Source of the DNA: a virus
Reading direction: 5' to 3' (one strand)
IMG/VR virus record: IMGVR_UViG_3300009506_000018
Coordinates: 3,251-67,250 of that record
Length of the DNA stretch: 64,000 nucleotides
Positions 1-64,000 of this stretch are shown piece after piece. The notes under the pieces are model-generated. The model made no database searches. It worked only from the letters and a program-made list of their open reading frames with translations, and was not told the DNA's origin. Both the position numbers and the translations under genes were made by a program. How positions within the stretch are numbered: the stretch's first letter is position 1; the number at the start of each line of letters is the position of its first letter.

Positions 1-4
1 CTTA

Positions 5-589
5 ATGGCAAACGTAGACGCGCCATTCGGTTTCCGCCCGAACGTCCATCAGGTGGGTGGTTGTCCGAATAGGCTGAATGCGTACGAAATTGCCGATGGT
101 TACACCACGAGCATCTTCTCCGGTGATCTGGTCCGATCCGATACCACTGCTGGTGGTAGGACGATCGAGCTGGCCCCGGATGGGACGGCTGCTCGCATCC
201 TCGGCGTCTTCGCCGGGTGCCAGTATGTCGATGCTCAGGGTGACGTGAAGTTCAGCCAGTACTGGCCCGCCAGTACTGCGCTTGCAACCGGCACGGTAGC
301 CACGGCATACGTGTACGACGACCCGGGCCTCGAATTGATCGCGCAGATTACGACCGTCGCTGCGGCGGACGTGGGCGCGGCTTTCGAGTGGCAAAACGGC
401 ACAGGCAATGCCGCCAACGGCAGGAGCGGTGGTTACATCGATCAGGCCCAGACGACAACTCCCCAGATTCGCATCGAGGGACTGTCCGAGGGCATCGATG
501 GCATCGCTCTTTCCGCGTACGGTGCCTTCGCCAAAGTTCGCTGCCGCATTCTCGCGCATGAGAAAGCTGCAGCCCTGACTGCGTTTTAA
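5..589 (+). CDS. Putative capsid decoration/minor capsid protein
   Basis: 194 aa, MANVDAPFGFRP N-terminus, directly upstream of MCP; function inferred from position. Confidence 0.6.
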   Translation: MANVDAPFGFRPNVHQVGGCPNRLNAYEIADGYTTSIFSGDLVRSDTTAGGRTIELAPDGTAARILGVFAGCQYVDAQGDVKFSQYWPASTALATGTVATAYVYDDPGLELIAQITTVAAADVGAAFEWQNGTGNAANGRSGGYIDQAQTTTPQIRIEGLSEGIDGIALSAYGAFAKVRCRILAHEKAAALTAF

Positions 590-604
590 CGGAGGGTAAT
601 CACG

Positions 605-1519
605 ATGTCAGTAATGAATCGCGCAACCTTCCGCAAAGAACTGCAGGAAGGTCTGAACACCGTCTTCGGAATGGAGTATCGCCGCTATCCCAACGAGTGG
701 CGTCCGCTCTTCGAAGTCGCACAGTCCAACAAGGCGTACGAGGAAGACGTGCTGCTCGCTGGTCTGGCCGGAGCGCCGGTCAAGCCCGAGGGTGGCCCGG
801 TGTCCTACGATGCCGGTGGCGAGGCATACGTCAGCAGGTACGTCCACGAGACGATCGCGCTGGCGTTTGCCCTGACCGAGGAAGCCGAGGAGGACAACCT
901 CTACGGATCGATCGGTGGCAAGTATGCTCGGGCGCTGGCCCGGTCCATGCAGCACACGAAGGAAGTGAAGGGCGCAGCCATCTTCAACAATGGCTTCGAC
1001 GCGAACTATCCGGGTGGTGATGCGGTACCGCTGTTCAGCACCGGGCATCCTCTCTGGGGCGGAGGCACGCAGGCGAACACGTTCGCCACGCAGGCCGACC
1101 TCTCGGAGACGTCGCTGGAAGAGGCGTTCATCGCCATCAGCAAGTTCGTGGACGAGCGGGGCATCCCGATCGCCGTCCGGGCTCAGAAGCTGGCAATCCC
1201 GTCAGACCTGATGTTCGTGGCCGAACGACTGGTGTCTTCGCCCTATCGTCCGGGCACCGCTGACAACGATGTCAACGCCATGAAGTCCATGGGCATGCTC
1301 CCCGGTGGCGTCCACGTGAACCACAGGTTCACCGATGCCAACGCATGGTTCCTGCTCACGGACTGCCCGGATGGCCTGAAGCACATGGTGCGGAAGGGTA
1401 TCCAGCGTGGCATCGAAGGCGACTTCGAGACGGGCAACATGCGGTACAAGGCGCGTGAGCGGTACAGCTTCGGCTGGTCCGACTACCGTGCCGGGTTCGG
1501 CAGCTCAGGCACCGCGTAA
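605..1519 (+). CDS. Major capsid protein (HK97-fold, Mu gpT-like family)
   Basis: 304 aa; RATFRKELQEGLNTVFGMEY...KARERYSFGWSDYR pattern typical of this MCP family; GGAGGG SD. Confidence 0.88.
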   Translation: MSVMNRATFRKELQEGLNTVFGMEYRRYPNEWRPLFEVAQSNKAYEEDVLLAGLAGAPVKPEGGPVSYDAGGEAYVSRYVHETIALAFALTEEAEEDNLYGSIGGKYARALARSMQHTKEVKGAAIFNNGFDANYPGGDAVPLFSTGHPLWGGGTQANTFATQADLSETSLEEAFIAISKFVDERGIPIAVRAQKLAIPSDLMFVAERLVSSPYRPGTADNDVNAMKSMGMLPGGVHVNHRFTDANAWFLLTDCPDGLKHMVRKGIQRGIEGDFETGNMRYKARERYSFGWSDYRAGFGSSGTA

Positions 1520-1529
1520 GCGGAACAGT

Positions 1530-1603
1530 GGGCCCCCGGGATTTGGTAAACAGGAGCTTTTAGACCGGCTGCTTTGCGTCCTCAACCCGGGGGCCCCCTT
1601 TTT
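1530..1603 (+). terminator. GC-clamped stem-loop plus T tract after MCP (terminator/attenuator)
   Basis: GGGCCCCCGGG (1530-1540) / CCCGGGGGCCC (1586-1596) perfect 11-bp inverted repeat, 45-nt loop, TTTTT at 1599-1603. Confidence 0.6.
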
Positions 1604-1640
1604 ACCCTGACGACCCTTTAAGGGACATTGGAGAAGACAG

Positions 1641-2093
1641 ATGGGTAAGCGTTCGACAGTGAAAGGCTACTGGCGTCAGCGCGGTAGCGGAGCGGAATCA
1701 CGGGCAACTCCCGCCCCGGTTCTGTCTCATCTCGCCGTCACCTTCGACGGCGCAGCTGCAAACACGACCCTGACGGGCAAGTGGCTCCCGGCAGGTGCCA
1801 TCATTCTGTCGGTGGACGTCGTATCCGGCCATACCGGCGGCACGACTCCCGCCGTCGATATCGGCGTCAACACGGCAACCCCGGACCCGGACGGCATCCT
1901 CAACGGGGCTGTGTCCACCACCACGGCACGCTACGTGGTCGGCGACGCACAGGCTGGCGTTCTCGTCGGCGCGGCGCTGGCGGCAGACGCGGAGATCACG
2001 GCAGGCGATGACGGCACCGGCACGGCTGGCACGGGCAACATCACGGCAATCATCACGTTCGGATTCAATGACGACGGCGTAGTCAACGACTAA
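1641..2093 (+). CDS. Virion structural protein, unknown function
   Basis: 150 aa G/A/T-rich beta-type sequence, GGAG SD, structural operon. Confidence 0.6.
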   Translation: MGKRSTVKGYWRQRGSGAESRATPAPVLSHLAVTFDGAAANTTLTGKWLPAGAIILSVDVVSGHTGGTTPAVDIGVNTATPDPDGILNGAVSTTTARYVVGDAQAGVLVGAALAADAEITAGDDGTGTAGTGNITAIITFGFNDDGVVND

Positions 2094-2104
2094 GGGGGTG
2101 AATC

Positions 2105-2443
2105 ATGCGCCCCATTAGGAAGGAAGTGACGGCAGCCGGGACGTACTACATCCCGGTCAACCGTTACACCGATGACACCGTCATCACCGTTCAGGTCACC
2201 GGACTGACGATCACGTCCGTGAGCTGGACCATCGACAACATCCGCGCCAATGCAGGAGCGAATTCCTACAGCGGCGTGGCGACGGCGGTGGCCCCGGCTT
2301 CAGCGAACTGGATCGCCCGTGCGGCAGACGCGGATGGTTCCTACCGGATCACGTGGCCGATTGACTCGGTCAGGGTGATTCTGGGAGGCACTGGTACAGG
2401 TACGATCACTGTCCTGCAGGACACGATGACAAGCGGAGGATAA
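2105..2443 (+). CDS. Hypothetical structural protein
   Basis: 112 aa, GGGGG SD, structural operon. Confidence 0.6.
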   Translation: MRPIRKEVTAAGTYYIPVNRYTDDTVITVQVTGLTITSVSWTIDNIRANAGANSYSGVATAVAPASANWIARAADADGSYRITWPIDSVRVILGGTGTGTITVLQDTMTSGG

Positions 2444-2446
2444 GCC

Positions 2447-3199
2447 ATGGCGACCAGCGGGACATTTCTCTGGTCCCCCGAGCTGGCCGACATGGTTGAC
2501 GAGGCGTTCGAGCGTGCGAAGGTCGATCCTTCCACGCTCGGATACCGTCATCTCCAGTCTGCTCGGCGGTCGATCAACTACATGCTCGCCGACTGGGCGA
2601 CGCGGGATCTTCAGGAGTGGAAGATCTCCCGCGTGGACTTGCAGACGATGGCGAGTCTCGGCACGCCCATCACGCAGGGCACGGCGACTTATACCCTGTC
2701 AGCCGAGTTCCTAGATGTCATCAACGTCTTCCTCAGGCGTGACGGCATCGATACGCCGATCGAGTTCATGTCCCGGCAGGAATGGGCAGACATCCCAGAC
2801 AAGACCGTGCAGGGCCGACCTGACAGGGTCTTCGTTGACAAGCAGCGCGATGCCATCACGGTATCGTTCTGGACGGTGCCGGAGAATTCCACCGACGCCG
2901 TCTACTTCGACATCGTCAGCAAGTTCGAAGACCACGACGCAGCTGCAGACAACCCCGACGTCCCTTACTACGCCCGCGAGGCTTTCGTGGCGGATCTGGC
3001 GGCAAGGCTGGCCGAGAAGTTCTCGGATCCCGGGGTCGAGGACCGGCTCAGGATCAAGGCCTACGGACACCCGGCCAACCCGGGAGACAAGGGCGCTCTG
3101 GGCCGGGCGATCTCCGCGACCCGTGAGCGTGGCGACGTCAGGATCGTGCCATCCAGCAACTGGGCCCGCAGGCGTGGCACATCGAGGAGCTATCGCTGA
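2447..3199 (+). CDS. Head-tail adaptor / tail tubular protein A-like
   Basis: 250 aa; MATSGT..DEAFER..ARRSINYML..W pattern of podovirus adaptor proteins. Confidence 0.7.
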   Translation: MATSGTFLWSPELADMVDEAFERAKVDPSTLGYRHLQSARRSINYMLADWATRDLQEWKISRVDLQTMASLGTPITQGTATYTLSAEFLDVINVFLRRDGIDTPIEFMSRQEWADIPDKTVQGRPDRVFVDKQRDAITVSFWTVPENSTDAVYFDIVSKFEDHDAAADNPDVPYYAREAFVADLAARLAEKFSDPGVEDRLRIKAYGHPANPGDKGALGRAISATRERGDVRIVPSSNWARRRGTSRSYR

Positions 3200-5982
3200 T
3201 GGCTCGGTCGGGCAGGCGACAATACGCGAAAGGACGGCATGCGCTGGCTGAATGCCAGCGGTCCGGCCAGAAGATGCGTTACCGGGATCTGGTCGAAGAC
3301 GGCCACGTCCCGGGCCTGCTCGTGCATCCTGACTGGTGGGAGCCGAAGCACCCGCAGGAGATCCCGGTCAGCGTGGATGATCCGATCGCGCTGTGGCGTC
3401 CCGCCCCGGAGATCTCGAAGCCGCCGGGCGAGGGCGATGATCCCCGTACCGGATGCTGCAATCTCGATCCGTCCACCCCGGCGAACACCACCACCTCGGG
3501 CAGTCTGTCTGGCGGGGAGACGATCGTCGGCATCAACGATGCCCTCAGGTTCGACGAGGCGCAGGGCAGGGAGACGTTCGCTTACATCCAGATGGACAAC
3601 GGCGATTGGTATTGCTCGCCGATCGTGGTACCGATCCGCTGCACGCCGACCTACGTGATCAACCTGTCCTATCCGTTCGATGGGCCATCGCCAGTTTCTC
3701 CCGGCAACAAGGTCATTGCCGGGAACGACACCAATTTCGTACTGGCTGCCGCCGCCGTACCCAGCTCGCTCAGCGAGAGCGGCAGCGCCAGCTCGGAAAC
3801 CAGCGCGATCCAGATCAATGCCGTGGGCGGATGCCCGCCGTATCTCTACCAGTGGGAGTGGGTCACTCAGCCTGACCCGCTGATCACGATCACTTCTCCG
3901 ACGTCATCCAGCTCGACACTGACCATTGGTGCGCTGGCCGATGGTAATTACTCCGGCGAGATACTGGTCACGATCACGGACACTGGCAGTACCCCGCAGG
4001 AGACGACAGTGAACATCCCGGTCACGATTACCCTCGCCAGCATCCTCGGTCTGATCTTCGGTGCCGATTACAACACCGGCACGGGCGATCAGAGCGTTCT
4101 GACCTCCGAGGACAATCTGACCACGCTGACAAATTTCAACCTCGACGAGGGCGCAGACAACTGGCAGAACCAGCAGGCGATGGGCTACGGCAATTACGTG
4201 GTGACCCAGTCAGACGAAACAGAAGGCTGGTTCTCCCGCGATAACGGCGCGACCTATCATCGCATCAATACCTACGCTGATACCGTCACCGGCCTCGGTA
4301 ATGGCGGCGGCAACTCGATGATTCCCTACACCGTGACGTACGGCACGGAGTTCGACATCAACGCCCTGATCCGGGCAGATGGTGTGGAGATCATCAGCGA
4401 CAAGATGGGCAACAAGACGATCAGCTCATCCGGCATTGCTCCGATCTATTCCGATGAAACCGGCGTGATCGACTTTGGCGATGCGTCCATCCAGCTCAAT
4501 GGCAATGGCACGGGTTACCTGCGGGCCTATAACGCGGCTGACAGCGATTTCACCGCCGACGAGTACACCATCGAGTTTACCTACAAGCCGGGAACGGGTG
4601 ACCTGACTGTCGATGCCACCACCGAGAAGATCATCCTGCACTCGGACAAGACATGGGGCACGGCAGGCAGCTGGTATATCTCGTTCATAGAAAGTGCGGC
4701 CAGCACGGGTGGTATCCGGTTCGTCTCTCACAACGGAGCTACCGTCGAGGCCGAAGTGGCGCTGGCCGTATCGACCGCGAATGAGCTGGCGAGCCCGAAT
4801 GGTTACCGGCACTTCATGGTGTCCCGCTGGGTTGATCATGCTGGCGATGCCCGGTTCGCAGTGCGGGTCGGTGCAACAGGCAATGTCGCCCAGACGCTGA
4901 CCGGAGCCACGCACCAGATCGACAAGAACTTCAGGATCGGCAGTGATGGTTCCGGTAGTTCCACCGGCAGAAGCACGATTGCCAACCTCGGCTGGGCGGA
5001 CGGGAAGATTCAGGACATCCGGGTCACGGACGGCTTCGCCCGTGGCGCTTATTTTGGCTCTGCCATGGGCACGGGCGACAACCGGATGTACCAGCAGGAA
5101 TTCTGGCCCACCGGCACGACCGAGGACATGCTGGTCTTCAACCGTACCGACTCGAACAATGCTGGCACGGTCATTCAGGCAGTGAATGATTTTGATGTTC
5201 ATATTCAGGGCTCGTGGTTCTACCGCTCGACCAACAACATCGAAGGGGCGAAAGCCCTGTACGGAATGACGCTGCATAACGGCGAGTTCTACGCATGGGA
5301 GGGCACCGCTTATTTCGGGACTTCGTCAACGAACAGGCCAATGCGGATCACGAAGTGGAACCCGGCAACGAAGCTGACTCCGTGGAGAACGGCGGACATC
5401 ACCGAAGTAGTGGACCTGACGACGTTGGTGCCGGTGGGGTGGACGAGCTACTGGTACACCCAGCTAAGTGGCTATCCAACAGGCGATGGCGCGAATATCT
5501 GGATCGGCAGTGACGGCACTAACCTGATCGCCAGCATCCTGTCGATTCAGGACACCCAGCGGGCGATTGCGTGGTCGGCCAACAACGGTTCCACGTGGAA
5601 CGTGAACAGCAACGAGATCAGCTGGGCATCGACGCTTGATTATCCGATGCAGATGGTGGTGGCCCCTGACGGTTATGTCTACTTCGTGAGCTTCGGTGGC
5701 GTCTGGTATCCGTCAGGCCCGGTATCCTCGAACCCGACCTACACCTACACCAACATCCGCTCGCTGTACACGTCGAACCGTGGCAATTGCAATCAGGGGA
5801 TCTGGGCGAACAACCGGCTGTATATCGTCGGTCAGTCCAACTTCTCCCCGGCCACGGCGGCGCTGTGGTATTCCGATGATCAGGGGGCCAGCTTCACGCA
5901 GATCACGCCGATCGAGCAGTCCGCCCTGACCGGGGAGATCAAGCTGAATACCGTGGGCACCTACAACATAGGGACACCCTGA
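3199..5982 (+). CDS. Conserved small neck protein fused to Ig-like, LamG and Asp-box propeller domains
   Basis: 927 aa; N-terminal KGRHALAECQRSGQK..WEPKHPQ module; Asp-box-like FSRDNGATY, WSANNGSTW, YSDDQGASF; LamG-like segment ~4460-5045. Confidence 0.65.
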   Translation: MARSGRRQYAKGRHALAECQRSGQKMRYRDLVEDGHVPGLLVHPDWWEPKHPQEIPVSVDDPIALWRPAPEISKPPGEGDDPRTGCCNLDPSTPANTTTSGSLSGGETIVGINDALRFDEAQGRETFAYIQMDNGDWYCSPIVVPIRCTPTYVINLSYPFDGPSPVSPGNKVIAGNDTNFVLAAAAVPSSLSESGSASSETSAIQINAVGGCPPYLYQWEWVTQPDPLITITSPTSSSSTLTIGALADGNYSGEILVTITDTGSTPQETTVNIPVTITLASILGLIFGADYNTGTGDQSVLTSEDNLTTLTNFNLDEGADNWQNQQAMGYGNYVVTQSDETEGWFSRDNGATYHRINTYADTVTGLGNGGGNSMIPYTVTYGTEFDINALIRADGVEIISDKMGNKTISSSGIAPIYSDETGVIDFGDASIQLNGNGTGYLRAYNAADSDFTADEYTIEFTYKPGTGDLTVDATTEKIILHSDKTWGTAGSWYISFIESAASTGGIRFVSHNGATVEAEVALAVSTANELASPNGYRHFMVSRWVDHAGDARFAVRVGATGNVAQTLTGATHQIDKNFRIGSDGSGSSTGRSTIANLGWADGKIQDIRVTDGFARGAYFGSAMGTGDNRMYQQEFWPTGTTEDMLVFNRTDSNNAGTVIQAVNDFDVHIQGSWFYRSTNNIEGAKALYGMTLHNGEFYAWEGTAYFGTSSTNRPMRITKWNPATKLTPWRTADITEVVDLTTLVPVGWTSYWYTQLSGYPTGDGANIWIGSDGTNLIASILSIQDTQRAIAWSANNGSTWNVNSNEISWASTLDYPMQMVVAPDGYVYFVSFGGVWYPSGPVSSNPTYTYTNIRSLYTSNRGNCNQGIWANNRLYIVGQSNFSPATAALWYSDDQGASFTQITPIEQSALTGEIKLNTVGTYNIGTP

Positions 5983-6650
5983 TGGCGTACAAGACGACAG
6001 CAACTGACCTGACCGCGAACCTTCAGGCATGGCTTGAAGATGACAGTTCGGAATTCGCCGCCTCGATCCCCCAGATCATCAATCTCGGCGAGCTTCGGCT
6101 GCTGAAGGATCTCGATCTGACGATCTTCGATTCCGCCACCACCGCCAGCACGGCGGTCAGTAATGACATCCTCTCGAAGCCAGCGGCGTACACCAGCGAC
6201 TTCCAGCTGGGGGTGCGCTGGATGTACATCTCGGTCAGCGGGGAAACAAAGTGGCTGGAGCTGCGCTCGATCGATTTCGTGCGCGACTATCTCAATGGCG
6301 TGGACGGGCTGCCGAAGTACTTTGCCGAGGACGGCGAGTCACAGTGGCGGCTGGCCCCGAGCCCGGATGCGATCTACACCGTGAACATCAATTTCCGGTC
6401 ACGCCCCTCGCCACTGGTGGTGACGACCAACGAGAGTAACTGGCTGAGCGACAACGCGGCAGACATCCTCCAGTACGCCTGTCTGGCGGAGGCCGAGAAG
6501 TTCGTCAAATCAGACGACAGGATCCCGATCTGGGAGAACGATTATGTGGCGCGTTTCCCGGCGGCGAAACGTGAGATCGACGGGCTCATAAACACCCGCT
6601 ACAACCAGCTGGGCATGACCGCCATGCCGTTTCCGCAGGGAGCTAGATAA
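5982..6650 (+). CDS. Tail tubular/adaptor protein
   Basis: 222 aa; L...QAWLEDD..F...IPQII..GE.RL pattern; GLPKYFA...W.LAP.PD..Y. Confidence 0.65.
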   Translation: MAYKTTATDLTANLQAWLEDDSSEFAASIPQIINLGELRLLKDLDLTIFDSATTASTAVSNDILSKPAAYTSDFQLGVRWMYISVSGETKWLELRSIDFVRDYLNGVDGLPKYFAEDGESQWRLAPSPDAIYTVNINFRSRPSPLVVTTNESNWLSDNAADILQYACLAEAEKFVKSDDRIPIWENDYVARFPAAKREIDGLINTRYNQLGMTAMPFPQGAR

Positions 6651-7582
6651 TGTCTCAGACGACTAAGAACCTGCGTCTCACGATGCAGGACACGAACGAT
6701 AACCCGGATACGTGGGGGACCGTTCTCAACACCAGCATGTTCAAGCTGCTGGAAGACTCGATCGTCAAGCGGACGAAGATCGATGGCTTCGCGCTGGGGA
6801 CAACTATCGCGCTCGCCTACGGCAATGGCACTACCACCGAGCCGGACGCTCGCGGCATGCTGCTCGACTGCTACAACAATCCCGGTGGCCCGGTCACCAT
6901 TACGGTGCCGATCGAGGGCGCTGGTGCTTACGGCAACGCTGATGAGTACGGCAAACTGTACATCGTCAGGAACGGGTTCGATGGCGGCTACGACATCACC
7001 TTCCAGACTTCAGGCGGGGCCAGCGTCACGGTGCCCAACGGCGAATCCCGCATCGTGTTTGTGGACAGCGCGGGGGCGTACTTCGTAAACCCGGGCGATG
7101 CCACTTTCGCCACCAGCTCAACCAATGCCACCAATGCCGACAACCTGTTGTCAGACGGCGGTTATGTGACCGGGGAGAGCTTCGTCAGGACCGACCTCGG
7201 TGTCGGCAGCTCGAAGATTCAGAAGTTCACGCAGGGGCAGAATGCCGTCCGGCAGGCCCTGACGTGGGGCGGAACCATTGCCGTGCCGAACAAGGATTCG
7301 AATTCCTTCGCGGTGACGGTGACCAGTGCGATCGCGGCGACATTCTCTAACCCTTCGACCCAGACCGCTGATTCTGACGGGCAGGTGATTCGGATCATGA
7401 TCCACCATCAGACTTCCGGGGCAACGATCACGTGGGGCACTGCCTACGCATGGCCGGGCGGCACAGCCCCGACGCTGACCACTGGCACCGCTGGCGCGGT
7501 GGACTATGTCGCCTTCGAGTATTTCAGGGACTATCCGGGCGGCGGCAAGTGGGTCGGCTCGGCTTTGCTGGATGTATCGTAA
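6650..7582 (+). CDS. Tail fibre/anchor protein
   Basis: 310 aa; NLRLTMQDTNDNPDTWGTVLN N-terminal anchor motif; C-terminal WPGGTAPTLTTG...AVDYVAF fibre-tip module. Confidence 0.7.
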   Translation: MSQTTKNLRLTMQDTNDNPDTWGTVLNTSMFKLLEDSIVKRTKIDGFALGTTIALAYGNGTTTEPDARGMLLDCYNNPGGPVTITVPIEGAGAYGNADEYGKLYIVRNGFDGGYDITFQTSGGASVTVPNGESRIVFVDSAGAYFVNPGDATFATSSTNATNADNLLSDGGYVTGESFVRTDLGVGSSKIQKFTQGQNAVRQALTWGGTIAVPNKDSNSFAVTVTSAIAATFSNPSTQTADSDGQVIRIMIHHQTSGATITWGTAYAWPGGTAPTLTTGTAGAVDYVAFEYFRDYPGGGKWVGSALLDVS

Positions 7583-8010
7583 TGCCGTTCTGGGGCTCAC
7601 CCGCGCTGCTGTATCAGCCACCGATCGTTTTCACGTTTCGCGGCGCAGACGCGAACGTCAACGGGACGACATACGCGGGCCTGCGCCTGAATGCTGATGG
7701 CACGATGGATCAGCGAACGGCGTTCTCGACTTACACGTCTAAGGGCACGTGGGTCACGCCGACGGTCACCACTGAGGAATTCTCCGTGTACTTTCTGGCA
7801 AACGGCGCAGAGGTCACGGGCTCGACCAGAGATCAGTGGATACAAATCGGCAATGGCACGCCGCAGGAGTGGTATCACAATAGCTCGGGCCTGAACCGGC
7901 AATACACCATTTACCTGTCTTTCGACAACACGAAGTCTGGCACTACGCCGCCCTATTATCCCGGCGAAACTTACGATGGGTCGTTCACAGGGACTCTGAG
8001 CGTACCGTAA
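7582..8010 (+). CDS. Small tail-fibre-associated protein
   Basis: 142 aa from ATG in TAATG overlap (MPFWGSP...); TAATG overlap into next gene. Confidence 0.6.
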   Translation: MPFWGSPALLYQPPIVFTFRGADANVNGTTYAGLRLNADGTMDQRTAFSTYTSKGTWVTPTVTTEEFSVYFLANGAEVTGSTRDQWIQIGNGTPQEWYHNSSGLNRQYTIYLSFDNTKSGTTPPYYPGETYDGSFTGTLSVP

Positions 8011-10589
8011 TGACAAAGAAGGTAATCATCGACCTGCCTGTCGCCCCGGGCATTTATACCGAGGAGACAGATCGCGGCGCAAAGGGCCGATGGAAAACTG
8101 GCGACAAGGTGCGCTTCCGCTACGGCTTGCCGGAAAAGATCGGCGGCTGGGAACAGGTGCAGCCGATGTTCCTCGGCGTTGCCCGGGATATCCATGACTG
8201 GGCCGCACTGGATGGCTCGCTCTGGACCGCCATAGGCACCGACTGGAAACTGTACCTGTGGCAGGACAGTACCCTGTATGACATCACGCCCATCAGGCGG
8301 ACCACCTCGCTGGTCGATCCGTTCGACACCACCAACGGCAGCAGCATTGTCACGGTCACGGATACCGGCCATGGATCCATTGCCAATGACTTCGTCACCT
8401 TCTCAGGGGCCACGGCTGTCGGCGGGCTGACGATCAACGGCGAGTACCAGATCCTGTCCACGACCTTCAGCACCTACATCATCGACGTCGGGTCAAACGC
8501 GACCAGTACCGCCACTGGCGGGGGTACGGTGGCAGCCGAGTACCAGATCAACACGGGGCTGCGTTCTGGATCTCTGGCGAACGGCTACGGCATCTACGGT
8601 TACGGTGCTGACGATACCTCACTGCCGCTGAGCGAGCAGGGCTATGACACGCCCCGGCCCTCCAGTCAGGTGACGATCGCGGCACGGACGTGGAGCCTCG
8701 ACAACTGGGGCGAAGATCTGATCGCCTGCCCGTTCGGAAAATCGATCTACTGGTGGGACAGGACCACGGGAGCGGCCTCCAGAGCCATTCTCCTGCCCGA
8801 TGCGCCCGTCAACTGCAATGTGGCTATCATTTCCCAGCGGGACCGCCATCTCTTCGCCATGGGCTCCACAGAGCGGTTCAGCGGCGTTTTCGACCCGCTC
8901 CTGATCCGCTGGTGCTCTCAGGAGGACTTCGGGGACTGGATACCCACGGATACCAACACATCAGGCGACCTGCGGCTTTACAGGGGCTCTGCGATCATCT
9001 CGGCGGTCAAGACCCGGGGCCAGATCCTCGTCTTCACCGATGAGTCGGTTCACTCCGTGGATTACCTCGGCGGCTTCGATGTCTACGGCGTCAACGTGGT
9101 GGGCGAGAACGTCTCGATCCTCGGGCCGAATGCGGTGGTCGCCACCGACTACCGGGTCTTTTTCATGGGCGAGGGCGACTTCTTCATGTACGACGGCGTG
9201 CTGCGGGTGCTGCCGTGCGACGTCAGGAATCAGGTTTACGACAACCTGAACACCGACCAGAAGGCCAAATCCTTCGGTGGGCTCAACCGAGAATTCAACG
9301 AAATCTGGTTCTTCTATCCCGGGCAGGTCGGGCAGCAGGACCAGACGCAGGACACGTCCCAGACCGGCACCAATCCTTTCTTCCTGTACGAGAACGAGGG
9401 CAGCAATGTCGAGCTGGTCGGCGGCGGCGAAGAAGCGACCGTGATCGGCACCGGGCTGACCCTGACCACCGCACAGGCGAAGTTCGGCGACTATTCGGTG
9501 CAGGGCGACGGGACCACCGATGACAACGCTCTGCAGTGGAGCGGCAGCCAGTACTCGCTGGGCACCGGCACATGGACGATAGGCGGCTGGTGTTACCTGC
9601 CGACTGGCTCGTATTCGACCGGCGCTAACCCGTATGGCATCTGCGGCAACGAGATGCCCAACACCGGCACGTCGTGGGGCGGCACCAACCTCAAGGGCTG
9701 GAACATCCATCTGGTGCCGAACGTCGCCGGGGATTTCCAGTGGGGATTCAGCTATACGTCCGCTTCCGGCAGCCAGAACCGGATCGGGCTTACCACCATG
9801 ACTACGGCGCAGTTCCCGCTCGACACGTGGAACTGGTGGGTCGCCCAGCGCAGCGCGGGCAACCGTATCGACGTGTGGATGAACGGCGCATGGCTGGCGA
9901 CCGGCACGATCGATGCCAGCTTCGACGATGACCTCGGGCTGTTCACCATTGGCATGGGCAACGTGAATGGCTGGGGCGCTCCCGCCATGCGTAACTGGCC
10001 GGGTTACATCGACAACATCGTCGCCACCCGTGACGTGCTGTACAACACCAGCGGTCTGGATATCACGGTGCCTACCGTAGCCCCGACAACCGGCTACCCG
10101 TCGCCGGAGATCAATCGCTATGTGATGTACAACTACGAGGAGAACACGTGGTCGATCGGTTCGCTGGTCAGGACGGCATGGGCCGATCGCAGCCCGGTGC
10201 TGGAAAAGCCCTACGCGGCTTCCACCGACGGCTACCTGTACCAGCACGAAACCGGCGTGGACGACAACGGAGCGGCCATGACTTCTTATCTGGAGTCATA
10301 CGACATGGCGCTGCCTGAATCCGGGGAGTATCTGGTACATGTCGATCAGCTGATTCCTGATTTCCTGAGGCTGACTGGGTCAGTCGATGTCAGCCTCAAC
10401 GGACTCAAATACCCACAGGACACCACGCTCATCAGCAAGGGCCCGTTCACGGTGGCCCCGGGCACGCGGAAAATCAGCCTGCGATTCCGTGGCAGGCAGG
10501 TATCCCTCGATGTGCGCTCCGATGCTGTCGGGGACAAGTGGCGCATGGGCCAGTGGCGAGCACGGGTTGGAGCGCATGGTAAGCGGTAA
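8010..10589 (+). CDS. Tail nozzle / tubular protein B (P22 gp10-like) with inserted LamG domain
   Basis: 859 aa; DKVRFRYGLPEKIGGW, WSLDNWGEDL, IRWCSQEDF motifs; LamG insert 9321-10100. Confidence 0.75.
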   Translation: MTKKVIIDLPVAPGIYTEETDRGAKGRWKTGDKVRFRYGLPEKIGGWEQVQPMFLGVARDIHDWAALDGSLWTAIGTDWKLYLWQDSTLYDITPIRRTTSLVDPFDTTNGSSIVTVTDTGHGSIANDFVTFSGATAVGGLTINGEYQILSTTFSTYIIDVGSNATSTATGGGTVAAEYQINTGLRSGSLANGYGIYGYGADDTSLPLSEQGYDTPRPSSQVTIAARTWSLDNWGEDLIACPFGKSIYWWDRTTGAASRAILLPDAPVNCNVAIISQRDRHLFAMGSTERFSGVFDPLLIRWCSQEDFGDWIPTDTNTSGDLRLYRGSAIISAVKTRGQILVFTDESVHSVDYLGGFDVYGVNVVGENVSILGPNAVVATDYRVFFMGEGDFFMYDGVLRVLPCDVRNQVYDNLNTDQKAKSFGGLNREFNEIWFFYPGQVGQQDQTQDTSQTGTNPFFLYENEGSNVELVGGGEEATVIGTGLTLTTAQAKFGDYSVQGDGTTDDNALQWSGSQYSLGTGTWTIGGWCYLPTGSYSTGANPYGICGNEMPNTGTSWGGTNLKGWNIHLVPNVAGDFQWGFSYTSASGSQNRIGLTTMTTAQFPLDTWNWWVAQRSAGNRIDVWMNGAWLATGTIDASFDDDLGLFTIGMGNVNGWGAPAMRNWPGYIDNIVATRDVLYNTSGLDITVPTVAPTTGYPSPEINRYVMYNYEENTWSIGSLVRTAWADRSPVLEKPYAASTDGYLYQHETGVDDNGAAMTSYLESYDMALPESGEYLVHVDQLIPDFLRLTGSVDVSLNGLKYPQDTTLISKGPFTVAPGTRKISLRFRGRQVSLDVRSDAVGDKWRMGQWRARVGAHGKR

Positions 10590-11956
10590 TGGCGGACACT
10601 CGCGAAAGGCTCCCAGATTTCCCCACCGAAACCTACGATGGGTTTCGGATGCGCTCGATGGTGGACATCATCGAGCGTCGCCTGAGGGCGATCAATACCG
10701 GCCTGCTGGACCTTGACCGCGAAGTATCCCTATTCACCAGTGGCGGTAACTTCGCGCCCCTGAACCATACCCACGTCAGCGCAGAGATCACCGATCTCGG
10801 CAGCTACCTGACGGACATTACCGGGGAATCCATCTTCGACCTGATGGATGTCACCGGGCCAGCCGTGGATGGTTACATCCTGAAATACGACAGCGGTCTG
10901 GCATCGTTCGTGATGGTGGCCGAGGCATCTGGCGGCGGATCCGGCGATCGCTACATCGGATTCAGGGATGGCTATGGCAACTCGACGTCACTGTCCGGTG
11001 ACGAGTACTTCCGCTTCATCTCCACCAACTCGCTGCTGGAAGCTGTCGTTACCAACAACGAGGTGACCTACGGGGATGTTCTGAACCTGACGGTGCGCAA
11101 TGACCTCATCGACCACAACGTCCTCACCAACTACGTCGCCGACCAGCACGTCGCTCACACCGGAGTATCTCTTACTGCTGGGGCTGGTCTTACTGGCGGG
11201 GGGGATATATCTGCTTCGAGAACTTTCGATGTTGGCGCAGGCGAAGGCATCGCTGTCAATGCAGACGATGTGGCGCTCAGCTTCAGCAGCCTTACGTCGA
11301 ACACGATCAGCGGCACAGACATCATTGCGTTCTGGAATGGCGCGAACCACCGACAGGATACGTGGACGAACATCCAGAGCGCGATCTCGATAACCGAGTC
11401 GCAGATATCGGACTTTGGCAGCTACGGGGATCTCACTCTGAACGAGGTGATCACCGGCAGCTGGAGATCTCAGGGCGAATTCCAGTTTGGGCAGAATACC
11501 GATGCCAGCACCAACGACACCCTGTGGGTCGGCTCACAGGGCAACTTCTCTCTGGCCGGGGATGCGCAAATCACCAGCATGGTACTGCGCTATGCCACCA
11601 CGGACGGAACGACACAGGCGCTCACCACCGATGCGTCCGCCCCGGGGGCCAGCAACCAGATCCTGCTGCCAAACAATTCCTCATATCACGTGCGGGTGGA
11701 AATCACCTGCAAGAACACCGGGGCTCAGGAGTCCGGCGCATGGACGCTGGAAGGTGGCGCTGACCGGGCTGCAACTGCCGCATCGACAGGCATCAACGGG
11801 TTCGCGAAAACGACCCACCACAGGGATGACGCAACGTGGGATGTGGCAGCTGTGGCTGACACGACGAACGGGGCCGTCAGGATCAACGTCACAGGATCGG
11901 CTGGCAAGACAGTGCGCTGGGTCGGTCGCGTCTACATCACGGAGACAAGACACTAA
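10589..11956 (+). CDS. Tail fibre protein A
   Basis: 455 aa; short helical N-terminal anchor (RLPDFPTETYD...IERRL) followed by fibre motifs; C-terminal domain paralogous to next gene. Confidence 0.7.
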   Translation: MADTRERLPDFPTETYDGFRMRSMVDIIERRLRAINTGLLDLDREVSLFTSGGNFAPLNHTHVSAEITDLGSYLTDITGESIFDLMDVTGPAVDGYILKYDSGLASFVMVAEASGGGSGDRYIGFRDGYGNSTSLSGDEYFRFISTNSLLEAVVTNNEVTYGDVLNLTVRNDLIDHNVLTNYVADQHVAHTGVSLTAGAGLTGGGDISASRTFDVGAGEGIAVNADDVALSFSSLTSNTISGTDIIAFWNGANHRQDTWTNIQSAISITESQISDFGSYGDLTLNEVITGSWRSQGEFQFGQNTDASTNDTLWVGSQGNFSLAGDAQITSMVLRYATTDGTTQALTTDASAPGASNQILLPNNSSYHVRVEITCKNTGAQESGAWTLEGGADRAATAASTGINGFAKTTHHRDDATWDVAAVADTTNGAVRINVTGSAGKTVRWVGRVYITETRH

Positions 11957-13611
11957 TGGCTATCAATTTCGACCACTCGCTCGCGGGTGACATTCAGGTC
12001 GATTCCAACGCCGCCGAGACGATGCGGATCGATACCTACACGGTGTTCCACACCAACAACTATCTGTCGCTGGCGACCTCGCTGCTGAGATCCGATGCGT
12101 CGGATTCGTTCACGGGCGCGAACACGTGGAACTTCGCCTCGACCACGACGCTGGATTTCGACAACGGAGCGGCGGTCAATTTCAACATGACCACCGGCAC
12201 GTCGCCGTTCACGGTGGACTCGACCACGGTGGTGGCGAACCTGAACGCAGACCTGCTGGACGGGGTTGAGGGAGCCAGCTACCTGAGGTCTGACGCCTCG
12301 GACAATTTCACCTCCGGCACCCTGACGTTCGACTCCGGCACCACGGTGACTTTCAACAACGTCACGGTCAGCTTCAACACGCTGCTGCCACAGTCATCGG
12401 TGGTGCCGACAGCTGGCAACGATCTGGTCAATAAGACCTACGTCGATAATCTCGCCGCCGGGCTGAGCTGGAAGGATTCGGTGGTTGCGGCGACCACGAC
12501 CAATATCACCCTGTCCGGCACGCAGACCATCGACGGTGTGTCGGTGCTGGCGACCGAGAGAGTGCTGGTCAAGAACCAGACCACGGTCGCGGACAACGGT
12601 ATCTACGTGTGCGCGGCAGGCGCATGGTCAAGGGCAGCAGATGCGGACACGTGGGACGAGCTGGTGTCTGGTGCGGTGTTCGTCGAAGAGGGAACGACCA
12701 ACGGCGATACCGGCTGGGTCTGCACGGTCGATACCGGCGGCACCCTCGGTTCCACCGATGTGACTTTCGCCCAGTTCGTTGGCGGTGGCACTACTTATAC
12801 CGCTGGCACGGGCCTGAGCGAATCCCCGGCGGGGCAGTTCAACGTCAATGCCGGGGCTGGCCTGATCATCAACGTGGACGACGTGGACGTGCAGGTCGGG
12901 GAAGGCATCGGCATCGCCACTGACACGGTGGTGCTCGACTTCCCGAGCCTGACCAACAACACCGACATCATCGATGCCGACAGCATCGCGATTTACGACA
13001 GCACCAACACCGAGCACCGCGAGGTTACGTGGGCTAACGTCAAGGCGGCGCTGAGCGCCGACACCCTGACGATCTCGGATGTCTGGACATTCTCGGCAGC
13101 GCCGATCATTACCGACTCCGGCACCCAGATCGGAGCCAACGGTGATTCGTCTCCGAATGGCGTGGAAGGCGTCCTGTCCATGTCGGCGGGACAGTTTGCT
13201 GCGGCGGGCGACGCACAGGCAGTGGTCTATGTGCTGAGACGCCAGACCACCACCGCGACCAACACGGTACTGACGACCAACGGATCCGCCGAGGGCGCAT
13301 CCAACACCATGGTCATGCCCAATGACACTACGTGGGGTTTCCGGGTCACTGTCTCTGCCCGGCGCACCGACGTGGACGGCGAGTCCGGCGTCTACGAGTT
13401 CAAGGGCGCGATCAAGCGCGATACAACCGCCGGGTCCACTGCCATCGTTGGCTCGGTCACGAAGAACATTTACGCGGAATCCACCACCGCATGGGACGTG
13501 AACGTGGACGCCGAAACCACCAACGGCTCGCTCAGGGTCACGGTTACCGGCGAGGCCGCTAAGACGATCCGCTGGGTTGCCTTCTGCGAGATCATTCAGG
13601 CCACAGGATAA
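11956..13611 (+). CDS. Tail fibre protein B
   Basis: 551 aa; VNKTYVD..GLSWKDSVVAATT..RVLVKNQT..NGIY tail-fibre domain; repeated LRSDASD motif. Confidence 0.8.
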   Translation: MAINFDHSLAGDIQVDSNAAETMRIDTYTVFHTNNYLSLATSLLRSDASDSFTGANTWNFASTTTLDFDNGAAVNFNMTTGTSPFTVDSTTVVANLNADLLDGVEGASYLRSDASDNFTSGTLTFDSGTTVTFNNVTVSFNTLLPQSSVVPTAGNDLVNKTYVDNLAAGLSWKDSVVAATTTNITLSGTQTIDGVSVLATERVLVKNQTTVADNGIYVCAAGAWSRAADADTWDELVSGAVFVEEGTTNGDTGWVCTVDTGGTLGSTDVTFAQFVGGGTTYTAGTGLSESPAGQFNVNAGAGLIINVDDVDVQVGEGIGIATDTVVLDFPSLTNNTDIIDADSIAIYDSTNTEHREVTWANVKAALSADTLTISDVWTFSAAPIITDSGTQIGANGDSSPNGVEGVLSMSAGQFAAAGDAQAVVYVLRRQTTTATNTVLTTNGSAEGASNTMVMPNDTTWGFRVTVSARRTDVDGESGVYEFKGAIKRDTTAGSTAIVGSVTKNIYAESTTAWDVNVDAETTNGSLRVTVTGEAAKTIRWVAFCEIIQATG

Positions 13612-13614
13612 GTC

Positions 13615-16422
13615 ATGGCTTTGAAGATGGATCACACGGGGGCGGGGGATATTACCCTCGACTCGACGCAAGCCGGAGAGCTGCGCGTCGATGGCACCCC
13701 TGTGTTCTTCGCCGACACCACCGGGGTATCAACTGGCGACATCCTTTACTACAACGGATCGAGCTGGGTAGACAGCAACGGCGACTTTTTCCTGCAGCCC
13801 GGGCTCGGCGGCACTCAGCTCAGCATTCTTCGGCATGACTTCTCGGACAGCAGTGGTGCGGGCTACTGGCAAATTCGCAAGAGCGATGCCCAGACGCTGA
13901 ACATGGAGTATCAGGACGATGTGGGCACCATCAAATGGACCCACAGGTTCGATGCGTCAGAGAACATGGTCTGGATCAGTCAGGCTGCTGGCAACGTCCT
14001 CACCCTTGCCCAGACCACGGGCTACGCGACATTCAGCGGCAAGCTGCTGACCTCGTCCAGCACCACATCCAGAGCCGGGTTCTACCTGCCATCCGGTACG
14101 CCGCCTACTGCTCCGGCAGACGGAGATATCTGGGCAACCGGCGGCGGCGCTCGCCAGTTGTATATGCGCATGGACGGGGTCACCTATTCGTTCGCTCGTC
14201 TGGAAGTCGCCAACACGTGGACTGGCAAACAGACTTTTCCGGCGACCACCACGGGCGCGGCCAGCGTCACCCTTCCCCATGGCACGGCTCCCACAACCCC
14301 GACCAACGGCGACCTGTGGACGACTACGGCTGGCCTGTATGCCCGCATCAACGGCTCCACCGTGGGTCCGTTCGGCACCAGCGCCGTCACCGCATTCAAT
14401 GATCTCTCCGATGTCGATCTCACTGGCGCTGCCAACAATGACCTGTTGTTCCGTTCCGGCGGCAACTGGATAGATAGTGGTGGGGCTCTTACGTGGAACA
14501 CCAGCATCTTTTCGGTGTCTGGCGAAATAGAGCTGATCAATACTGCGCCAGCCATCACCCACTACGCTGACGCAACAGCTGCTGCCCGGAGAATCTGGCA
14601 GACCGCGAACTGGGACGGTGTATCGGCTTACGACGACATCGCCCGGACGGTATTCAGCAACGCGACTGGCAGCGCCACAACGCAGCGCATGGAGGTCTAC
14701 ACCGGGTCAGTCTGGCAGGTGGTGCAGATTCTTGATCCCGATGGCGGGGCCGCGAACCGGCTGTCCTTCCCTGATGGTTTTCAGGCTGATGCCAGCGACT
14801 TCTCCGGCAACGTGTCTATCACCGGCATCCTAAATGTCTCCAATTACATCGGGGATACGACAGATACCGGCAACCTGTCATTGTTCGGCGGCACCGGCAC
14901 CGGGGCGAACATCGAGCTGTACGGCAGCACCCACGCTACGCTGGCTGACAACGCCTACTACGATGCGGCGCAACACCAATTCCGTGACGTGGATGCCAGC
15001 CCGACGATCCTGACGCTGGTGCCGAACATCGCCACGTTCGCCTGCGAGATCAGGCTGGATACTGCCAATGACCTGATCTATCTGAATTACGATTACGCCA
15101 CCGGGCTTTCGACCGCGCAGATACAGATGCGCGGCGACAACGTCACGCAAGGTGCCGGGACCAACCAGCGATTCAATCTCGGATTGGACTCCAGCGGCAA
15201 CGCGATCATCAACAACACGTTCTCCACTGGCGGTACGCACAACCTGACGTTCCAGACCGGCAGCTCGACACGCTTGCTGCTTGACAACACACAGGCAGAG
15301 TTCTCTGTGCCCATCGAGGCTCAGGGTGGCTCGGCGGCTGCGCCGGGGGTTGCATTTAGCGGTGATCCCACCACCGGATTGTATAGGTCTGCCGCAAACA
15401 ACATCGACATCACCGTCGGTGGCTCGCAGATGGTAAACATCAGCAACGGTACCAGCACCGGCCTGCTCACGTGGACCGGGTCTGTTCTTACCGTTGACAG
15501 GAACGCAAACGCCACAAGCGGCATACACATTGGTGAGACGGCCACGTTGCGCGGCAATTCTCAGCAAGCGTACCTGCGCCTGTATGGAGAGCAGACCAGC
15601 ACAATTACCTACGGCGGCTTCAACTACGACGGCACCAATTTGTCTGCTATCACGAGCGGGTCAGGAGAGTTTCGTGTAGATGGCTGGGATCTGCGGGTCA
15701 GGACTGGCGGGTTGTTCTACATCAACACTGACGATGATGCCGCCGCCGCGATAAAGATTGACCCTCCCAGTACTACCGCCGGGACCACAATCATCACCGC
15801 GACAGGTTCGTCGTACTGGGAAGGGACGATGTACTTCCGCACTGGCAGCGCGGTGAGGATGTACGACAGCGGCAATACCCAGTATGTCGGCATGGATCAC
15901 AATGGCACTAACGGATTGATCCGCTGCGTCGGCGGTGATCTGGATATTGGTGTCGGCGGAACCGCTGCTGTCACTTTCCGATACAACAATCAGGAGCAAG
16001 GCGGCACTCAGGATGAAAGTGCTAACGGGGTATCTTCTGGAATGCGGCTGCGCCACCGCACCGACACTTTCTACGACGTGGGGTTCAACGTCGCGCCGCA
16101 CATCACACAGGATGCCTCGTTCTCGGCAGCGGCAACGTGGGGCGATGCACAGGGGCTCACGATTCTGCACACCAGCGCCACGGCACACACTTACACGACC
16201 CCGGCCAACACTGATACCAGCCTCGCATCCGGGGCAATGTGGCAGATCGTCAACATCGGCACCGGCAACGTCACGATAGCGGCAGGCACCAGCGTTACCC
16301 TGACGTGGCAGGATGGCGCTGGCGGCACCACCGGCTCGCGGACGCTGGCACAGGGGGGCGTGGCTTCACTGTGGCGCAGAAGCGCAACCCTCTGGTACGT
16401 GTGGGGAACGGGGCTGACATGA
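13615..16422 (+). CDS. Tail fibre protein C
   Basis: 935 aa T/G/S-rich; internal repeats (PSGTPPTAPADGDIW / PHGTAPTTPTNGDLW); typical C-terminal fibre-tip module. Confidence 0.75.
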   Translation: MALKMDHTGAGDITLDSTQAGELRVDGTPVFFADTTGVSTGDILYYNGSSWVDSNGDFFLQPGLGGTQLSILRHDFSDSSGAGYWQIRKSDAQTLNMEYQDDVGTIKWTHRFDASENMVWISQAAGNVLTLAQTTGYATFSGKLLTSSSTTSRAGFYLPSGTPPTAPADGDIWATGGGARQLYMRMDGVTYSFARLEVANTWTGKQTFPATTTGAASVTLPHGTAPTTPTNGDLWTTTAGLYARINGSTVGPFGTSAVTAFNDLSDVDLTGAANNDLLFRSGGNWIDSGGALTWNTSIFSVSGEIELINTAPAITHYADATAAARRIWQTANWDGVSAYDDIARTVFSNATGSATTQRMEVYTGSVWQVVQILDPDGGAANRLSFPDGFQADASDFSGNVSITGILNVSNYIGDTTDTGNLSLFGGTGTGANIELYGSTHATLADNAYYDAAQHQFRDVDASPTILTLVPNIATFACEIRLDTANDLIYLNYDYATGLSTAQIQMRGDNVTQGAGTNQRFNLGLDSSGNAIINNTFSTGGTHNLTFQTGSSTRLLLDNTQAEFSVPIEAQGGSAAAPGVAFSGDPTTGLYRSAANNIDITVGGSQMVNISNGTSTGLLTWTGSVLTVDRNANATSGIHIGETATLRGNSQQAYLRLYGEQTSTITYGGFNYDGTNLSAITSGSGEFRVDGWDLRVRTGGLFYINTDDDAAAAIKIDPPSTTAGTTIITATGSSYWEGTMYFRTGSAVRMYDSGNTQYVGMDHNGTNGLIRCVGGDLDIGVGGTAAVTFRYNNQEQGGTQDESANGVSSGMRLRHRTDTFYDVGFNVAPHITQDASFSAAATWGDAQGLTILHTSATAHTYTTPANTDTSLASGAMWQIVNIGTGNVTIAAGTSVTLTWQDGAGGTTGSRTLAQGGVASLWRRSATLWYVWGTGLT

Positions 16423-16781
16423 CCATCATGACTTTCTGTGCCACGATTTGCGCAGCGCAGGATTACACCGCGCCGCTGGTGGTGAACGTCAGCCCTGCTT
16501 CGATCACTGAATCAAAAACTAATGCTTCGTCACCATGGACGAGCGGTTCTATTACCACGTCCGTGACCGGCGGCACACCATCGTACTCCTATGCGTGGAC
16601 ATGGCAGTCTGGTGGTGCTGGCATCACAATCAACAGCCCGTCTTCGTCCAGCACCACGATCACGGCAAGCGGCACCGATACAGAAAGGAGCGGGACGTTG
16701 CTATGCACGGTCACCGATCAGGACACCACTGAGGCGACAGACACCTGCATCATCAGTATCGTTTTTGGAACACCACCATAA
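16419..16781 (+). CDS. Small Ig/PKD-like tail-associated protein
   Basis: 120 aa from ATGA overlap; VTGGTPSYSYAWTW...ITINSPSSSST Ig-like pattern. Confidence 0.6.
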   Translation: MTIMTFCATICAAQDYTAPLVVNVSPASITESKTNASSPWTSGSITTSVTGGTPSYSYAWTWQSGGAGITINSPSSSSTTITASGTDTERSGTLLCTVTDQDTTEATDTCIISIVFGTPP

Positions 16782-16790
16782 GGGGAAATC

Positions 16791-17120
16791 ATGAGTCACA
16801 CGAGCGCGAAACGCTGGCCCTACATCGAGCAGAAAGTTGGCGACTTCTGCACGAACATGGTCGCCGTTCTCAACGAGAGCGAAGAAGCTTATCAGCAGTT
16901 TCAGGAGATCTACATCTATGCCGGTGGCACGGATCAGGGCATGGCGGATCTCCTGTTTCAGGACATCAATGGACTGGGCGTTTCTGCTACGGCGGAACAG
17001 CTGGCGATGGTCGCCGATACGAAAGCGGCAATGATCGCCCTGCACCAGCTTTGGCAGACGGCCAATAACACGGCGATGGACGCGCAGGACAGAATTACTG
17101 ACTTGCGCAGAATGATCTGA
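16791..17120 (+). CDS. Hypothetical protein
   Basis: 109 aa, GGGG SD, operon context. Confidence 0.6.
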   Translation: MSHTSAKRWPYIEQKVGDFCTNMVAVLNESEEAYQQFQEIYIYAGGTDQGMADLLFQDINGLGVSATAEQLAMVADTKAAMIALHQLWQTANNTAMDAQDRITDLRRMI

Positions 17121-17130
17121 AGGAGGCAAT

Positions 17131-17586
17131 GTGATCAAAATCAGGCAGGCTAAGCCCCTCGACGCCAGCAACATCCTGCGGCTGTTGCTCAAGTGTCATG
17201 AAGATGGAGGCGCTTACCCGGAGGCCGATGAGGCACGAGCAATCAACTGGATATCCCGTACCCTGTCAGAAGGCTACGTGATGTGCGTTGATCTATCTGG
17301 GCGCATCGTCGGCACCATGGCGCTGACGAGTTACCAGTTTCCGTGGAGTCCGAAATGGTTCCTGTACCTCGAATGGCTCTACGTGCAAAAGAAGTACCGG
17401 GAAATGGGAGCGTTCGATGCGTTGATGACGGCAGCTCATGCCTTCGCTGACGACAAGAATGCCCCTATACTGCTCGGCATAAATTCCGGGGGCGAGGCGA
17501 TAGAGATCAAAGACAGGCTGCTGAAGATGAAAGGTTACCAGTATCTGGGCGGCACATTCCTGAGGAGCGAGCATGGGCGGTTCTAG
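17131..17586 (+). CDS. GNAT-family acetyltransferase
   Basis: 151 aa; IRQAKPLDA, FLYLEWLYVQKKYREMG (acyl-CoA motif A), GYQYLG; position before ejection genes. Confidence 0.8.
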   Translation: MIKIRQAKPLDASNILRLLLKCHEDGGAYPEADEARAINWISRTLSEGYVMCVDLSGRIVGTMALTSYQFPWSPKWFLYLEWLYVQKKYREMGAFDALMTAAHAFADDKNAPILLGINSGGEAIEIKDRLLKMKGYQYLGGTFLRSEHGRF

Positions 17587-18652
17587 CAAGACGAAGCAAA
17601 AGAACGTCAGGTCAGTCCCAGACTGGGTTGAGCGTGGTTCCCAACAGGCGATGGGGATCGGTCAGCGTATTGCCAATCAGCAGTACACCCCGTACACCGG
17701 AGAGCGCGTTGCCGGGCTTGACCCCAACGAGCAGATGGGTATCGGGCTGGCCCGGACATCGGCAGGTCAGTGGGCGGGGGATCTCAATACTGCCCGGGGA
17801 CTGCTGGGCCGGACCACCGAGCGATTCACGGACGCGGACATCAATGCGTATATGAATCCCTACATCGAGGGGGCGCTGAATCCAGCCGCACGAAAGATCC
17901 GTGAGTCTTCATTGCAGGAGCAGAATCGCCTGCAGGGCATGCAGTCTTCTCAGGGCGCGTTCGGTGGCGGCAGAACAGCAGCACAGTACGAGGCGCTGCA
18001 GAAAGCGACCGGACAGAACGTCAAAGACCTGTATGGGCAGGGATACTTTCAGGCTTTTGAGTCTGGTGCCAACCGCTGGGCTCAGGATCAGGACCGGGCC
18101 AGACAGGCAGCATCCGATTACGTGGCTCTCGCCCAGTCTGGCATGAACCTGAACACGCAGGACATCCAGAACCTGATGACCACGGGAGCGACGGCCCGTG
18201 GCGTCGAGCAGATGAAGAACGACTTCAATTACCAGCAGTTCGTGGAGAGCCGCGACTGGGACATGCGCGGTCTGGATGCGCTGCTCACAACGCTGGAAGG
18301 GATCAAGGGATCGTACACCGTCACCGAAACAAGCGAGACGAAGAACAAGCCCAGCGCACTCGGGCAGGCGGTAGGGCTTGCTGCCACCATCTACGGAGCC
18401 TCGACTGGCGGTCTGTTCACCGGGGCCATGGGGCTGGCGAAGAACTTCTTTGGCGGCGGGGCACAACCTGCACCGGGTTACGGCATGCCGCAGGCCTCGA
18501 CGAATTCGTATGGGGGCACCACGTACACGCCGAGTCCATGGATGCAGCAGTCTGCGGCAAATACCGGGTGGGCCGGGATGCCACAAACATCGCCTGACCA
18601 GAATCCATTCTTCGGTTCGGCTGGCTCAAGCTGGGGATACGGCGGAGGATAA
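17573..18652 (+). CDS. DNA ejection/pilot protein
   Basis: 359 aa; MGGSSK start, YTPYTGERVAG, YMNPY, GAFGGGR motifs; Q/A-rich helical; G-rich hydrophobic C-terminus. Confidence 0.7.
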   Translation: MGGSSKTKQKNVRSVPDWVERGSQQAMGIGQRIANQQYTPYTGERVAGLDPNEQMGIGLARTSAGQWAGDLNTARGLLGRTTERFTDADINAYMNPYIEGALNPAARKIRESSLQEQNRLQGMQSSQGAFGGGRTAAQYEALQKATGQNVKDLYGQGYFQAFESGANRWAQDQDRARQAASDYVALAQSGMNLNTQDIQNLMTTGATARGVEQMKNDFNYQQFVESRDWDMRGLDALLTTLEGIKGSYTVTETSETKNKPSALGQAVGLAATIYGASTGGLFTGAMGLAKNFFGGGAQPAPGYGMPQASTNSYGGTTYTPSPWMQQSAANTGWAGMPQTSPDQNPFFGSAGSSWGYGGG

Positions 18653-18655
18653 GAC

Positions 18656-20029
18656 ATGGCTGACTGGATGCAATTTGAAAGAATCCCCGGCGGCGGGATC
18701 AGGCCGAAACAGGTTCCGGCCAGCGATATCTACGGGCCACCGAAGTTCGATCTTCCGCAGATGTTCGCCAACCTTTTCGGCGGCGACAAGCAATCGACAG
18801 CGGCGGACTTCGACGCTGTCAGCGGGGCGGCTCCACCCGCACAGAATGGCTCCGGTCTGGAGAAGATGAATCCACGTACTGGAAATTGGAATCCGGCGAC
18901 GTCCGCAGGGGCCTTGCCTAGCAATTCACCCCCTGCGGCGGCGCAGGGTGGTTTGCCGGGCGACCAACCAGCTGCTGCCCCTGCGCTGGCTGGGGCTCAG
19001 CAGCCCCCTGCGTCGCCCGCTTCTGGTGGAGCGGGATCCGGCCCGGAGATGATCAAGCAGGAAGTCGATCGTGCGAAACAGGGGGCGAAGGCAGCCCCCG
19101 AGAAGGCTAAGCGCATGGCGGACGCGCTGGAAGGGACCGGCGTTGATCTGACCGAAGCCTACAACGAGATCTTCGACCAGCTGGGCGGCGTGGAGAAACC
19201 CGACACCGAGCTGAGCAAAGAGGAGAAGGGTCTGTTCATCATGAGCTTCGGGCTCAGGATGATGGCTGCCTCCGAGACGATGAGCGCCGGGGGCGCATTC
19301 GGCGCAGCCGGTGTGCCAACCGTGCAGGAGATGCGCGGCCTGAAGGAAAGCCGCAGAGCCACGGCTCAGGAGCAGACGGAACAGCGTCGCAAGCGGGCGC
19401 TGGACATCCTGTCGGAGCGTGTGCGCCAGCGCGAGGGGGCGCTGGATCGGGCTGCCAACCCGCAGACCTACGACAGCGCCAGCGGCCTGAGGACGTGGAA
19501 CCCGCAGACCGGGGCGTGGGAGCAGTCTCTGGATCCGAATACCGGCCAGCCGATTCAGCCGGGGATGACACCGGGCGGGCATAACCGGCCATTGGCACAC
19601 CGCGACAAGTTCGAGCTGCTGAAAAGCCTCGGGTACTCCGACCAGCTGGCCGGGGCAATCGCCGTGGGCAATGCGCCAACCGACGAGGAGATGTACCTCG
19701 ACCTGTCGAAGCGTATCGACGGCATGAAGAACACCGATCGTATTGCGCTACCCGATGGCACGACGGTGAAGAAGAAAGACCTGACGCCGGAGCAAATCGA
19801 CGCATGGATCTACGACAGGATCCAGAAGGCGAGAACTGCCTATCTCGGAGATCAGGGCCAGCAGGGCGGAGGGCTCGGTCAGGCACAGCCCGGACTTGCC
19901 CCACAGCAGCCGGGCGGACCGCCGCCGGGCACGCAGGGCATTACGCCGCCGCCTGTTGGCACAGTCGAGGATGGTTTCGTATTCAAGGGAGGCGACCCTT
20001 CCGACCCCAGAAATTGGCAGAGGCAGTAA
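18656..20029 (+). CDS. Internal virion/ejection protein
   Basis: 457 aa P/A/Q/G-rich; C-terminal GFVFKGGDPSDPRNW motif. Confidence 0.65.
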   Translation: MADWMQFERIPGGGIRPKQVPASDIYGPPKFDLPQMFANLFGGDKQSTAADFDAVSGAAPPAQNGSGLEKMNPRTGNWNPATSAGALPSNSPPAAAQGGLPGDQPAAAPALAGAQQPPASPASGGAGSGPEMIKQEVDRAKQGAKAAPEKAKRMADALEGTGVDLTEAYNEIFDQLGGVEKPDTELSKEEKGLFIMSFGLRMMAASETMSAGGAFGAAGVPTVQEMRGLKESRRATAQEQTEQRRKRALDILSERVRQREGALDRAANPQTYDSASGLRTWNPQTGAWEQSLDPNTGQPIQPGMTPGGHNRPLAHRDKFELLKSLGYSDQLAGAIAVGNAPTDEEMYLDLSKRIDGMKNTDRIALPDGTTVKKKDLTPEQIDAWIYDRIQKARTAYLGDQGQQGGGLGQAQPGLAPQQPGGPPPGTQGITPPPVGTVEDGFVFKGGDPSDPRNWQRQ

Positions 20030-23000
20030 ATGGCAACGCCCGCCGGGCCATGGACTAAGTACCAACGGCCTCAGAATCCAGACCCTCGCCTGTTCGAGGC
20101 GGTCCGCCATGCTGAAAGCGGTGCTGATCCAAACGCGGTATCGCCAGCTGGAGCGATCGGCACGATGCAGACCATGCCGGAGACGCTGCGCGATCCGGGC
20201 TATGGTGTCGAGCCATTGCCGGAGCACCAGTGGGACGACTCGACGGCGCTGCAGAAAAAGGGCGAGGAATACTTGTCGGCCATGTACCGCAAGTACGGCG
20301 GGGATATCGAGGCGGCGCTGATCGCTTATAACGCTGGCCCGGGCAATGCCGACAAGTGGCTGAAGTCCAACCGGGATTACTCGGTGCTGCCGAAGCGGCA
20401 GGAAACCGAGCCTTACGTGCAAAAAGTCATGGCCCGGTACGAAGCGCCACAGGAGGCCGGTCCATGGTCCCAGCATCAACCCGAGGGACCATGGTCGAAA
20501 TACCAGCAGCAACCTCCGCCGCAGGAGAGCCAGTTCAACCCGGAAGGTGCCATCAATCCTGAGACGGGTCGGCCATGGACTCAGGAAGAGGTGGACGCCA
20601 CGGCTCTGGACCAGAAAGACTTCCTTGCGAAATACCCGGGATCGCGGGTGCAGCAGGAGATGGACCAGAGATTTGCGGCTTCGCAGCAAGGCCTGACTCA
20701 GTCAGGAGAAGCGGCTGGCCCATGGGCAAAATATCAGCCATCCGGGGAAGCCCAGCCAGAAGACGAGAGCTGGCTGGGGCAGTTCACCAAAACACTGGGG
20801 GCGCGGATATTCAGTGGAACGCTGGGCGTTTCTAGCATGGCATGGGATACGCCCGAGGCCGCTCATCGCTACCTTCGCGGAGCCTACAGCAAGCTCAAGG
20901 ATTCTGGTGTCCCTGACTGGCTGAATCCATTCGGGGCCCCGACCCTGATCGCCGACAAGATTGCCAACGGCCATGACTTCGGCAAGTTCCATGCTGCCGG
21001 GGCCAGCGACATGGCCGACAGGATCGACCAGTCGGTGAAGTTCCTCGACGAAACCCTCCCGGCCTTCAAGGATGCAGTGGCGGGAACCGAGGAAGCGCAG
21101 CGGGCATGGGATCGATTCCTCGAAAGCGATGGTGATTTCGAGATCCTGTGGAACGCCGCTAAGGATCCAGAAGTCCTCGGTGCCGCGATTGGACAGGGGC
21201 TGCCCACACTGCTGGCCGCATATCTCGCCAATAGGACCGGGCATGGCCTGCCGTTCATGGGCTGGATGGAGGCCATGGACTCCGCCCAGAACGCCCAGCA
21301 GTTCGAGGAGATGACCGGCGAACAGATCTCCGATGGCGAGTTCGCAGCCGCTACCGCTTCAGCCGGGGCGATCAACGCCGTGCTGGAGAAGACGGGTCTG
21401 GACGCCATCCTCGGCAAGCTGCCGGGCGGCAAGTCTCTCGTGGGCCGGTTCCTGCTGGCGCTGGGCACCGAGGGCGGGACGGAATTCATTCAGGAGGTGG
21501 TGCAGAACCTCAGTGCCCTGATCTACGACGAAGAGGAGCGCGACCAGCTCAACGAGGCCATCGACAGTGGCGACTGGGAGGCTGCGGCAAAAATCGTCAC
21601 CCGTGGCGGCTTCCCAGCGTTTCTGGGAGGCGCTGGGCTGGGTGCCGCTGGTGGTGGGCTGGGTTACTGGGCAGATCGCATCAGAGCGGCTGAGACGGGC
21701 TCTGAGCCGCCTCCACGGGATGACATCATCGAGAGAGCGGACGAGGTCAGCGTCAGCGAGGCCGAGGAAGCCGGGATCGAGGTCAGGGACGTCAGCAATG
21801 ACACCCTCCAAAGGGTGGCTACCGGCGACCCCCTGACTGACGAGGAGATGTTCAACCTGCAGCGAGCCGGGCTGGCTCGGGTATTGAATGCCGGGGAGGG
21901 GCGGATGGCGCTCACCCCGGAGGGCAAGAGGCAGCTGGCCGGAGAAGGGCGGTCCCGGGCGCAGGCACTCGACCAGAGGATCCGGCAGTCAAGGACGCCG
22001 ACGCTCAGAGATCTTACCGATGCCGAGCTGCGCCAGCGGGTCCGCACCATCGGTGACATCGAGGGCCTGATCAAGCGGGCCCCGCCAGAAATGGATCTGG
22101 CGAAGAAAGTCACCGGCAAGGTGTTCTACGCAGACCCTGAGGCTACCGGCCTGCCCCGGCTGATGAAGAACCGCTCCGAGGGAATGCTGTCGGTGACGAT
22201 CTCGCCGCAGAACCCGCTGCAGCTGCCAGCCGAAGCCTTCAACATGCTGGAGCCAGAGGAGATCGAGTTCGCCCGGCGCGAAGGTTATGACGCCATTATC
22301 AGCGATAACGGCGAGGCGATGGCGCTGGATCCGGGGATCCTGCGCTATGTGCGTGGGTCCGGCGACGACGGGGTGGACAAGTACGGCTTCACCAAAGAGG
22401 CGAAGAACGATTTCGAGGCGCTGGCAGATGCGCAGCGCGGCAAGCCCGAGATGGCGATGCTGCGGGCCGCACGGGTGGTAGGGGGCGGCGTCATGCAGGT
22501 CATGACCGAACATCTCGGCGACCTGACTCATCGTATGTCTGAGCGCACCGCCAACGAGAACCCGGATCAGGGTCTGGAGTTCGTGTGGCCGAAGGTCAGG
22601 CGCGGAATCAGCTTCCTGACGAATCCCTATGGCTTCAAGCGAGAGTTCGAGGAGAACCTCAGGAGCAACTTCCGGCACTGGCAGGAAGAGCCTCGATACA
22701 GGCCGAGGTGGTTCAACAAGCTCGTCGAAACTACCGGCAAAGAGCCGACCTTCGAGGAATACCGGAAGCTGGTTGACCGGGCCCTCAAGGAATACGCGGA
22801 CGAGCATCGCCAGCTGCCTGTCTACAACGAGGCCCAGAAGCTGGCCCGTGATATCGCGGTGGCACTCGGTGAGCAGCGGTTCGATCTGGTCACCTCGAAG
22901 CTGGAACGCCTGCGCGAAATGATGGTCAACGACGAGGGCAAACCAGATATCGAGAAGTGGGTTAGTTATGCCCGGCGGCATCCATCAATAACCTCCCCTT

Positions 23001-26000
23001 CCCTGTCGCGCACGCGACGTCGCCGCCGGGCACCTTCTGGAGAGTGGTATCAGGATCGATACCCGACTCTAGGCGAGAGGCCGGTCGGAGCGCCGCCGGG
23101 GATCAAGGACATCCGGGCAGTGGGGCGCTTCGTCACGAAACTCCGCAACCGGGTGCGCCGTGGCGAGGGCAAGGATGGCGGCGGTCGCAATCTGATCCCG
23201 CCTGATGCGTGGACGTGGTACGAGGATGCCGGATCTCTCATCCGCAAGCTCGTCAAAGGCGACATGCAGGATATGGAGAAGATGGTGCGCCTGCTGGCGC
23301 TCATGTCTCCGAACACTTCCGTTGAAACCAACGTCACGAAGTGGATCACCGGGATCTACAGGGCCTACAAGGAAGGTCGTCTCAGTGATCTGACTCAGAT
23401 CCCCGGGGCCCTGATGGGGAACGAAGATCTGATCAGCGCGCTCGAAGCCGACGAGCTGACGATCAATACCCGGGGCGTTGGCCCGAAGCTGCTGAACTTC
23501 TACCGCAACCTGTGGGATGCGACGTTCGAGCAGGACCGCTACCCGGATGCGGTCACCATCGATCTGTGGATAGCGCGAGAGTTCGGGTTCACCAACCCAA
23601 AGAAGGTCATCGACACGCAGTACGAATTCGCCCGGAAAGTTCTGGTCGATGCCACCGCTGACTACAACGAAGAGTACGGCACCAGCTGGAAGCCGCGACA
23701 GTTTCAGGCAGCCCTGTGGGTATTGGCCCGGGGTGGGAAGCGCGGGTCGTTCGCCGAGCTGATTCGCGGCTCGTCTGCCAATGCCGCTTTCGAGACGATC
23801 CCGTCAGAGAGCTTCAACGAAGGACGTGTGCTTGCCCGGTTGACCGACGAAGAGCGCGTCAAGTACACCGAGGAAATGCTCGATGTGCTCGGCACCGAGG
23901 ACGGGCGCAACGAACTGCTCGATGCGATGGGTCTGCCGCTGTACGTCACGCAGCAGATGCGTGGGGCCTACATGGGCACTACCGCACCCGGGGCGCTCAT
24001 GGAAGCGCCGCTGCTGAAGGCTGCCGAAGGCTATGACCGCGAGACGGCAGACACGATCGCGATGGCGCTGCAGTACATCTACAAGCAGGACTCGGTAATC
24101 TGGTTCCGGCCCGTCAAGAGCGAGGCCAAAGAGCCGCCCTCTCCGAATGAGGAAGGCTACGATCAGGCGTTCGCCGTCAGATTCGACAAGGCCCTGACCA
24201 GCGAGGACATCGGCCTGTTGGCGGCGATGCTGGAACAGTACTTCCCGGGACAGGGGTTCACGGTCACCGAGCCGGACGAGATCACCCTGATCAATCTGGA
24301 CGGCATTGACCCGAAAACTGGGGAGGCTCCGGCCACGCCCAGAAAGAAGGCCGCGAACAACGCGAAATGGCTGGACGGGATCCGCTCGTGGCTCTCGGAA
24401 ATTTCAACACCTTTCGGTATAATTGGAGCCGATACTTCGCCAATGACGGTGGAGTCGTCTGGATACAGGAGAACCATTCATGACTGGGAAGCTGACGAAA
24501 AAGGATCTCGACTACTTGATGAAATACAAGCCCGACGCCCGGGCCTTGAATCGCGGCTTGACGATTGGCGTGGGCGGGCCGAACAAGTCACGAAGCGGTG
24601 GGTCGGTAGCGCAAAGACGGCATCAAGGCCAGCTTCCGCACCAGTACCCGTGGATCGACTCGACCACGGAGGACGAGCGCAAGTAGAAGTCTATGGTCGG
24701 TTCGGTTCCTTGCGAAAGGAACCGACTACCGATCGCCTCAAGATCTACAACCTGCGGCCAGCGATCGAGAATCCGCAGGGCACCACCCAGAAGCTCCTAG
24801 ACGATTACGGATTCGAGGTCGAAGTATTCAGCTTCGACCCCGAGCGGTTCCGCCTGCCCGAGCTGAAGAAGCGCGGCTATGAGCAGGGTGTCGTCTGGAT
24901 CTATGACCCCGAGGTCAAGCGGGGTTCATTCAATGATGCCGAGTACACCCGGGCATGGCGCGTCTCGCACGAGATCGCCCACGCGATCACCGAGCAGCTC
25001 ATGGAGGAAAGGTACGGGCCGAGCTTTCGCTACGGCAGGCTGGGCCGCATCGCCTTGCTGCCACGCGGCAAGCCACCGAGGCAGACTCTGGTGGAGCAGC
25101 GCCCGCTGACGCTGAAGGAAGCGCAGCGTGCGGTGGAATGGGAAGACCTCGCCTTCAGGGTGCAGCGCATGCTGCTGGAGCAGGTCGGTATCAGCATCAA
25201 CGAAGAGCAGTTCACTCAGGAGTACAACACCAACCTGTCGGATGCGATGTATCGCAGCCTGACTGGTGAATTTGGAGATCCCGGTGAGTACGGGTTCATG
25301 CCAAATGCCGCCCGTCGGGTGCCCGTCAGGGACGTCCTCAGGGCGCTGGAGAAGACAGAGGAGCAGCTGGCGAAGGTAGCCGGTAGGAAACCCACCGAGG
25401 GTATCGATCTCGATTCATGGGAGCGCATCCCAGAGTCAGAGCTGCGCAGGGTCATGGACCAGCGCCGAGCAGACAACCAGTCCCCGACCACAGGCGAGAG
25501 CCTCGATGACATGCGTATCAGCGTCAACGAGGACGGCACTCTGCGCCTGAAGCAGCCGAGGCGGATGAGCCGCAAGATCAAGGTTTCGACGCCCGAGTAC
25601 GGCAAGAACGTCGAGGCCATGGTCAAGGAGTGGATGGAGGGCACCGAGGCCAACCCGTTCGGTGCGCCAGAGCGCATCATCGAGTGGAAGGCAGCCGCCC
25701 AGATCCGCCCCGCCGACAAGGATACGGTGAGCATCGAATCCATTCGCGCCTTCGAGATGCACAAGGGCGATGGCGGCATGGCGCTGCGCCGAATTGTGGA
25801 GCTGGCCGACAAACATGGGGTGACGTTGCAGCTCAGCCCCGTTCCCTTTGGCGAGGGCGGGCTGACTCGCAAGCAATTGGTGGACTGGTACAAGCGGAAT
25901 GGTTTCCGCCTGCGACCTGAGGCCCCGTTCGTTTACGAGCGCAAGCCCAGAAAGGCCACGCGCTTCAGCAAGAAGAGGACCAACGAGGGCAAGGGGCTGG

Positions 26001-29000
26001 GCAAGGCGGGCGTGCAGAACGCTGTTCGACAGGTCTACCGGCGTATGAATTCAGCGCCCCGGGTCGTTGTCGTCGATACCGTTGAAGACCTGCCCCACGA
26101 GGTCTACCTGAAGCTGCTGGAAGAGCACCAGCGGGATCCGAAGAAGAACGCCCTCGGCAGGACACAGGGGCTGTATGACATCCATGGCGCGTTCGATACC
26201 GTTTACCTCATCGGTGCCAACATCAACACCAACGAGGAAGCGATCGACGTCCTACTGCATGAGATCGTTGGTCACTACGGGACACAGGGTGTCCTGTCCG
26301 TTCAGCAGTGGGAACGGGTCATGGACCGTATCTACAACACCTTCCCAGATCTGGTGAAGGACGCCGCCGAGCGTAATGACCTGAACATGGCAGACCTCGC
26401 AGAGCGACGCATCGCATCGGAAGAGGTCATTGCCTACTACACCGGGCAGGCCCTGCATCGGAAATCGATCCCGCAGAAGATGAAAATGATCATCGAGGAT
26501 CTGGTCGAGATGTTCCGCGTCTGGCTGAACCGGGCACTCGGCAAGGGCCACGGGATCACGAAGCGGCAGATCCGTGGAATCATCGCGGAGGGATGGAACT
26601 TCGTTCACCGCCCCGGAGGTTACAAGCATCAGGCGGTCAGGCTGCACAAGAACCACCGCTACTCGATGTACTCGCCGTATCTTTACAGCGCCCTGCACGA
26701 CTGGCTCGGCTCCGTTCCAGAGATCAAGTCTGGCGGGCGGACGAAGGCCCAGTGGGAACAGGAGATTGCTGCGGCAGTGAAGAAGGGCCTGATCAAGCAG
26801 GAAGAGCTTGACTGGTCAGAGCTGGAAATACTCCTAGAAAACCCGACCATCAACGATATCTATCGGCACTGGAGCGGACAGCGTGATGACAAAATCGACG
26901 AGGTTTTCCATCTCTATCCCGACAAGGATGTCGAGGCGGCGTACCGTCGCAAGGATGAGATTGATATCGAACGCCGGGAGATCCTCGACGAAAAACTTCC
27001 CCACACTATTTGGCCCGGACGGACTGATATGTATCACCGCAAGTCAATCATCAAAGCGATGGTTGACGGCACGGTCGAGATCAGCCGGGCCGGAATCGAA
27101 ACCTACGACCAGAAGTACAGCTGGCAAGACTATACGCAGGGACTGAACGACACCGACGCCGCCTACAATTCCGCGAAGCGGCTGGTCAAGCGCCTGCGCG
27201 AGATGGAGGAGGAATACGAAGACGTCCGCGACATGATCCAGCGGTATGGTGCCCGGCCAGCTAACAAGATTCCTGTTGCCGTGGTGCAGAACTGGGTGGC
27301 TGAGAACGGGGTCAAGATCGACGTCACCGGGCCCACCTCGAACGTCGATTGGGATGACGCCGCGACCTTCGATGCGAATTACCCGGACAACGAGGACCAC
27401 CCAGAGTATTCGGATCTCGACGAGTTCATCGAGGAGAAGGCCTCAGAAGAGCTGGACGAACTGTTCAGCGGCGACCTGCTCGCGAAGATGGAGGACAGCT
27501 CGTGGCGCGGTATCGCCGAGGCCATGTTCGACAACGAGATGGAGCTTGAGGAGGGCGAAGACTATGAAGAGGCCCTGCTCGAATATGCCTCCCACAACGA
27601 GCATCTGATCGACGAGGACTATACCGAGAACGAAATCAAGAGCCAGATGCGGGTTGATGAATGGGAGACTGAATACAAGGAAGGGCTGATCGCGGAATAC
27701 AACTGGGACTTCGAGAATGTCGAGTTCAGGGTGCAGGGCAATCGGCATAACGACGAGTTCGATCTGTACATCGACGGGAGCGAATACGCCTCCAGCATAG
27801 CTGGCGATGATATTGACTATTACATTCGCGAGTGGGGGCAGGAGCAGGCCAACCAGCCCGGCACAAGGTGGTCGCAATACACCCTGCCCGGCGGCACTGA
27901 CTATGAAGAAACCCTGCTGCGATGGGACCGCAAGGAAAACCTGTTTACCGCCAGCGCCCACTGGGACGATATCAGCAACATCATCGTCCACCTGCGGCAT
28001 GATATCCGCGAAACACCTGATGGCGAGAGGGTGTTCTTTATCGACGAGATCCAGTCCGACTGGCATCAGGAGCTGCGCGATATGGGGCGCAGGGATCCGA
28101 AGCTGGCGCAGCGCCTGAAAGAAGAGATCGTCGAGGTTCATCAGGCGTACAACAAGAACATCAGACCGCAAGGCGAGAAGGCGATCCTCGACGCGCTTCA
28201 GACGATGAGCGTCAAGGACATTCTCGACTTCATCATCTACGGCGAGACTCACGAGCAGTGGGATAACAATCCGATTGATGAGTTCGTCGTGTCAAAGCCA
28301 TCGGCCTTCAATTACCGCAAGCAGTGGCTGGAGCAGGCGGTTGGCAAGAACCCCAGAAACCAGTTCAAGGAGTTGAGCGGGCTCGACAGCAAGCACTCGG
28401 GGATGCTCGGCGTGGTCAGCGACAAGATGCTGGACATGCTGGGGACGTTCGCCAATGCCGATCTTCTCGCCCGGCTCACAGATACCCAGCTGGCTCCGGC
28501 GGTAGGCAAGTTCGATGCGGCTACCGGAGCGATTATCGCCAACGCCCTGATGGGCAAGTTCCCCTACATCAAGGAGGGGTCGAACGGGCGCAAGATGATC
28601 GCTTACCCGAAGGTCAACATCGACGAGTCCGGTCCTGACCACAGCTATGTCTGGCACAACAACGACCCCGCTCCAGACTGGCGCAAGGGCGAATTCAAGG
28701 ACGCGGTCATTACGCCGCAGGACTTGCAGCAGATCTTCGAGCCGGGTCGCGCTCAGGCCATCAAGGATGCGCTGATCAAGACCATGCTGCGGGAGCTGAA
28801 GATCGCAGATGAAACCTACGACCCGAGCCATCCTGAGTTCGACCAGCAGAACAGGCTGGCGACCGGCGCGATGGCAGAGGCGCTGTACAGGTATCTGGAC
28901 AAGGTCAGCAGCACCGGGCAGGGGCCATTGTTCGATATGGCCTATGGCGCAGACAAGCTGCCTGCCAGCAAGCTCGCGGAAGAATTTACCGAACGCGGTC

Positions 29001-32000
29001 ATGAGTTCAGGCTCAGCTCGCTGGTCACCGACTTGAAGAGCTGGCGCAGCAACTTCATTGACGGGATCCAGCTGGAACTGCAGGAGCGCGAGGATAAGAT
29101 CCAGCGTGCAGAGAGCGGCATGGATCCAGCTCCGTTCGAAAAGTCATACCACTTGCTGGCATTGAAGTGGGCCATGGCGGAGGCGACCCGCCGTGGCATC
29201 AAGAAGGTCGCTATCGCCAACGGCGAAGTGCATGGGTTCCGCTGGTCCAGCGGCAAGCTGTACGACTACGTCGAGGTGATGGCGTCTTCGACAGTCGAGG
29301 GTTTGCAGCTGTCCAACAACCGGCAGGGCTTCAGCAACCTGCCAGCAGAACCAATGCCGCAGAACACCGACTTCAGGGATACCAGCATCGCGAGGAAGTA
29401 CCAGAAGGCACAGCAGGAAGGATACGAAGGGGGCCTGTTCGAGTGGGTCAACGAGAACGTGGACAGAATCTACTGGATCACCACGTATGAAAATGGCGAG
29501 GCTATTACGAGGTTCGCCGCATCCCGTGAAGAACTGCCCCAGTGGCTCGGGCCGATGGTGGCCCAGAAGGTGATCGAGGACGAAGAGCTGGAGCGGTCGC
29601 GTACCGGCAATGATTCGACCTTCGTCGCCGTCGATGCGATCGAGGTGGCCGGGTACCGTCAGGCGACGGCGGGCGGCTACTCGTCGAAGCAGATGACTGG
29701 CAGCCGGGCGATATACAACACCATCCAGCCCAACGTGTTCACCAACAAGCTGTTGAAGAAGTACGGCGCGAAGGTGGTGTGGGGCCCGATCAAGGGCAAG
29801 CCTGATCTTTCTGAGGGAACGATTCCGTATTTCGACAGGCCGGTGAAAGATGTCGAGAAGGATATCCGCAAGAACTACCGCGTTGTCGAAGATCGCCTGA
29901 CCGAGGAAGAGCTTAACGACTACATGACCAACCTGTACGGGAAGAAGGTCATGGCCCCGGAGGACGTGGATTACGGCAAGTACCGCATTCCGCTGCACGC
30001 CGTTGGTCCGGCACATCAGGATGACGCCGTTCACCGCTCGGTGATCTGGAGAGAAATCACCGAGAAGGACGAGAATGGCGAGCTTGTCGGCAGCGGCAGG
30101 TTCAAGGAGCAGGAAGTAAACGATTACTACCTGATCTCCACCGAGCAGGAATACAACGACGAACTGGAGAAGATCAGAAAGACCCCGGTCTATGCCCTGC
30201 AAAAGCACAAGATCTTCGCCACACACGAAGGCGATAAGGCCATGTGGGCGTGGGAGCTTGACCCGGCCAACGGTTACGGTGCCAGACGCTGGCTGATGGA
30301 CAAGCGGGGCAGGACTTACAACTTCGAGCGCAGGGATATCGAGCGCCAGCTGGAGCGCATGGTCAGGACCGAGGTCGAGGAGTCCGCAAGGGCATTCGGC
30401 GCATGGACCATAGAGATCACCCCGAAGCTGAGCGAGCAGCTGCGCACGAAGGGCATGCCGCTGTTCTCCCGCGCCCCTCCCGCCGAGCAGGCCGAGGGCA
30501 TGAAGGAGCTGGACAGCAAGGTCGCCGGGGAAGGGCTTACCAGCCTGCAGAGATTCCAGAATTTCATATTCAAAGTGCTGGGGGTCGAGAACAAGAAGGC
30601 TCACATCGAGCAGGCGTTCATCGACCAGTTCGCCGGAATCCGCCATGCCATCCGCGCTTACTATGGAGACGTGGGGCTGCCGCCCGAACTGGATCCCTAC
30701 AAGCACGCGCACCTGACGACATCAACGGATTCGCAGATCTACATCGCCCTCATGGAAGGGACGCTGGAGTGGCGTGACGGTGCCACCCAGATCAAGGAAG
30801 GCAGTAGCGGCCTGCTGAAGATTCTCGAACCAGTCGGCAAGCACATCGACGAGTGGGGCAAGTTCATGGTGGCCCGCCGGGCGAAGCGCCTGTACCTCGA
30901 AGGCATCAAGGAAGGCTCCCCGGTATTCTTCAACCTGCGCCAGCACTTCGAGCGGACCCGGGCCGAGAACAGGCGTCCGCGCACGATCGAGGCCATGCGC
31001 GAGGCGGCGTGGCAGGACATCCTTTCCGGCGAGCTGGGCACTGAGATCCACGACCAGATCAAGAAGTCAGGCCGGGAACAGCTGCTGAGCCCAAAGGCGA
31101 TCGAGGCTGGCATGTGGCTGGGCGAACAGAATCCGATGTTCGAGACGGTGGCGGATCGATACGCCCAGTTCATGAGCGAGATGCTGGACTGGGCGCAGAC
31201 GGCTGGTGTCATCAATCCCGAGACTCGGCCCCTGTGGGAGAACGCGGACTACATCCCGTTCTATCGCCTCAGGGACAACCAGCTGGGGGCTGGTTTCAGC
31301 GAGCAGTCCGGCACGGTGCCGCCCACCCTGACAGGTACCTCCGCCATGGCCCGGCAGTTCCTTACCCGGGGGCTGGCGAATCAGCGATCGCCGATCCGTA
31401 AGCTGCGCGGCGGCACGAGCATGCTCGGCAATCCGCTGGAAAATATCCTGATCAACCTGAACATGCTGATGCAGACCACCATGCGTAACAACGCGGCGGT
31501 GCTCACCATCGATTCACTCAATGGTTCCGGCATGGTCACGAAGGCGCAGGGCTACGAGTTCCTCGAAGAGAAGACGATCGCCGAGGGCGACCTGAAGCGC
31601 AGGCTGCGGGCGGTCGGCATTGATACCGAAGACATGGATCAGGCTGCTCTCGCGGCACTGAAGAAGATGTGGGTGGTGGATACGCCGAAGGATCCGAACA
31701 TCATCACCATCCTGAGGAACGGCAAGAAAGAATACTGGCACGTCCATGACGAGCTGCTGTTCCGTTCGCTGACGGCAATCAACCAGCGCCACTTCCAGAG
31801 TTTCTTCGGGTCCATGGCGATGGCCCCGTTCCGATGGACGAAGCGCCTGCTGACCACGATGATCACGCTGGACCCTGCATTCATGGGTGCCAACTGGATG
31901 CGAGACGGGCCGATGGCGTTCGTCAACAGCCGGTACGCTAAGATGCTGCGACCCGATCGCTCACTGCAGGGCATCGGCGAGGCGCTGTTCCTGTCGAAAG

Positions 32001-33664
32001 AAATGAAATCGATGATGGCTGCGGGCGGCGCTTTCTACTCCGGCTACATCAATTCCGGCGATCCGGCAGCCATCAGCAAGGCGATGAAACGCGCCATCAG
32101 GCGCAGCGGCGTTCGCGGCAAGATCCTGAACACACCGTTCCGGCTGGCGCATGCCTACAACGACGTCGCTGCCGCCATGGAGAATTCGAACCGCATCGCC
32201 TATGGCTACAAGCCAGCTCTCGATACCACTGGCTCGGTCATCGAGGCGGTGTTCGAATCGAAAGACCTGATGAACTTCGCGAAGCACGGCGACCTGCCGA
32301 TCGTTTCGTTCTTCATCCAGACCGTGCCGTTCCTCAATGCTCGCCTGCAGGGCCTGTATCGCTACGGCCAGCGGCAGATGGGCGAGGGTGTGAAGGCTGC
32401 CGGGGTGACCCTGTTGAAGGCCATGATCATTACCATGGCGACGCTCGCGCTCTACTGGTACAACCGTGACGACGAGCGATACAAGCGGCTGACTCAGGAG
32501 GACAAGGATCTCTACTGGCACTTCTGGATCAACGATATGCACTATCGTCAGCCGAAGCCGTTCGAGGTCGGAGCCCTGTACGGAACCATTCCAGAGCGCA
32601 TGTGGGAATGGATCGAGTCCGATGCTGACGATGCCACGAAGGTCGCCATGGACAGGCTGGGCTGGATCATCGGGGAGATGTTCAACTTCGACCTCAGGCA
32701 GATCCAGCTGGTGAATCCTCTGGTGGAGGCGGCACGTAACTACGACAGCTTCTTCAAGGGCCCGATCGTGCCCTATTACCTTGAGAAAGTGGATCCGCGC
32801 TATCAGTACACGGAGACGACCAGCCCGACTGCCCGGGAGATCTCTGAGATCATGCCGTACGACTGGCCGATGCTGCCGGACTTCATCGAATCTCCGATCA
32901 TGATCGACCACATCCTGCGCGGGTATTTCGGCACACTGGGCAGCTATACCCTGCTGACCATAGACACCATGCTGCGATCCTCGGGCAAGTACCCGTCAGC
33001 GCCGAAGATGAGGGCGGACCAGCTGCCCGTCATGAAGCGATTCTGGCGCGGCTACGAGCCGCCAGTACGGTATGAGAAGGACAGCACCGGGCGCACCGTG
33101 ATCGTTCTTCCTGAGGCCACCGAGGGCGCGACGTTCCCGCGCAGGACCGCATGGGAGTCGATGCTGTATGACTTCCGACGGGCGGCAGTGCAGGTCGAGG
33201 AGACGATGCGTGACATCGAAGAGGGCGAGCGCGTGCCGGATACTCAGGAGGAAGGCTATCTGGCCCGGCGTGCCCGCTACTTCAAGGGGCTGACCAACGA
33301 GCAGGTACTCGACGCGGTCGAGGACGTGAAGGAAGCCTCGGCTGAAATCAGGGAGATCCGTAAAGAGATCGACGAGATCATGCGGGCCCCGTTGCGGCCA
33401 GAAGAAAAGCTCCGCCAGATGGAGCAGAAGTATCGCGAGATCGAGCAGGCGGCGCTGGACTGGTATGTCAACCGCCCGGGATCCGGGTTCAAGCAGCAAG
33501 ACAAGGGCGTGAAGCCGGAGGAGCTGCCGCCGCTGATCATGATGGAAGAAGACTGGAAGCGCCGCAAAAGCATGACCAGTACCGAAGTCATCAGCTGGTT
33601 GCAGAAAGATTACCCGGTCACCGCCGAGCTGGTGGCTGACATGCGGGCAGGAGGGATGAAGTGA
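20030..33664 (+). CDS. Giant polyvalent ejected protein (SLT transglycosylase, ART-like, two zincin motifs, GNAT-like, LPD38-like C-terminus)
   Basis: 4544 aa; AVRHAESG..AIGTMQTMP..AYNAGPG (SLT); HEIAH at 24968; HEIVGH at 26258; LVDWYKRNGF (GNAT); EIQSDWHQ at 28046. Confidence 0.8.
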   Translation: MATPAGPWTKYQRPQNPDPRLFEAVRHAESGADPNAVSPAGAIGTMQTMPETLRDPGYGVEPLPEHQWDDSTALQKKGEEYLSAMYRKYGGDIEAALIAYNAGPGNADKWLKSNRDYSVLPKRQETEPYVQKVMARYEAPQEAGPWSQHQPEGPWSKYQQQPPPQESQFNPEGAINPETGRPWTQEEVDATALDQKDFLAKYPGSRVQQEMDQRFAASQQGLTQSGEAAGPWAKYQPSGEAQPEDESWLGQFTKTLGARIFSGTLGVSSMAWDTPEAAHRYLRGAYSKLKDSGVPDWLNPFGAPTLIADKIANGHDFGKFHAAGASDMADRIDQSVKFLDETLPAFKDAVAGTEEAQRAWDRFLESDGDFEILWNAAKDPEVLGAAIGQGLPTLLAAYLANRTGHGLPFMGWMEAMDSAQNAQQFEEMTGEQISDGEFAAATASAGAINAVLEKTGLDAILGKLPGGKSLVGRFLLALGTEGGTEFIQEVVQNLSALIYDEEERDQLNEAIDSGDWEAAAKIVTRGGFPAFLGGAGLGAAGGGLGYWADRIRAAETGSEPPPRDDIIERADEVSVSEAEEAGIEVRDVSNDTLQRVATGDPLTDEEMFNLQRAGLARVLNAGEGRMALTPEGKRQLAGEGRSRAQALDQRIRQSRTPTLRDLTDAELRQRVRTIGDIEGLIKRAPPEMDLAKKVTGKVFYADPEATGLPRLMKNRSEGMLSVTISPQNPLQLPAEAFNMLEPEEIEFARREGYDAIISDNGEAMALDPGILRYVRGSGDDGVDKYGFTKEAKNDFEALADAQRGKPEMAMLRAARVVGGGVMQVMTEHLGDLTHRMSERTANENPDQGLEFVWPKVRRGISFLTNPYGFKREFEENLRSNFRHWQEEPRYRPRWFNKLVETTGKEPTFEEYRKLVDRALKEYADEHRQLPVYNEAQKLARDIAVALGEQRFDLVTSKLERLREMMVNDEGKPDIEKWVSYARRHPSITSPSLSRTRRRRRAPSGEWYQDRYPTLGERPVGAPPGIKDIRAVGRFVTKLRNRVRRGEGKDGGGRNLIPPDAWTWYEDAGSLIRKLVKGDMQDMEKMVRLLALMSPNTSVETNVTKWITGIYRAYKEGRLSDLTQIPGALMGNEDLISALEADELTINTRGVGPKLLNFYRNLWDATFEQDRYPDAVTIDLWIAREFGFTNPKKVIDTQYEFARKVLVDATADYNEEYGTSWKPRQFQAALWVLARGGKRGSFAELIRGSSANAAFETIPSESFNEGRVLARLTDEERVKYTEEMLDVLGTEDGRNELLDAMGLPLYVTQQMRGAYMGTTAPGALMEAPLLKAAEGYDRETADTIAMALQYIYKQDSVIWFRPVKSEAKEPPSPNEEGYDQAFAVRFDKALTSEDIGLLAAMLEQYFPGQGFTVTEPDEITLINLDGIDPKTGEAPATPRKKAANNAKWLDGIRSWLSEISTPFGIIGADTSPMTVESSGYRRTIHDWEADEKGSRLLDEIQARRPGLESRLDDWRGRAEQVTKRWVGSAKTASRPASAPVPVDRLDHGGRAQVEVYGRFGSLRKEPTTDRLKIYNLRPAIENPQGTTQKLLDDYGFEVEVFSFDPERFRLPELKKRGYEQGVVWIYDPEVKRGSFNDAEYTRAWRVSHEIAHAITEQLMEERYGPSFRYGRLGRIALLPRGKPPRQTLVEQRPLTLKEAQRAVEWEDLAFRVQRMLLEQVGISINEEQFTQEYNTNLSDAMYRSLTGEFGDPGEYGFMPNAARRVPVRDVLRALEKTEEQLAKVAGRKPTEGIDLDSWERIPESELRRVMDQRRADNQSPTTGESLDDMRISVNEDGTLRLKQPRRMSRKIKVSTPEYGKNVEAMVKEWMEGTEANPFGAPERIIEWKAAAQIRPADKDTVSIESIRAFEMHKGDGGMALRRIVELADKHGVTLQLSPVPFGEGGLTRKQLVDWYKRNGFRLRPEAPFVYERKPRKATRFSKKRTNEGKGLGKAGVQNAVRQVYRRMNSAPRVVVVDTVEDLPHEVYLKLLEEHQRDPKKNALGRTQGLYDIHGAFDTVYLIGANINTNEEAIDVLLHEIVGHYGTQGVLSVQQWERVMDRIYNTFPDLVKDAAERNDLNMADLAERRIASEEVIAYYTGQALHRKSIPQKMKMIIEDLVEMFRVWLNRALGKGHGITKRQIRGIIAEGWNFVHRPGGYKHQAVRLHKNHRYSMYSPYLYSALHDWLGSVPEIKSGGRTKAQWEQEIAAAVKKGLIKQEELDWSELEILLENPTINDIYRHWSGQRDDKIDEVFHLYPDKDVEAAYRRKDEIDIERREILDEKLPHTIWPGRTDMYHRKSIIKAMVDGTVEISRAGIETYDQKYSWQDYTQGLNDTDAAYNSAKRLVKRLREMEEEYEDVRDMIQRYGARPANKIPVAVVQNWVAENGVKIDVTGPTSNVDWDDAATFDANYPDNEDHPEYSDLDEFIEEKASEELDELFSGDLLAKMEDSSWRGIAEAMFDNEMELEEGEDYEEALLEYASHNEHLIDEDYTENEIKSQMRVDEWETEYKEGLIAEYNWDFENVEFRVQGNRHNDEFDLYIDGSEYASSIAGDDIDYYIREWGQEQANQPGTRWSQYTLPGGTDYEETLLRWDRKENLFTASAHWDDISNIIVHLRHDIRETPDGERVFFIDEIQSDWHQELRDMGRRDPKLAQRLKEEIVEVHQAYNKNIRPQGEKAILDALQTMSVKDILDFIIYGETHEQWDNNPIDEFVVSKPSAFNYRKQWLEQAVGKNPRNQFKELSGLDSKHSGMLGVVSDKMLDMLGTFANADLLARLTDTQLAPAVGKFDAATGAIIANALMGKFPYIKEGSNGRKMIAYPKVNIDESGPDHSYVWHNNDPAPDWRKGEFKDAVITPQDLQQIFEPGRAQAIKDALIKTMLRELKIADETYDPSHPEFDQQNRLATGAMAEALYRYLDKVSSTGQGPLFDMAYGADKLPASKLAEEFTERGHEFRLSSLVTDLKSWRSNFIDGIQLELQEREDKIQRAESGMDPAPFEKSYHLLALKWAMAEATRRGIKKVAIANGEVHGFRWSSGKLYDYVEVMASSTVEGLQLSNNRQGFSNLPAEPMPQNTDFRDTSIARKYQKAQQEGYEGGLFEWVNENVDRIYWITTYENGEAITRFAASREELPQWLGPMVAQKVIEDEELERSRTGNDSTFVAVDAIEVAGYRQATAGGYSSKQMTGSRAIYNTIQPNVFTNKLLKKYGAKVVWGPIKGKPDLSEGTIPYFDRPVKDVEKDIRKNYRVVEDRLTEEELNDYMTNLYGKKVMAPEDVDYGKYRIPLHAVGPAHQDDAVHRSVIWREITEKDENGELVGSGRFKEQEVNDYYLISTEQEYNDELEKIRKTPVYALQKHKIFATHEGDKAMWAWELDPANGYGARRWLMDKRGRTYNFERRDIERQLERMVRTEVEESARAFGAWTIEITPKLSEQLRTKGMPLFSRAPPAEQAEGMKELDSKVAGEGLTSLQRFQNFIFKVLGVENKKAHIEQAFIDQFAGIRHAIRAYYGDVGLPPELDPYKHAHLTTSTDSQIYIALMEGTLEWRDGATQIKEGSSGLLKILEPVGKHIDEWGKFMVARRAKRLYLEGIKEGSPVFFNLRQHFERTRAENRRPRTIEAMREAAWQDILSGELGTEIHDQIKKSGREQLLSPKAIEAGMWLGEQNPMFETVADRYAQFMSEMLDWAQTAGVINPETRPLWENADYIPFYRLRDNQLGAGFSEQSGTVPPTLTGTSAMARQFLTRGLANQRSPIRKLRGGTSMLGNPLENILINLNMLMQTTMRNNAAVLTIDSLNGSGMVTKAQGYEFLEEKTIAEGDLKRRLRAVGIDTEDMDQAALAALKKMWVVDTPKDPNIITILRNGKKEYWHVHDELLFRSLTAINQRHFQSFFGSMAMAPFRWTKRLLTTMITLDPAFMGANWMRDGPMAFVNSRYAKMLRPDRSLQGIGEALFLSKEMKSMMAAGGAFYSGYINSGDPAAISKAMKRAIRRSGVRGKILNTPFRLAHAYNDVAAAMENSNRIAYGYKPALDTTGSVIEAVFESKDLMNFAKHGDLPIVSFFIQTVPFLNARLQGLYRYGQRQMGEGVKAAGVTLLKAMIITMATLALYWYNRDDERYKRLTQEDKDLYWHFWINDMHYRQPKPFEVGALYGTIPERMWEWIESDADDATKVAMDRLGWIIGEMFNFDLRQIQLVNPLVEAARNYDSFFKGPIVPYYLEKVDPRYQYTETTSPTAREISEIMPYDWPMLPDFIESPIMIDHILRGYFGTLGSYTLLTIDTMLRSSGKYPSAPKMRADQLPVMKRFWRGYEPPVRYEKDSTGRTVIVLPEATEGATFPRRTAWESMLYDFRRAAVQVEETMRDIEEGERVPDTQEEGYLARRARYFKGLTNEQVLDAVEDVKEASAEIREIRKEIDEIMRAPLRPEEKLRQMEQKYREIEQAALDWYVNRPGSGFKQQDKGVKPEELPPLIMMEEDWKRRKSMTSTEVISWLQKDYPVTAELVADMRAGGMK
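24480..24686 (+). CDS. Overprinted 68-aa basic protein nested in the giant gene (alternative frame)
   Basis: CAGGAGAACC RBS 4 nt before ATG; TATAAT at 24418-24423; G/C-ending codons in nested frame while host frame turns A/T-ending; hairpin after stop. Confidence 0.65.
   Translation: MTGKLTKKDLDYLMKYKPDARALNRGLTIGVGGPNKSRSGGSVAQRRHQGQLPHQYPWIDSTTEDERK
24702..24725 (+). other. 10-bp hairpin with GCGA tetraloop after nested ORF
   Basis: TCGGTTCCTT-GCGA-AAGGAACCGA; no U tract. Confidence 0.6.
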
Positions 33665-34167
33665 CCAAATCTGAATACGCCATCGAGAAGACGCTGGAGC
33701 ATGAAGGCGGGTATGTCGATCACCCGGCGGACCCGGGCGGTGCGACCCAGTTCGGCATCAGCCTGCGCTGGTACCGGGAGCACGTGGATCCAGACGCGGA
33801 TGTTGGCGCGATCATGCGCCTGACAAAGTCAGATGCGATTGACCTGTACGAAAAATACTTCTGGGACGAGAAGTACGATCTCATCCATGATCGCGACGTG
33901 GCGGCAAAGGTGTTCGACATGGCTGTCAACATGGGGTCGAAGCAGGCACACAAGTTATTCCAGCGGGCGCTGCTCGCCTGTGGCAAGGATGTAGATGACG
34001 ATGGCATCGTTGGCCCGGCCACGCTCAAGGCAGCCAACGGTGTCGAGGCCGGTGTGCTGATGGCGGCGCTGCGGGCAACGCAGGCCGGTTTCTATCGGGG
34101 GTTGGTGATGAAGAAGGCCAGCAACGAGGCGTTTATCAAGGGCTGGCTGCGGAGGGCATACGCATGA
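33661..34167 (+). CDS. Endolysin, glycoside hydrolase family 108 with PG-binding domain
   Basis: HEGGYVDHPADPGGATQFGI catalytic motif; DDGIVGPATL; FIKGWLRR. Confidence 0.92.
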   Translation: MTKSEYAIEKTLEHEGGYVDHPADPGGATQFGISLRWYREHVDPDADVGAIMRLTKSDAIDLYEKYFWDEKYDLIHDRDVAAKVFDMAVNMGSKQAHKLFQRALLACGKDVDDDGIVGPATLKAANGVEAGVLMAALRATQAGFYRGLVMKKASNEAFIKGWLRRAYA

Positions 34168-34682
34168 GCTTCGGAAAGAAGGCACTGTCGGTACTGAAGA
34201 AGCTGGCTCCGACAGTCGCCACTGCGGTGGGCGGTCCGTTCGGTGGCATGGCGGCTGCAGTGCTGGGCGAAGTACTGGGCGTGGACGGGGACTCTGTCGA
34301 AGAGGCAATCCTGTCCGGTAACCCGGAGGTACTGATGAAGGTGAAGGAAGCCGACCAGACCTTCAAGGTGAAGATGCGCGAGCTGGGGATCCGCGAGGAA
34401 GAGCTGCACCAGAGGGACCGGGCCAGCGCCCGGGAGATGGCGGCGAAGCTGGGCATGTGGCCGCAAGTGGTGCTGTCCATCATCTACACGATGGGCTACT
34501 TCGTGATGCTCTACCTGCTGGTGTCTGGCGAGTGGCATCCGCCGCCGGATTCGCAAGAGCTGGTCGCTGGCCTCATCGGCGTCCTGACTGCTGGCGTCGT
34601 CAAGGTCATGGACTTCTGGTTCGGCTCCAGCATCGGCAGCAAGCAGAAGACGCAGGTCATGGCTGCGCAGGAGGTACCGTAA
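34164..34682 (+). CDS. Holin (3TM/GTA-holin-like)
   Basis: 172 aa; APTVATAVGGPFGG, DRASARE, two C-terminal TM helices, DFWFGSSIGSK; follows endolysin. Confidence 0.75.
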   Translation: MSFGKKALSVLKKLAPTVATAVGGPFGGMAAAVLGEVLGVDGDSVEEAILSGNPEVLMKVKEADQTFKVKMRELGIREEELHQRDRASAREMAAKLGMWPQVVLSIIYTMGYFVMLYLLVSGEWHPPPDSQELVAGLIGVLTAGVVKVMDFWFGSSIGSKQKTQVMAAQEVP

Positions 34683-34981
34683 TGGCAGAGGTCAGCAAGA
34701 GCCTGCACATCGGCTCGGTCGTCATGAACATCGCCCTGCTGGCCGGGTTCGTCTCGACCGTCTTCGCCGTCGATACCCGCTACGTCAAGGTCGCTGAATT
34801 CCAGCACTTCCATCAGGACTACATGGAGTCCGATGTCCGCGACCTGCGAGCCGAGCTGCGGGAGGCTGAGCGTGCCGGGGACGCCGACTGGTACGAGGAC
34901 GTACTGGGGGAGCTGGAGGAACTACTCGACGAGCTGTGCCTCCAGTACCCCAATAGCCGGTACTGCAAGGACGGGGATTAG
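34682..34981 (+). CDS. Membrane-anchored protein, possibly lysis accessory
   Basis: 99 aa from TAATG overlap; N-terminal TM then acidic coiled coil. Confidence 0.55.
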   Translation: MAEVSKSLHIGSVVMNIALLAGFVSTVFAVDTRYVKVAEFQHFHQDYMESDVRDLRAELREAERAGDADWYEDVLGELEELLDELCLQYPNSRYCKDGD

Positions 34982-35163
34982 TAGCGGTAGACTTCCTGCC
35001 GCACGTTTGCGGCGGGCGCACCATGCTTTTCACAGACGGCAGGCGTGTCCTGCTTCGTCCATGGACCAATGGTCTTCGTACAGCCGCACCGATAGGCGAT
35101 GCGCGTGACTCGTACTTCGGTTGGCGGCTGTTCGACCCACTTCTGGGCGGTCGCAGTCGTCAT
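34978..35163 (-). CDS. Small Cys-containing hypothetical protein
   Basis: 61 aa, CGC...CEKH; converges on lysis genes. Confidence 0.5.
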   Translation of the reverse strand: MTTATAQKWVEQPPTEVRVTRIAYRCGCTKTIGPWTKQDTPAVCEKHGAPAANVRQEVYRY

Positions 35164-35215
35164 CTCGTGTTACCCGTGTTGACATGGCATCACCAGTATC
35201 GGGTAAGTCAGCGCG

Positions 35216-35249
35216 AAAAAAAAGAGGGCCCCTATCACAAGGGGCCCTC
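35216..35249 (-). terminator. Rho-independent terminator
   Basis: GAGGGCCCCT/AGGGGCCCTC 10-bp stem, 8 T on minus strand. Confidence 0.85.
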
Positions 35250-35280
35250 GAAGTCTCGTGGACAACCGGATGAAAGTGGG

Positions 35281-35547
35281 TCAGTTGTCCACGGACAGGA
35301 AGCGCCGGGCAGCCTTCGTCATGCCATGGGCCTTGCCGTACCGCTTGAAGATCCGCTTCGCCCGGGCCAGCGGATAGGGCTTGTCGCGGTAGGTAGCCGG
35401 GGCCATGAAGCGGCGCTCGTTTTTCGGGACTGGCCGGGGGTGCAGCTTGCCATCCATAGTCAGGACGTGGAGCTTCGTCCGCTTCTCCTCGACCAGCACC
35501 GCCTTCGTGCCGATCTGCTGCGGGGCCTTGTAGAGCAGGACTTCCAT
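35281..35547 (-). CDS. Basic hypothetical protein
   Basis: 88 aa MEVLLYKAPQ..., K/R-rich. Confidence 0.6.
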   Translation of the reverse strand: MEVLLYKAPQQIGTKAVLVEEKRTKLHVLTMDGKLHPRPVPKNERRFMAPATYRDKPYPLARAKRIFKRYGKAHGMTKAARRFLSVDN

Positions 35548-35548
35548 G

Positions 35549-35788
35549 TCACCACCCCCTGAGCTGGCGGAGCCGGGCACGGGCCGCGCTGATGGCGGCG
35601 ATCCGGTGAGAGTAGGTGCCGACCGGGTCAGGATCGTCGCTGCGCCTGCCTTCCCGGGAGTCGGCCTCGACGAAGAAGATCGGGAAGCTGGGGACGATGC
35701 GGTCGATGTAGCCAACGGTCCACACCCAGCGCCCGGCGTTCGGTCCCCGGAGGATCCGGCGGACTTCGTAGGTCAGCTTGTTTTGCAT
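35549..35788 (-). CDS. Hypothetical protein
   Basis: 79 aa MQNKLTYEV...; AGGAGAACC RBS. Confidence 0.65.
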   Translation of the reverse strand: MQNKLTYEVRRILRGPNAGRWVWTVGYIDRIVPSFPIFFVEADSREGRRSDDPDPVGTYSHRIAAISAARARLRQLRGW

Positions 35789-35821
35789 GGCGGTTCTCCT
35801 TCGCATGCGGGTTGATAATGT

Positions 35822-35932
35822 GTGGGAAAACAGTGATTTCCCACGACATCATTATAACACACAATAGATTTCGGCCTTAGATCAATGACTTACAAGGCTG
35901 CTTTCATATAGAAATCAGCCGTAAGTTATTGA
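35822..35932 (-). promoter_or_regulatory. Extended -10 promoter flanked by palindromes
   Basis: TGTTATAAT on minus (35851-35859); GTGGGAAA-N7-TTTCCCAC (35822-35844); 51-bp imperfect palindrome 35882-35932. Confidence 0.7.
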
Positions 35933-35960
35933 GCCTGCGTGACCTTGCGCGGATTTGCGC

Positions 35961-35990
35961 AAAAAAAAGCCCCCGGAATTACCGGGGGCT
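35961..35990 (-). terminator. Rho-independent terminator
   Basis: AGCCCCCGG/CCGGGGGCT stem, 8 T on minus strand. Confidence 0.85.
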
Positions 35991-36120
35991 AGTCTCACTG
36001 CCGGTCACCCGGCCCCATCAAGGCTTTGCAATCCAATCCGGGGCCGACGCCGTTTGCACCTATGGAGGGGAGAACCGGGTGCATTCCAAAAGTAGCACCT
36101 AAATGCCCCCGTACCAACCC

Positions 36121-36405
36121 TCATGTGTCGCCATAGTCACCGTGCCAGCCGGGGCGGCGGTACTTCTCCCATGGCCGACCATAGTGGTAGACCTCCGGGT
36201 TCCTTTCGCACCAGCGCGATTCTCCGGCCATCTCAGCCGCGTTCTCGCATTGGCGCGGGGTGGTGTAGTAGCACTCGTAGATGTCGCCGTCTGTCGCACA
36301 CCACGGCTCTTCGCCGACGAACAAAGTCTCTGCCCTCAGGTTAACCCACAGGGCGCAGCCCAGTCCGATCGCGACGATCGCAATCCACCATTGTCTCTGG
36401 TTCAT
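36121..36405 (-). CDS. Secreted Cys-rich protein, DUF3551-like
   Basis: 94 aa; signal/TM then WC...YEC.YTT..QC...C..NP spacing. Confidence 0.65.
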   Translation of the reverse strand: MNQRQWWIAIVAIGLGCALWVNLRAETLFVGEEPWCATDGDIYECYYTTPRQCENAAEMAGESRWCERNPEVYHYGRPWEKYRRPGWHGDYGDT

Positions 36406-36818
36406 ATCGTCACCTCGCATGGCTTGAAATCGCTCTTCGGAATCAGCAGCTGGGGCGGGCCGAACCTGACCGTGTGGTCGTAGCGCAGCCCAGACTGGAC
36501 CGGCCACGCCTTGTGATAGAGCGCAAACGAGTCGTCCGCGTCTTCCTCGTAGTGAGCCATGAACCAGACGTGCGGGACCAGCAGCCTCACCGACCAGTCG
36601 CGCAGCAGGTAAAAGGACATGGCGTCGATCAGGTAGTGCCCCTTGTCCTCGACGATCTCCTGCCCCGAGTACAGGTTGGCGATGCTGACCACCTTGTCGT
36701 TGCGGGTCAGGGTCGCATGGAAAGGGCGGAAGGTTTCCGCCACCTTCGTCAGGCTCGTGTTCCAGACGCTGCACTTTCCCCACTTGCCGACGGCATCCCA
36801 GATCTTGTTGTCAGTCAT
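36402..36818 (-). CDS. Hypothetical protein
   Basis: 138 aa MTDNKIWD..., ATGA overlaps at both ends. Confidence 0.6.
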   Translation of the reverse strand: MTDNKIWDAVGKWGKCSVWNTSLTKVAETFRPFHATLTRNDKVVSIANLYSGQEIVEDKGHYLIDAMSFYLLRDWSVRLLVPHVWFMAHYEEDADDSFALYHKAWPVQSGLRYDHTVRFGPPQLLIPKSDFKPCEVTI

Positions 36819-37038
36819 CGTCCCGGTCCTCCGTGAAGTATCGGTGAACCTGCACCGTCTCGCCTTCAGGAAGCATCGGCAGCGGGTCGCCCACCGGGAG
36901 CAAAGACCCTCTGTAGGATGCGACAGTCTGGATCCCCGGGGCATCGTTGGGGAGTGACGCCGGAGCAGCCAATAAGTACGCAGAACCCAGCCAGTCGCGA
37001 GCGATCGAACGTCGGCGGGCCAGCGTCTTCTCCTGCAT
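36811..37038 (-). CDS. Hypothetical protein, start uncertain
   Basis: Frame ends overlapping the next ATG; may begin upstream of MQEKTL. Confidence 0.4.
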   Translation of the reverse strand: MQEKTLARRRSIARDWLGSAYLLAAPASLPNDAPGIQTVASYRGSLLPVGDPLPMLPEGETVQVHRYFTEDRDDD

Positions 37039-37090
37039 GCGGGCGTCGTCGCCCCGGAGATCCAGATACGGTGGGAGCGTCAGGCATCGC

Positions 37091-37513
37091 TCAGAAGGGG
37101 ATGTCGTCGTCGAGCTGCGGCTCTTTGGGCGCATTGCTCTGCCCTCCCTGTTGCGGGCGCTGGGCCGGGCGGCTGTCGTTGCGCGGGCTAAGGTTCTCCC
37201 ATAGCGCCACCCGCACCTTCGTGGTGTACCTGTCGTTGCCGTCGCGGTCCTGCCACTTGTCGGTCTGCAGCTTGCCCTCGACGTACACGAGATTGCCCTT
37301 CGAAAGCCATTCTCCGGCCCTCTCAGCCGAGTTTCCCCAGACCTCGCACCGATGCCATTCGGTGCGCTCCTGAAGCTCCCCAGTGTTCTTGTCCTTCCAT
37401 TTCTCAGTGGTCGCCACCGAGAAGTTTGCGACGGCGGTGCCGCCCTGCGTGTATCGGACCTCTGGATCCTGCCCGAGGTGGCCGATCAACTGTAGTTTCT
37501 GCATGCTAGGCAT
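37091..37513 (-). CDS. ssb: Single-stranded DNA-binding protein
   Basis: [42 protein letters not shown]; acidic DDDIPF tail. Confidence 0.97.
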
Positions 37514-37709
37514 CGTGGCTTCCTTTATCACTCCGCAGTGGAGTGGTTGTCATGTTCATTCTGACCTCGGGCACATCAAGGGCGCGAAACTGCACGTCCA
37601 CGCCCTCCGCGAGAAGCGTCTGGTGGGCCCTTGTCTTGCGCCGAGATCTCCCGCTGTCTGTGGTGTCATCGAGGATCTCGACGACCGTTACCCATAGCCT
37701 CCTTCTCAT
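37506..37709 (-). CDS. Hypothetical protein
   Basis: 67 aa, overlaps neighbours at both ends. Confidence 0.5.
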
Positions 37710-38260
37710 GCTGCCGCCATGGCCGTTCTGACCGGCTCCAGCCAGTGATCTGTTTCTCGCTGCATCTTCTCCAGCAGGGAGCCGGGCCCGTCCAGCCAGC
37801 GCACATCGAAGGGGTTCCTGCGATGCCGTTGGCTGGCCCGGGCCACGGGCTTGTCCTCCATGATCTGCTCGGCCACCTGCCGATGCAGCCTGCGTGACAC
37901 CAATTCCAGCACGTGCTCTCCGGCCAGCTCCATTTCCTCGTCGCTCATCTCGTACCGAGCGTGATAGACCTTCTGCTGGGTGCGCTCCGAATAGGTCGCG
38001 ATCCAGCGGGTCCGCTGCGACTCGTAGTCTCGATGGCGGCGGATCTCGATGCCCTTGTAGGTGTACAGATCGTGATCCACCTGCTTCACCCTGTTGTCCG
38101 GGCCTCCGCTGACGATGTAACTACCGCTCATGCTGGCCGGGTTGATGTAGATTGTCCCGCCAGTGGTAGTTCCAGTGGTGGCGATGGTTGAGGTGGTGGT
38201 CGAAGTGTCCGACCAGATCCCGCCCATCCCCATGTTCGCGTAGCTGCTGATTGGTGCCAT
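37706..38260 (-). CDS. Hypothetical protein
   Basis: 184 aa, T-rich N-terminus, coupled to neighbours. Confidence 0.55.
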   Translation of the reverse strand: MAPISSYANMGMGGIWSDTSTTTSTIATTGTTTGGTIYINPASMSGSYIVSGGPDNRVKQVDHDLYTYKGIEIRRHRDYESQRTRWIATYSERTQQKVYHARYEMSDEEMELAGEHVLELVSRRLHRQVAEQIMEDKPVARASQRHRRNPFDVRWLDGPGSLLEKMQRETDHWLEPVRTAMAAA

Positions 38261-38263
38261 GGA

Positions 38264-38683
38264 TTACTTCCTCGTCTGTCGCTTCTCGGTGATCTCCATG
38301 TTCACGTTGGGCAGCCGTTCGAGGATTTCCTTGTACATGCCACGGATCTCGTCGCCGCGCTTCTCCAGCTGCTTCTCCAGCTTGTCGCGGTACTGGTCCT
38401 TGACCTTCGCGATCTCGTTCTGCGTCTTGCGATCCTCCTCGACGCAGCGGCGATCGAACTGCAGATCCAGCTTCTCCATGTGCTGGCGGATCTGGTGCTG
38501 GATGACCTCCTCCTCGATCTGCTTCTGCTTCTTCACCTCGGCCAGCTCACCCTTCGTCTCGCGCAGCTTGTCTTTCAGGTCAGCCCGCTCATCGCGCAGC
38601 TTGTCCACATCGGCCTGCAGCTCATCGATCCGCGCCAGCAATCTGGTGCGGCGTTGCTTCAAAAACGGAATGCTCAGGTTCAC
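38264..38683 (-). CDS. Coiled-coil hypothetical protein
   Basis: 139 aa heptad-rich K/E/L sequence. Confidence 0.65.
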   Translation of the reverse strand: MNLSIPFLKQRRTRLLARIDELQADVDKLRDERADLKDKLRETKGELAEVKKQKQIEEEVIQHQIRQHMEKLDLQFDRRCVEEDRKTQNEIAKVKDQYRDKLEKQLEKRGDEIRGMYKEILERLPNVNMEITEKRQTRK

Positions 38684-39486
38684 TTCTGGTTCTCCTTCAG
38701 TTCGGCCCTTCGGTCAGCGTAGGCGTCGCGTGCCTTCGCCCTGTCGCTCTCTGACAGCCTCTTCGCACGGTCCCCCGCCTTCAGCAGGTCAGCCATGGTC
38801 GCGGCGTCCTTGATATCCTCCAGCACGTCTTCGAGGCTGGTGTCTTCCTCGACGATCTTCGGCTCGGCCTGCTCGACGGGATCCTTGTGCTCCGGCACGT
38901 CTTGCGGCGGCACTGGCGAATCATAGTCCAGCACCTCCTCGGCCATGCCGACGCCCTTGAGGATGTCAGCATAGACGTCACGCAGGCAGAACCCCCGGGC
39001 CCGCATCTGCAGCATGCGCTGCGGATCCTTGCGCCAGATCGGCTTACCCAGCAGCCCGTTGGCCCGGGCCCGCTCCATGGAGTAGGAGCGCACCACGGGC
39101 TCCGGCTCGCCCCGGCGCTTCGTCTCACAGTGCGCCACGTTACCGTCCTCGGACAGCCATTCCCTGACGTACTCGCAGACCTTGCTGCCCCGGACCACGG
39201 CGAGCAACCCGTCGCCCCACAGGGTCGGGCGGCATTCGTCGTTCTTCTCGGAGTAGATCGGTGCGATGAACTGGATCGCCTGAAACGGCGGCAGCCCCAG
39301 CTCGGCTCCCATCTGGATGGCGACGAAGGCGTCGTTGACGTTGCCCCGGTAGTACTTCGGCACCATCGAGGATTTCGCACACACCTGCGCGAGCTTGTGG
39401 ATCAGCGCGTAGCGGCGCTCGGCCTCGGTGATGTCGTCGATGTTGGACAGGGTCAGCTCGTCTGGATTCTGGTTCATGTCAGCCAT
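38680..39486 (-). CDS. RecT/Bet-like ssDNA-annealing recombinase
   Basis: MVPKYYRG..AIQMGAELGL.P..A..RPTLWGD..W..DPQRML..RARGFCLRD; adjacent to YqaJ and SSB. Confidence 0.8.
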   Translation of the reverse strand: MADMNQNPDELTLSNIDDITEAERRYALIHKLAQVCAKSSMVPKYYRGNVNDAFVAIQMGAELGLPPFQAIQFIAPIYSEKNDECRPTLWGDGLLAVVRGSKVCEYVREWLSEDGNVAHCETKRRGEPEPVVRSYSMERARANGLLGKPIWRKDPQRMLQMRARGFCLRDVYADILKGVGMAEEVLDYDSPVPPQDVPEHKDPVEQAEPKIVEEDTSLEDVLEDIKDAATMADLLKAGDRAKRLSESDRAKARDAYADRRAELKENQK

Positions 39487-40450
39487 TGGACACCTCCTCG
39501 GAAGCCACGCTGCCGACCAGCAGATTCCCCACCGGCTGGACATCGCCGCTGTCAATCGCCTCCTGCGCGATCTTCGGCACGCGGGTCGTGTGCGAGAAGG
39601 TCATGTAGGTGGTGTCGGCCACGGTGTAGCCCTTGCGGGCGACTTCCTTGCGAGTGAAGCACGAGCCGTCCGGCATCAGCGCCACCGAGGCCTCGCCCAT
39701 CAGCATCTGGATGCGAGCCTTGCAACCCTCCGCCACGGCGCTGTAAGTCTTCACCACTTCCTTCGCGTCGTTCATGACGTCGAGATACTTCTGCGCGACC
39801 TCCGGCAGCTCGACCACGGAACCATTGGTCCCGGGATACATGCGCTGCAGGGTCTTGATCAGCTCGCTGTGTTCCCACGTTGGCTGGGGCGGTACCCGGG
39901 CCTCGACCCGGTCCCAGAATTCTTCCTCGGCCTCGATCAGCCGGGCAATGAATTCGTCGTCCCTGCCGATCTCGTAGATCCTCAGGTCGTTGCCGCCGAC
40001 CAGACAGGCGACATCCCACTGATCAAACTCGCGGACCTTCACGTAGTGCTGGACCTGAGCGTAGACGTAGGGCGGGATCTCATTGGTGCCTGACAGGCCC
40101 CAGCCGATACCGAAGGCCGAGGTCTTGCACTCCAGCCCGCGCTTCTCGCCCACGACCTTGCGGTCAAGGTGAGCGATCATGAACGGGTGATCCTTGTGGC
40201 GGTAGGAGCGGTTGTCGCGCTGGACCTTGCGCCCGGTCTTCTCCACGTACGCCTGCGCGACGGGCTCTTCGAGCAGATGGCCCCAGCGGATCTGCGGCTG
40301 GCCCGAGATGTCCTCCGGTTCCAGCTCGCCGATCTTTTCGAGGTAGAGGGTGTACGGTTCCTGAAATGGGCTGACCCTGAGGATAGCCCCGGCATCTGAA
40401 CCGCCGATGCCGGAGAGCCGAAACTCTCGTTGCTTGTCGGTGATCGCCAT
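39479..40450 (-). CDS. YqaJ-family (lambda-exonuclease-like) nuclease
   Basis: GIGGSDAGAI, WGHLLE, AHLDR...LECKT, YAQVQHY motifs. Confidence 0.93.
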   Translation of the reverse strand: MAITDKQREFRLSGIGGSDAGAILRVSPFQEPYTLYLEKIGELEPEDISGQPQIRWGHLLEEPVAQAYVEKTGRKVQRDNRSYRHKDHPFMIAHLDRKVVGEKRGLECKTSAFGIGWGLSGTNEIPPYVYAQVQHYVKVREFDQWDVACLVGGNDLRIYEIGRDDEFIARLIEAEEEFWDRVEARVPPQPTWEHSELIKTLQRMYPGTNGSVVELPEVAQKYLDVMNDAKEVVKTYSAVAEGCKARIQMLMGEASVALMPDGSCFTRKEVARKGYTVADTTYMTFSHTTRVPKIAQEAIDSGDVQPVGNLLVGSVASEEVSNG

Positions 40451-40494
40451 GCGATTCTCCTGTGTGGCCCGGACACCGCGCCCGGGGTCACTCA

Positions 40495-40542
40495 AATCCT
40501 ACACCCGGGGCCCCATCCGGGCAACCACTTTCTGGTAGGATT
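40495..40542. promoter_or_regulatory. Divergent overlapping promoters
   Basis: Minus: TTGCCC-N17-TAGGAT (40524-40496); plus: TGG-TAGGAT extended -10 (40533-40541); AATCCTAC/GTAGGATT inverted repeat. Confidence 0.6.
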
Positions 40543-40575
40543 CACCCACCGCCTACACCCCTTCAGGAGACGACG

Positions 40576-40827
40576 ATGTCAGAGCCGATCATGCCCGATC
40601 AGATCCCGCCCCATCCCAACCCGGTCCGCCGGTTTCGCGAGTGTCTGCGGATGACGCGGGAGCAGTTCGCCGAGTTGATCGGTGTGTCCCACGAAACCCT
40701 CAGGGTCTGGGAAAAGCGCGTCCCCTCCATCCCCCGGCCAGCCGCCATGAGTAAGCTGATCCACGTGGCCGAGCGCAACGGTTACCCACTGACGGCTGAT
40801 GAGATCAAGGAATTCGCCCGGCGCTGA
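40576..40827 (+). CDS. XRE/Cro-like HTH regulator
   Basis: 83 aa; RECLRMTREQFAELIGVSHETLRVWE HTH; AGGAG SD. Confidence 0.85.
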   Translation: MSEPIMPDQIPPHPNPVRRFRECLRMTREQFAELIGVSHETLRVWEKRVPSIPRPAAMSKLIHVAERNGYPLTADEIKEFARR

Positions 40828-40910
40828 AAAGTGTCGCTGCGCGCAGAGACATATCTTCTGCGAGCAGACGCTATATTTTTCTTCCCCATTGTGTGGTAGC
40901 GTCGGACCCG

Positions 40911-41030
40911 CTACTAGGAGTTACTGGGAGTTACTAGGAGTCTCCTAGTAAACGGGCAGTTTACTGGGAGTTACTAGGAAACACGCAGTAACACATAGGA
41001 GTTTTGTCTATACAGATACAGATACAGATA
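40911..41030. repeat. Iteron cluster, putative replication origin
   Basis: TTACT(A/G)GGAG-like 10-mers at 40911, 40921, 40931, 40961, 40971 plus inverted copy 40942-40951; (TACAGA)3 at 41011-41030. Confidence 0.75.
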
Positions 41031-41098
41031 GAAGATAAGACCTAGCCAGAGAGGTAAGTAGGTAGGTCTTAAGATCTAGAACAGACTAGGAGAACCGC

Positions 41099-41497
41099 AT
41101 GGCTTACGGAAAAGTGTGGGACACCATGTTCGATGGTTCCCTCGTGATGGCTGGCTGGGAGGGGGTCGTCACGTTCATGGTGATGATCGTGCTGGCGGAC
41201 AAGGACGGCTTCGTTGACATGATGCCCGTTGCCATCAGCAACCGAACTACCATTCCGCTCAAGGTGATTGAGACAGGGATCGCCCAGCTGGAGGCAGAGG
41301 ATCCGCACAGCAGGGATGCAGACCACAACGGTCGTCGCATAGAACGGCTGGACGAGCACCGGGAGTGGGGCTGGCGCATTCTCAACTACGAGAAGTATCG
41401 CAACGCCCGGGACGACGCCGCCCTGAAGGCGCACTGGCGCGAGCAGTACAAGAAGCGCAAGGCGAAGCAGCAGAGAGTGAAGCGGAAGGCGTCATGA
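41099..41497 (+). CDS. Phage replication initiator (O-like N-terminal domain only)
   Basis: YGKVWDTMFDGSL..VLADKDGFVDM..DPHSR..GRRI..WGWRILNYEKYR pattern; ends after basic helix. Confidence 0.7.
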   Translation: MAYGKVWDTMFDGSLVMAGWEGVVTFMVMIVLADKDGFVDMMPVAISNRTTIPLKVIETGIAQLEAEDPHSRDADHNGRRIERLDEHREWGWRILNYEKYRNARDDAALKAHWREQYKKRKAKQQRVKRKAS

Positions 41498-43047
41498 TCA
41501 CGCTCCGCCAGTACCAGATCGATGCCGTCCAAAACCTGCGCATGGGCGTCGCAGCCGGGCACAAACGACTGCTGCTGGTCGCCCCAACTGGCTCGGGGAA
41601 GACCGTGATCGGAGCCCACGTGATCGAGCGGGCGGCAGACAAGGGTAGCCGGATTCTTTTCCTCGCTCACAGGCGTGAGCTTGTCCACCAGTGTGGCGAC
41701 AAGCTGATGAAGTTCGGCTGCGATCACGGGATCATCATGGCGGGTGAGTTCCTGCAGTACGAGTTCGAGGTGCAGGTCGCATCGATCGACACGCTGCGCG
41801 TCAGGGCGATGAATTCGAATCGCATCCCGCTGCCGAAGGCCGACATCATCTTCATCGACGAGGCCCACCGATCGCTGGCCCCGACCTATCGCAAGCTGAT
41901 CGACGAGTACCCGGACGCGGTGGTCATTGGCATGACCGCCACCCCGGTACGCTCGGACGGCAAGGGGCTGGGCCACATCTACGAGCACATGGTCCAGTGC
42001 CCCAGCGTGGCCGAGCTGACCCAGATGGGCCACCTCGTGCCGGTCAGGTACTGGGCCCCGACCATCCCAGACCTGACTGGCGTGAAGGTTCGCGGCGGAG
42101 ACTACGTCGAGAAGGATCTGCAGGAGGCGCTCGACAAGCGCAAGCTGGTCGGCGACATCTACACGAACTGGGCGCGGATCTCGCCCAACGACAAGACCAT
42201 CATCTTCGCCTCGGGCGTGCAGCACTCGATGCACATCGCCGAGGAGTTTCAGAAGCATGGCATCAGGGCGGCTCATATCGACGGCGACACACCGAGATCG
42301 GATCGCGACCGCATGCTTCAGGAGCTGCAGCGGGGGGAGATTCAGGTGATCTCGAACTGCATGGTCCTGACCGAAGGATTCGACGAGCCAGCCCTGACCA
42401 CCAACGTGCTGGCGCGACCGACGAAGAACGTCGGCCTGTACCTGCAGATGGCTGGGCGCACGCTGCGGCCTTCCGATGGCAAGGGCCACTGCAAGCTGAT
42501 CGATCACTCCGGCAACATTTACGAGCACGGCTTCGTTACCGACTGCCGCGACTGGGCGCTGACCGAGGGCAAGGCGCTTGAGGACAACAAGCAGCACGAG
42601 GACAGGCTCAGGGAACAGCGCATCATCACCTGTCGAGAATGCGGCCATACCTACGACAGCCAGCCCGAGTGCCCCGAGTGCGGATACAAGCCGCAGCGCC
42701 GGGGCAAATGGCTGGAGACGCGCCACGCTGACCTGATGGAGCTGAAGGGCAGGAAGACCGCGAAGAAGCGCACCTTCACCATGCAGGAGAAACAAGAGTG
42801 GTATTGCCAGCTGCAGCACATCAAGGCGCAGCGCAATCGCAGCGATGGCTGGGTGGCGCATACCTACCGGAAGAAGTTCGGCGTTTGGCCCAACGGCCCG
42901 GCGCAGGAGATGTACCAGAAGTGGGGGGCGGTGCCGCCCTCGAAAGAGGTGACCGGATTCGTCCGGCACTGTGACATCGCATTCGCGAAAGCGATGCAAA
43001 GGAGAACCGAGAATGAAAGCAAAAACGAGAGAGCTGGCGCAGGGTAA
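41494..43047 (+). CDS. SF2 DEAD/DEAH helicase with C-terminal Zn ribbon
   Basis: LRQYQ, APTGSGKT, IDEAH, MTATP, LTEGFD, QMAGRTLR; CRECG/CPECG. Confidence 0.95.
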   Translation: MITLRQYQIDAVQNLRMGVAAGHKRLLLVAPTGSGKTVIGAHVIERAADKGSRILFLAHRRELVHQCGDKLMKFGCDHGIIMAGEFLQYEFEVQVASIDTLRVRAMNSNRIPLPKADIIFIDEAHRSLAPTYRKLIDEYPDAVVIGMTATPVRSDGKGLGHIYEHMVQCPSVAELTQMGHLVPVRYWAPTIPDLTGVKVRGGDYVEKDLQEALDKRKLVGDIYTNWARISPNDKTIIFASGVQHSMHIAEEFQKHGIRAAHIDGDTPRSDRDRMLQELQRGEIQVISNCMVLTEGFDEPALTTNVLARPTKNVGLYLQMAGRTLRPSDGKGHCKLIDHSGNIYEHGFVTDCRDWALTEGKALEDNKQHEDRLREQRIITCRECGHTYDSQPECPECGYKPQRRGKWLETRHADLMELKGRKTAKKRTFTMQEKQEWYCQLQHIKAQRNRSDGWVAHTYRKKFGVWPNGPAQEMYQKWGAVPPSKEVTGFVRHCDIAFAKAMQRRTENESKNERAGAG

Positions 43048-43978
43048 GTGGCGAGAGATCCTGTCGCAGCTGGCGGTCGATGAGAAGTTCCTGAAGAACG
43101 AGCACGGGCCCTGCCCGATGTGCGGCGGCAAGGACCGCTTCCGCTTCGACGACAAGGAAGGGCGGGGGACGTTCTACTGCAACAGCTGCGGTCCCGGCGA
43201 CGGGTTTGACCTGCTGATGAAGGTGCAGGGGTGGAGTTTCGAGGACGCCGCCAAACACATCGACCAGATCGTGGGCACCATCGAGCCCAAACCGTTCAAG
43301 CCGACCCAGTCCGAAGAGGACAAGCGGCGCAACCTGAATGCGGTCTGGCGGGCCTCTCAAGCCCAGCAGGCGCTGCTTACCTATCTGGAATCCAGACGGC
43401 TGCCGTCGCGCATCCTTGAGGGCGTGAAGACCATGCGCGGCAGCACGCGCCTGTGGGACAGCAAGACCGGCCAGCATCATGTCGGGGTCGTCTCGCTCGT
43501 GCAGAACGCAGAGGGTCACCCGGTGAGCCTGCACCGGATTTATTTTGAGAACGGCAAGCGGTGGAAGAAGGTCATGCCGCCGGTCGGCACCATCACCGGG
43601 GCTGCCGTCAGGCTGGGCGAGATCGAGGACAGGATCCTGTGCGTGGCCGAGGGCATCGAGTCCGGGCTGGCGGTGCGTGGCGCAACGAAGGGCCTGCCGG
43701 TGTGGTGCGGCATCTCGGCCAACGGCATGCGCGAGATCAAGCTACCGGATGGCCTGAGGGGGCTGCACGTGTTCGCCGACCACGATGGCAACTTCGTGGG
43801 CCCGGCGGCGGGGATGGAGCTGGCGCATCGGTACAAGCGCCAGAACAAGGATGCCGTGGTCTGCGTGTATATACCGAAGGTCTGTTACGAAGATCCGCTG
43901 GACATCTGGCAGCGCCACCGGATCTGGCCGCAGTTCAGAGACGAGTTCAACATCATCGGGGAGAAGCAACATGGGTGA
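43013..43978 (+). CDS. Primase (P4 alpha-type Zn finger plus TOPRIM)
   Basis: HGPCPMCGGKDRFRFDD..FYCNSCG; VAEGIESG; FADHD. Confidence 0.9.
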   Translation: MKAKTRELAQGKWREILSQLAVDEKFLKNEHGPCPMCGGKDRFRFDDKEGRGTFYCNSCGPGDGFDLLMKVQGWSFEDAAKHIDQIVGTIEPKPFKPTQSEEDKRRNLNAVWRASQAQQALLTYLESRRLPSRILEGVKTMRGSTRLWDSKTGQHHVGVVSLVQNAEGHPVSLHRIYFENGKRWKKVMPPVGTITGAAVRLGEIEDRILCVAEGIESGLAVRGATKGLPVWCGISANGMREIKLPDGLRGLHVFADHDGNFVGPAAGMELAHRYKRQNKDAVVCVYIPKVCYEDPLDIWQRHRIWPQFRDEFNIIGEKQHG

Positions 43979-44696
43979 CGTAGTTGCGTGGAGAGGGGAG
44001 CTGGTTCTTGCCGCCGCCACGTGGTCCGACAAGGATGGGCACAAGGTGAAGTTCAAGGTCGTCGGTGGCCGGGAAGGGCCGAACCCGTTCAAGTACTTCA
44101 CGAAGCGCAGGAAGGGGAAGGCGGGGACGCGGTTCAACGCAGTCATGGTCAAGGTCTTCGATCCGCCAGCGAAGACCGCCGAAGACCTGTCCCGTGGAGT
44201 ACAGGAAGTGCAGTGCGAGCTGATGCTGGCGAACTGGTCTGACAGCTCCACGGCGGGACACGCGGTAGAGTTCTGGTGCCCGCCCCCGGACAGGGGGATG
44301 CACGTCTTCGAGGGATTCGAGCGTGGCAAGGACTCCTTCATGGTCGCCCTCGCGGAGCTGGATGACGATGACGAGCCGATTGACCAGAAGGCAAGGGCTA
44401 GGGTCGAGGCGGCGGCTGCGAAGCCCACAGAGCCGGAGAATGGCTCTCAGGGGCCCCACAGAAGACAGCAGCGCCTGTCGCAGGTGGCGGCGCTGATGTG
44501 CATGAACCCGGACTTCAAACGCTGGATCCAGAGCGAGCATCCTGACGTGAAGGATCCGGCCCAGTGGATGCGCGACAGGCTGCAGATCGAATCCCGGGCG
44601 GAGCTGGATTCCAACGACAAGGTCGCCTTCAACTTCCACGAGGTAATCCGCAAGCCGTTCGCCCAGTGGGTCGAGAACGGGGGCGTGCCGTTTTGA
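43971..44696 (+). CDS. Hypothetical protein
   Basis: 241 aa MGDVVAWRG..., coupled to primase. Confidence 0.6.
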   Translation: MGDVVAWRGELVLAAATWSDKDGHKVKFKVVGGREGPNPFKYFTKRRKGKAGTRFNAVMVKVFDPPAKTAEDLSRGVQEVQCELMLANWSDSSTAGHAVEFWCPPPDRGMHVFEGFERGKDSFMVALAELDDDDEPIDQKARARVEAAAAKPTEPENGSQGPHRRQQRLSQVAALMCMNPDFKRWIQSEHPDVKDPAQWMRDRLQIESRAELDSNDKVAFNFHEVIRKPFAQWVENGGVPF

Positions 44697-45226
44697 AATG
44701 GCAGCAGCTGAACACAGAGCAGCTGGTTGACGCGCTGATCATCGGCGCGAGCCGTCAGGTCAACGCCATGGCGGGGAAGCGAAAGCCGAACTTCCCCGGG
44801 AATCCGTTTGACCTGCTCAGGTATCACATGAGCGGCGCGGTAGCCGAGTGCTTCGCGTGCATCCAGATGGATGTCGAGTGGGACCGGCACATCAAGAGCG
44901 GCATCGGTCGCGCCGATATCAAGGTGGTCTGCGCAGACGGCAAGGAAGGCTGGGTCGAGGTGCGCTGGAGCGAGGGCCGGAAAGACATCAAGGTCAGGCC
45001 AGAGGATGAAGATGACATTGTGGTGCTGGGCGTGCGCGGGCCGCTTACGGATCTTGAGATCGTTGGCTGGGTCAACGCGGGCACGGTAAAGCGCGAGGTG
45101 CCGCTGGCCTCCCCGGCACCGGGCAACCCGGCGCACTTTGCACCGAAGCGGTATCATCAGGACTTTCAGAAACTGGTCGATCGGATTCATGGTCAGCGTC
45201 AGCCAACACGAGAAGAGCCTGCGTGA
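44693..45226 (+). CDS. Possible PD-(D/E)xK-fold nuclease-like protein
   Basis: TTG start overlapping upstream TGA; GAVAE..ADI..VEVR spacing. Confidence 0.45.
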   Translation: MKWQQLNTEQLVDALIIGASRQVNAMAGKRKPNFPGNPFDLLRYHMSGAVAECFACIQMDVEWDRHIKSGIGRADIKVVCADGKEGWVEVRWSEGRKDIKVRPEDEDDIVVLGVRGPLTDLEIVGWVNAGTVKREVPLASPAPGNPAHFAPKRYHQDFQKLVDRIHGQRQPTREEPA

Positions 45227-45548
45227 GCTGCCGTGCGCGGTAAGCAGGAAAAAGCCCGTCACCCTGCACCACTGCCACGGCGGGTCGATGGTGGGTTTCC
45301 CAGTCGGCATGGGCCAGCGCCAGAACCCGTTCCTGCAGATCCCGTTGCACGCCGACTATCACACCGGGGACTTCGGCATCGACTCCGGCATGGGCATGTG
45401 GGTAGATCGCTGGGAGGACACCTTCGGCACCCAGCTTTCCCATCTGGCGTGGGTGGAGCAGCGACTGGGCTACAACCTCGCCGAGCTGGCGGACGAGTGG
45501 GAAAGGCGGCACCGGGCAAAGAGCTTGAATGGCAGGCGGCGGCTATGA
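45189..45548 (+). CDS. Ref/DUF968-like HNH nuclease
   Basis: LPCAVS..VTLHHC..IPLHADYHTG..E..FGTQ..L pattern. Confidence 0.7.
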   Translation: MVSVSQHEKSLRELPCAVSRKKPVTLHHCHGGSMVGFPVGMGQRQNPFLQIPLHADYHTGDFGIDSGMGMWVDRWEDTFGTQLSHLAWVEQRLGYNLAELADEWERRHRAKSLNGRRRL

Positions 45549-45617
45549 GAAGATGAAGATCGCAGTGGAGGTGGTTCGCAGCTTGTTCCTCCTCCGATGC
45601 GGTTCTCCACAGTGAGA

Positions 45618-45647
45618 AAGGGCCCCGTTGCGGGGCCCTTGCTTTTT
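45618..45647. terminator. Terminator between convergent operons
   Basis: AAGGGCCCCG-TTG-CGGGGCCCTT stem, TTTTT at 45643-45647. Confidence 0.8.
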
Positions 45648-45663
45648 GTGGACGAGGCGAACG

Positions 45664-46203
45664 CTACGCAGCCTTGCTGATCCCCACGTCCTTGACGATC
45701 TCCACCAGCTGGAGGAATGTCTCGGACAGGTTCATGGCCCGGCCAGACGGCCCGTGCTCCAGTCCCAGCTGGTGCAGCAGGCTCATCACCTCGGCGTAGT
45801 CATCCTTCGACAGCGAGAACGCGACGGTGCGGGTGTTCTCACGGATCTGCTGGATGGTGGTGCTGATCTTCTTGAGCGTCTCCTTGCTCTTCGCGACGCG
45901 CAGGTACTGGAGCATGCGCCACATACCGAAGCGCCGGATCAACGAAAGCGATTCCAGCTTTGAGTACTTCAGGCGGCGCAGCCCACGGTACAGGTGCATG
46001 TAGTTGTAGCCGGTCTGGGCAGAGAAGGTCAGCTCCTCATCGACCAGATGCGCGAACGACTGGTAGCCGAGAACCTGCCAGAGCCTGCCGTGCTCGATGG
46101 CCGACAGGATCTGTCCCATCTCGTAGCAGTGGCCGTTGACGACCTGATCCAGCTCGACGAGCCGGTCCAGCAGCTGAGCTGCGTGTTCTTTTGGTGTTGC
46201 CAT
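45664..46203 (-). CDS. DUF3102-like helical protein
   Basis: 179 aa; EMGQIL..GYQSFAHLVDEEL.FS..TGYNYMHLY. Confidence 0.5.
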   Translation of the reverse strand: MATPKEHAAQLLDRLVELDQVVNGHCYEMGQILSAIEHGRLWQVLGYQSFAHLVDEELTFSAQTGYNYMHLYRGLRRLKYSKLESLSLIRRFGMWRMLQYLRVAKSKETLKKISTTIQQIRENTRTVAFSLSKDDYAEVMSLLHQLGLEHGPSGRAMNLSETFLQLVEIVKDVGISKAA

Positions 46204-46249
46204 TGGTTTCCCCTTTGAAGAGGGGCCGGGCGAACCCGGCCCCGGTTGG

Positions 46250-46546
46250 TTACGAGAGTGAGTCCAGAGCGGCCTGTAAGAAGCGACGTGCCGCTTCCGG
46301 GCCGTCAAGGGGCTCCCCCTCCTCCTCGACCTTGATCGCGTCGGAGAGCGCCCCGGCGAGGCTGTGCCAGTTGGCATCGGTCAGGGCCTCGACGGTGATC
46401 TTCAGCGGGACCACGCAGTCCCAGTCCGACCAGTTGGCGACGAGGATGCCGAACGCCTCGACGTCCTCGGCCTGCTCTGGCTGGGTGAAGGACAGTCCCT
46501 TCTGCTGATTGATCAGCTCCTGCAGGGCGTCGGTCAGGGTGCTCAT
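46250..46546 (-). CDS. Acidic hypothetical protein
   Basis: 98 aa, ATGA overlap with upstream gene. Confidence 0.55.
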   Translation of the reverse strand: MSTLTDALQELINQQKGLSFTQPEQAEDVEAFGILVANWSDWDCVVPLKITVEALTDANWHSLAGALSDAIKVEEEGEPLDGPEAARRFLQAALDSLS

Positions 46547-47691
46547 GCTGCTACCCTCTGGACCCCCGCCTCGGCGATCCGCTTCCACTGGTTGCGCGGC
46601 AGCTCAAGGATCTTGCCGCCCAGCTGTTCCAGCTCGAACTGGCGATCGGGAGACTCGACCTCCTGCGCGAAGCGCGTGACCGCCGCCTGCATGCCGAACT
46701 GGGACAGGTCGCCGCCCTTGACGAGGAACGTCAGGATGCCGTCCTGCTCGGCCTGTGTAACCGAGGTATCAGGCAGCAGCTTGATGGCTTCGATCGGGGC
46801 CTCGACCTGCTCGCCTCTGATGGCCTCCTCGCACTGGCGGACCATCTTTTCGAACAGCTTGCCCTCGAAGCTGGCCCGGACCATGTCGCGGACCTGCATC
46901 CAGAACCCGGCGTCCTGCACCCGGCGCGTCTCCTCGGAGAGGATCGTCCAGATGTCATCGTCGCCGTTCTGCTTGCGCCCGACGTGGAACTTGCGCATGG
47001 CGTCCCGGGAAAAGATGGCGAGGTTCGAGCAGTGCTTCTCATGCACGCCCGGCTGGAAGAACAGCGAGCCAGCGCCGACTTCCGAGTTGCCGATCACGCA
47101 GCCCGGCTTGAGCACGTGGATGGTGTGGTGTCCGCCGTCGCCGAAGAACACGCCATCGGCCTTCACCTCGCGGACGACGCCGGGGATGATGGCCTTGATG
47201 TACATGCGCGTCTCGGTGATGGCGCAGCTGAACACGTCAGCCTCCATCCTGATCAGCTCGGGCAGCACTGCCTCCGCCAGATCGAAGTTGTCGAGCGGGC
47301 GGTAGCTGTCGGACATGAACGCCCGGGCAACGCCGTCGAGGGTCCGCACCATGCGGGCCTTCGGTTCGCGCCTGAACAGCTCGTTGACAGTCCACGCCAG
47401 CATGTCCGGGTGGTTGTCCTTCAGCTTGTCCACGAACGGAGCCGGGATGCCGAGGGTGCTGCCGAGCTGGCGCAGGGCGTGGTTGTTGATCGGCATCACT
47501 GCCGCCTCGACCTTCTCCTGCAGCGGCTCGGGCACCGTGAAGGCGAGCCCGGTCGTCTCGTGGGGAATGACTTCGAGCTGACGGGTGTCAGCGGTGAAGT
47601 CCACTTTGGCCTTGCGCTGGCGCTCCAGCTCCTCGGCCAGTTGAGTCAGGGACAGGCGTCCCGCGTCTTTTTTCAGCTTTTGGGTTTCCAT
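46543..47691 (-). CDS. DUF932-like protein
   Basis: 382 aa; NNHALRQL..LGIP..RMVRTLDG.ARAFMSDSYRPLDN..GNSEVGAGSL; GGAGAACC RBS. Confidence 0.6.
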   Translation of the reverse strand: METQKLKKDAGRLSLTQLAEELERQRKAKVDFTADTRQLEVIPHETTGLAFTVPEPLQEKVEAAVMPINNHALRQLGSTLGIPAPFVDKLKDNHPDMLAWTVNELFRREPKARMVRTLDGVARAFMSDSYRPLDNFDLAEAVLPELIRMEADVFSCAITETRMYIKAIIPGVVREVKADGVFFGDGGHHTIHVLKPGCVIGNSEVGAGSLFFQPGVHEKHCSNLAIFSRDAMRKFHVGRKQNGDDDIWTILSEETRRVQDAGFWMQVRDMVRASFEGKLFEKMVRQCEEAIRGEQVEAPIEAIKLLPDTSVTQAEQDGILTFLVKGGDLSQFGMQAAVTRFAQEVESPDRQFELEQLGGKILELPRNQWKRIAEAGVQRVAA

Positions 47692-47705
47692 TGCTATGGG
47701 TTCTC

Positions 47706-47945
47706 CTACTTGTCGTTACGTTGCTCGACGACCTTCATCGAGCCCAGTGCCACACGCAGCGCCCAGAGCCTGACATCAGGCATGTGGCGGTGCGTGGGGT
47801 TCGGTGCGCCACCTTTGGTGGCAGGAGCGAGCCAGCGATCGACCGTGCTGACGTTCTTGCATCTCGTCAGGCTGGCGATCTGGGCCCGGGTCAGTTCCGG
47901 GTTGGCTCGCATGATCTTCTTCAGTTCTGTGTTGGTGCTAGGCAT
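47706..47945 (-). CDS. Small HTH-like protein
   Basis: LTRAQIASLTRCKNVSTVDRWL. Confidence 0.55.
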   Translation of the reverse strand: MPSTNTELKKIMRANPELTRAQIASLTRCKNVSTVDRWLAPATKGGAPNPTHRHMPDVRLWALRVALGSMKVVEQRNDK

Positions 47946-48276
47946 TCAGTTTCCCCTTGATGCGCTCATCGATGTAGTTGTTGACGGCGAACATACTGTC
48001 CTGCGCACAGGACAGATCGTTGCGCTTTTTCACCGCCATGGATCCCGAGCCGGGGACGTAGTAAACGCGCCATCCCTCTTCGTTGGCTCGGCCTGAATCG
48101 GCAATCTCCAGAACGGTGATGCCGTAGATCGTGGTGCCGGGTCGGAATCCGCTTCCGCGTGATACCTCCACGAGGAGGTTACCGGCCTTACGAAACTGGA
48201 CGATGTCTGGTGTCATGAAGTTTCTCTGGCCGCTATACACGGTGCGGAAAACCTCGCCGATCTCTGTAATGTTCAC
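47938..48276 (-). CDS. Hypothetical protein
   Basis: 112 aa, GTG start with GGAGAACC RBS. Confidence 0.6.
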   Translation of the reverse strand: MNITEIGEVFRTVYSGQRNFMTPDIVQFRKAGNLLVEVSRGSGFRPGTTIYGITVLEIADSGRANEEGWRVYYVPGSGSMAVKKRNDLSCAQDSMFAVNNYIDERIKGKLNA

Positions 48277-48625
48277 GGTGGTTCTCCTGCAGTACGATTC
48301 GATGCACATGGCGGAATGGCAGGACGTAGCAGTCAAAGACCTGCCTGCCATCCTGCCAGCCACGCAACATGCGGTGATAGCCATCGACGATGAGCATCGA
48401 CTTGCGATCGCTCAGCTGGATGGCGAACAACGGTTTCACAGCCTCCTCGGGCTTCATGGTTCTGATGCGCTCCCAGTCGATCCTGATCAGCTTCTGGGCG
48501 AAGGCGACATAGGAATCGTCAACGCGAAGCCGTGAGCGCCACTTGTCGGGTTTCTGCTGCACCATGCGCTCGAACTTGTCGATGTCGTAGCGCGTGCGGC
48601 CCAGTGTGAAAACCTCCCGGTTCAC
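48233..48625 (-). CDS. ParB/Srx-like domain protein
   Basis: LIVDGYHRM motif; GTG start overlapping upstream stop. Confidence 0.55.
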   Translation of the reverse strand: MNREVFTLGRTRYDIDKFERMVQQKPDKWRSRLRVDDSYVAFAQKLIRIDWERIRTMKPEEAVKPLFAIQLSDRKSMLIVDGYHRMLRGWQDGRQVFDCYVLPFRHVHRIVLQENHREHYRDRRGFPHRV

Positions 48626-48726
48626 ACAAGGGCCCAGATCAGCAGCAGGATGAGCAGCGTGTCGATCACGCCGGAGACGTACCACGTCATGCGGTAGCGG
48701 GTCAGCTTGTAGAGAGCTTCCATCAT
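48622..48726 (-). CDS. 34-aa single-TM peptide
   Basis: MMEALYKLTRYRMTWYVSGVIDTLLILLLIWALV; GGAGAACC RBS; coupled at both ends. Confidence 0.6.
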   Translation of the reverse strand: MMEALYKLTRYRMTWYVSGVIDTLLILLLIWALV

Positions 48727-48890
48727 TGGTTCTCCTCGATCTCGATGTGACCGCACTCGGGGCAGCAGAGCACCTCGCGAGTGCCGGTCAGGGGGCGGTC
48801 GTACATCTGGTCCCGGTCATCGGGAATGACCACCGTGTTGGCTTCGGTATCGCTGAAGCGGGCGTCGCAGTGCGGGCAGTAGTACATCAT
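48723..48890 (-). CDS. Zn-ribbon microprotein
   Basis: 55 aa; YYCPHC...CCPECG. Confidence 0.65.
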   Translation of the reverse strand: MMYYCPHCDARFSDTEANTVVIPDDRDQMYDRPLTGTREVLCCPECGHIEIEENQ

Positions 48891-49096
48891 CCGAGCACCA
48901 CCTTGAGGCCAGCGTCGGCGATGGCCGTCGCGATCTCCTCGTAGTAGCGCGGCTCAATGATGTGCCCACCACACCACGTCAGGTCATCCTGAGGCAGGTG
49001 CTTCATCGCCCACTCTTCGCCCTGTGCGGACACCGGGGTGAGCACGCCGATCGTGCCCTGCGGATTCCAGACGAAGTCATGCTCAGGCTGTGCCAT
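48887..49096 (-). CDS. Hypothetical protein
   Basis: 69 aa, GGAGGG SD. Confidence 0.6.
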   Translation of the reverse strand: MAQPEHDFVWNPQGTIGVLTPVSAQGEEWAMKHLPQDDLTWCGGHIIEPRYYEEIATAIADAGLKVVLG

Positions 49097-49574
49097 CGTT
49101 CTCGCCCTCCTTCGTTCGCTCGGCGTACGGCGTCCAGTCCCGGGGGGACTTCATCTCGTCGCCGTAGCGGGCGATGTTGAACGGCAGCGTGTTAGCCACG
49201 GCGATGAGCCCGCCGATGATCTCGAACTCAGTTGAGTCCGAGCGGGCGGCGATGTCCTTCGAGGACTGGATCATGCGCAGCGTGGCGTGGGTCGCCTTGC
49301 GCAGAACGCTGTCTGCCTTCTTGCGACGCGGGTCGGACTCGGGCATGCGCGTATCGAGAAGGAGCGGGCCCTTGCCCCTGACCGTCTCGATGCGCTGCCA
49401 CCGCTTCCACGTCCCCTTCACCAGATTGCCGGAGTCAGCGAACGTGGTGTCCACCTTCTCCAGTATCCAGCCATTGGAACGAACAGACAGGGTCTGCTCG
49501 GCGGATCCGAGGGCCGTCTGCACCTTGCGGCGCAGACGGGCGATCTCGAAACCGTTCGCTTTCAGTGTTGCCAT
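49083..49574 (-). CDS. Hypothetical protein
   Basis: 163 aa, GGAGAACC RBS. Confidence 0.65.
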   Translation of the reverse strand: MATLKANGFEIARLRRKVQTALGSAEQTLSVRSNGWILEKVDTTFADSGNLVKGTWKRWQRIETVRGKGPLLLDTRMPESDPRRKKADSVLRKATHATLRMIQSSKDIAARSDSTEFEIIGGLIAVANTLPFNIARYGDEMKSPRDWTPYAERTKEGENDGTA

Positions 49575-49616
49575 TGGGTTCTCCAGTTCCCAGTGAGTGG
49601 TGAAATAATACCTGAC

Positions 49617-49916
49617 TCAGTCGGTCCCGTACAGCTTCTCGACCAGCGCCATGAAGGTCTTCGTTTCCTTGCTGGTGAGACGCTGCGACATCACGCCCAC
49701 GGTGGTGGCCTTGACGATCCGGCGGACGTCCTCGTTATCCAGCTCGATGTGGATCCGGTCGCCCTCCTGAATGGTCACGCCGTAGTGGTTCGGGATGTCG
49801 GTGTGCCAGCGTTGCCAGCGCGGATGCTGGTTGAGCGGGCTGCCGGTCCAGACGGGGATGGCGTGCTCGATGTTGCGCCGTTCCTTTCTGGCCCGGGAGA
49901 TCTTCCAGATAAGCAT
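49617..49916 (-). CDS. Hypothetical protein
   Basis: 99 aa, GGAGGT SD. Confidence 0.6.
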   Translation of the reverse strand: MLIWKISRARKERRNIEHAIPVWTGSPLNQHPRWQRWHTDIPNHYGVTIQEGDRIHIELDNEDVRRIVKATTVGVMSQRLTSKETKTFMALVEKLYGTD

Positions 49917-49918
49917 CG

Positions 49919-50464
49919 TTACACCTCCGCCTGATATACGTAGTCGGTCATATCGGAGACGGCGCTTTCGAGGTGGCTTTCCAGCTGCTCCTGCCAGTCG
50001 TTGTGGTCGGACTGGAATTCATCCGTGCCTTCCTCGCCATCGTCGTAGTGATTGCGATCAGGTTCCTCTTCCGCGTACTCATCGATTGACTCGATGTCGC
50101 TGATGGCGGACTCGACCGCATCGATGCGCTCCTGCAGAAGCTCTCCGGTCGGGGAGTACTGCAGCTCGTCGGGCATGTTGTCGAGGCTCGACTGCGTCTC
50201 GTCCCTGAGATCCTCCAGCTGGCTGACGACCTCGTCGCGCAGCTCGATCAGCTCATCGTTGGTTTCGACATTGCTGTCCTCGATGAACTCGCCGATGCTG
50301 CGCACCGTGCCGTAGTAAGCCGACTGGGTCAGCTGGCTCCCGCGTGGCGGGGTCTTCGAGTATCGCTTACCGCCGTAGCGGAACTTCCACCAGTAGTAGG
50401 GCTCGCCCGGCTGGGCGACTGGGTTGGCCTTGCGGGCCTTCTTCACGTAATGCACTCGTGGCAT
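49919..50464 (-). CDS. Bipartite basic-N/acidic-C protein
   Basis: 181 aa; YYWWKFRYGGKRYSKT then D/E-rich helices; GGAGAACC RBS. Confidence 0.7.
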   Translation of the reverse strand: MPRVHYVKKARKANPVAQPGEPYYWWKFRYGGKRYSKTPPRGSQLTQSAYYGTVRSIGEFIEDSNVETNDELIELRDEVVSQLEDLRDETQSSLDNMPDELQYSPTGELLQERIDAVESAISDIESIDEYAEEEPDRNHYDDGEEGTDEFQSDHNDWQEQLESHLESAVSDMTDYVYQAEV

Positions 50465-50482
50465 GTTGGTTCTCCTAAGTTG

Positions 50483-50550
50483 TGGCTTGCCATCATCGGG
50501 CCGGAGGGAGCCACCCTTCCGACGACCCCGGGAGTCCCGGGGTTTCGGCA
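50483..50550 (-). ncRNA. Type II hammerhead ribozyme HHR2 (variant core)
   Basis: UGCC-GAAA-CCCCGGG/CCCGGGG-UC cleavage, stem I, CCGAUGA-U-GGCA; loop UGGCU pairs with 3' AGCCA. Confidence 0.75.
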
Positions 50551-51021
50551 TCAGGCCGTCTCTGCGGCCTCAGGGCCGTAGATCTGGTAGTCATCGAGGG
50601 TATCCCCGTACTGGCGCTCCAGCGTCTCTACCACCTCGTCTCTGGAGGCGGCATCGATCTGGATGGTGCGTCGCTTGCAGCAGCCCTCGGGTACGCCGTC
50701 CTGATCCCTGAGCCAGAGGTCGCACTTGAAGCTGGTCAGGAAGTTGCCAGCGGCGGAGCCATAGACGCCCCGATACCAGTCGGCCTCGCCGAAGATGTCC
50801 ACGTCGTTGACGCGGCACACGACCCAGCCGAAGCTGGACCAGCGGTCCTTCGTCGGGGCCCAGTGGCGCTGCTCGCCGTAGTGGACCAGCCTGACCTCAC
50901 GGCGCTGGCCGACGTCCATGTTGGCGACGTCGTCCGGGCCGAACGGGAAGCACTGGTCGTAGCGCAGCATGTCGAGCGGGAACGAGCCGCGCCCGGTGAC
51001 GGTGAAAGTGACGGTGTTCAT
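50551..51021 (-). CDS. Conserved phage hypothetical protein
   Basis: 156 aa; FTVTGRGSFPLDMLRYDQCFP motif. Confidence 0.65.
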   Translation of the reverse strand: MNTVTFTVTGRGSFPLDMLRYDQCFPFGPDDVANMDVGQRREVRLVHYGEQRHWAPTKDRWSSFGWVVCRVNDVDIFGEADWYRGVYGSAAGNFLTSFKCDLWLRDQDGVPEGCCKRRTIQIDAASRDEVVETLERQYGDTLDDYQIYGPEAAETA

Positions 51022-51230
51022 TCGGTGTTCTCCTTCATGGCGCGGGCGATCTGCTCGCCCAGTGAATAGGTGCAGCTGTCCGAGAAGAACTTACCGTTCC
51101 AGCGGCAGCCGTAGCGATCGCGCATGATCTTCTTCCCGGCGACCGTATCAGGCTGCTGGAAGTAGAAAGCGTTCTCGCGGACGAGCTTCAGGGCCTCGTC
51201 CAGAACCGTATCGTTGACGTTGTCCTTCAT
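51018..51230 (-). CDS. Hypothetical protein
   Basis: 70 aa, GGAGG SD, ATGA overlaps. Confidence 0.6.
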   Translation of the reverse strand: MKDNVNDTVLDEALKLVRENAFYFQQPDTVAGKKIMRDRYGCRWNGKFFSDSCTYSLGEQIARAMKENTE

Positions 51231-51991
51231 CGCAGCCTCCTGATCGTGCCCAGCACGCGCCGCCCCATCAGGGACTGCTGGTTGCGGAGCATGCGCTCGT
51301 CGTCGTCGGCCTTGCTGTCGATCGACCAGAGCTTGCCGGAGTCGATGATGACCTCGACCTCGCTCTCGCCGTACCTGTCGGCCACCATCTTTTTGGCGTT
51401 CTTGATGGCGGTGCCGAGATTGGCCCACGTCACTTCCATGCGACGGTCGCGGGCGAACTCCAGCACGGACTTGTTGTTGTAGTCCTTGCCCCTGACAAGC
51501 GTGTCACGGATCTCGTAGGGCTCTTCCTTGCCCGTCTGCCAATTGCGGCGGGTGGTCTGGCGCAGCCGGGCCAGCGTGAAGCGAGCGTGCCTGTGGTCGG
51601 TTCTCAGCTCGTTGTCGAGCAGCTTCTGGTAGGCCGCGCCGATGGCATCTTCCTGAGACTTCTCCACCGCCTTGCGGAAGACCTCCCGAACGCGCTCGAA
51701 CAGGTCGGCACGCTCGATGATCACGCGGGCCGCGCCGACAGCCTTCTCGAAGTCCTCGCGGTTTCCGGCGCGGATCTTGTCGCATGCCTCGCGGGCCAGC
51801 CGACGAAGATCCTGTTCGGCCAGTCGGCAGAACTCGAACGCAGCGTAGGCGGCGTCCGGGTCGTAGCGATCGGTACCGGCCCACAGGTCCATGGCGAAGG
51901 TCGCTCCGCTGGTGAGCAGATTGACCTTCTCGAATTCCTCGGCTCGCTGGCGAACAGCGGCGGAGGTGTGGCTGGAAAGATTCAGTTTCAT
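51227..51991 (-). CDS. Hypothetical helical protein
   Basis: 254 aa, GGAGAACC RBS. Confidence 0.65.
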   Translation of the reverse strand: MKLNLSSHTSAAVRQRAEEFEKVNLLTSGATFAMDLWAGTDRYDPDAAYAAFEFCRLAEQDLRRLAREACDKIRAGNREDFEKAVGAARVIIERADLFERVREVFRKAVEKSQEDAIGAAYQKLLDNELRTDHRHARFTLARLRQTTRRNWQTGKEEPYEIRDTLVRGKDYNNKSVLEFARDRRMEVTWANLGTAIKNAKKMVADRYGESEVEVIIDSGKLWSIDSKADDDERMLRNQQSLMGRRVLGTIRRLR

Positions 51992-52001
51992 GTGGTTCTC
52001 C

Positions 52002-52889
52002 TTACAGTCCAAACTTCGATCGGCAGATCGGGCCGATGCCCAGCTCGATCGACACTCCGTTGGTCAGCTCGCGACCGCAGCAGCAGCACTGCCCGGTCCG
52101 CTGACCCTGCACCTTGACGGCGTTGGCCGGATCCTTGTCGATCTCGACCAGCGTCTCGACCACCTCGGGCGGGCAGTTCCGCGCCGGGGTGAACTTGCCA
52201 TCGGTGTCGATGCGCCCGAACCAGCGGTTGTCCGGGTAGCGCCGACCGTCGGTGATGTTGACCGAGCCCGGGTTGCGGGAGCGGCCACCGGCCAGCTGCA
52301 GAACGATGCGTGCGCCTGACGAATCCACCAGCCGCAGCTTCGGGTACTTCAGGCCGTTCTCCCGGGCCGTCTGCAGGTAGCGCAGGCAGTTCGGCAGCTC
52401 GGCCACTGGCTGGGGCTGGCTGGCCTTGTGCTCGGCATCCTTCGCGAGGATCTTCTCGACCGCCGCCTGCTGGCGCTCGGTGAGGGATCCGTACTGGTGG
52501 ATGGCGGAGTGCAGGCTGGCAGCGAACTCGGAGCGGTGCTCGTTGGCCTTCAGCCACGCGGTCACCTGCGGGTGGGCCTCCATGTACGCCTGCGCCGCGT
52601 TCGCCTTCTCAGCGGCCTGACGTTCGCTCCTGCGGGCAGCCTGCTCGCGACGCTTCGCCCGGGCAGCCACACCGGCAGCATCGGTGCGGATCTTCTGGTT
52701 GCTCTTGCCAGTGCCGTTGCAGCTGAAGCAGCGCCCGGCGGACCAGTTGCCGCGCCAGACACCGGAACCGCCGCACTTGCGACAGGGGGCGTTGGCGTAC
52801 TCGGCGGCGTGCTCAAGGAAGTCCTTGTGCTGCGCCTCGCCCTCGGGGGCGGTGATGATCTCGTCGAGATCGGTGAAGTCAATGCTCAT
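52002..52889 (-). CDS. DnaJ-type Zn finger plus DUF6011-like protein
   Basis: CRKCGGSG, CFSCNGTG; C-terminal CCCCGRELTNGVSIELGIGPIC. Confidence 0.7.
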   Translation of the reverse strand: MSIDFTDLDEIITAPEGEAQHKDFLEHAAEYANAPCRKCGGSGVWRGNWSAGRCFSCNGTGKSNQKIRTDAAGVAARAKRREQAARRSERQAAEKANAAQAYMEAHPQVTAWLKANEHRSEFAASLHSAIHQYGSLTERQQAAVEKILAKDAEHKASQPQPVAELPNCLRYLQTARENGLKYPKLRLVDSSGARIVLQLAGGRSRNPGSVNITDGRRYPDNRWFGRIDTDGKFTPARNCPPEVVETLVEIDKDPANAVKVQGQRTGQCCCCGRELTNGVSIELGIGPICRSKFGL

Positions 52890-52906
52890 GTGGTTCTCCT
52901 TCAGTG

Positions 52907-52972
52907 GGCCTGTCTCATCAGTGCCGGTAGGCCATCTCCGGCAGACCCCGCACCTCCGGGCGGGGTTTCGAC
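52907..52972 (-). ncRNA. Type II hammerhead ribozyme HHR1 (canonical core)
   Basis: GUC-GAAA-CCCCGC/GCGGGG-UC cleavage, UGCCGG/CCGGCA stem I, CUGAUGA-GAC; loop GGCCU pairs with 3' AGGCC. Confidence 0.88.
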
Positions 52973-52974
52973 TG

Positions 52975-53808
52975 TCAGTACCTGCGCCCGCCGAACGCGC
53001 CGGATTCCAGCGCGGGCGATTCGTTGATCAGCAGCTTCTCGACGCGCTCCTTGATCACGTCGCCGTAGTGGTTGCCAGCCCGCTTCCAGACGGCGCGGCG
53101 GATGGCGTCCTTCTTCTGGATCAGGGCGGCTTCGCGACGGCCCCTCAGGATCTCCAGCTGGGCCTCGACGTCGGCGATCTCCTGCTCGGCTGCCCGATGC
53201 AGGGCGTAGTAGCGCAGGTCATCGCCCAGCGCCTTCTCGACGTACTCGGCGTTCAGGTTCTTCACGAACACGAAGTTGTCGCGCAGGATCTGCTCGGCGT
53301 CCTTGTTGGCGTGGTCGGCGACGACCTGCAGGTGCTTCGTGATGGTCTGGCAGGCCTCCCAGATCAGCCGGTCGCGCCCGCCGTCCTCGCGCAGCGTGTG
53401 CAGCAGGTCATGGATGAGCTGCTTCTTCTTGTTGCGCTTGCTCAGCTCGGTGCGGCAGCCGCGCACGCTCAGCTCAATCCTGCGCTCGACGGTGAACACG
53501 CCGGGCTTGCTCTCGTGCCCGCCGTAGCCGGTGCCTCGCGACTGCGACAGCTCCTTCGTGGATCCGGGGACGGCTTCGTACAGGCGCTCCCACAGTTCGT
53601 CGGCGAGGCGCACGGACACGCTGACGACGAAGCTGGCGTACTCAGGATGGTTGTCGAGCCAGTCAGGCACGTTGGTGACCTTGCCGTCGAGCAGCTGGGT
53701 GTTGCGCTCGGACTGGATGACGAGGTCACCCTCGTTGACTTCGCGGTTGACCGTCACGAACGCACGGTTGTCGTTGTACGGGCTGATGGTGAAAAGCTGG
53801 TTGGTCAT
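52975..53808 (-). CDS. Hypothetical protein
   Basis: 277 aa MTNQLFTISP..., GGAGAACC RBS. Confidence 0.65.
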   Translation of the reverse strand: MTNQLFTISPYNDNRAFVTVNREVNEGDLVIQSERNTQLLDGKVTNVPDWLDNHPEYASFVVSVSVRLADELWERLYEAVPGSTKELSQSRGTGYGGHESKPGVFTVERRIELSVRGCRTELSKRNKKKQLIHDLLHTLREDGGRDRLIWEACQTITKHLQVVADHANKDAEQILRDNFVFVKNLNAEYVEKALGDDLRYYALHRAAEQEIADVEAQLEILRGRREAALIQKKDAIRRAVWKRAGNHYGDVIKERVEKLLINESPALESGAFGGRRY

Positions 53809-53821
53809 GTCGGTTCTCCAG

Positions 53822-54073
53822 TTACTTGCGAAGGGCCCGCTCGATGCGGGCTTCGATGACGTCGTACTCTCCGGCGCTGACGATCTCGTTCTGTTCGAGG
53901 TCGATGGCGTCGTCCAGAGACAGGTGGCCCAGATTGCCGCCGAGGATCTCGACGAACCGCTCTTCCACCTGCCACAGGTCATCGCCCCATTCGAGGCAGT
54001 AGTCGATGGCGAGCTGGTGGGCGGTCATGGCGACCTTGTGGGCGCACAGCTTCGGGTTGGTGTCGATGCTCAT
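53822..54073 (-). CDS. Acidic hypothetical protein
   Basis: 83 aa, GAGGAG SD. Confidence 0.6.
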   Translation of the reverse strand: MSIDTNPKLCAHKVAMTAHQLAIDYCLEWGDDLWQVEERFVEILGGNLGHLSLDDAIDLEQNEIVSAGEYDVIEARIERALRK

Positions 54074-54083
54074 GGCGATCTCC

Positions 54084-54263
54084 TCAGAACGAGCCGATGG
54101 CGGAGTTGGCGGGGGACCGGACGCCCAGCACGAAGATCCGCTCACCCTGAAGGCGGCGGACGATGCGGACGGCGTCGGAGTTGTTGAGTCCCTTGACCCG
54201 GGACACGTTGACCAGACCACGCTGATCGTTGGCAGAGCGCCAGTGGACTTCGAACTTTCTCAT
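54084..54263 (-). CDS. First early gene, 59-aa basic protein
   Basis: MRKFEVHWRSANDQRG...; GGAGAACC RBS; directly downstream of early promoter. Confidence 0.65.
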   Translation of the reverse strand: MRKFEVHWRSANDQRGLVNVSRVKGLNNSDAVRIVRRLQGERIFVLGVRSPANSAIGSF

Positions 54264-54308
54264 GTCGGTTCTCCAGTTGTGCCCCCGAACAACTCGGGGG
54301 GAGACTTA

Positions 54309-54337
54309 AAAATACGCCTGACAATGTCACTAGTCAA
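54309..54337 (-). promoter_or_regulatory. Sigma70-type early promoter with palindromic spacer
   Basis: TTGACT-N17-TATTTT on minus; TGACA-A-TGTCA palindrome 54319-54329 in the spacer. Confidence 0.75.
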
Positions 54338-54384
54338 CACTTAGTGGTGAGACGTGGCTCCCGGCTGTTGGTTACACTCCGGGG

Positions 54385-55023
54385 ATGACGAAGCGCGAAC
54401 TGGCCTTCTGTGATTACTACGTCGAGCGACGCAGCGCAGGAATTGCGGCGGAGCTGGCCGGGTATTCGCCGGGCTGGACGAAGCGGGCCTACCAGATCCT
54501 CCAGCGACCGCACATACGGGAGCGCATCGCTCAGCTGTCGAAAGCGGTGGAGGAAAGGTCAGTCACCAACGGTGCCGAGGTCGTCAACGAGATCGCGAAG
54601 GTGGCCTTCCTCGATGTGGCCTCCTTCCTGAAGGACGATCCGCACCAGCCGGGGGGCAAGATCTGGAAGTCTCCAGACGAGCTGACACCCGAACAGCGGG
54701 CAGCCATCTCACAGGTCCACATCCACGACTTCGAGTTCGTGGCTGGGCAGGACGACGACGGCAACGATGTCGTCGAGATCCGCCAGACCTACAGCTACCA
54801 GTTCCACGACAAGATGAACGCGCTGGAGAAGCTCGGCAAGCACTTCCAGATCTTCGGCGAAACCCACACCACCAACATCAATCTCAACCGTTTCTCGAAC
54901 CTCCCAGAAGACGTGCTGCACAGGCTGGAAGATGAGCTGCGCGACGTGCTGGAGGGCGAGTACCGGGTGATGGAGCCTGCTGATGCCCCGCGTCTACCTG
55001 ATGATCGAAGACCTAAGCACTGA
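54385..55023 (+). CDS. terS: Terminase small subunit
   Basis: TKRELAFCDYYVE..AAELAGYS..AYQIL..I..RI; HDKMNALEKLGKH. Confidence 0.88.
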   Translation: MTKRELAFCDYYVERRSAGIAAELAGYSPGWTKRAYQILQRPHIRERIAQLSKAVEERSVTNGAEVVNEIAKVAFLDVASFLKDDPHQPGGKIWKSPDELTPEQRAAISQVHIHDFEFVAGQDDDGNDVVEIRQTYSYQFHDKMNALEKLGKHFQIFGETHTTNINLNRFSNLPEDVLHRLEDELRDVLEGEYRVMEPADAPRLPDDRRPKH

Positions 55024-55228
55024 TGAAGCCGGAATCACGTGGTCAGTTGACTGGGGCCTGAAAGAAGGGGAGGTGCTCCCCGAGAACGTCGAGGAGATGA
55101 GCGACGCCCAGTACACGGCGTGGCGGTTCGTGGCAGTCCTGCGGGACATGGAGCGAGGGGACGACCGGGCGCATGTCGTGGCTCCCAGCACGAAGCTGAT
55201 CCTGCCCGGCTCCCACAAGGTGCAGTGA
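54983..55228 (+). CDS. Hypothetical protein
   Basis: 81 aa, overlaps terS end. Confidence 0.55.
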   Translation: MPRVYLMIEDLSTDEAGITWSVDWGLKEGEVLPENVEEMSDAQYTAWRFVAVLRDMERGDDRAHVVAPSTKLILPGSHKVQ

Positions 55229-55229
55229 C

Positions 55230-55607
55230 GTGGCCCGGTGGGCGCACAGCTGTCTGCGATGTCACCACTTCCTGCCGAAGTGGAAGGTCGAGGCCGGACT
55301 CACTCTCTGCTCATCGAAGTGCTTCCAGATGTATGCGGAGCACAAGGCCCAGCTCGATCTGGTGGAGGTGTGTGATGCCGAAGGGCTACGAGAAGATGCG
55401 GGACAAGTTCAAGAGCGAGGGGATGAGCGACAAGGCGGCGAAGCGCAAGGCCGCGAAGATCTGGAACAGCAAGCACCCGGGCAACCCGGTGACCAGCCGC
55501 AAGCACGAGAAGCGCGGTGCCTGAGATCGACTGGCTCCGGGTACTCGTCTGGGGCGGCAGCATCGCAGTCGGCATCTGGTTCTGGTACTGCGTCGCCCAC
55601 ACCCTGA
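55230..55607 (+). CDS. Zn-finger microprotein with apparent read-through extension
   Basis: CLRC..CSSKC in first 48 codons; remainder overlaps two other genes out of frame. Confidence 0.35.
   Translation: MARWAHSCLRCHHFLPKWKVEAGLTLCSSKCFQMYAEHKAQLDLVEVCDAEGLREDAGQVQERGDERQGGEAQGREDLEQQAPGQPGDQPQAREARCLRSTGSGYSSGAAASQSASGSGTASPTP
55375..55524 (+). CDS. 49-aa basic protein
   Basis: MPKGYEKMRDKFKSEGMSDKAAKRKAAKIWNSKH; GGAGG SD. Confidence 0.65.
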   Translation: MPKGYEKMRDKFKSEGMSDKAAKRKAAKIWNSKHPGNPVTSRKHEKRGA

Positions 55608-55618
55608 TGAACCTCTGA
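55517..55618 (+). CDS. 33-aa single-TM peptide
   Basis: MPEIDWLRVLVWGGSIAVGIWFWYCVAHTLMNL; TGATG overlap with next gene. Confidence 0.5.
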   Translation: MPEIDWLRVLVWGGSIAVGIWFWYCVAHTLMNL

Positions 55619-56091
55619 TGGCCCTCTACAGACGCAAGCGGCTCGTGTTCGAAGCTCACCAGTTTACGGGGACACCAGAGAGCGCCGAGGCCCTCGGGCT
55701 CGAAGGAGAGATGAGCCCCGTCCCGCTGGATGACGACCGCCGATTCATCATCCTCGGCAACGACACACGTGATGCACTGGGCGTTGCTGGCTGGGTGGCC
55801 GAAGGCGACTACATCCTGACCGACGTCTCCGGTAGACGATTCATCGTCTCCGGCCCCATCTTCGAACAACAGTACGAGGCCTGCGAGGCTCCCGCCAGAG
55901 AAGAGCAGGAAGTACAGATCCCCATCTCCCAGTTCACCCACTGCAACAAGCTCCAGAACGCACTGGACTACGCATGGGTGGCAATCGCAGAGATGCGAAG
56001 ACATCTCCCCACAGGCACTCTCAGCGGGACACCCAGACTCCGAGAAACTCTCGGAGTTGCAGAGAGATTACTCAGAGACTCCGAGAGGTAG
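55618..56091 (+). CDS. Conserved phage protein (PGDYG-like)
   Basis: YRRKRLVFEAHQF..EGDYIL..IFEQQYE. Confidence 0.6.
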   Translation: MALYRRKRLVFEAHQFTGTPESAEALGLEGEMSPVPLDDDRRFIILGNDTRDALGVAGWVAEGDYILTDVSGRRFIVSGPIFEQQYEACEAPAREEQEVQIPISQFTHCNKLQNALDYAWVAIAEMRRHLPTGTLSGTPRLRETLGVAERLLRDSER

Positions 56092-56105
56092 GTAAAAGGT
56101 AGGTC

Positions 56106-56609
56106 ATGAACATGGATATCAGAGCATTCTGGACAGAGCACAAGTGGTGCATCATCGCAGCAGTGGTCGCGTTCATCCTCGGTGGCATGGTGTCCACCTC
56201 GGCACAGGCGCAGACGTGTACACCAGCGACTGGTGACGGGCCCGTCGCCCAGCAGAAGTCAGCGGTCAAGAAGCTGGCGGATACCGTGGTGGTCAGCTGG
56301 ACAGCGCCCACCGAGCTGAATGACGAGAACTGCACACCGATCAGTGATGATCCGACGTATGCCGTCATCCGCTACAACCTGTACGTCAGTCTGGACGCGC
56401 CTGCGACATCCGGGCTGCCACCGATCGAGATCCCGGCCAACCAGACCAGCGTCACCATCAACGTGGACAGCACCACGGGGGTGAGGCCGGGCTCGCGGCT
56501 GTACTACGCCATCTCGGCGGAGAACGAATATGGGGCGTCCTACCTGAGCAATCAGGAATGGGTGCAGGTAGGTGGCCCGCCGGGGCGACCAGACTCCTCG
56601 GTCCAATAG
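56106..56609 (+). CDS. Exported fibronectin type III-like protein
   Basis: N-terminal TM/signal ending AQA; VVVSWTAP..YNLY..YYAISAEN.YG.S. Confidence 0.65.
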   Translation: MNMDIRAFWTEHKWCIIAAVVAFILGGMVSTSAQAQTCTPATGDGPVAQQKSAVKKLADTVVVSWTAPTELNDENCTPISDDPTYAVIRYNLYVSLDAPATSGLPPIEIPANQTSVTINVDSTTGVRPGSRLYYAISAENEYGASYLSNQEWVQVGGPPGRPDSSVQ

Positions 56610-56636
56610 GGGCCGAGGCAACAACGGGAGAGACTG

Positions 56637-56789
56637 ATGGCAGACAAGGCATGCGCCGCCTGTGGCGGTGAGATGAAGGGCAACACCTGCACGGTGTGTG
56701 GCTGGGTCGATCACGACGCGAAGCCAGCGAAGGCAGAGGCTCCGGCAGAGGCCCCGGCGAAGAAGGCCGCGAAGAAGAAGGGCGGCTGA
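56637..56789 (+). CDS. Zn-ribbon microprotein with AK-rich tail
   Basis: CAACG..CTVCG; PAKKAAKKK. Confidence 0.6.
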   Translation: MADKACAACGGEMKGNTCTVCGWVDHDAKPAKAEAPAEAPAKKAAKKKGG

Positions 56790-56956
56790 TGGAGCAGGTC
56801 CAGCTGAAGGGTGACATCGTGTCGGTGGACAAGGACGAGAAGGTCGTCGTTGTGTCGAGCTACACGCCCGAGGAAGCGGAGGCGCTCGCCGCCTTCGGCT
56901 GGATCCTCCGAACGGTTCTCGAACAGGAGCGGGCAGACCATGGACCCAGTCACTGA
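56789..56956 (+). CDS. Hypothetical protein
   Basis: 55 aa, TGATG overlap. Confidence 0.55.
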   Translation: MEQVQLKGDIVSVDKDEKVVVVSSYTPEEAEALAAFGWILRTVLEQERADHGPSH

Positions 56957-57188
56957 ACGGTGCGAGCACGGCAACGAGCCACGCACGTGCCTGACGTGTC
57001 GCCGCTCGTGGCAGGAGATGCTGGCGACGCAGGAGATCACTGATGCCGACTACCTACTGAACCCGCCGCTGAATCCTGACGTCACGTTCGAGGAGATCAT
57101 GACCACGCTGGGCAAGGTCAACAACATGCTGTTCGGCGTCAACAACCTGCTCAGGGATCTGGTGTTCAGGCTGGAGGGCAAGCGATGA
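56940..57188 (+). CDS. Hypothetical Cys/His protein
   Basis: CEHG..CLTC; AGGAG SD. Confidence 0.55.
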   Translation: MDPVTERCEHGNEPRTCLTCRRSWQEMLATQEITDADYLLNPPLNPDVTFEEIMTTLGKVNNMLFGVNNLLRDLVFRLEGKR

Positions 57189-57427
57189 CCATCTGCACTG
57201 GCGATTTCAAGTGCGACTTCTGCAAGGGCCACTGCGAGCAGCGCCCCGAGACGTTGTGCGACGGCTGCCTGATCGCGACCCACTACGCGCCGACCGGCGG
57301 CTACCCGCCCGTGCTGGTGCATCGGCTGGAGGAGCTGGGCACGAAACTCGATACCCTCGAAGCTCTGGGCCAGAAGCTCGACACGCTGATCGACCTGACC
57401 CAGCAACTGGTGGACTCCCAGACATGA
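57185..57427 (+). CDS. Cys-rich hypothetical protein
   Basis: 80 aa, six Cys then coiled coil. Confidence 0.55.
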   Translation: MTICTGDFKCDFCKGHCEQRPETLCDGCLIATHYAPTGGYPPVLVHRLEELGTKLDTLEALGQKLDTLIDLTQQLVDSQT

Positions 57428-57735
57428 GCCTGCGGCTGGAGATCGGCAGCTGGCGGGTGTGGGAGCTGTGGGAGGTCGAGTGGCCCGCGCTGCGTCCGCT
57501 GATGCGCGGCTACCGGGACCAGTGGGGGCGGCTCGGCATGGCCCTCGCAGGCAGGCTCAGGGAGAAGGATCGTGGCTACGTGCGACAGCTGCTGCACGAA
57601 GCCATGGATTGTGTCACCGAGACGATCAGGCTGGCCGGTCGGGCGGTGGCGATCTTCGCTTACACGATTGCCCACGTACTGGTGATGATTGCAGCGGCTG
57701 GAGCATTGGTATGGATCGGACTGTCCGTTGGTTAA
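57424..57735 (+). CDS. C-terminally anchored membrane protein
   Basis: 103 aa, hydrophobic C-terminus. Confidence 0.5.
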   Translation: MSLRLEIGSWRVWELWEVEWPALRPLMRGYRDQWGRLGMALAGRLREKDRGYVRQLLHEAMDCVTETIRLAGRAVAIFAYTIAHVLVMIAAAGALVWIGLSVG

Positions 57736-57803
57736 TCGTCATCACGTTGCTGGCGCTGGTGTTCATCGGCCTGCGGGCCGGATACATCGCCGGGACGTAC
57801 TGA
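57711..57803 (+). CDS. 30-aa single-TM peptide
   Basis: MDRTVRWLIVITLLALVFIGLRAGYIAGTY; GGAG SD. Confidence 0.5.
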   Translation: MDRTVRWLIVITLLALVFIGLRAGYIAGTY

Positions 57804-57827
57804 CGTGGAGGTGATAGGAGATGACCG

Positions 57828-58028
57828 TTGAAAGTTACCGGCCACGTGGAACGCCGGGTGGGTGGCCGTTTCTGGCTCATAGCGGAGAGCATGAGCCCGT
57901 TTCCATGGCGTCGGGTAGCGAAGCTCTCGAACGCCAGCAACTGGGAAGAGGCAAGCACACAGTTAGCCACCTTCCTAAGCGCGAAAGAAAGCGACAGGCT
58001 CGCGTGCAACGAAGGGCGACTCACATGA
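57828..58028 (+). CDS. Hypothetical protein, frame ambiguous with 57821-58123
   Basis: TTG start, more G/C-ending codons than the alternative frame, ATGA overlap with next gene. Confidence 0.35.
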   Translation: MKVTGHVERRVGGRFWLIAESMSPFPWRRVAKLSNASNWEEASTQLATFLSAKESDRLACNEGRLT

Positions 58029-58123
58029 GGACCGCGAAGGACTGTTTCATCGACATCCTCGTGCTGGTCGGGCTGCTGTCGGCGGCGTTCATGCTGGGCG
58101 TGCAATTTGGGATGTCCTTGTGA
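58025..58123 (+). CDS. 32-aa single-TM peptide
   Basis: MRTAKDCFIDILVLVGLLSAAFMLGVQFGMSL. Confidence 0.5.
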   Translation: MRTAKDCFIDILVLVGLLSAAFMLGVQFGMSL

Positions 58124-58131
58124 GAGCAATT

Positions 58132-58180
58132 TGGTAGACTGCCTGACATTGGAAGGGGCCCGCATCTGCGAGGCCCTTTT
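58132..58180 (+). promoter_or_regulatory. Extended -10 element followed by terminator-like hairpin
   Basis: TGG-TAGACT at 58132-58140; GGGCC-CGCA..TGCG-A-GGCCC-TTTT at 58156-58180. Confidence 0.5.
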
Positions 58181-58216
58181 GTCTTTCCATCAGGGGCCCG
58201 AACATGGAACAGCACA

Positions 58217-58426
58217 GTGGAGCAAGAGGTAGTTACGACACTCAAGGTGGTGCCGGTCGGATGGCTGATCGGACTGGTGGGATTCATCGTTGTCACCGCT
58301 ATCGGGGTGATCAGGGAGATCGTCAGGAACAACGCGGCTGAGCACACCCGGCTGTGGACGAAGATCGACGACATCTACAAGATCCTCATGGAGATCGCGG
58401 GGGACAACAAGCGACGGAGTAGCTGA
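58217..58426 (+). CDS. Holin-like small membrane protein
   Basis: 69 aa, one TM then short coiled coil and basic C-terminus. Confidence 0.5.
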   Translation: MEQEVVTTLKVVPVGWLIGLVGFIVVTAIGVIREIVRNNAAEHTRLWTKIDDIYKILMEIAGDNKRRSS

Positions 58427-59049
58427 TGGCCTACCGGGGGCAGGAGCGGGTCGCGTTCGACACCGGATACAACGACGCGCTGTACGGTCGTCCACGCGAC
58501 AACCCGTACAACCTGTCCACGGTACCGAAGAGCTACAACGCTTACGAGGAAGGCTACGACGAGGGCGAGGGGTCCACGGATCCGCCGAAGGGTCTGCCGG
58601 GACCAGCAGGACCAGCCGGGCCGACAGGTCCGCAGGGACCGCAGGGCCCAGCCGGGACGAACGGTGCTCCCGGGACCAACGGCACCGATGGCATCGACGG
58701 CAACCAGACGTACGTGACGGCTGGCCCGCCTGCGTCAGGACTGGGTCAGGACGGCGACATCGCGATCGACTCGACCAGCGGCGAGGTGTGGAACAAGGTC
58801 GCTGGCACGTGGGTACTGCAGGGAGGATTCGGCACAGTGGCACTGGCGACTCAGGTGGACTTCATCGACGGCTCACCGCAGATCATCTACTCGGGCAAGG
58901 CCAACCCGGGCACGGCGACGTCAGCGTCATCGTGGCAGATCAGCAAGATCGTGCTGCAGTCCGACAACGACGTCTCCGTGGAATGGGCAGACGGTGACGG
59001 CAACTTCGACAACGTGTGGGACAACCACCTGAGTCTGGCGTATTCATGA
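58426..59049 (+). CDS. Rmf/CrpP-like N-terminus, collagen repeat and fibre-type C-terminal domain
   Basis: AFDTGYNDALYGRPRDNPY..AYEEGYDEG; (G-X-Y)n at 58591-58704; YSGKANPGTATS..SWQI..WADGDGNFDNVWD. Confidence 0.65.
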   Translation: MAYRGQERVAFDTGYNDALYGRPRDNPYNLSTVPKSYNAYEEGYDEGEGSTDPPKGLPGPAGPAGPTGPQGPQGPAGTNGAPGTNGTDGIDGNQTYVTAGPPASGLGQDGDIAIDSTSGEVWNKVAGTWVLQGGFGTVALATQVDFIDGSPQIIYSGKANPGTATSASSWQISKIVLQSDNDVSVEWADGDGNFDNVWDNHLSLAYS

Positions 59050-59456
59050 TCAAGATCGTCACACGCTGGGACGCGAGCCAGATGACGCCTGAAGTGGAGT
59101 TCAGGATGTGGCGTCAGCTGATGGGTTCGTTCGACGTCCAGCAGCTGATCGTGACGCCGACCATCTACGGATTCGAGAACGGCATCATGCGTCAGGCCGA
59201 CACCTTCGAGGAGGCGCTGGAGCTGTGCGGCGACATGCCCCGGGTGTTCCTCGAACCTGATGGAATGAACAACCTGTACGAGCTTCCGCGTGGCACCGAC
59301 ATGGCGCTGATCATCGGTAACACCGAGCACTCGAACATGGCGTTCGCCGAGCCAGACGAAACGTACCGCATCGACACTCCCGCCGGGCCGAAGCGTTCGC
59401 ACCTGTACGGGCCGAATGCCGCCGCCATCGCGCTGGCCTACTACTGGGGGCAATGA
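59046..59456 (+). CDS. SPOUT (SpoU/TrmH-like) methyltransferase-fold protein
   Basis: 136 aa; MWRQLMGSFDV, VFLE, LIIGNTE, YRIDTP..SHLYGPNAAAIAL mirror TrmH motifs 1-3. Confidence 0.6.
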   Translation: MIKIVTRWDASQMTPEVEFRMWRQLMGSFDVQQLIVTPTIYGFENGIMRQADTFEEALELCGDMPRVFLEPDGMNNLYELPRGTDMALIIGNTEHSNMAFAEPDETYRIDTPAGPKRSHLYGPNAAAIALAYYWGQ

Positions 59457-61537
59457 TGGCAACCGACCTGCGCACCCAGATCACCGGCTTCGACTCGACC
59501 ACCAACGTCACCACCACGGGCTCCGGCCCGACGCTGCAGACAGCGACCGGCCTGTGGTACGAGACGACCGGAGCGATGTCGAGCCAGTGGTCGAACACCG
59601 GGCAGGAAGAGATCCACGAGTCCAGCCTGACCAGCCGCAACCTGTCTGATGCGGTCCTGTATGGACTGATCAAGGACAACCTCGTCGATACCTACGCCAA
59701 TCAGGGCATCCAGCTCGTGATCGGCGATGGCACGGACCTGATCGGTTACGACGTCGCAGGAGCGGACGCGCAGGGCATCCCGCTGGAGAACTACTACTTC
59801 GGGATCAAGCTGGACGTGTCGGTGATCGTGGCGACGCCCGGCACCGCGTTCACCGCCTTCGCCGGGTCGGAAGCTAACCTCGACCAGACCGCGATCACGC
59901 AGGCGGGCTATGGCGGCATCCACCTGTCGAAGGCCTCGGGCAACTCGGTCAACTGCTTCTTCGATGCGCTGTACTTCGGTGCCAACGACAGCTATCACCT
60001 GCGCATCAACGGCGGCACATCTGGAACGCCAGAGACGACCGCCGACGTGGTCGCCGACGATGTCACTGGCGGCTGGGGCATCATGTCCAACCCGGTGGGC
60101 TCGGTGTTCTACTTCTTCGCCCCGACCGAGTGGGGCGAGCCGACCGCCAACGCCGACGTGTACTTCAACATCGATGGCGAGACATGGCTGTGGCTGGGAG
60201 ATAACGGCGGCGGTCGGGCGATCGACTTCAATCACTGGCTCTTCAGGCTGGTCGGCAACGCCACCGATACCATCGACATCTCATGGTCGAACCTGTCGAT
60301 CACATCGGTTGGCGTTGCGGCGACGTTCTTCTGCGGCGTGGACGGCTCGCTCAACGACACCAACGTCGATAACATCGCCTTCGACAGCGTCTCATTCACC
60401 GACCTGTCCACCATCGGATTCCCACCGCAGAACGCCAACCACACGTTCGACAACATCACCTTCAACACGTGTCTTGCGGCTTACCCGAACAGCTGCAATG
60501 GCACGAACTGGATCTTCAACGACTGCACCTCGATCTCCGGCGCAATGGGGCTGGGGGTGGCGGGCGATTGCGACAACCTCGACGGGGTGATTTTCAATTA
60601 CGTCAGCGGTACGCCGCGACACGCGATCATCATCACTGCGACAGGCACCTATGACTTCAACAACTTCTTCTTCAACGGTTACGGCGCGGATGGCTCGGCT
60701 ACCGCCGCCGTGAACAACCAGTCTGGAGGAGCAGTCACGATCAACGTCCTCGGCGGCGACACACCCACAGTGCTGAACGGAACCAGCGCGACCACCACCA
60801 TTAACAACTCGGTCACGGTCACAGTAGATGGCGTGGCAGAAGGCACAGCAATCAAGGTGATCGCCAACGAAACAGCAGGGACAGTCACCGCCGGGGACGT
60901 TCTCGGACAGGGGCTGGCTGACAATACGGGAACGTACAGCTTCAGCCAGAACTACGAAGGCGCGTTCGGCGCTGGCCTCGACGTGCTGATAGTGGCACGC
61001 AATCAGGGCCTGCCGAATGCAGCTATCGCGGATGACGGTGGCGTGCTGACCGACGAAACCACCGCCGCGAATTCAGGCACCAGCAACGACATGACATTGA
61101 CCCCTGCTTCACCAGCGGTCAACGATGCGTACTACTGGGGGCACTCTGAGCAGTTCCCACAGATGAAGGTCAACGTCAGTACAGCTGGCTCGGGCCTGAC
61201 CATCACGTGGGAATACTGGAACGGTTCGACGTGGACGGCGCTGTCCGGTGTCACTGACGGCACCAGCAGCTTCACCACCAGCGGACTGAACTACGTGAGC
61301 TGGACTTTGCCGGGCAACTGGGCGACCACCACGGTGAATTCGCAGGGTCCGTATTACTACGTCCGGGCGAGGCTGTCCGCAGTCTCGACTCCGGTACAGG
61401 CTACTGGCCGATGGTCGTCGCTGGACGTGACCCGCTATCTGCCGATTCCGCCACAGGGTGTGCTGCAACGAACGATCACGTCTTCCGGCCTGACCGTCAC
61501 GCTATCGCAGCAGGAAGACACGATCTCAACATTTTGA
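59453..61537 (+). CDS. Virion adhesin/tailspike-like protein with beta-helix segment
   Basis: 694 aa T/G/N/D-rich; repeated short F/I-x-N/D strands; WEYWNGSTWTAL module. Confidence 0.55.
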   Translation: MMATDLRTQITGFDSTTNVTTTGSGPTLQTATGLWYETTGAMSSQWSNTGQEEIHESSLTSRNLSDAVLYGLIKDNLVDTYANQGIQLVIGDGTDLIGYDVAGADAQGIPLENYYFGIKLDVSVIVATPGTAFTAFAGSEANLDQTAITQAGYGGIHLSKASGNSVNCFFDALYFGANDSYHLRINGGTSGTPETTADVVADDVTGGWGIMSNPVGSVFYFFAPTEWGEPTANADVYFNIDGETWLWLGDNGGGRAIDFNHWLFRLVGNATDTIDISWSNLSITSVGVAATFFCGVDGSLNDTNVDNIAFDSVSFTDLSTIGFPPQNANHTFDNITFNTCLAAYPNSCNGTNWIFNDCTSISGAMGLGVAGDCDNLDGVIFNYVSGTPRHAIIITATGTYDFNNFFFNGYGADGSATAAVNNQSGGAVTINVLGGDTPTVLNGTSATTTINNSVTVTVDGVAEGTAIKVIANETAGTVTAGDVLGQGLADNTGTYSFSQNYEGAFGAGLDVLIVARNQGLPNAAIADDGGVLTDETTAANSGTSNDMTLTPASPAVNDAYYWGHSEQFPQMKVNVSTAGSGLTITWEYWNGSTWTALSGVTDGTSSFTTSGLNYVSWTLPGNWATTTVNSQGPYYYVRARLSAVSTPVQATGRWSSLDVTRYLPIPPQGVLQRTITSSGLTVTLSQQEDTISTF

Positions 61538-61553
61538 CCATGGAGCTATTTGA

Positions 61554-64000
61554 ATGACCACACTCGCAATCTTGAACGGGGACTTCGAGATCCTGTTCGA
61601 AGACGAGACGGTTGGCTCGGGTGTGACTGGTATGCGGATGATCCGCCGTGCTGCCGGAGCCTCGTCAACCATCTACACGACCCTGCAGCTTTACTCTGCT
61701 GTCGCCGACGCGGCGGACGAGTTTCAGGCGATGGGATTCCGCAACCCGATGCTCCCGGTGACGCCGAATGCGTTCACCATGGAGAACAAGTACTTCATCC
61801 CGAGATCCTCGACCGAGTGGCTGAAGGAAGGCACGATCTCCGCCGACTGGAGTTATACCGCTTCGCCTGACAATGTCGGCAACGGTGTGGTCTGCGTCAC
61901 GTGGAGCGGCGGCACCGGGCCTGTCACTGGCGACATTGGCAGGCTCATCACGCAGGGCGACACCTCCGACACCGGCACCCTGCTGGACTTCGAGACACTG
62001 CCGGACGGCAGCACCGTGGTATGGATCAGGCCGGATGATTCGACGCCCTCCACGGGCGACGTGTTCGACGGCACCGGCACGCTGATTGTCTCCGGCGGCA
62101 CGATGTCGGCTACCAGCTCCAGCAATGCCCTGATCGGCAACACCCGCTACACCGCCATTCAGGCCATCGGTAGCGTCCCGGCTGGTACCGAGGTCTACGT
62201 GTACCAGAACCGCTTCAAGCTGACAGACTGGGAAGGCAACTTCCAGTGGTGGTCCACTGACCCGACCGTGTCGCTGGGCATCATCTCGGTCCTCGTCAGG
62301 ACGCACATCGGTGCGGCTGCCCTGACCGCGACCAACGGCATAGCCGACTCGGACCTCGAAGTCTTCGCCAGACGCTACACGTCGCTGTACGACAACTTCC
62401 GACTGAACGTCGCAGGTGGCGGTTTCTCGGCCCTGCCGCTGGCTTCCAGCCCGGACATCAACAACACCACCGGCTACCAGACCTTCACCGGCTCGACAGG
62501 CACCGGCACATTCAACGTCGGCAATGCGATCTACGTGGGGGCCAGCTGGGCGGCAGCGACGAAGAGAGGCGTGCTGACGGCGGTAGGCGGCACTGGGGCG
62601 GCTCCGGTACTTGAGTACTACCTGATCGGTGATCTCACCGACTTCGCCGCCTCCGATGCGGTCAAGGAATACGACTTCACCACGCTGGCGGATGGCGATG
62701 CGACCTGTACGGCAGCAGCGCCGACCACCAACCTCGGGGGCCCAACCGACTCGACCTCCGGTGAAGGTGGCACGGTGACCATCTCCCTCGGCCACACCAC
62801 GGCAGACTTCGATGGCAATGGCTCGGTGGAGCCCTACTCGGTGACGGTCAACGCGCAGACCAACGTGCCGGTGGCGAAGGTCTACGAACGGCTCAAGTAC
62901 GTGACCCGGAGAGGCGCTTCCGAGACTGACCTGTTCGGAGCCGGGGTCGCCGTACCGGGCGAGTCTTATCGTGGACTGGAGGCGCTGTACTGGTACGACA
63001 ACCCGGTCGGCACTTTCACCGAGGGCGACAACATCACCGGAGCAGGCGGCTATACCGCCCGGGTGATCGCCGTGAACACCACGCCGTCTGGCGAGGGCGC
63101 ATCACAGGCGTACATCACGGTCACCGACCAGCAGACCTCACTGGATTCGGTGGCGAACAACGACACCCTGACCGATGAGTCCTCGGACACAGTGGACGCG
63201 GACAACGCGGGCGCTGGCGGAGCGTTCAAGTCCATCAGCTCGCCGAAGGCCAGCCCGCTGGGCACCTTCACGGGTACGGTGATCTTCGGCGCTCAGGGCG
63301 TGCTGTTCTCCAACATCGACAACGACCCGCAGGCCTACACCCTGACCGACGACATCGGCACGCTGCGACCGCCGCCGAATACCGTCACGATCCTCGTGGG
63401 CAACACGGCGTCCGGCGACCGGGTGCTGGTGGCACGCGACACCGGGACGGCTGGCGTGATTGACCGCGACCAGTTCGGCGGTATGACGGCCACGGCAGTG
63501 TCGGCAAAGTCGGTGACCGTGGGGGGCACGATCGACTCCGAGGTGCCGAGCGTGGGCGTGGTCAGGATCGTCGATACCGGCACGTTCGAGGAGCATCGCT
63601 ACTACTACAACAGCTACACCACGACAGCCTTCAACTTCATCGACATCACCGCCTCGGCGGCGACGGCAGGCACGTCTGATACCGCACTGGTGGATTCGAC
63701 AGCCACGTTCGTCACGGAAGGCGTGCAGGTGGGGATGCTGATCTACGTGGCGGGCCGCACCTCGACCTACGAGGTGGTGTCGGTCACCAACGAAACCAAT
63801 CTGGTCATCCAGCTGATCTACGGCGCTGGCGGATTCGTTTCGACCGATACCTACACCATCAACGAGACGATTCAGGCCTACGATACCGCTGACGACATCT
63901 ACGACCTGATCCTCGACTACGAGGCCACCACCACGTCGCTGTCCAACACCATCGTCAAGACCCCGGCGTCGAACTTCGGTGTGGTGGTTAACGTGCGACA
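61554..64000 (+). CDS. Large beta-rich virion-type protein, partial (runs off window)
   Basis: ATG at 61554 with GGAG SD; MTTLAILNGDFEILF...; frame spot-checked open at start, middle and window end; T/G/D-rich. Confidence 0.6.
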   Translation, partial: MTTLAILNGDFEILFEDETVGSGVTGMRMIRRAAGASSTIYTTLQLYSAVADAADEFQAMGFRNPMLPVTPNAFTMENKYFIPRSSTEWLKEGTISADWSYTASPDNVGNGVVCVTWSGGTGPVTGDIGRLITQGDTSDTGTLLDFETLPDGSTVVWIRPDDSTPSTGDVFDGTGTLIVSGGTMSATSSSNALIGNTRYTAIQAIGSVPAGTEVYVYQNRFKLTDWEGNFQWWSTDPTVSLGIISVLVRTHIGAAALTATNGIADSDLEVFARRYTSLYDNFRLNVAGGGFSALPLASSPDINNTTGYQTFTGSTGTGTFNVGNAIYVGASWAAATKRGVLTAVGGTGAAPVLEYYLIGDLTDFAASDAVKEYDFTTLADGDATCTAAAPTTNLGGPTDSTSGEGGTVTISLGHTTADFDGNGSVEPYSVTVNAQTNVPVAKVYERLKYVTRRGASETDLFGAGVAVPGESYRGLEALYWYDNPVGTFTEGDNITGAGGYTARVIAVNTTPSGEGASQAYITVTDQQTSLDSVANNDTLTDESSDTVDADNAGAGGAFKSISSPKASPLGTFTGTVIFGAQGVLFSNIDNDPQAYTLTDDIGTLRPPPNTVTILVGNTASGDRVLVARDTGTAGVIDRDQFGGMTATAVSAKSVTVGGTIDSEVPSVGVVRIVDTGTFEEHRYYYNSYTTTAFNFIDITASAATAGTSDTALVDSTATFVTEGVQVGMLIYVAGRTSTYEVVSVTNETNLVIQLIYGAGGFVSTDTYTINETIQAYDTADDIYDLILDYEATTTSLSNTIVKTPASNFGVVVNVR

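Follow-up and report, generated by a model that had tools for sequence, protein, structure and literature searches.

Why would a phage place a gene that reads like a SPOUT methyltransferase directly in front of its tailspike gene? The SPOUT fold is known almost only from SAM-dependent RNA-modifying enzymes. The original prediction for this locus proposed that the small product either protects tRNA or rRNA from host anticodon nucleases or methylates virion proteins. We analyzed a window of 64,000 nucleotides (bases 3251-67250 of a virus record that is complete at 72,059 bp), together with related loci from other viruses. We conclude, tentatively and a little short of even confidence, that the gene encodes a stand-alone, minimal alpha/beta-knot protein of SpoU/TrmH-type SPOUT descent that is now a dedicated accessory of the downstream tailspike and most likely non-catalytic. 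The assignment of the fold is secure, and the comparative evidence for a SPOUT-like/spike cassette, itself new, is solid.

The open reading frame lies where it had been placed, and it is coupled to both of its neighbors, as had been claimed, by a 4-nt ATGA overlap at each junction (Table 1). The virion/adhesin setting also holds, with an upstream gene that matches tail-fiber families and a downstream product whose model is tailspike-like. The tailspike gene has a second in-frame ATG at 59456. In 19 of 34 loci found through their spikes, and likewise in the window, the last base of the SPOUT-like open reading frame lies 3 nt beyond the base at which the spike match begins.

Table 1. Features of the SPOUT-like/tailspike region and of its two encoded proteins (nucleotides numbered in the window, residues in the protein named; AF2, AlphaFold2)
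Feature	Position	Strand	Details
SU10-type adaptor paralogue	2447-3196
SU10-type adaptor paralogue	5982-6647
Small terminase gene	54385		Upstream of the SPOUT-like/spike pair
Collagen-repeat tail-fiber-like protein	58426..59049	+	207 aa; Pfam Collagen E 2.9e-5, PHROG tail-fiber E 1e-8
ATGA overlap	59046..59049	+	Collagen-like gene stop / SPOUT-like gene start, 4 nt
SPOUT-like gene (P0001)	59046..59456	+	ATG 59046, TGA 59454-59456, 136 aa; open reading frame and translation
P0001 predicted strands b1-b4	b1 2-7; b2 31-37; b3 48-50; b4 66-69		b4 with FLEP.G; AF2 model
P0001 predicted strands b5-b6	b5 86-90; b6 106-108		b5 with LIIGNT...N97, b6 with YRI.TP; AF2 model
P0001 predicted helices	a1 15-28; a 54-59; C-terminal 122-133		a1 with W22-R23-Q24, C-terminal helix with NAAAIALA; AF2 model
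ATGA overlap	59453..59456	+	SPOUT-like gene stop / tailspike gene start, 4 nt
Tailspike-like protein (P0153)	59453..61537	+	694 aa; constant downstream partner of the SPOUT-like gene
P0153 predicted domains	~1-230; ~236-460; ~466-694		Jelly-roll; parallel beta-helix; C-terminal beta-sandwiches; AF2 model
847-aa protein, family unassigned	61554..64000	+	Extends 97 nt past the window end

The predicted structure of the protein clearly has the SPOUT (alpha/beta-knot) fold. The alignment-based AlphaFold2 model is of high quality (pLDDT 93.8, pTM 0.88), and its best Foldseek matches are YibK, TrmL, CspR, TrmJ, Trm56 and TrmH (E 1.5e-6, TMq 0.76-0.77). The best VIA-align scores, over residues 1-136, range from Z 15.1 to 13, with 125-129 of the 136 residues aligned. 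They include Pseudomonas aeruginosa YibK (Z 15.1, rmsd 2.7 Å, 125 residues) and Escherichia coli TrmL with SAH (Z 14.1, rmsd 2.5 Å, 129 residues), and residues 1-136 of the model span residues 1-147 of TrmL. More than 250 SPOUT chains align at Z>=8. We infer the same knotted topology because 95% of the chain superimposes sequentially on knotted proteins; the model is least confident in the loop that closes the knot pocket (residues 111-120), where the mean pLDDT is 78. The SPOUT fold and the order of degenerate motifs that had been read from the sequence are both supported, and the outcome named in advance as a refutation of the original prediction, a predicted structure lacking the knot, did not occur.

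TrmL, YibK and CspR (PDB 6qkv, 6qh8, 7e3s, 4jal, 1j85 and 8w9u) are minimal tRNA Um34/Cm34 2'-O-methyltransferases of the SpoU-TrmH class. Like them, the phage protein is modeled as a single-domain alpha/beta-knot whose strands and helices follow in the same order (Z 15.1-13.6, rmsd 2.5-2.8 Å, ~129 residues), and it shares with them the motif-2 Gly, the I-x-(x)-P that follows b6 and a C-terminal helix of small residues. Unlike them, it is only 12-21% identical in sequence and gives no signal at the level of profiles. It is also ~20 residues shorter than TrmL, with the gap apparently between b2 and b3 as judged from the order of secondary structure. Its family lacks the motif-1 Asn and Gly, the motif-2 Glu and the motif-3 Ser and Asn, is acidic rather than neutral, and is encoded only beside a phage tailspike gene. 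Judged by its modeled structure, the protein is a new, very divergent and minimal branch of the SpoU-TrmH class; by sequence it falls outside PF00588 and outside the TrmL group.

The family is widespread, and it comes almost entirely from uncultured phage. A word-indexed search found 85 clusters of homologues (E down to 1e-39), and HMMER, run exhaustively over 1.84 billion representatives, gave 72 matches. Genuine members are stand-alone proteins of 108-148 aa from metagenomes or viral contigs. ESM-Atlas groups the protein with unnamed clusters that are 93-100% viral, and one homologue has been automatically named TrmL by JGI. No match was found by tblastn in 50,697 phage records, and we know of no homologue in a cultured phage. 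Pfam, PHROG and NCBIfam have no family that matches the protein, and at E<=0.1 NCBIfam offers none for it or for P0081 and P0042. A possible kinship with Pfam DUF6016 was colinear, but it came from one member only at E 0.084, and we found no literature on DUF6016; it was set aside. An unrestricted-length search found no genuine fusion of the SPOUT-like protein to a spike or any other domain. Three long candidates (P0112, P0146 and P0150) were artefacts of tandem repeats, and a fourth (P0135) was a mis-called open reading frame in which a family member is present only as its C-terminal two-thirds. We also found no relevant literature linking SPOUT or SpoU proteins with phage, tails or tailspikes, and none on SPOUT pseudoenzymes; matches to "spout-like" and "Spounavirinae" were false friends.

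Within the core clade, conservation is concentrated where a SPOUT enzyme would need it. The alignment of this clade (79 sequences, 40-57% identical to the phage protein) has 11 invariant columns: W22, R23, Q24, A57, L69, E70, N97, I109, I128, A129 and L130. The blocks singled out in the original prediction (MWRQL.., VFLE, LIIGNTE and RIDTP..LYGPNAAAIAL) are the conserved blocks of this real family. The invariant residues fall in three loops (FLEP.G, GNT...N and I..TP...YG.NAAA), in helix a1 and in the C-terminal helix. In SPOUT enzymes these three loops form the SAM pocket, and in YibK and TrmL helix a1 and the C-terminal helix form the dimer interface; the motif-1 Arg of TrmH is located on a1. 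The pattern could therefore fit a live site, or it could reflect merely a conserved dimer and knot.

The catalytic signature of the SpoU class is missing from these blocks, and calling the motifs "all degenerate" was accurate: by sequence, the protein and its family profile lie below every SpoU threshold. The protein has no Pfam match at the gathering threshold of PF00588 (29.7 bits). Sub-threshold matches to Pfam SpoU_methylase were obtained for 5 of the 79 homologues, the best of them colinear (from profile position 53 to 122 or 131) at 17.6 bits and E 0.0043, and a six-frame search of the phage's own genome gave 0 matches at E<=10. Searches of PDB sequences with phmmer and with the family profile yielded chance matches only (RecA, a BMC-H fusion protein and DHR1), and a SPOUT link by that route was rejected. 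Comparison of the core alignment by hhalign with E. coli TrmL alone, and with a 24-sequence TrmL alignment of low diversity (82-100% identity, drawn from the closest homologues), gave probabilities of 1-3%. Because hhalign gave no match, we claim no residue-level equivalence to the catalytic residues of TrmL. Set against the TrmL consensus (F-G-P-E...I-P-M...S-M-N-L-S), the family keeps the motif-2 Gly (G91), the I..P after b6 (I109 and P112) and the small-residue C-terminal helix. For motif 1 (N-x-G-x-x-x-R, located on helix a1 and ending in the catalytic Arg), the core clade has the invariant R23 on a1, but the Asn and Gly are absent. Motif 2 (h-h-h-G-x-E-x-x-G) has Thr or Ser (G-N-T) in place of Glu, and motif 3 (I-P-M...S-L-N) has no S-x-N. 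Between TP and LYG, the knot loop is not of constant length. SPOUT enzymes hold SAM mostly through backbone atoms, and therefore the loss of side-chain motifs leaves cofactor binding possible.

The polar residues that are invariant in the core clade do not survive in the wider family, which we defined as the divergent representatives together with the small genes upstream of divergent spikes. In divergent members that are still linked to a spike, R23 is replaced by K, W, E or G; E70 by I, V, T, Q, H or N; and N97 by L, M or P. What persists is W22, G91, P112 and a pattern of hydrophobic and small residues, with zero polar residues conserved.

The most constant property of the family is its position. 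In all 19 loci that were found through the SPOUT-like gene and have enough downstream sequence (one locus, L006, ends too soon and was left out), a spike homologue starts at the stop codon of the gene or within a few bases of it. The reverse search, anchored on the spike, recovered 43 loci from IMG/VR. In each of the 34 viral loci in which the spike is at least 35% identical and upstream sequence is available, the gene directly upstream belongs to the family (E 1e-8 to 1e-59). For the seven spikes of lowest identity (<=34%; L060-L063 and L065-L067), the small open reading frames upstream are unrelated and no family member lies within 4 kb, and therefore the pairing has a boundary. A scan of the genome contigs of 185,579 GTDB species with the spike alignment gave two matches only, both on phage-sized contigs of metagenome-assembled genomes and both with the pair. 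The surroundings of the cassette are not fixed. In this phage and in L008 it lies between the small and large terminase genes; in L007 it is found between the portal and capsid genes, and in L001 beside lysis genes. The gene upstream of the pair varies from phage to phage. The collagen-like gene is the upstream neighbor in this phage only and is not a conserved neighbor of the SPOUT-like gene; it does not resemble the gene that precedes the pair in L001, and the upstream genes of L004, L007, L008 and the P0045 contig differ as well.

The SPOUT-like gene co-varies with the N-terminal module of the spike and neither with the C-terminal module nor with other neighbors. Three loci keep the C-terminal part of the spike (60-69% identity) and the neighboring 847-aa protein (56-63%), with a replaced or strongly diverged N-terminal part: no identity in L024, 31% in L071 and 25% in L072. 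Their SPOUT-like proteins follow suit, with identity undetected in L024, 24% in L071 and 21% in L072. The small genes of L071 and L072 are recognized by the core profile (E 1e-9), and that of L024 is linked only through L071 (E 2e-4). Conversely, L018, L020, L022 and L069 have no spike C-terminal part, yet they retain the N-terminal module and the SPOUT-like gene; in these loci the 847-aa homologue is absent or gives only a ~110-aa fragment match. The co-divergence is not strict, and in L068 and L023 the SPOUT-like protein has diverged more than a fairly conserved spike N-terminal part (49-51%). From this series of module swaps we conclude that the SPOUT-like gene belongs with the N-terminal jelly-roll/beta-helix module (~440 aa) of the spike. 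Constant adjacency and co-inheritance with a spike module are the behavior of an accessory, and they do not in themselves show how the protein acts.

Judged by its AlphaFold2 model (pLDDT 91.5), the partner is a tailspike-type receptor-binding protein. Foldseek matched it to GH87 beta-helix glucanases, to the tailspikes of K2-2, CBA120, AM24 and phiAB6, to jelly-rolls of carbohydrate-binding modules, and also to a chain of the LME-1 portal-tail complex. It has at least 249 clusters of homologues, in which the N-terminal ~440 aa are conserved and the C-termini are variable, some with Big_1 domains. A complex prediction that paired the SPOUT-like protein with residues 1-460 of the spike scored 0.00 (mark 0.32) and carries no weight either way.

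We favor a non-catalytic accessory because every polar invariant erodes in divergent members that are still linked to a spike. We postulate that the SPOUT-like protein would be produced from a late message that it shares with the spike, and that, by analogy with YibK and TrmL, it may be a homodimer whose interface is built from helix a1 (W-R/K-Q) and the Ala-rich C-terminal helix. It would then act on or with the N-terminal module of the spike, most likely as a non-catalytic factor for maturation, assembly or attachment. The former cofactor cleft and the dimer face would serve as a binding surface and not as a site of RNA methylation. With some reserve, we further suggest that the SPOUT fold has been exapted in widespread uncultured podophages as a catalytically dead, module-specific partner of the tailspike, possibly an assembly chaperone or a piece that attaches the spike to the virion. 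The placement of the core-clade invariants, which sit as they would in a live active site, speaks against an accessory.

Accessory proteins of this kind are familiar for tail fibers and tailspikes and include T4 gp57A and gp38, lambda Tfa, the fiber chaperones of Mu and P2 and the gp37 adaptor of K1-5. They are small, encoded beside the gene for the receptor-binding protein, inherited as a cassette and specific for one module, and they make up a functional class and not a family of homologues. The SPOUT-like gene resembles them in being small, adjacent to the spike, inherited with it and tied to one module. Fiber chaperones are usually encoded downstream of the fiber gene and act on the C-terminal part of the fiber; in contrast, the SPOUT-like gene is upstream of the spike and tracks its N-terminal module. 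We know of no fiber chaperone with a SPOUT knot fold.

The alternative that survives best is an active SAM-dependent transferase that takes the tailspike or another virion protein as its substrate, with the N-terminal module of the spike perhaps modified co-translationally. Sfm1 of yeast, the one SPOUT enzyme known to methylate protein arginine, is a precedent for a SPOUT protein that acts on protein and not on RNA. Sfm1 carries an additional C-terminal domain and its SAM-binding residues are conserved, and we liken the phage protein to it by role alone. The adjacency and co-variation on which we rely are equally expected if the spike is the substrate of an enzyme, and strict linkage of this sort is the pattern of an enzyme and its substrate. 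The intact knot of the predicted structure, the clustering of core-clade invariants in the three pocket loops and a1, and the near-universal retention of G91 and of the motif-3 I..P keep an enzyme in play, and the N-terminus of the spike offers a nearly invariant D5-x-R7-T8 motif. However, spike residues 3-11, which include this motif, are modeled as ordered beta-strands (pLDDT ~91) and not as a free peptide, and the length of the knot loop is variable. The replacements of R23, E70 and N97 in spike-linked members are sometimes charge-reversed or hydrophobic, and, with no polar residue conserved throughout the wider spike-linked family, the idea of virion-protein methylation loses ground. We consider such an enzyme unlikely.

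An RNA 2'-O-methyltransferase similar to TrmL or TrmH, acting on host or phage tRNA or rRNA so as to blunt anticodon nucleases or tune late translation, is suggested by the nearest structures, which are tRNA wobble 2'-O-methyltransferases, by the automatic TrmL name of one homologue and by weak Pfam matches to SpoU_methylase and RsmE. Some viruses do encode canonical SpoU proteins. These include TrmH proteins of giant viruses (Pithovirus and Yasminevirus in BFVD) and an ESM-Atlas PF00588 cluster of 64 members, 76% of them viral. They share the fold, but unlike the phage protein they are recognizable as PF00588, are 155-285 aa long and have no reported tie to a spike. In BFVD, no phage protein resembles our model; the one match at E<=0.001 is from a giant virus. 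Even the best family member stays at 17.6 bits against the Pfam threshold of 29.7, there is no NCBIfam match at threshold, hhalign finds no relation to TrmL, and the motif-2 Glu and motif-3 Ser and Asn are absent. The protein is also acidic (family mean net charge -5.4 and pI 5.3, compared to 0.1 and 7.2 for enterobacterial TrmL), lacks an RNA-binding extension and falls below the length of the smallest SPOUT RNA enzyme known. There are no tRNA genes within the window. A function directed at RNA predicts neither the late structural operons in which the gene is found nor its linkage to the spike, from which it was never separated in the loci examined. The proposal in the original prediction that the protein shields tRNA or rRNA from anticodon nucleases is thus unsupported in view of its missing signature residues, its charge, its lack of an extension, the absence of tRNA genes and the spike linkage, and we regard an RNA methyltransferase as quite improbable.

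Least probable of all, and highly doubtful, is a knot pocket kept for a ligand other than SAM or for non-methyl SAM transfer (acp transfer of the Tsr3/TapT type) to a small molecule or a host surface glycan: the fold is conserved, the core-clade pocket loops (FLEP.G and GNT...N) differ from those of SpoU, the partner spike has a beta-helix like those of glycan enzymes, and SPOUT-like folds are known to carry out non-methyl SAM chemistry (in part PMC12630136). Against this, no specific ligand is positively indicated, the residues of the pocket loops change in the wider family, and the protein sequence lacks a signal peptide or any further hint of export by which it could reach a surface glycan.

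A knot that is kept, a catalytic signature that is lost and a tie to one spike module would together widen the known range of the SPOUT fold and add an unrecognized component to the receptor-binding cassettes of abundant uncultured podophages. If the protein is a catalytically dead partner, it would give SPOUT proteins their first structural or chaperone role and would represent a new class of accessory to receptor-binding proteins. If instead it methylates the spike, it would provide a rare enzymatic post-translational modification of a phage receptor-binding protein. Because the family has no Pfam, PHROG or NCBIfam model, its members are annotated as hypothetical everywhere, and a model could be provided. 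In practice, recombinant expression of such spikes, for work on depolymerases or on host range in laboratory strains, may need co-expression of the upstream gene.

The genes around the pair belong to the virion and packaging functions of the phage. The 847-aa gene follows the spike in phages with full-length spikes of ~700 aa and is absent from many SPOUT-like/spike loci. Its product has a single annotation lead, a language-model score of 0.92 for similarity to clusters of tail-sheath domains, with a low count of shared features. The 847-aa gene is followed by genes for 191-aa and 227-aa proteins, a large terminase (Terminase_6C) and an SU10-type portal; the region at 0.6-20 kb contains the capsid gene, two SU10-type adaptor paralogues and the remaining tail genes. 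We considered whether the pair occupies the position of T7 gp11 and gp12 (adaptor and nozzle) and rejected this, since the SU10-type adaptors are elsewhere and the beta-helix of the 694-aa protein is of the tailspike type. The phage shares 52-56% identity in its capsid protein with Roseobacter phages CRP-901 and CRP-902, Pelagibacter phages HTVC023P and HTVC027P and phage DSL-LC04.

The tailspike encoded directly downstream of the SPOUT-like gene is a mosaic protein. Comparison of this 694-aa spike with its homologues (P0157, P0174, P0187, P0225, P0253 and P0263) indicates that the N-terminal part (~440 aa) has recombined between phages independently of the C-terminal part (~265 aa). A 200-aa insertion separates the two parts in some homologues, and others have Big_1 C-termini instead.

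Features in and around the window and at related loci
Feature	Sequence	Position	Remarks
SU10-type adaptor paralogue	window	2447-3196	Pfam PF24175, E 9e-8
SU10-type adaptor paralogue	window	5982-6647	Pfam PF24175, E 3e-21
Collagen-like fibre gene	window	58426-59049	upstream of SPOUT-like gene
Met13 of 136-aa protein	window	59082-59084	
694-aa tailspike	window	59453-61537	+ strand
847-aa protein	window	61554-64000	ends 97 nt past window end
833-aa ORF, SU10_portal match	G000 (72,059-bp record)	70282-72059 joined to 1-868	outside window; spans record ends
833-aa ORF, SU10_portal match	locus L070	5479-7254	
Divergent SPOUT-like gene and 632-aa spike homologue	locus L023	9625-11899	ENA ERZ25073077 contig_3, 602,396 bp

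The start of the 136-aa SPOUT-like protein is annotated differently among its relatives. Met13 is retained by 84% of homologues and is the annotated start in about one third of those in the databases (108-127 aa); initiation there would remove strand b1 from the fold. We think that these database starts are probably mis-called. Use of Met13 as an internal start is possible.

The SPOUT-like gene and the spike gene also occur together at locus L023. The SPOUT-like protein there matches the family profile (E 3e-17) and has Ile in place of E70, a residue that is invariant in the core clade. The pair is flanked by Ile-tRNA and Arg-tRNA synthetase genes and by TatA and TatC genes, and no recognisable phage genes were seen in its neighbourhood on the contig. 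The contig could belong to a huge phage or to a cellular organism with a small genome, or it could carry what is left of a prophage. Any count of family size must also take account of false positives: three metagenomic proteins from the exhaustive search (P0112, P0146 and P0150) are long tandem-repeat proteins with units of ~70-130 aa, and their scores against the 136-aa query (E 1e-4 to 1e-11) come from many weak repeated stretches. We rejected them as relatives.

Upstream of the SPOUT-like gene, the collagen-like fibre gene is a non-conserved neighbour, and its proposed resemblance to ribosome modulation factor proved insignificant in Pfam (RMF, E 0.21; 12.1 bits vs a cut-off of 27.9). Beyond the spike, the 847-aa protein has no family match in Pfam, PHROG or NCBIfam. 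Its nearest neighbours in a protein-language-model search are viral clusters with the tail-sheath domain Gp18_domIII_N (score 0.92, with a low shared-feature count); as a lead only, it recalls the sheath-like appendages of some podophages. Elsewhere in the window, downstream of the capsid gene, a 927-aa gene sits between the adaptor paralogues.

The 144-bp "direct terminal repeat" of the virus record falls within the 833-aa SU10_portal ORF. Because this ORF crosses the record ends, the repeat is an assembly overlap and does not mark physical genome ends. We conclude that the genome is circular or circularly permuted.
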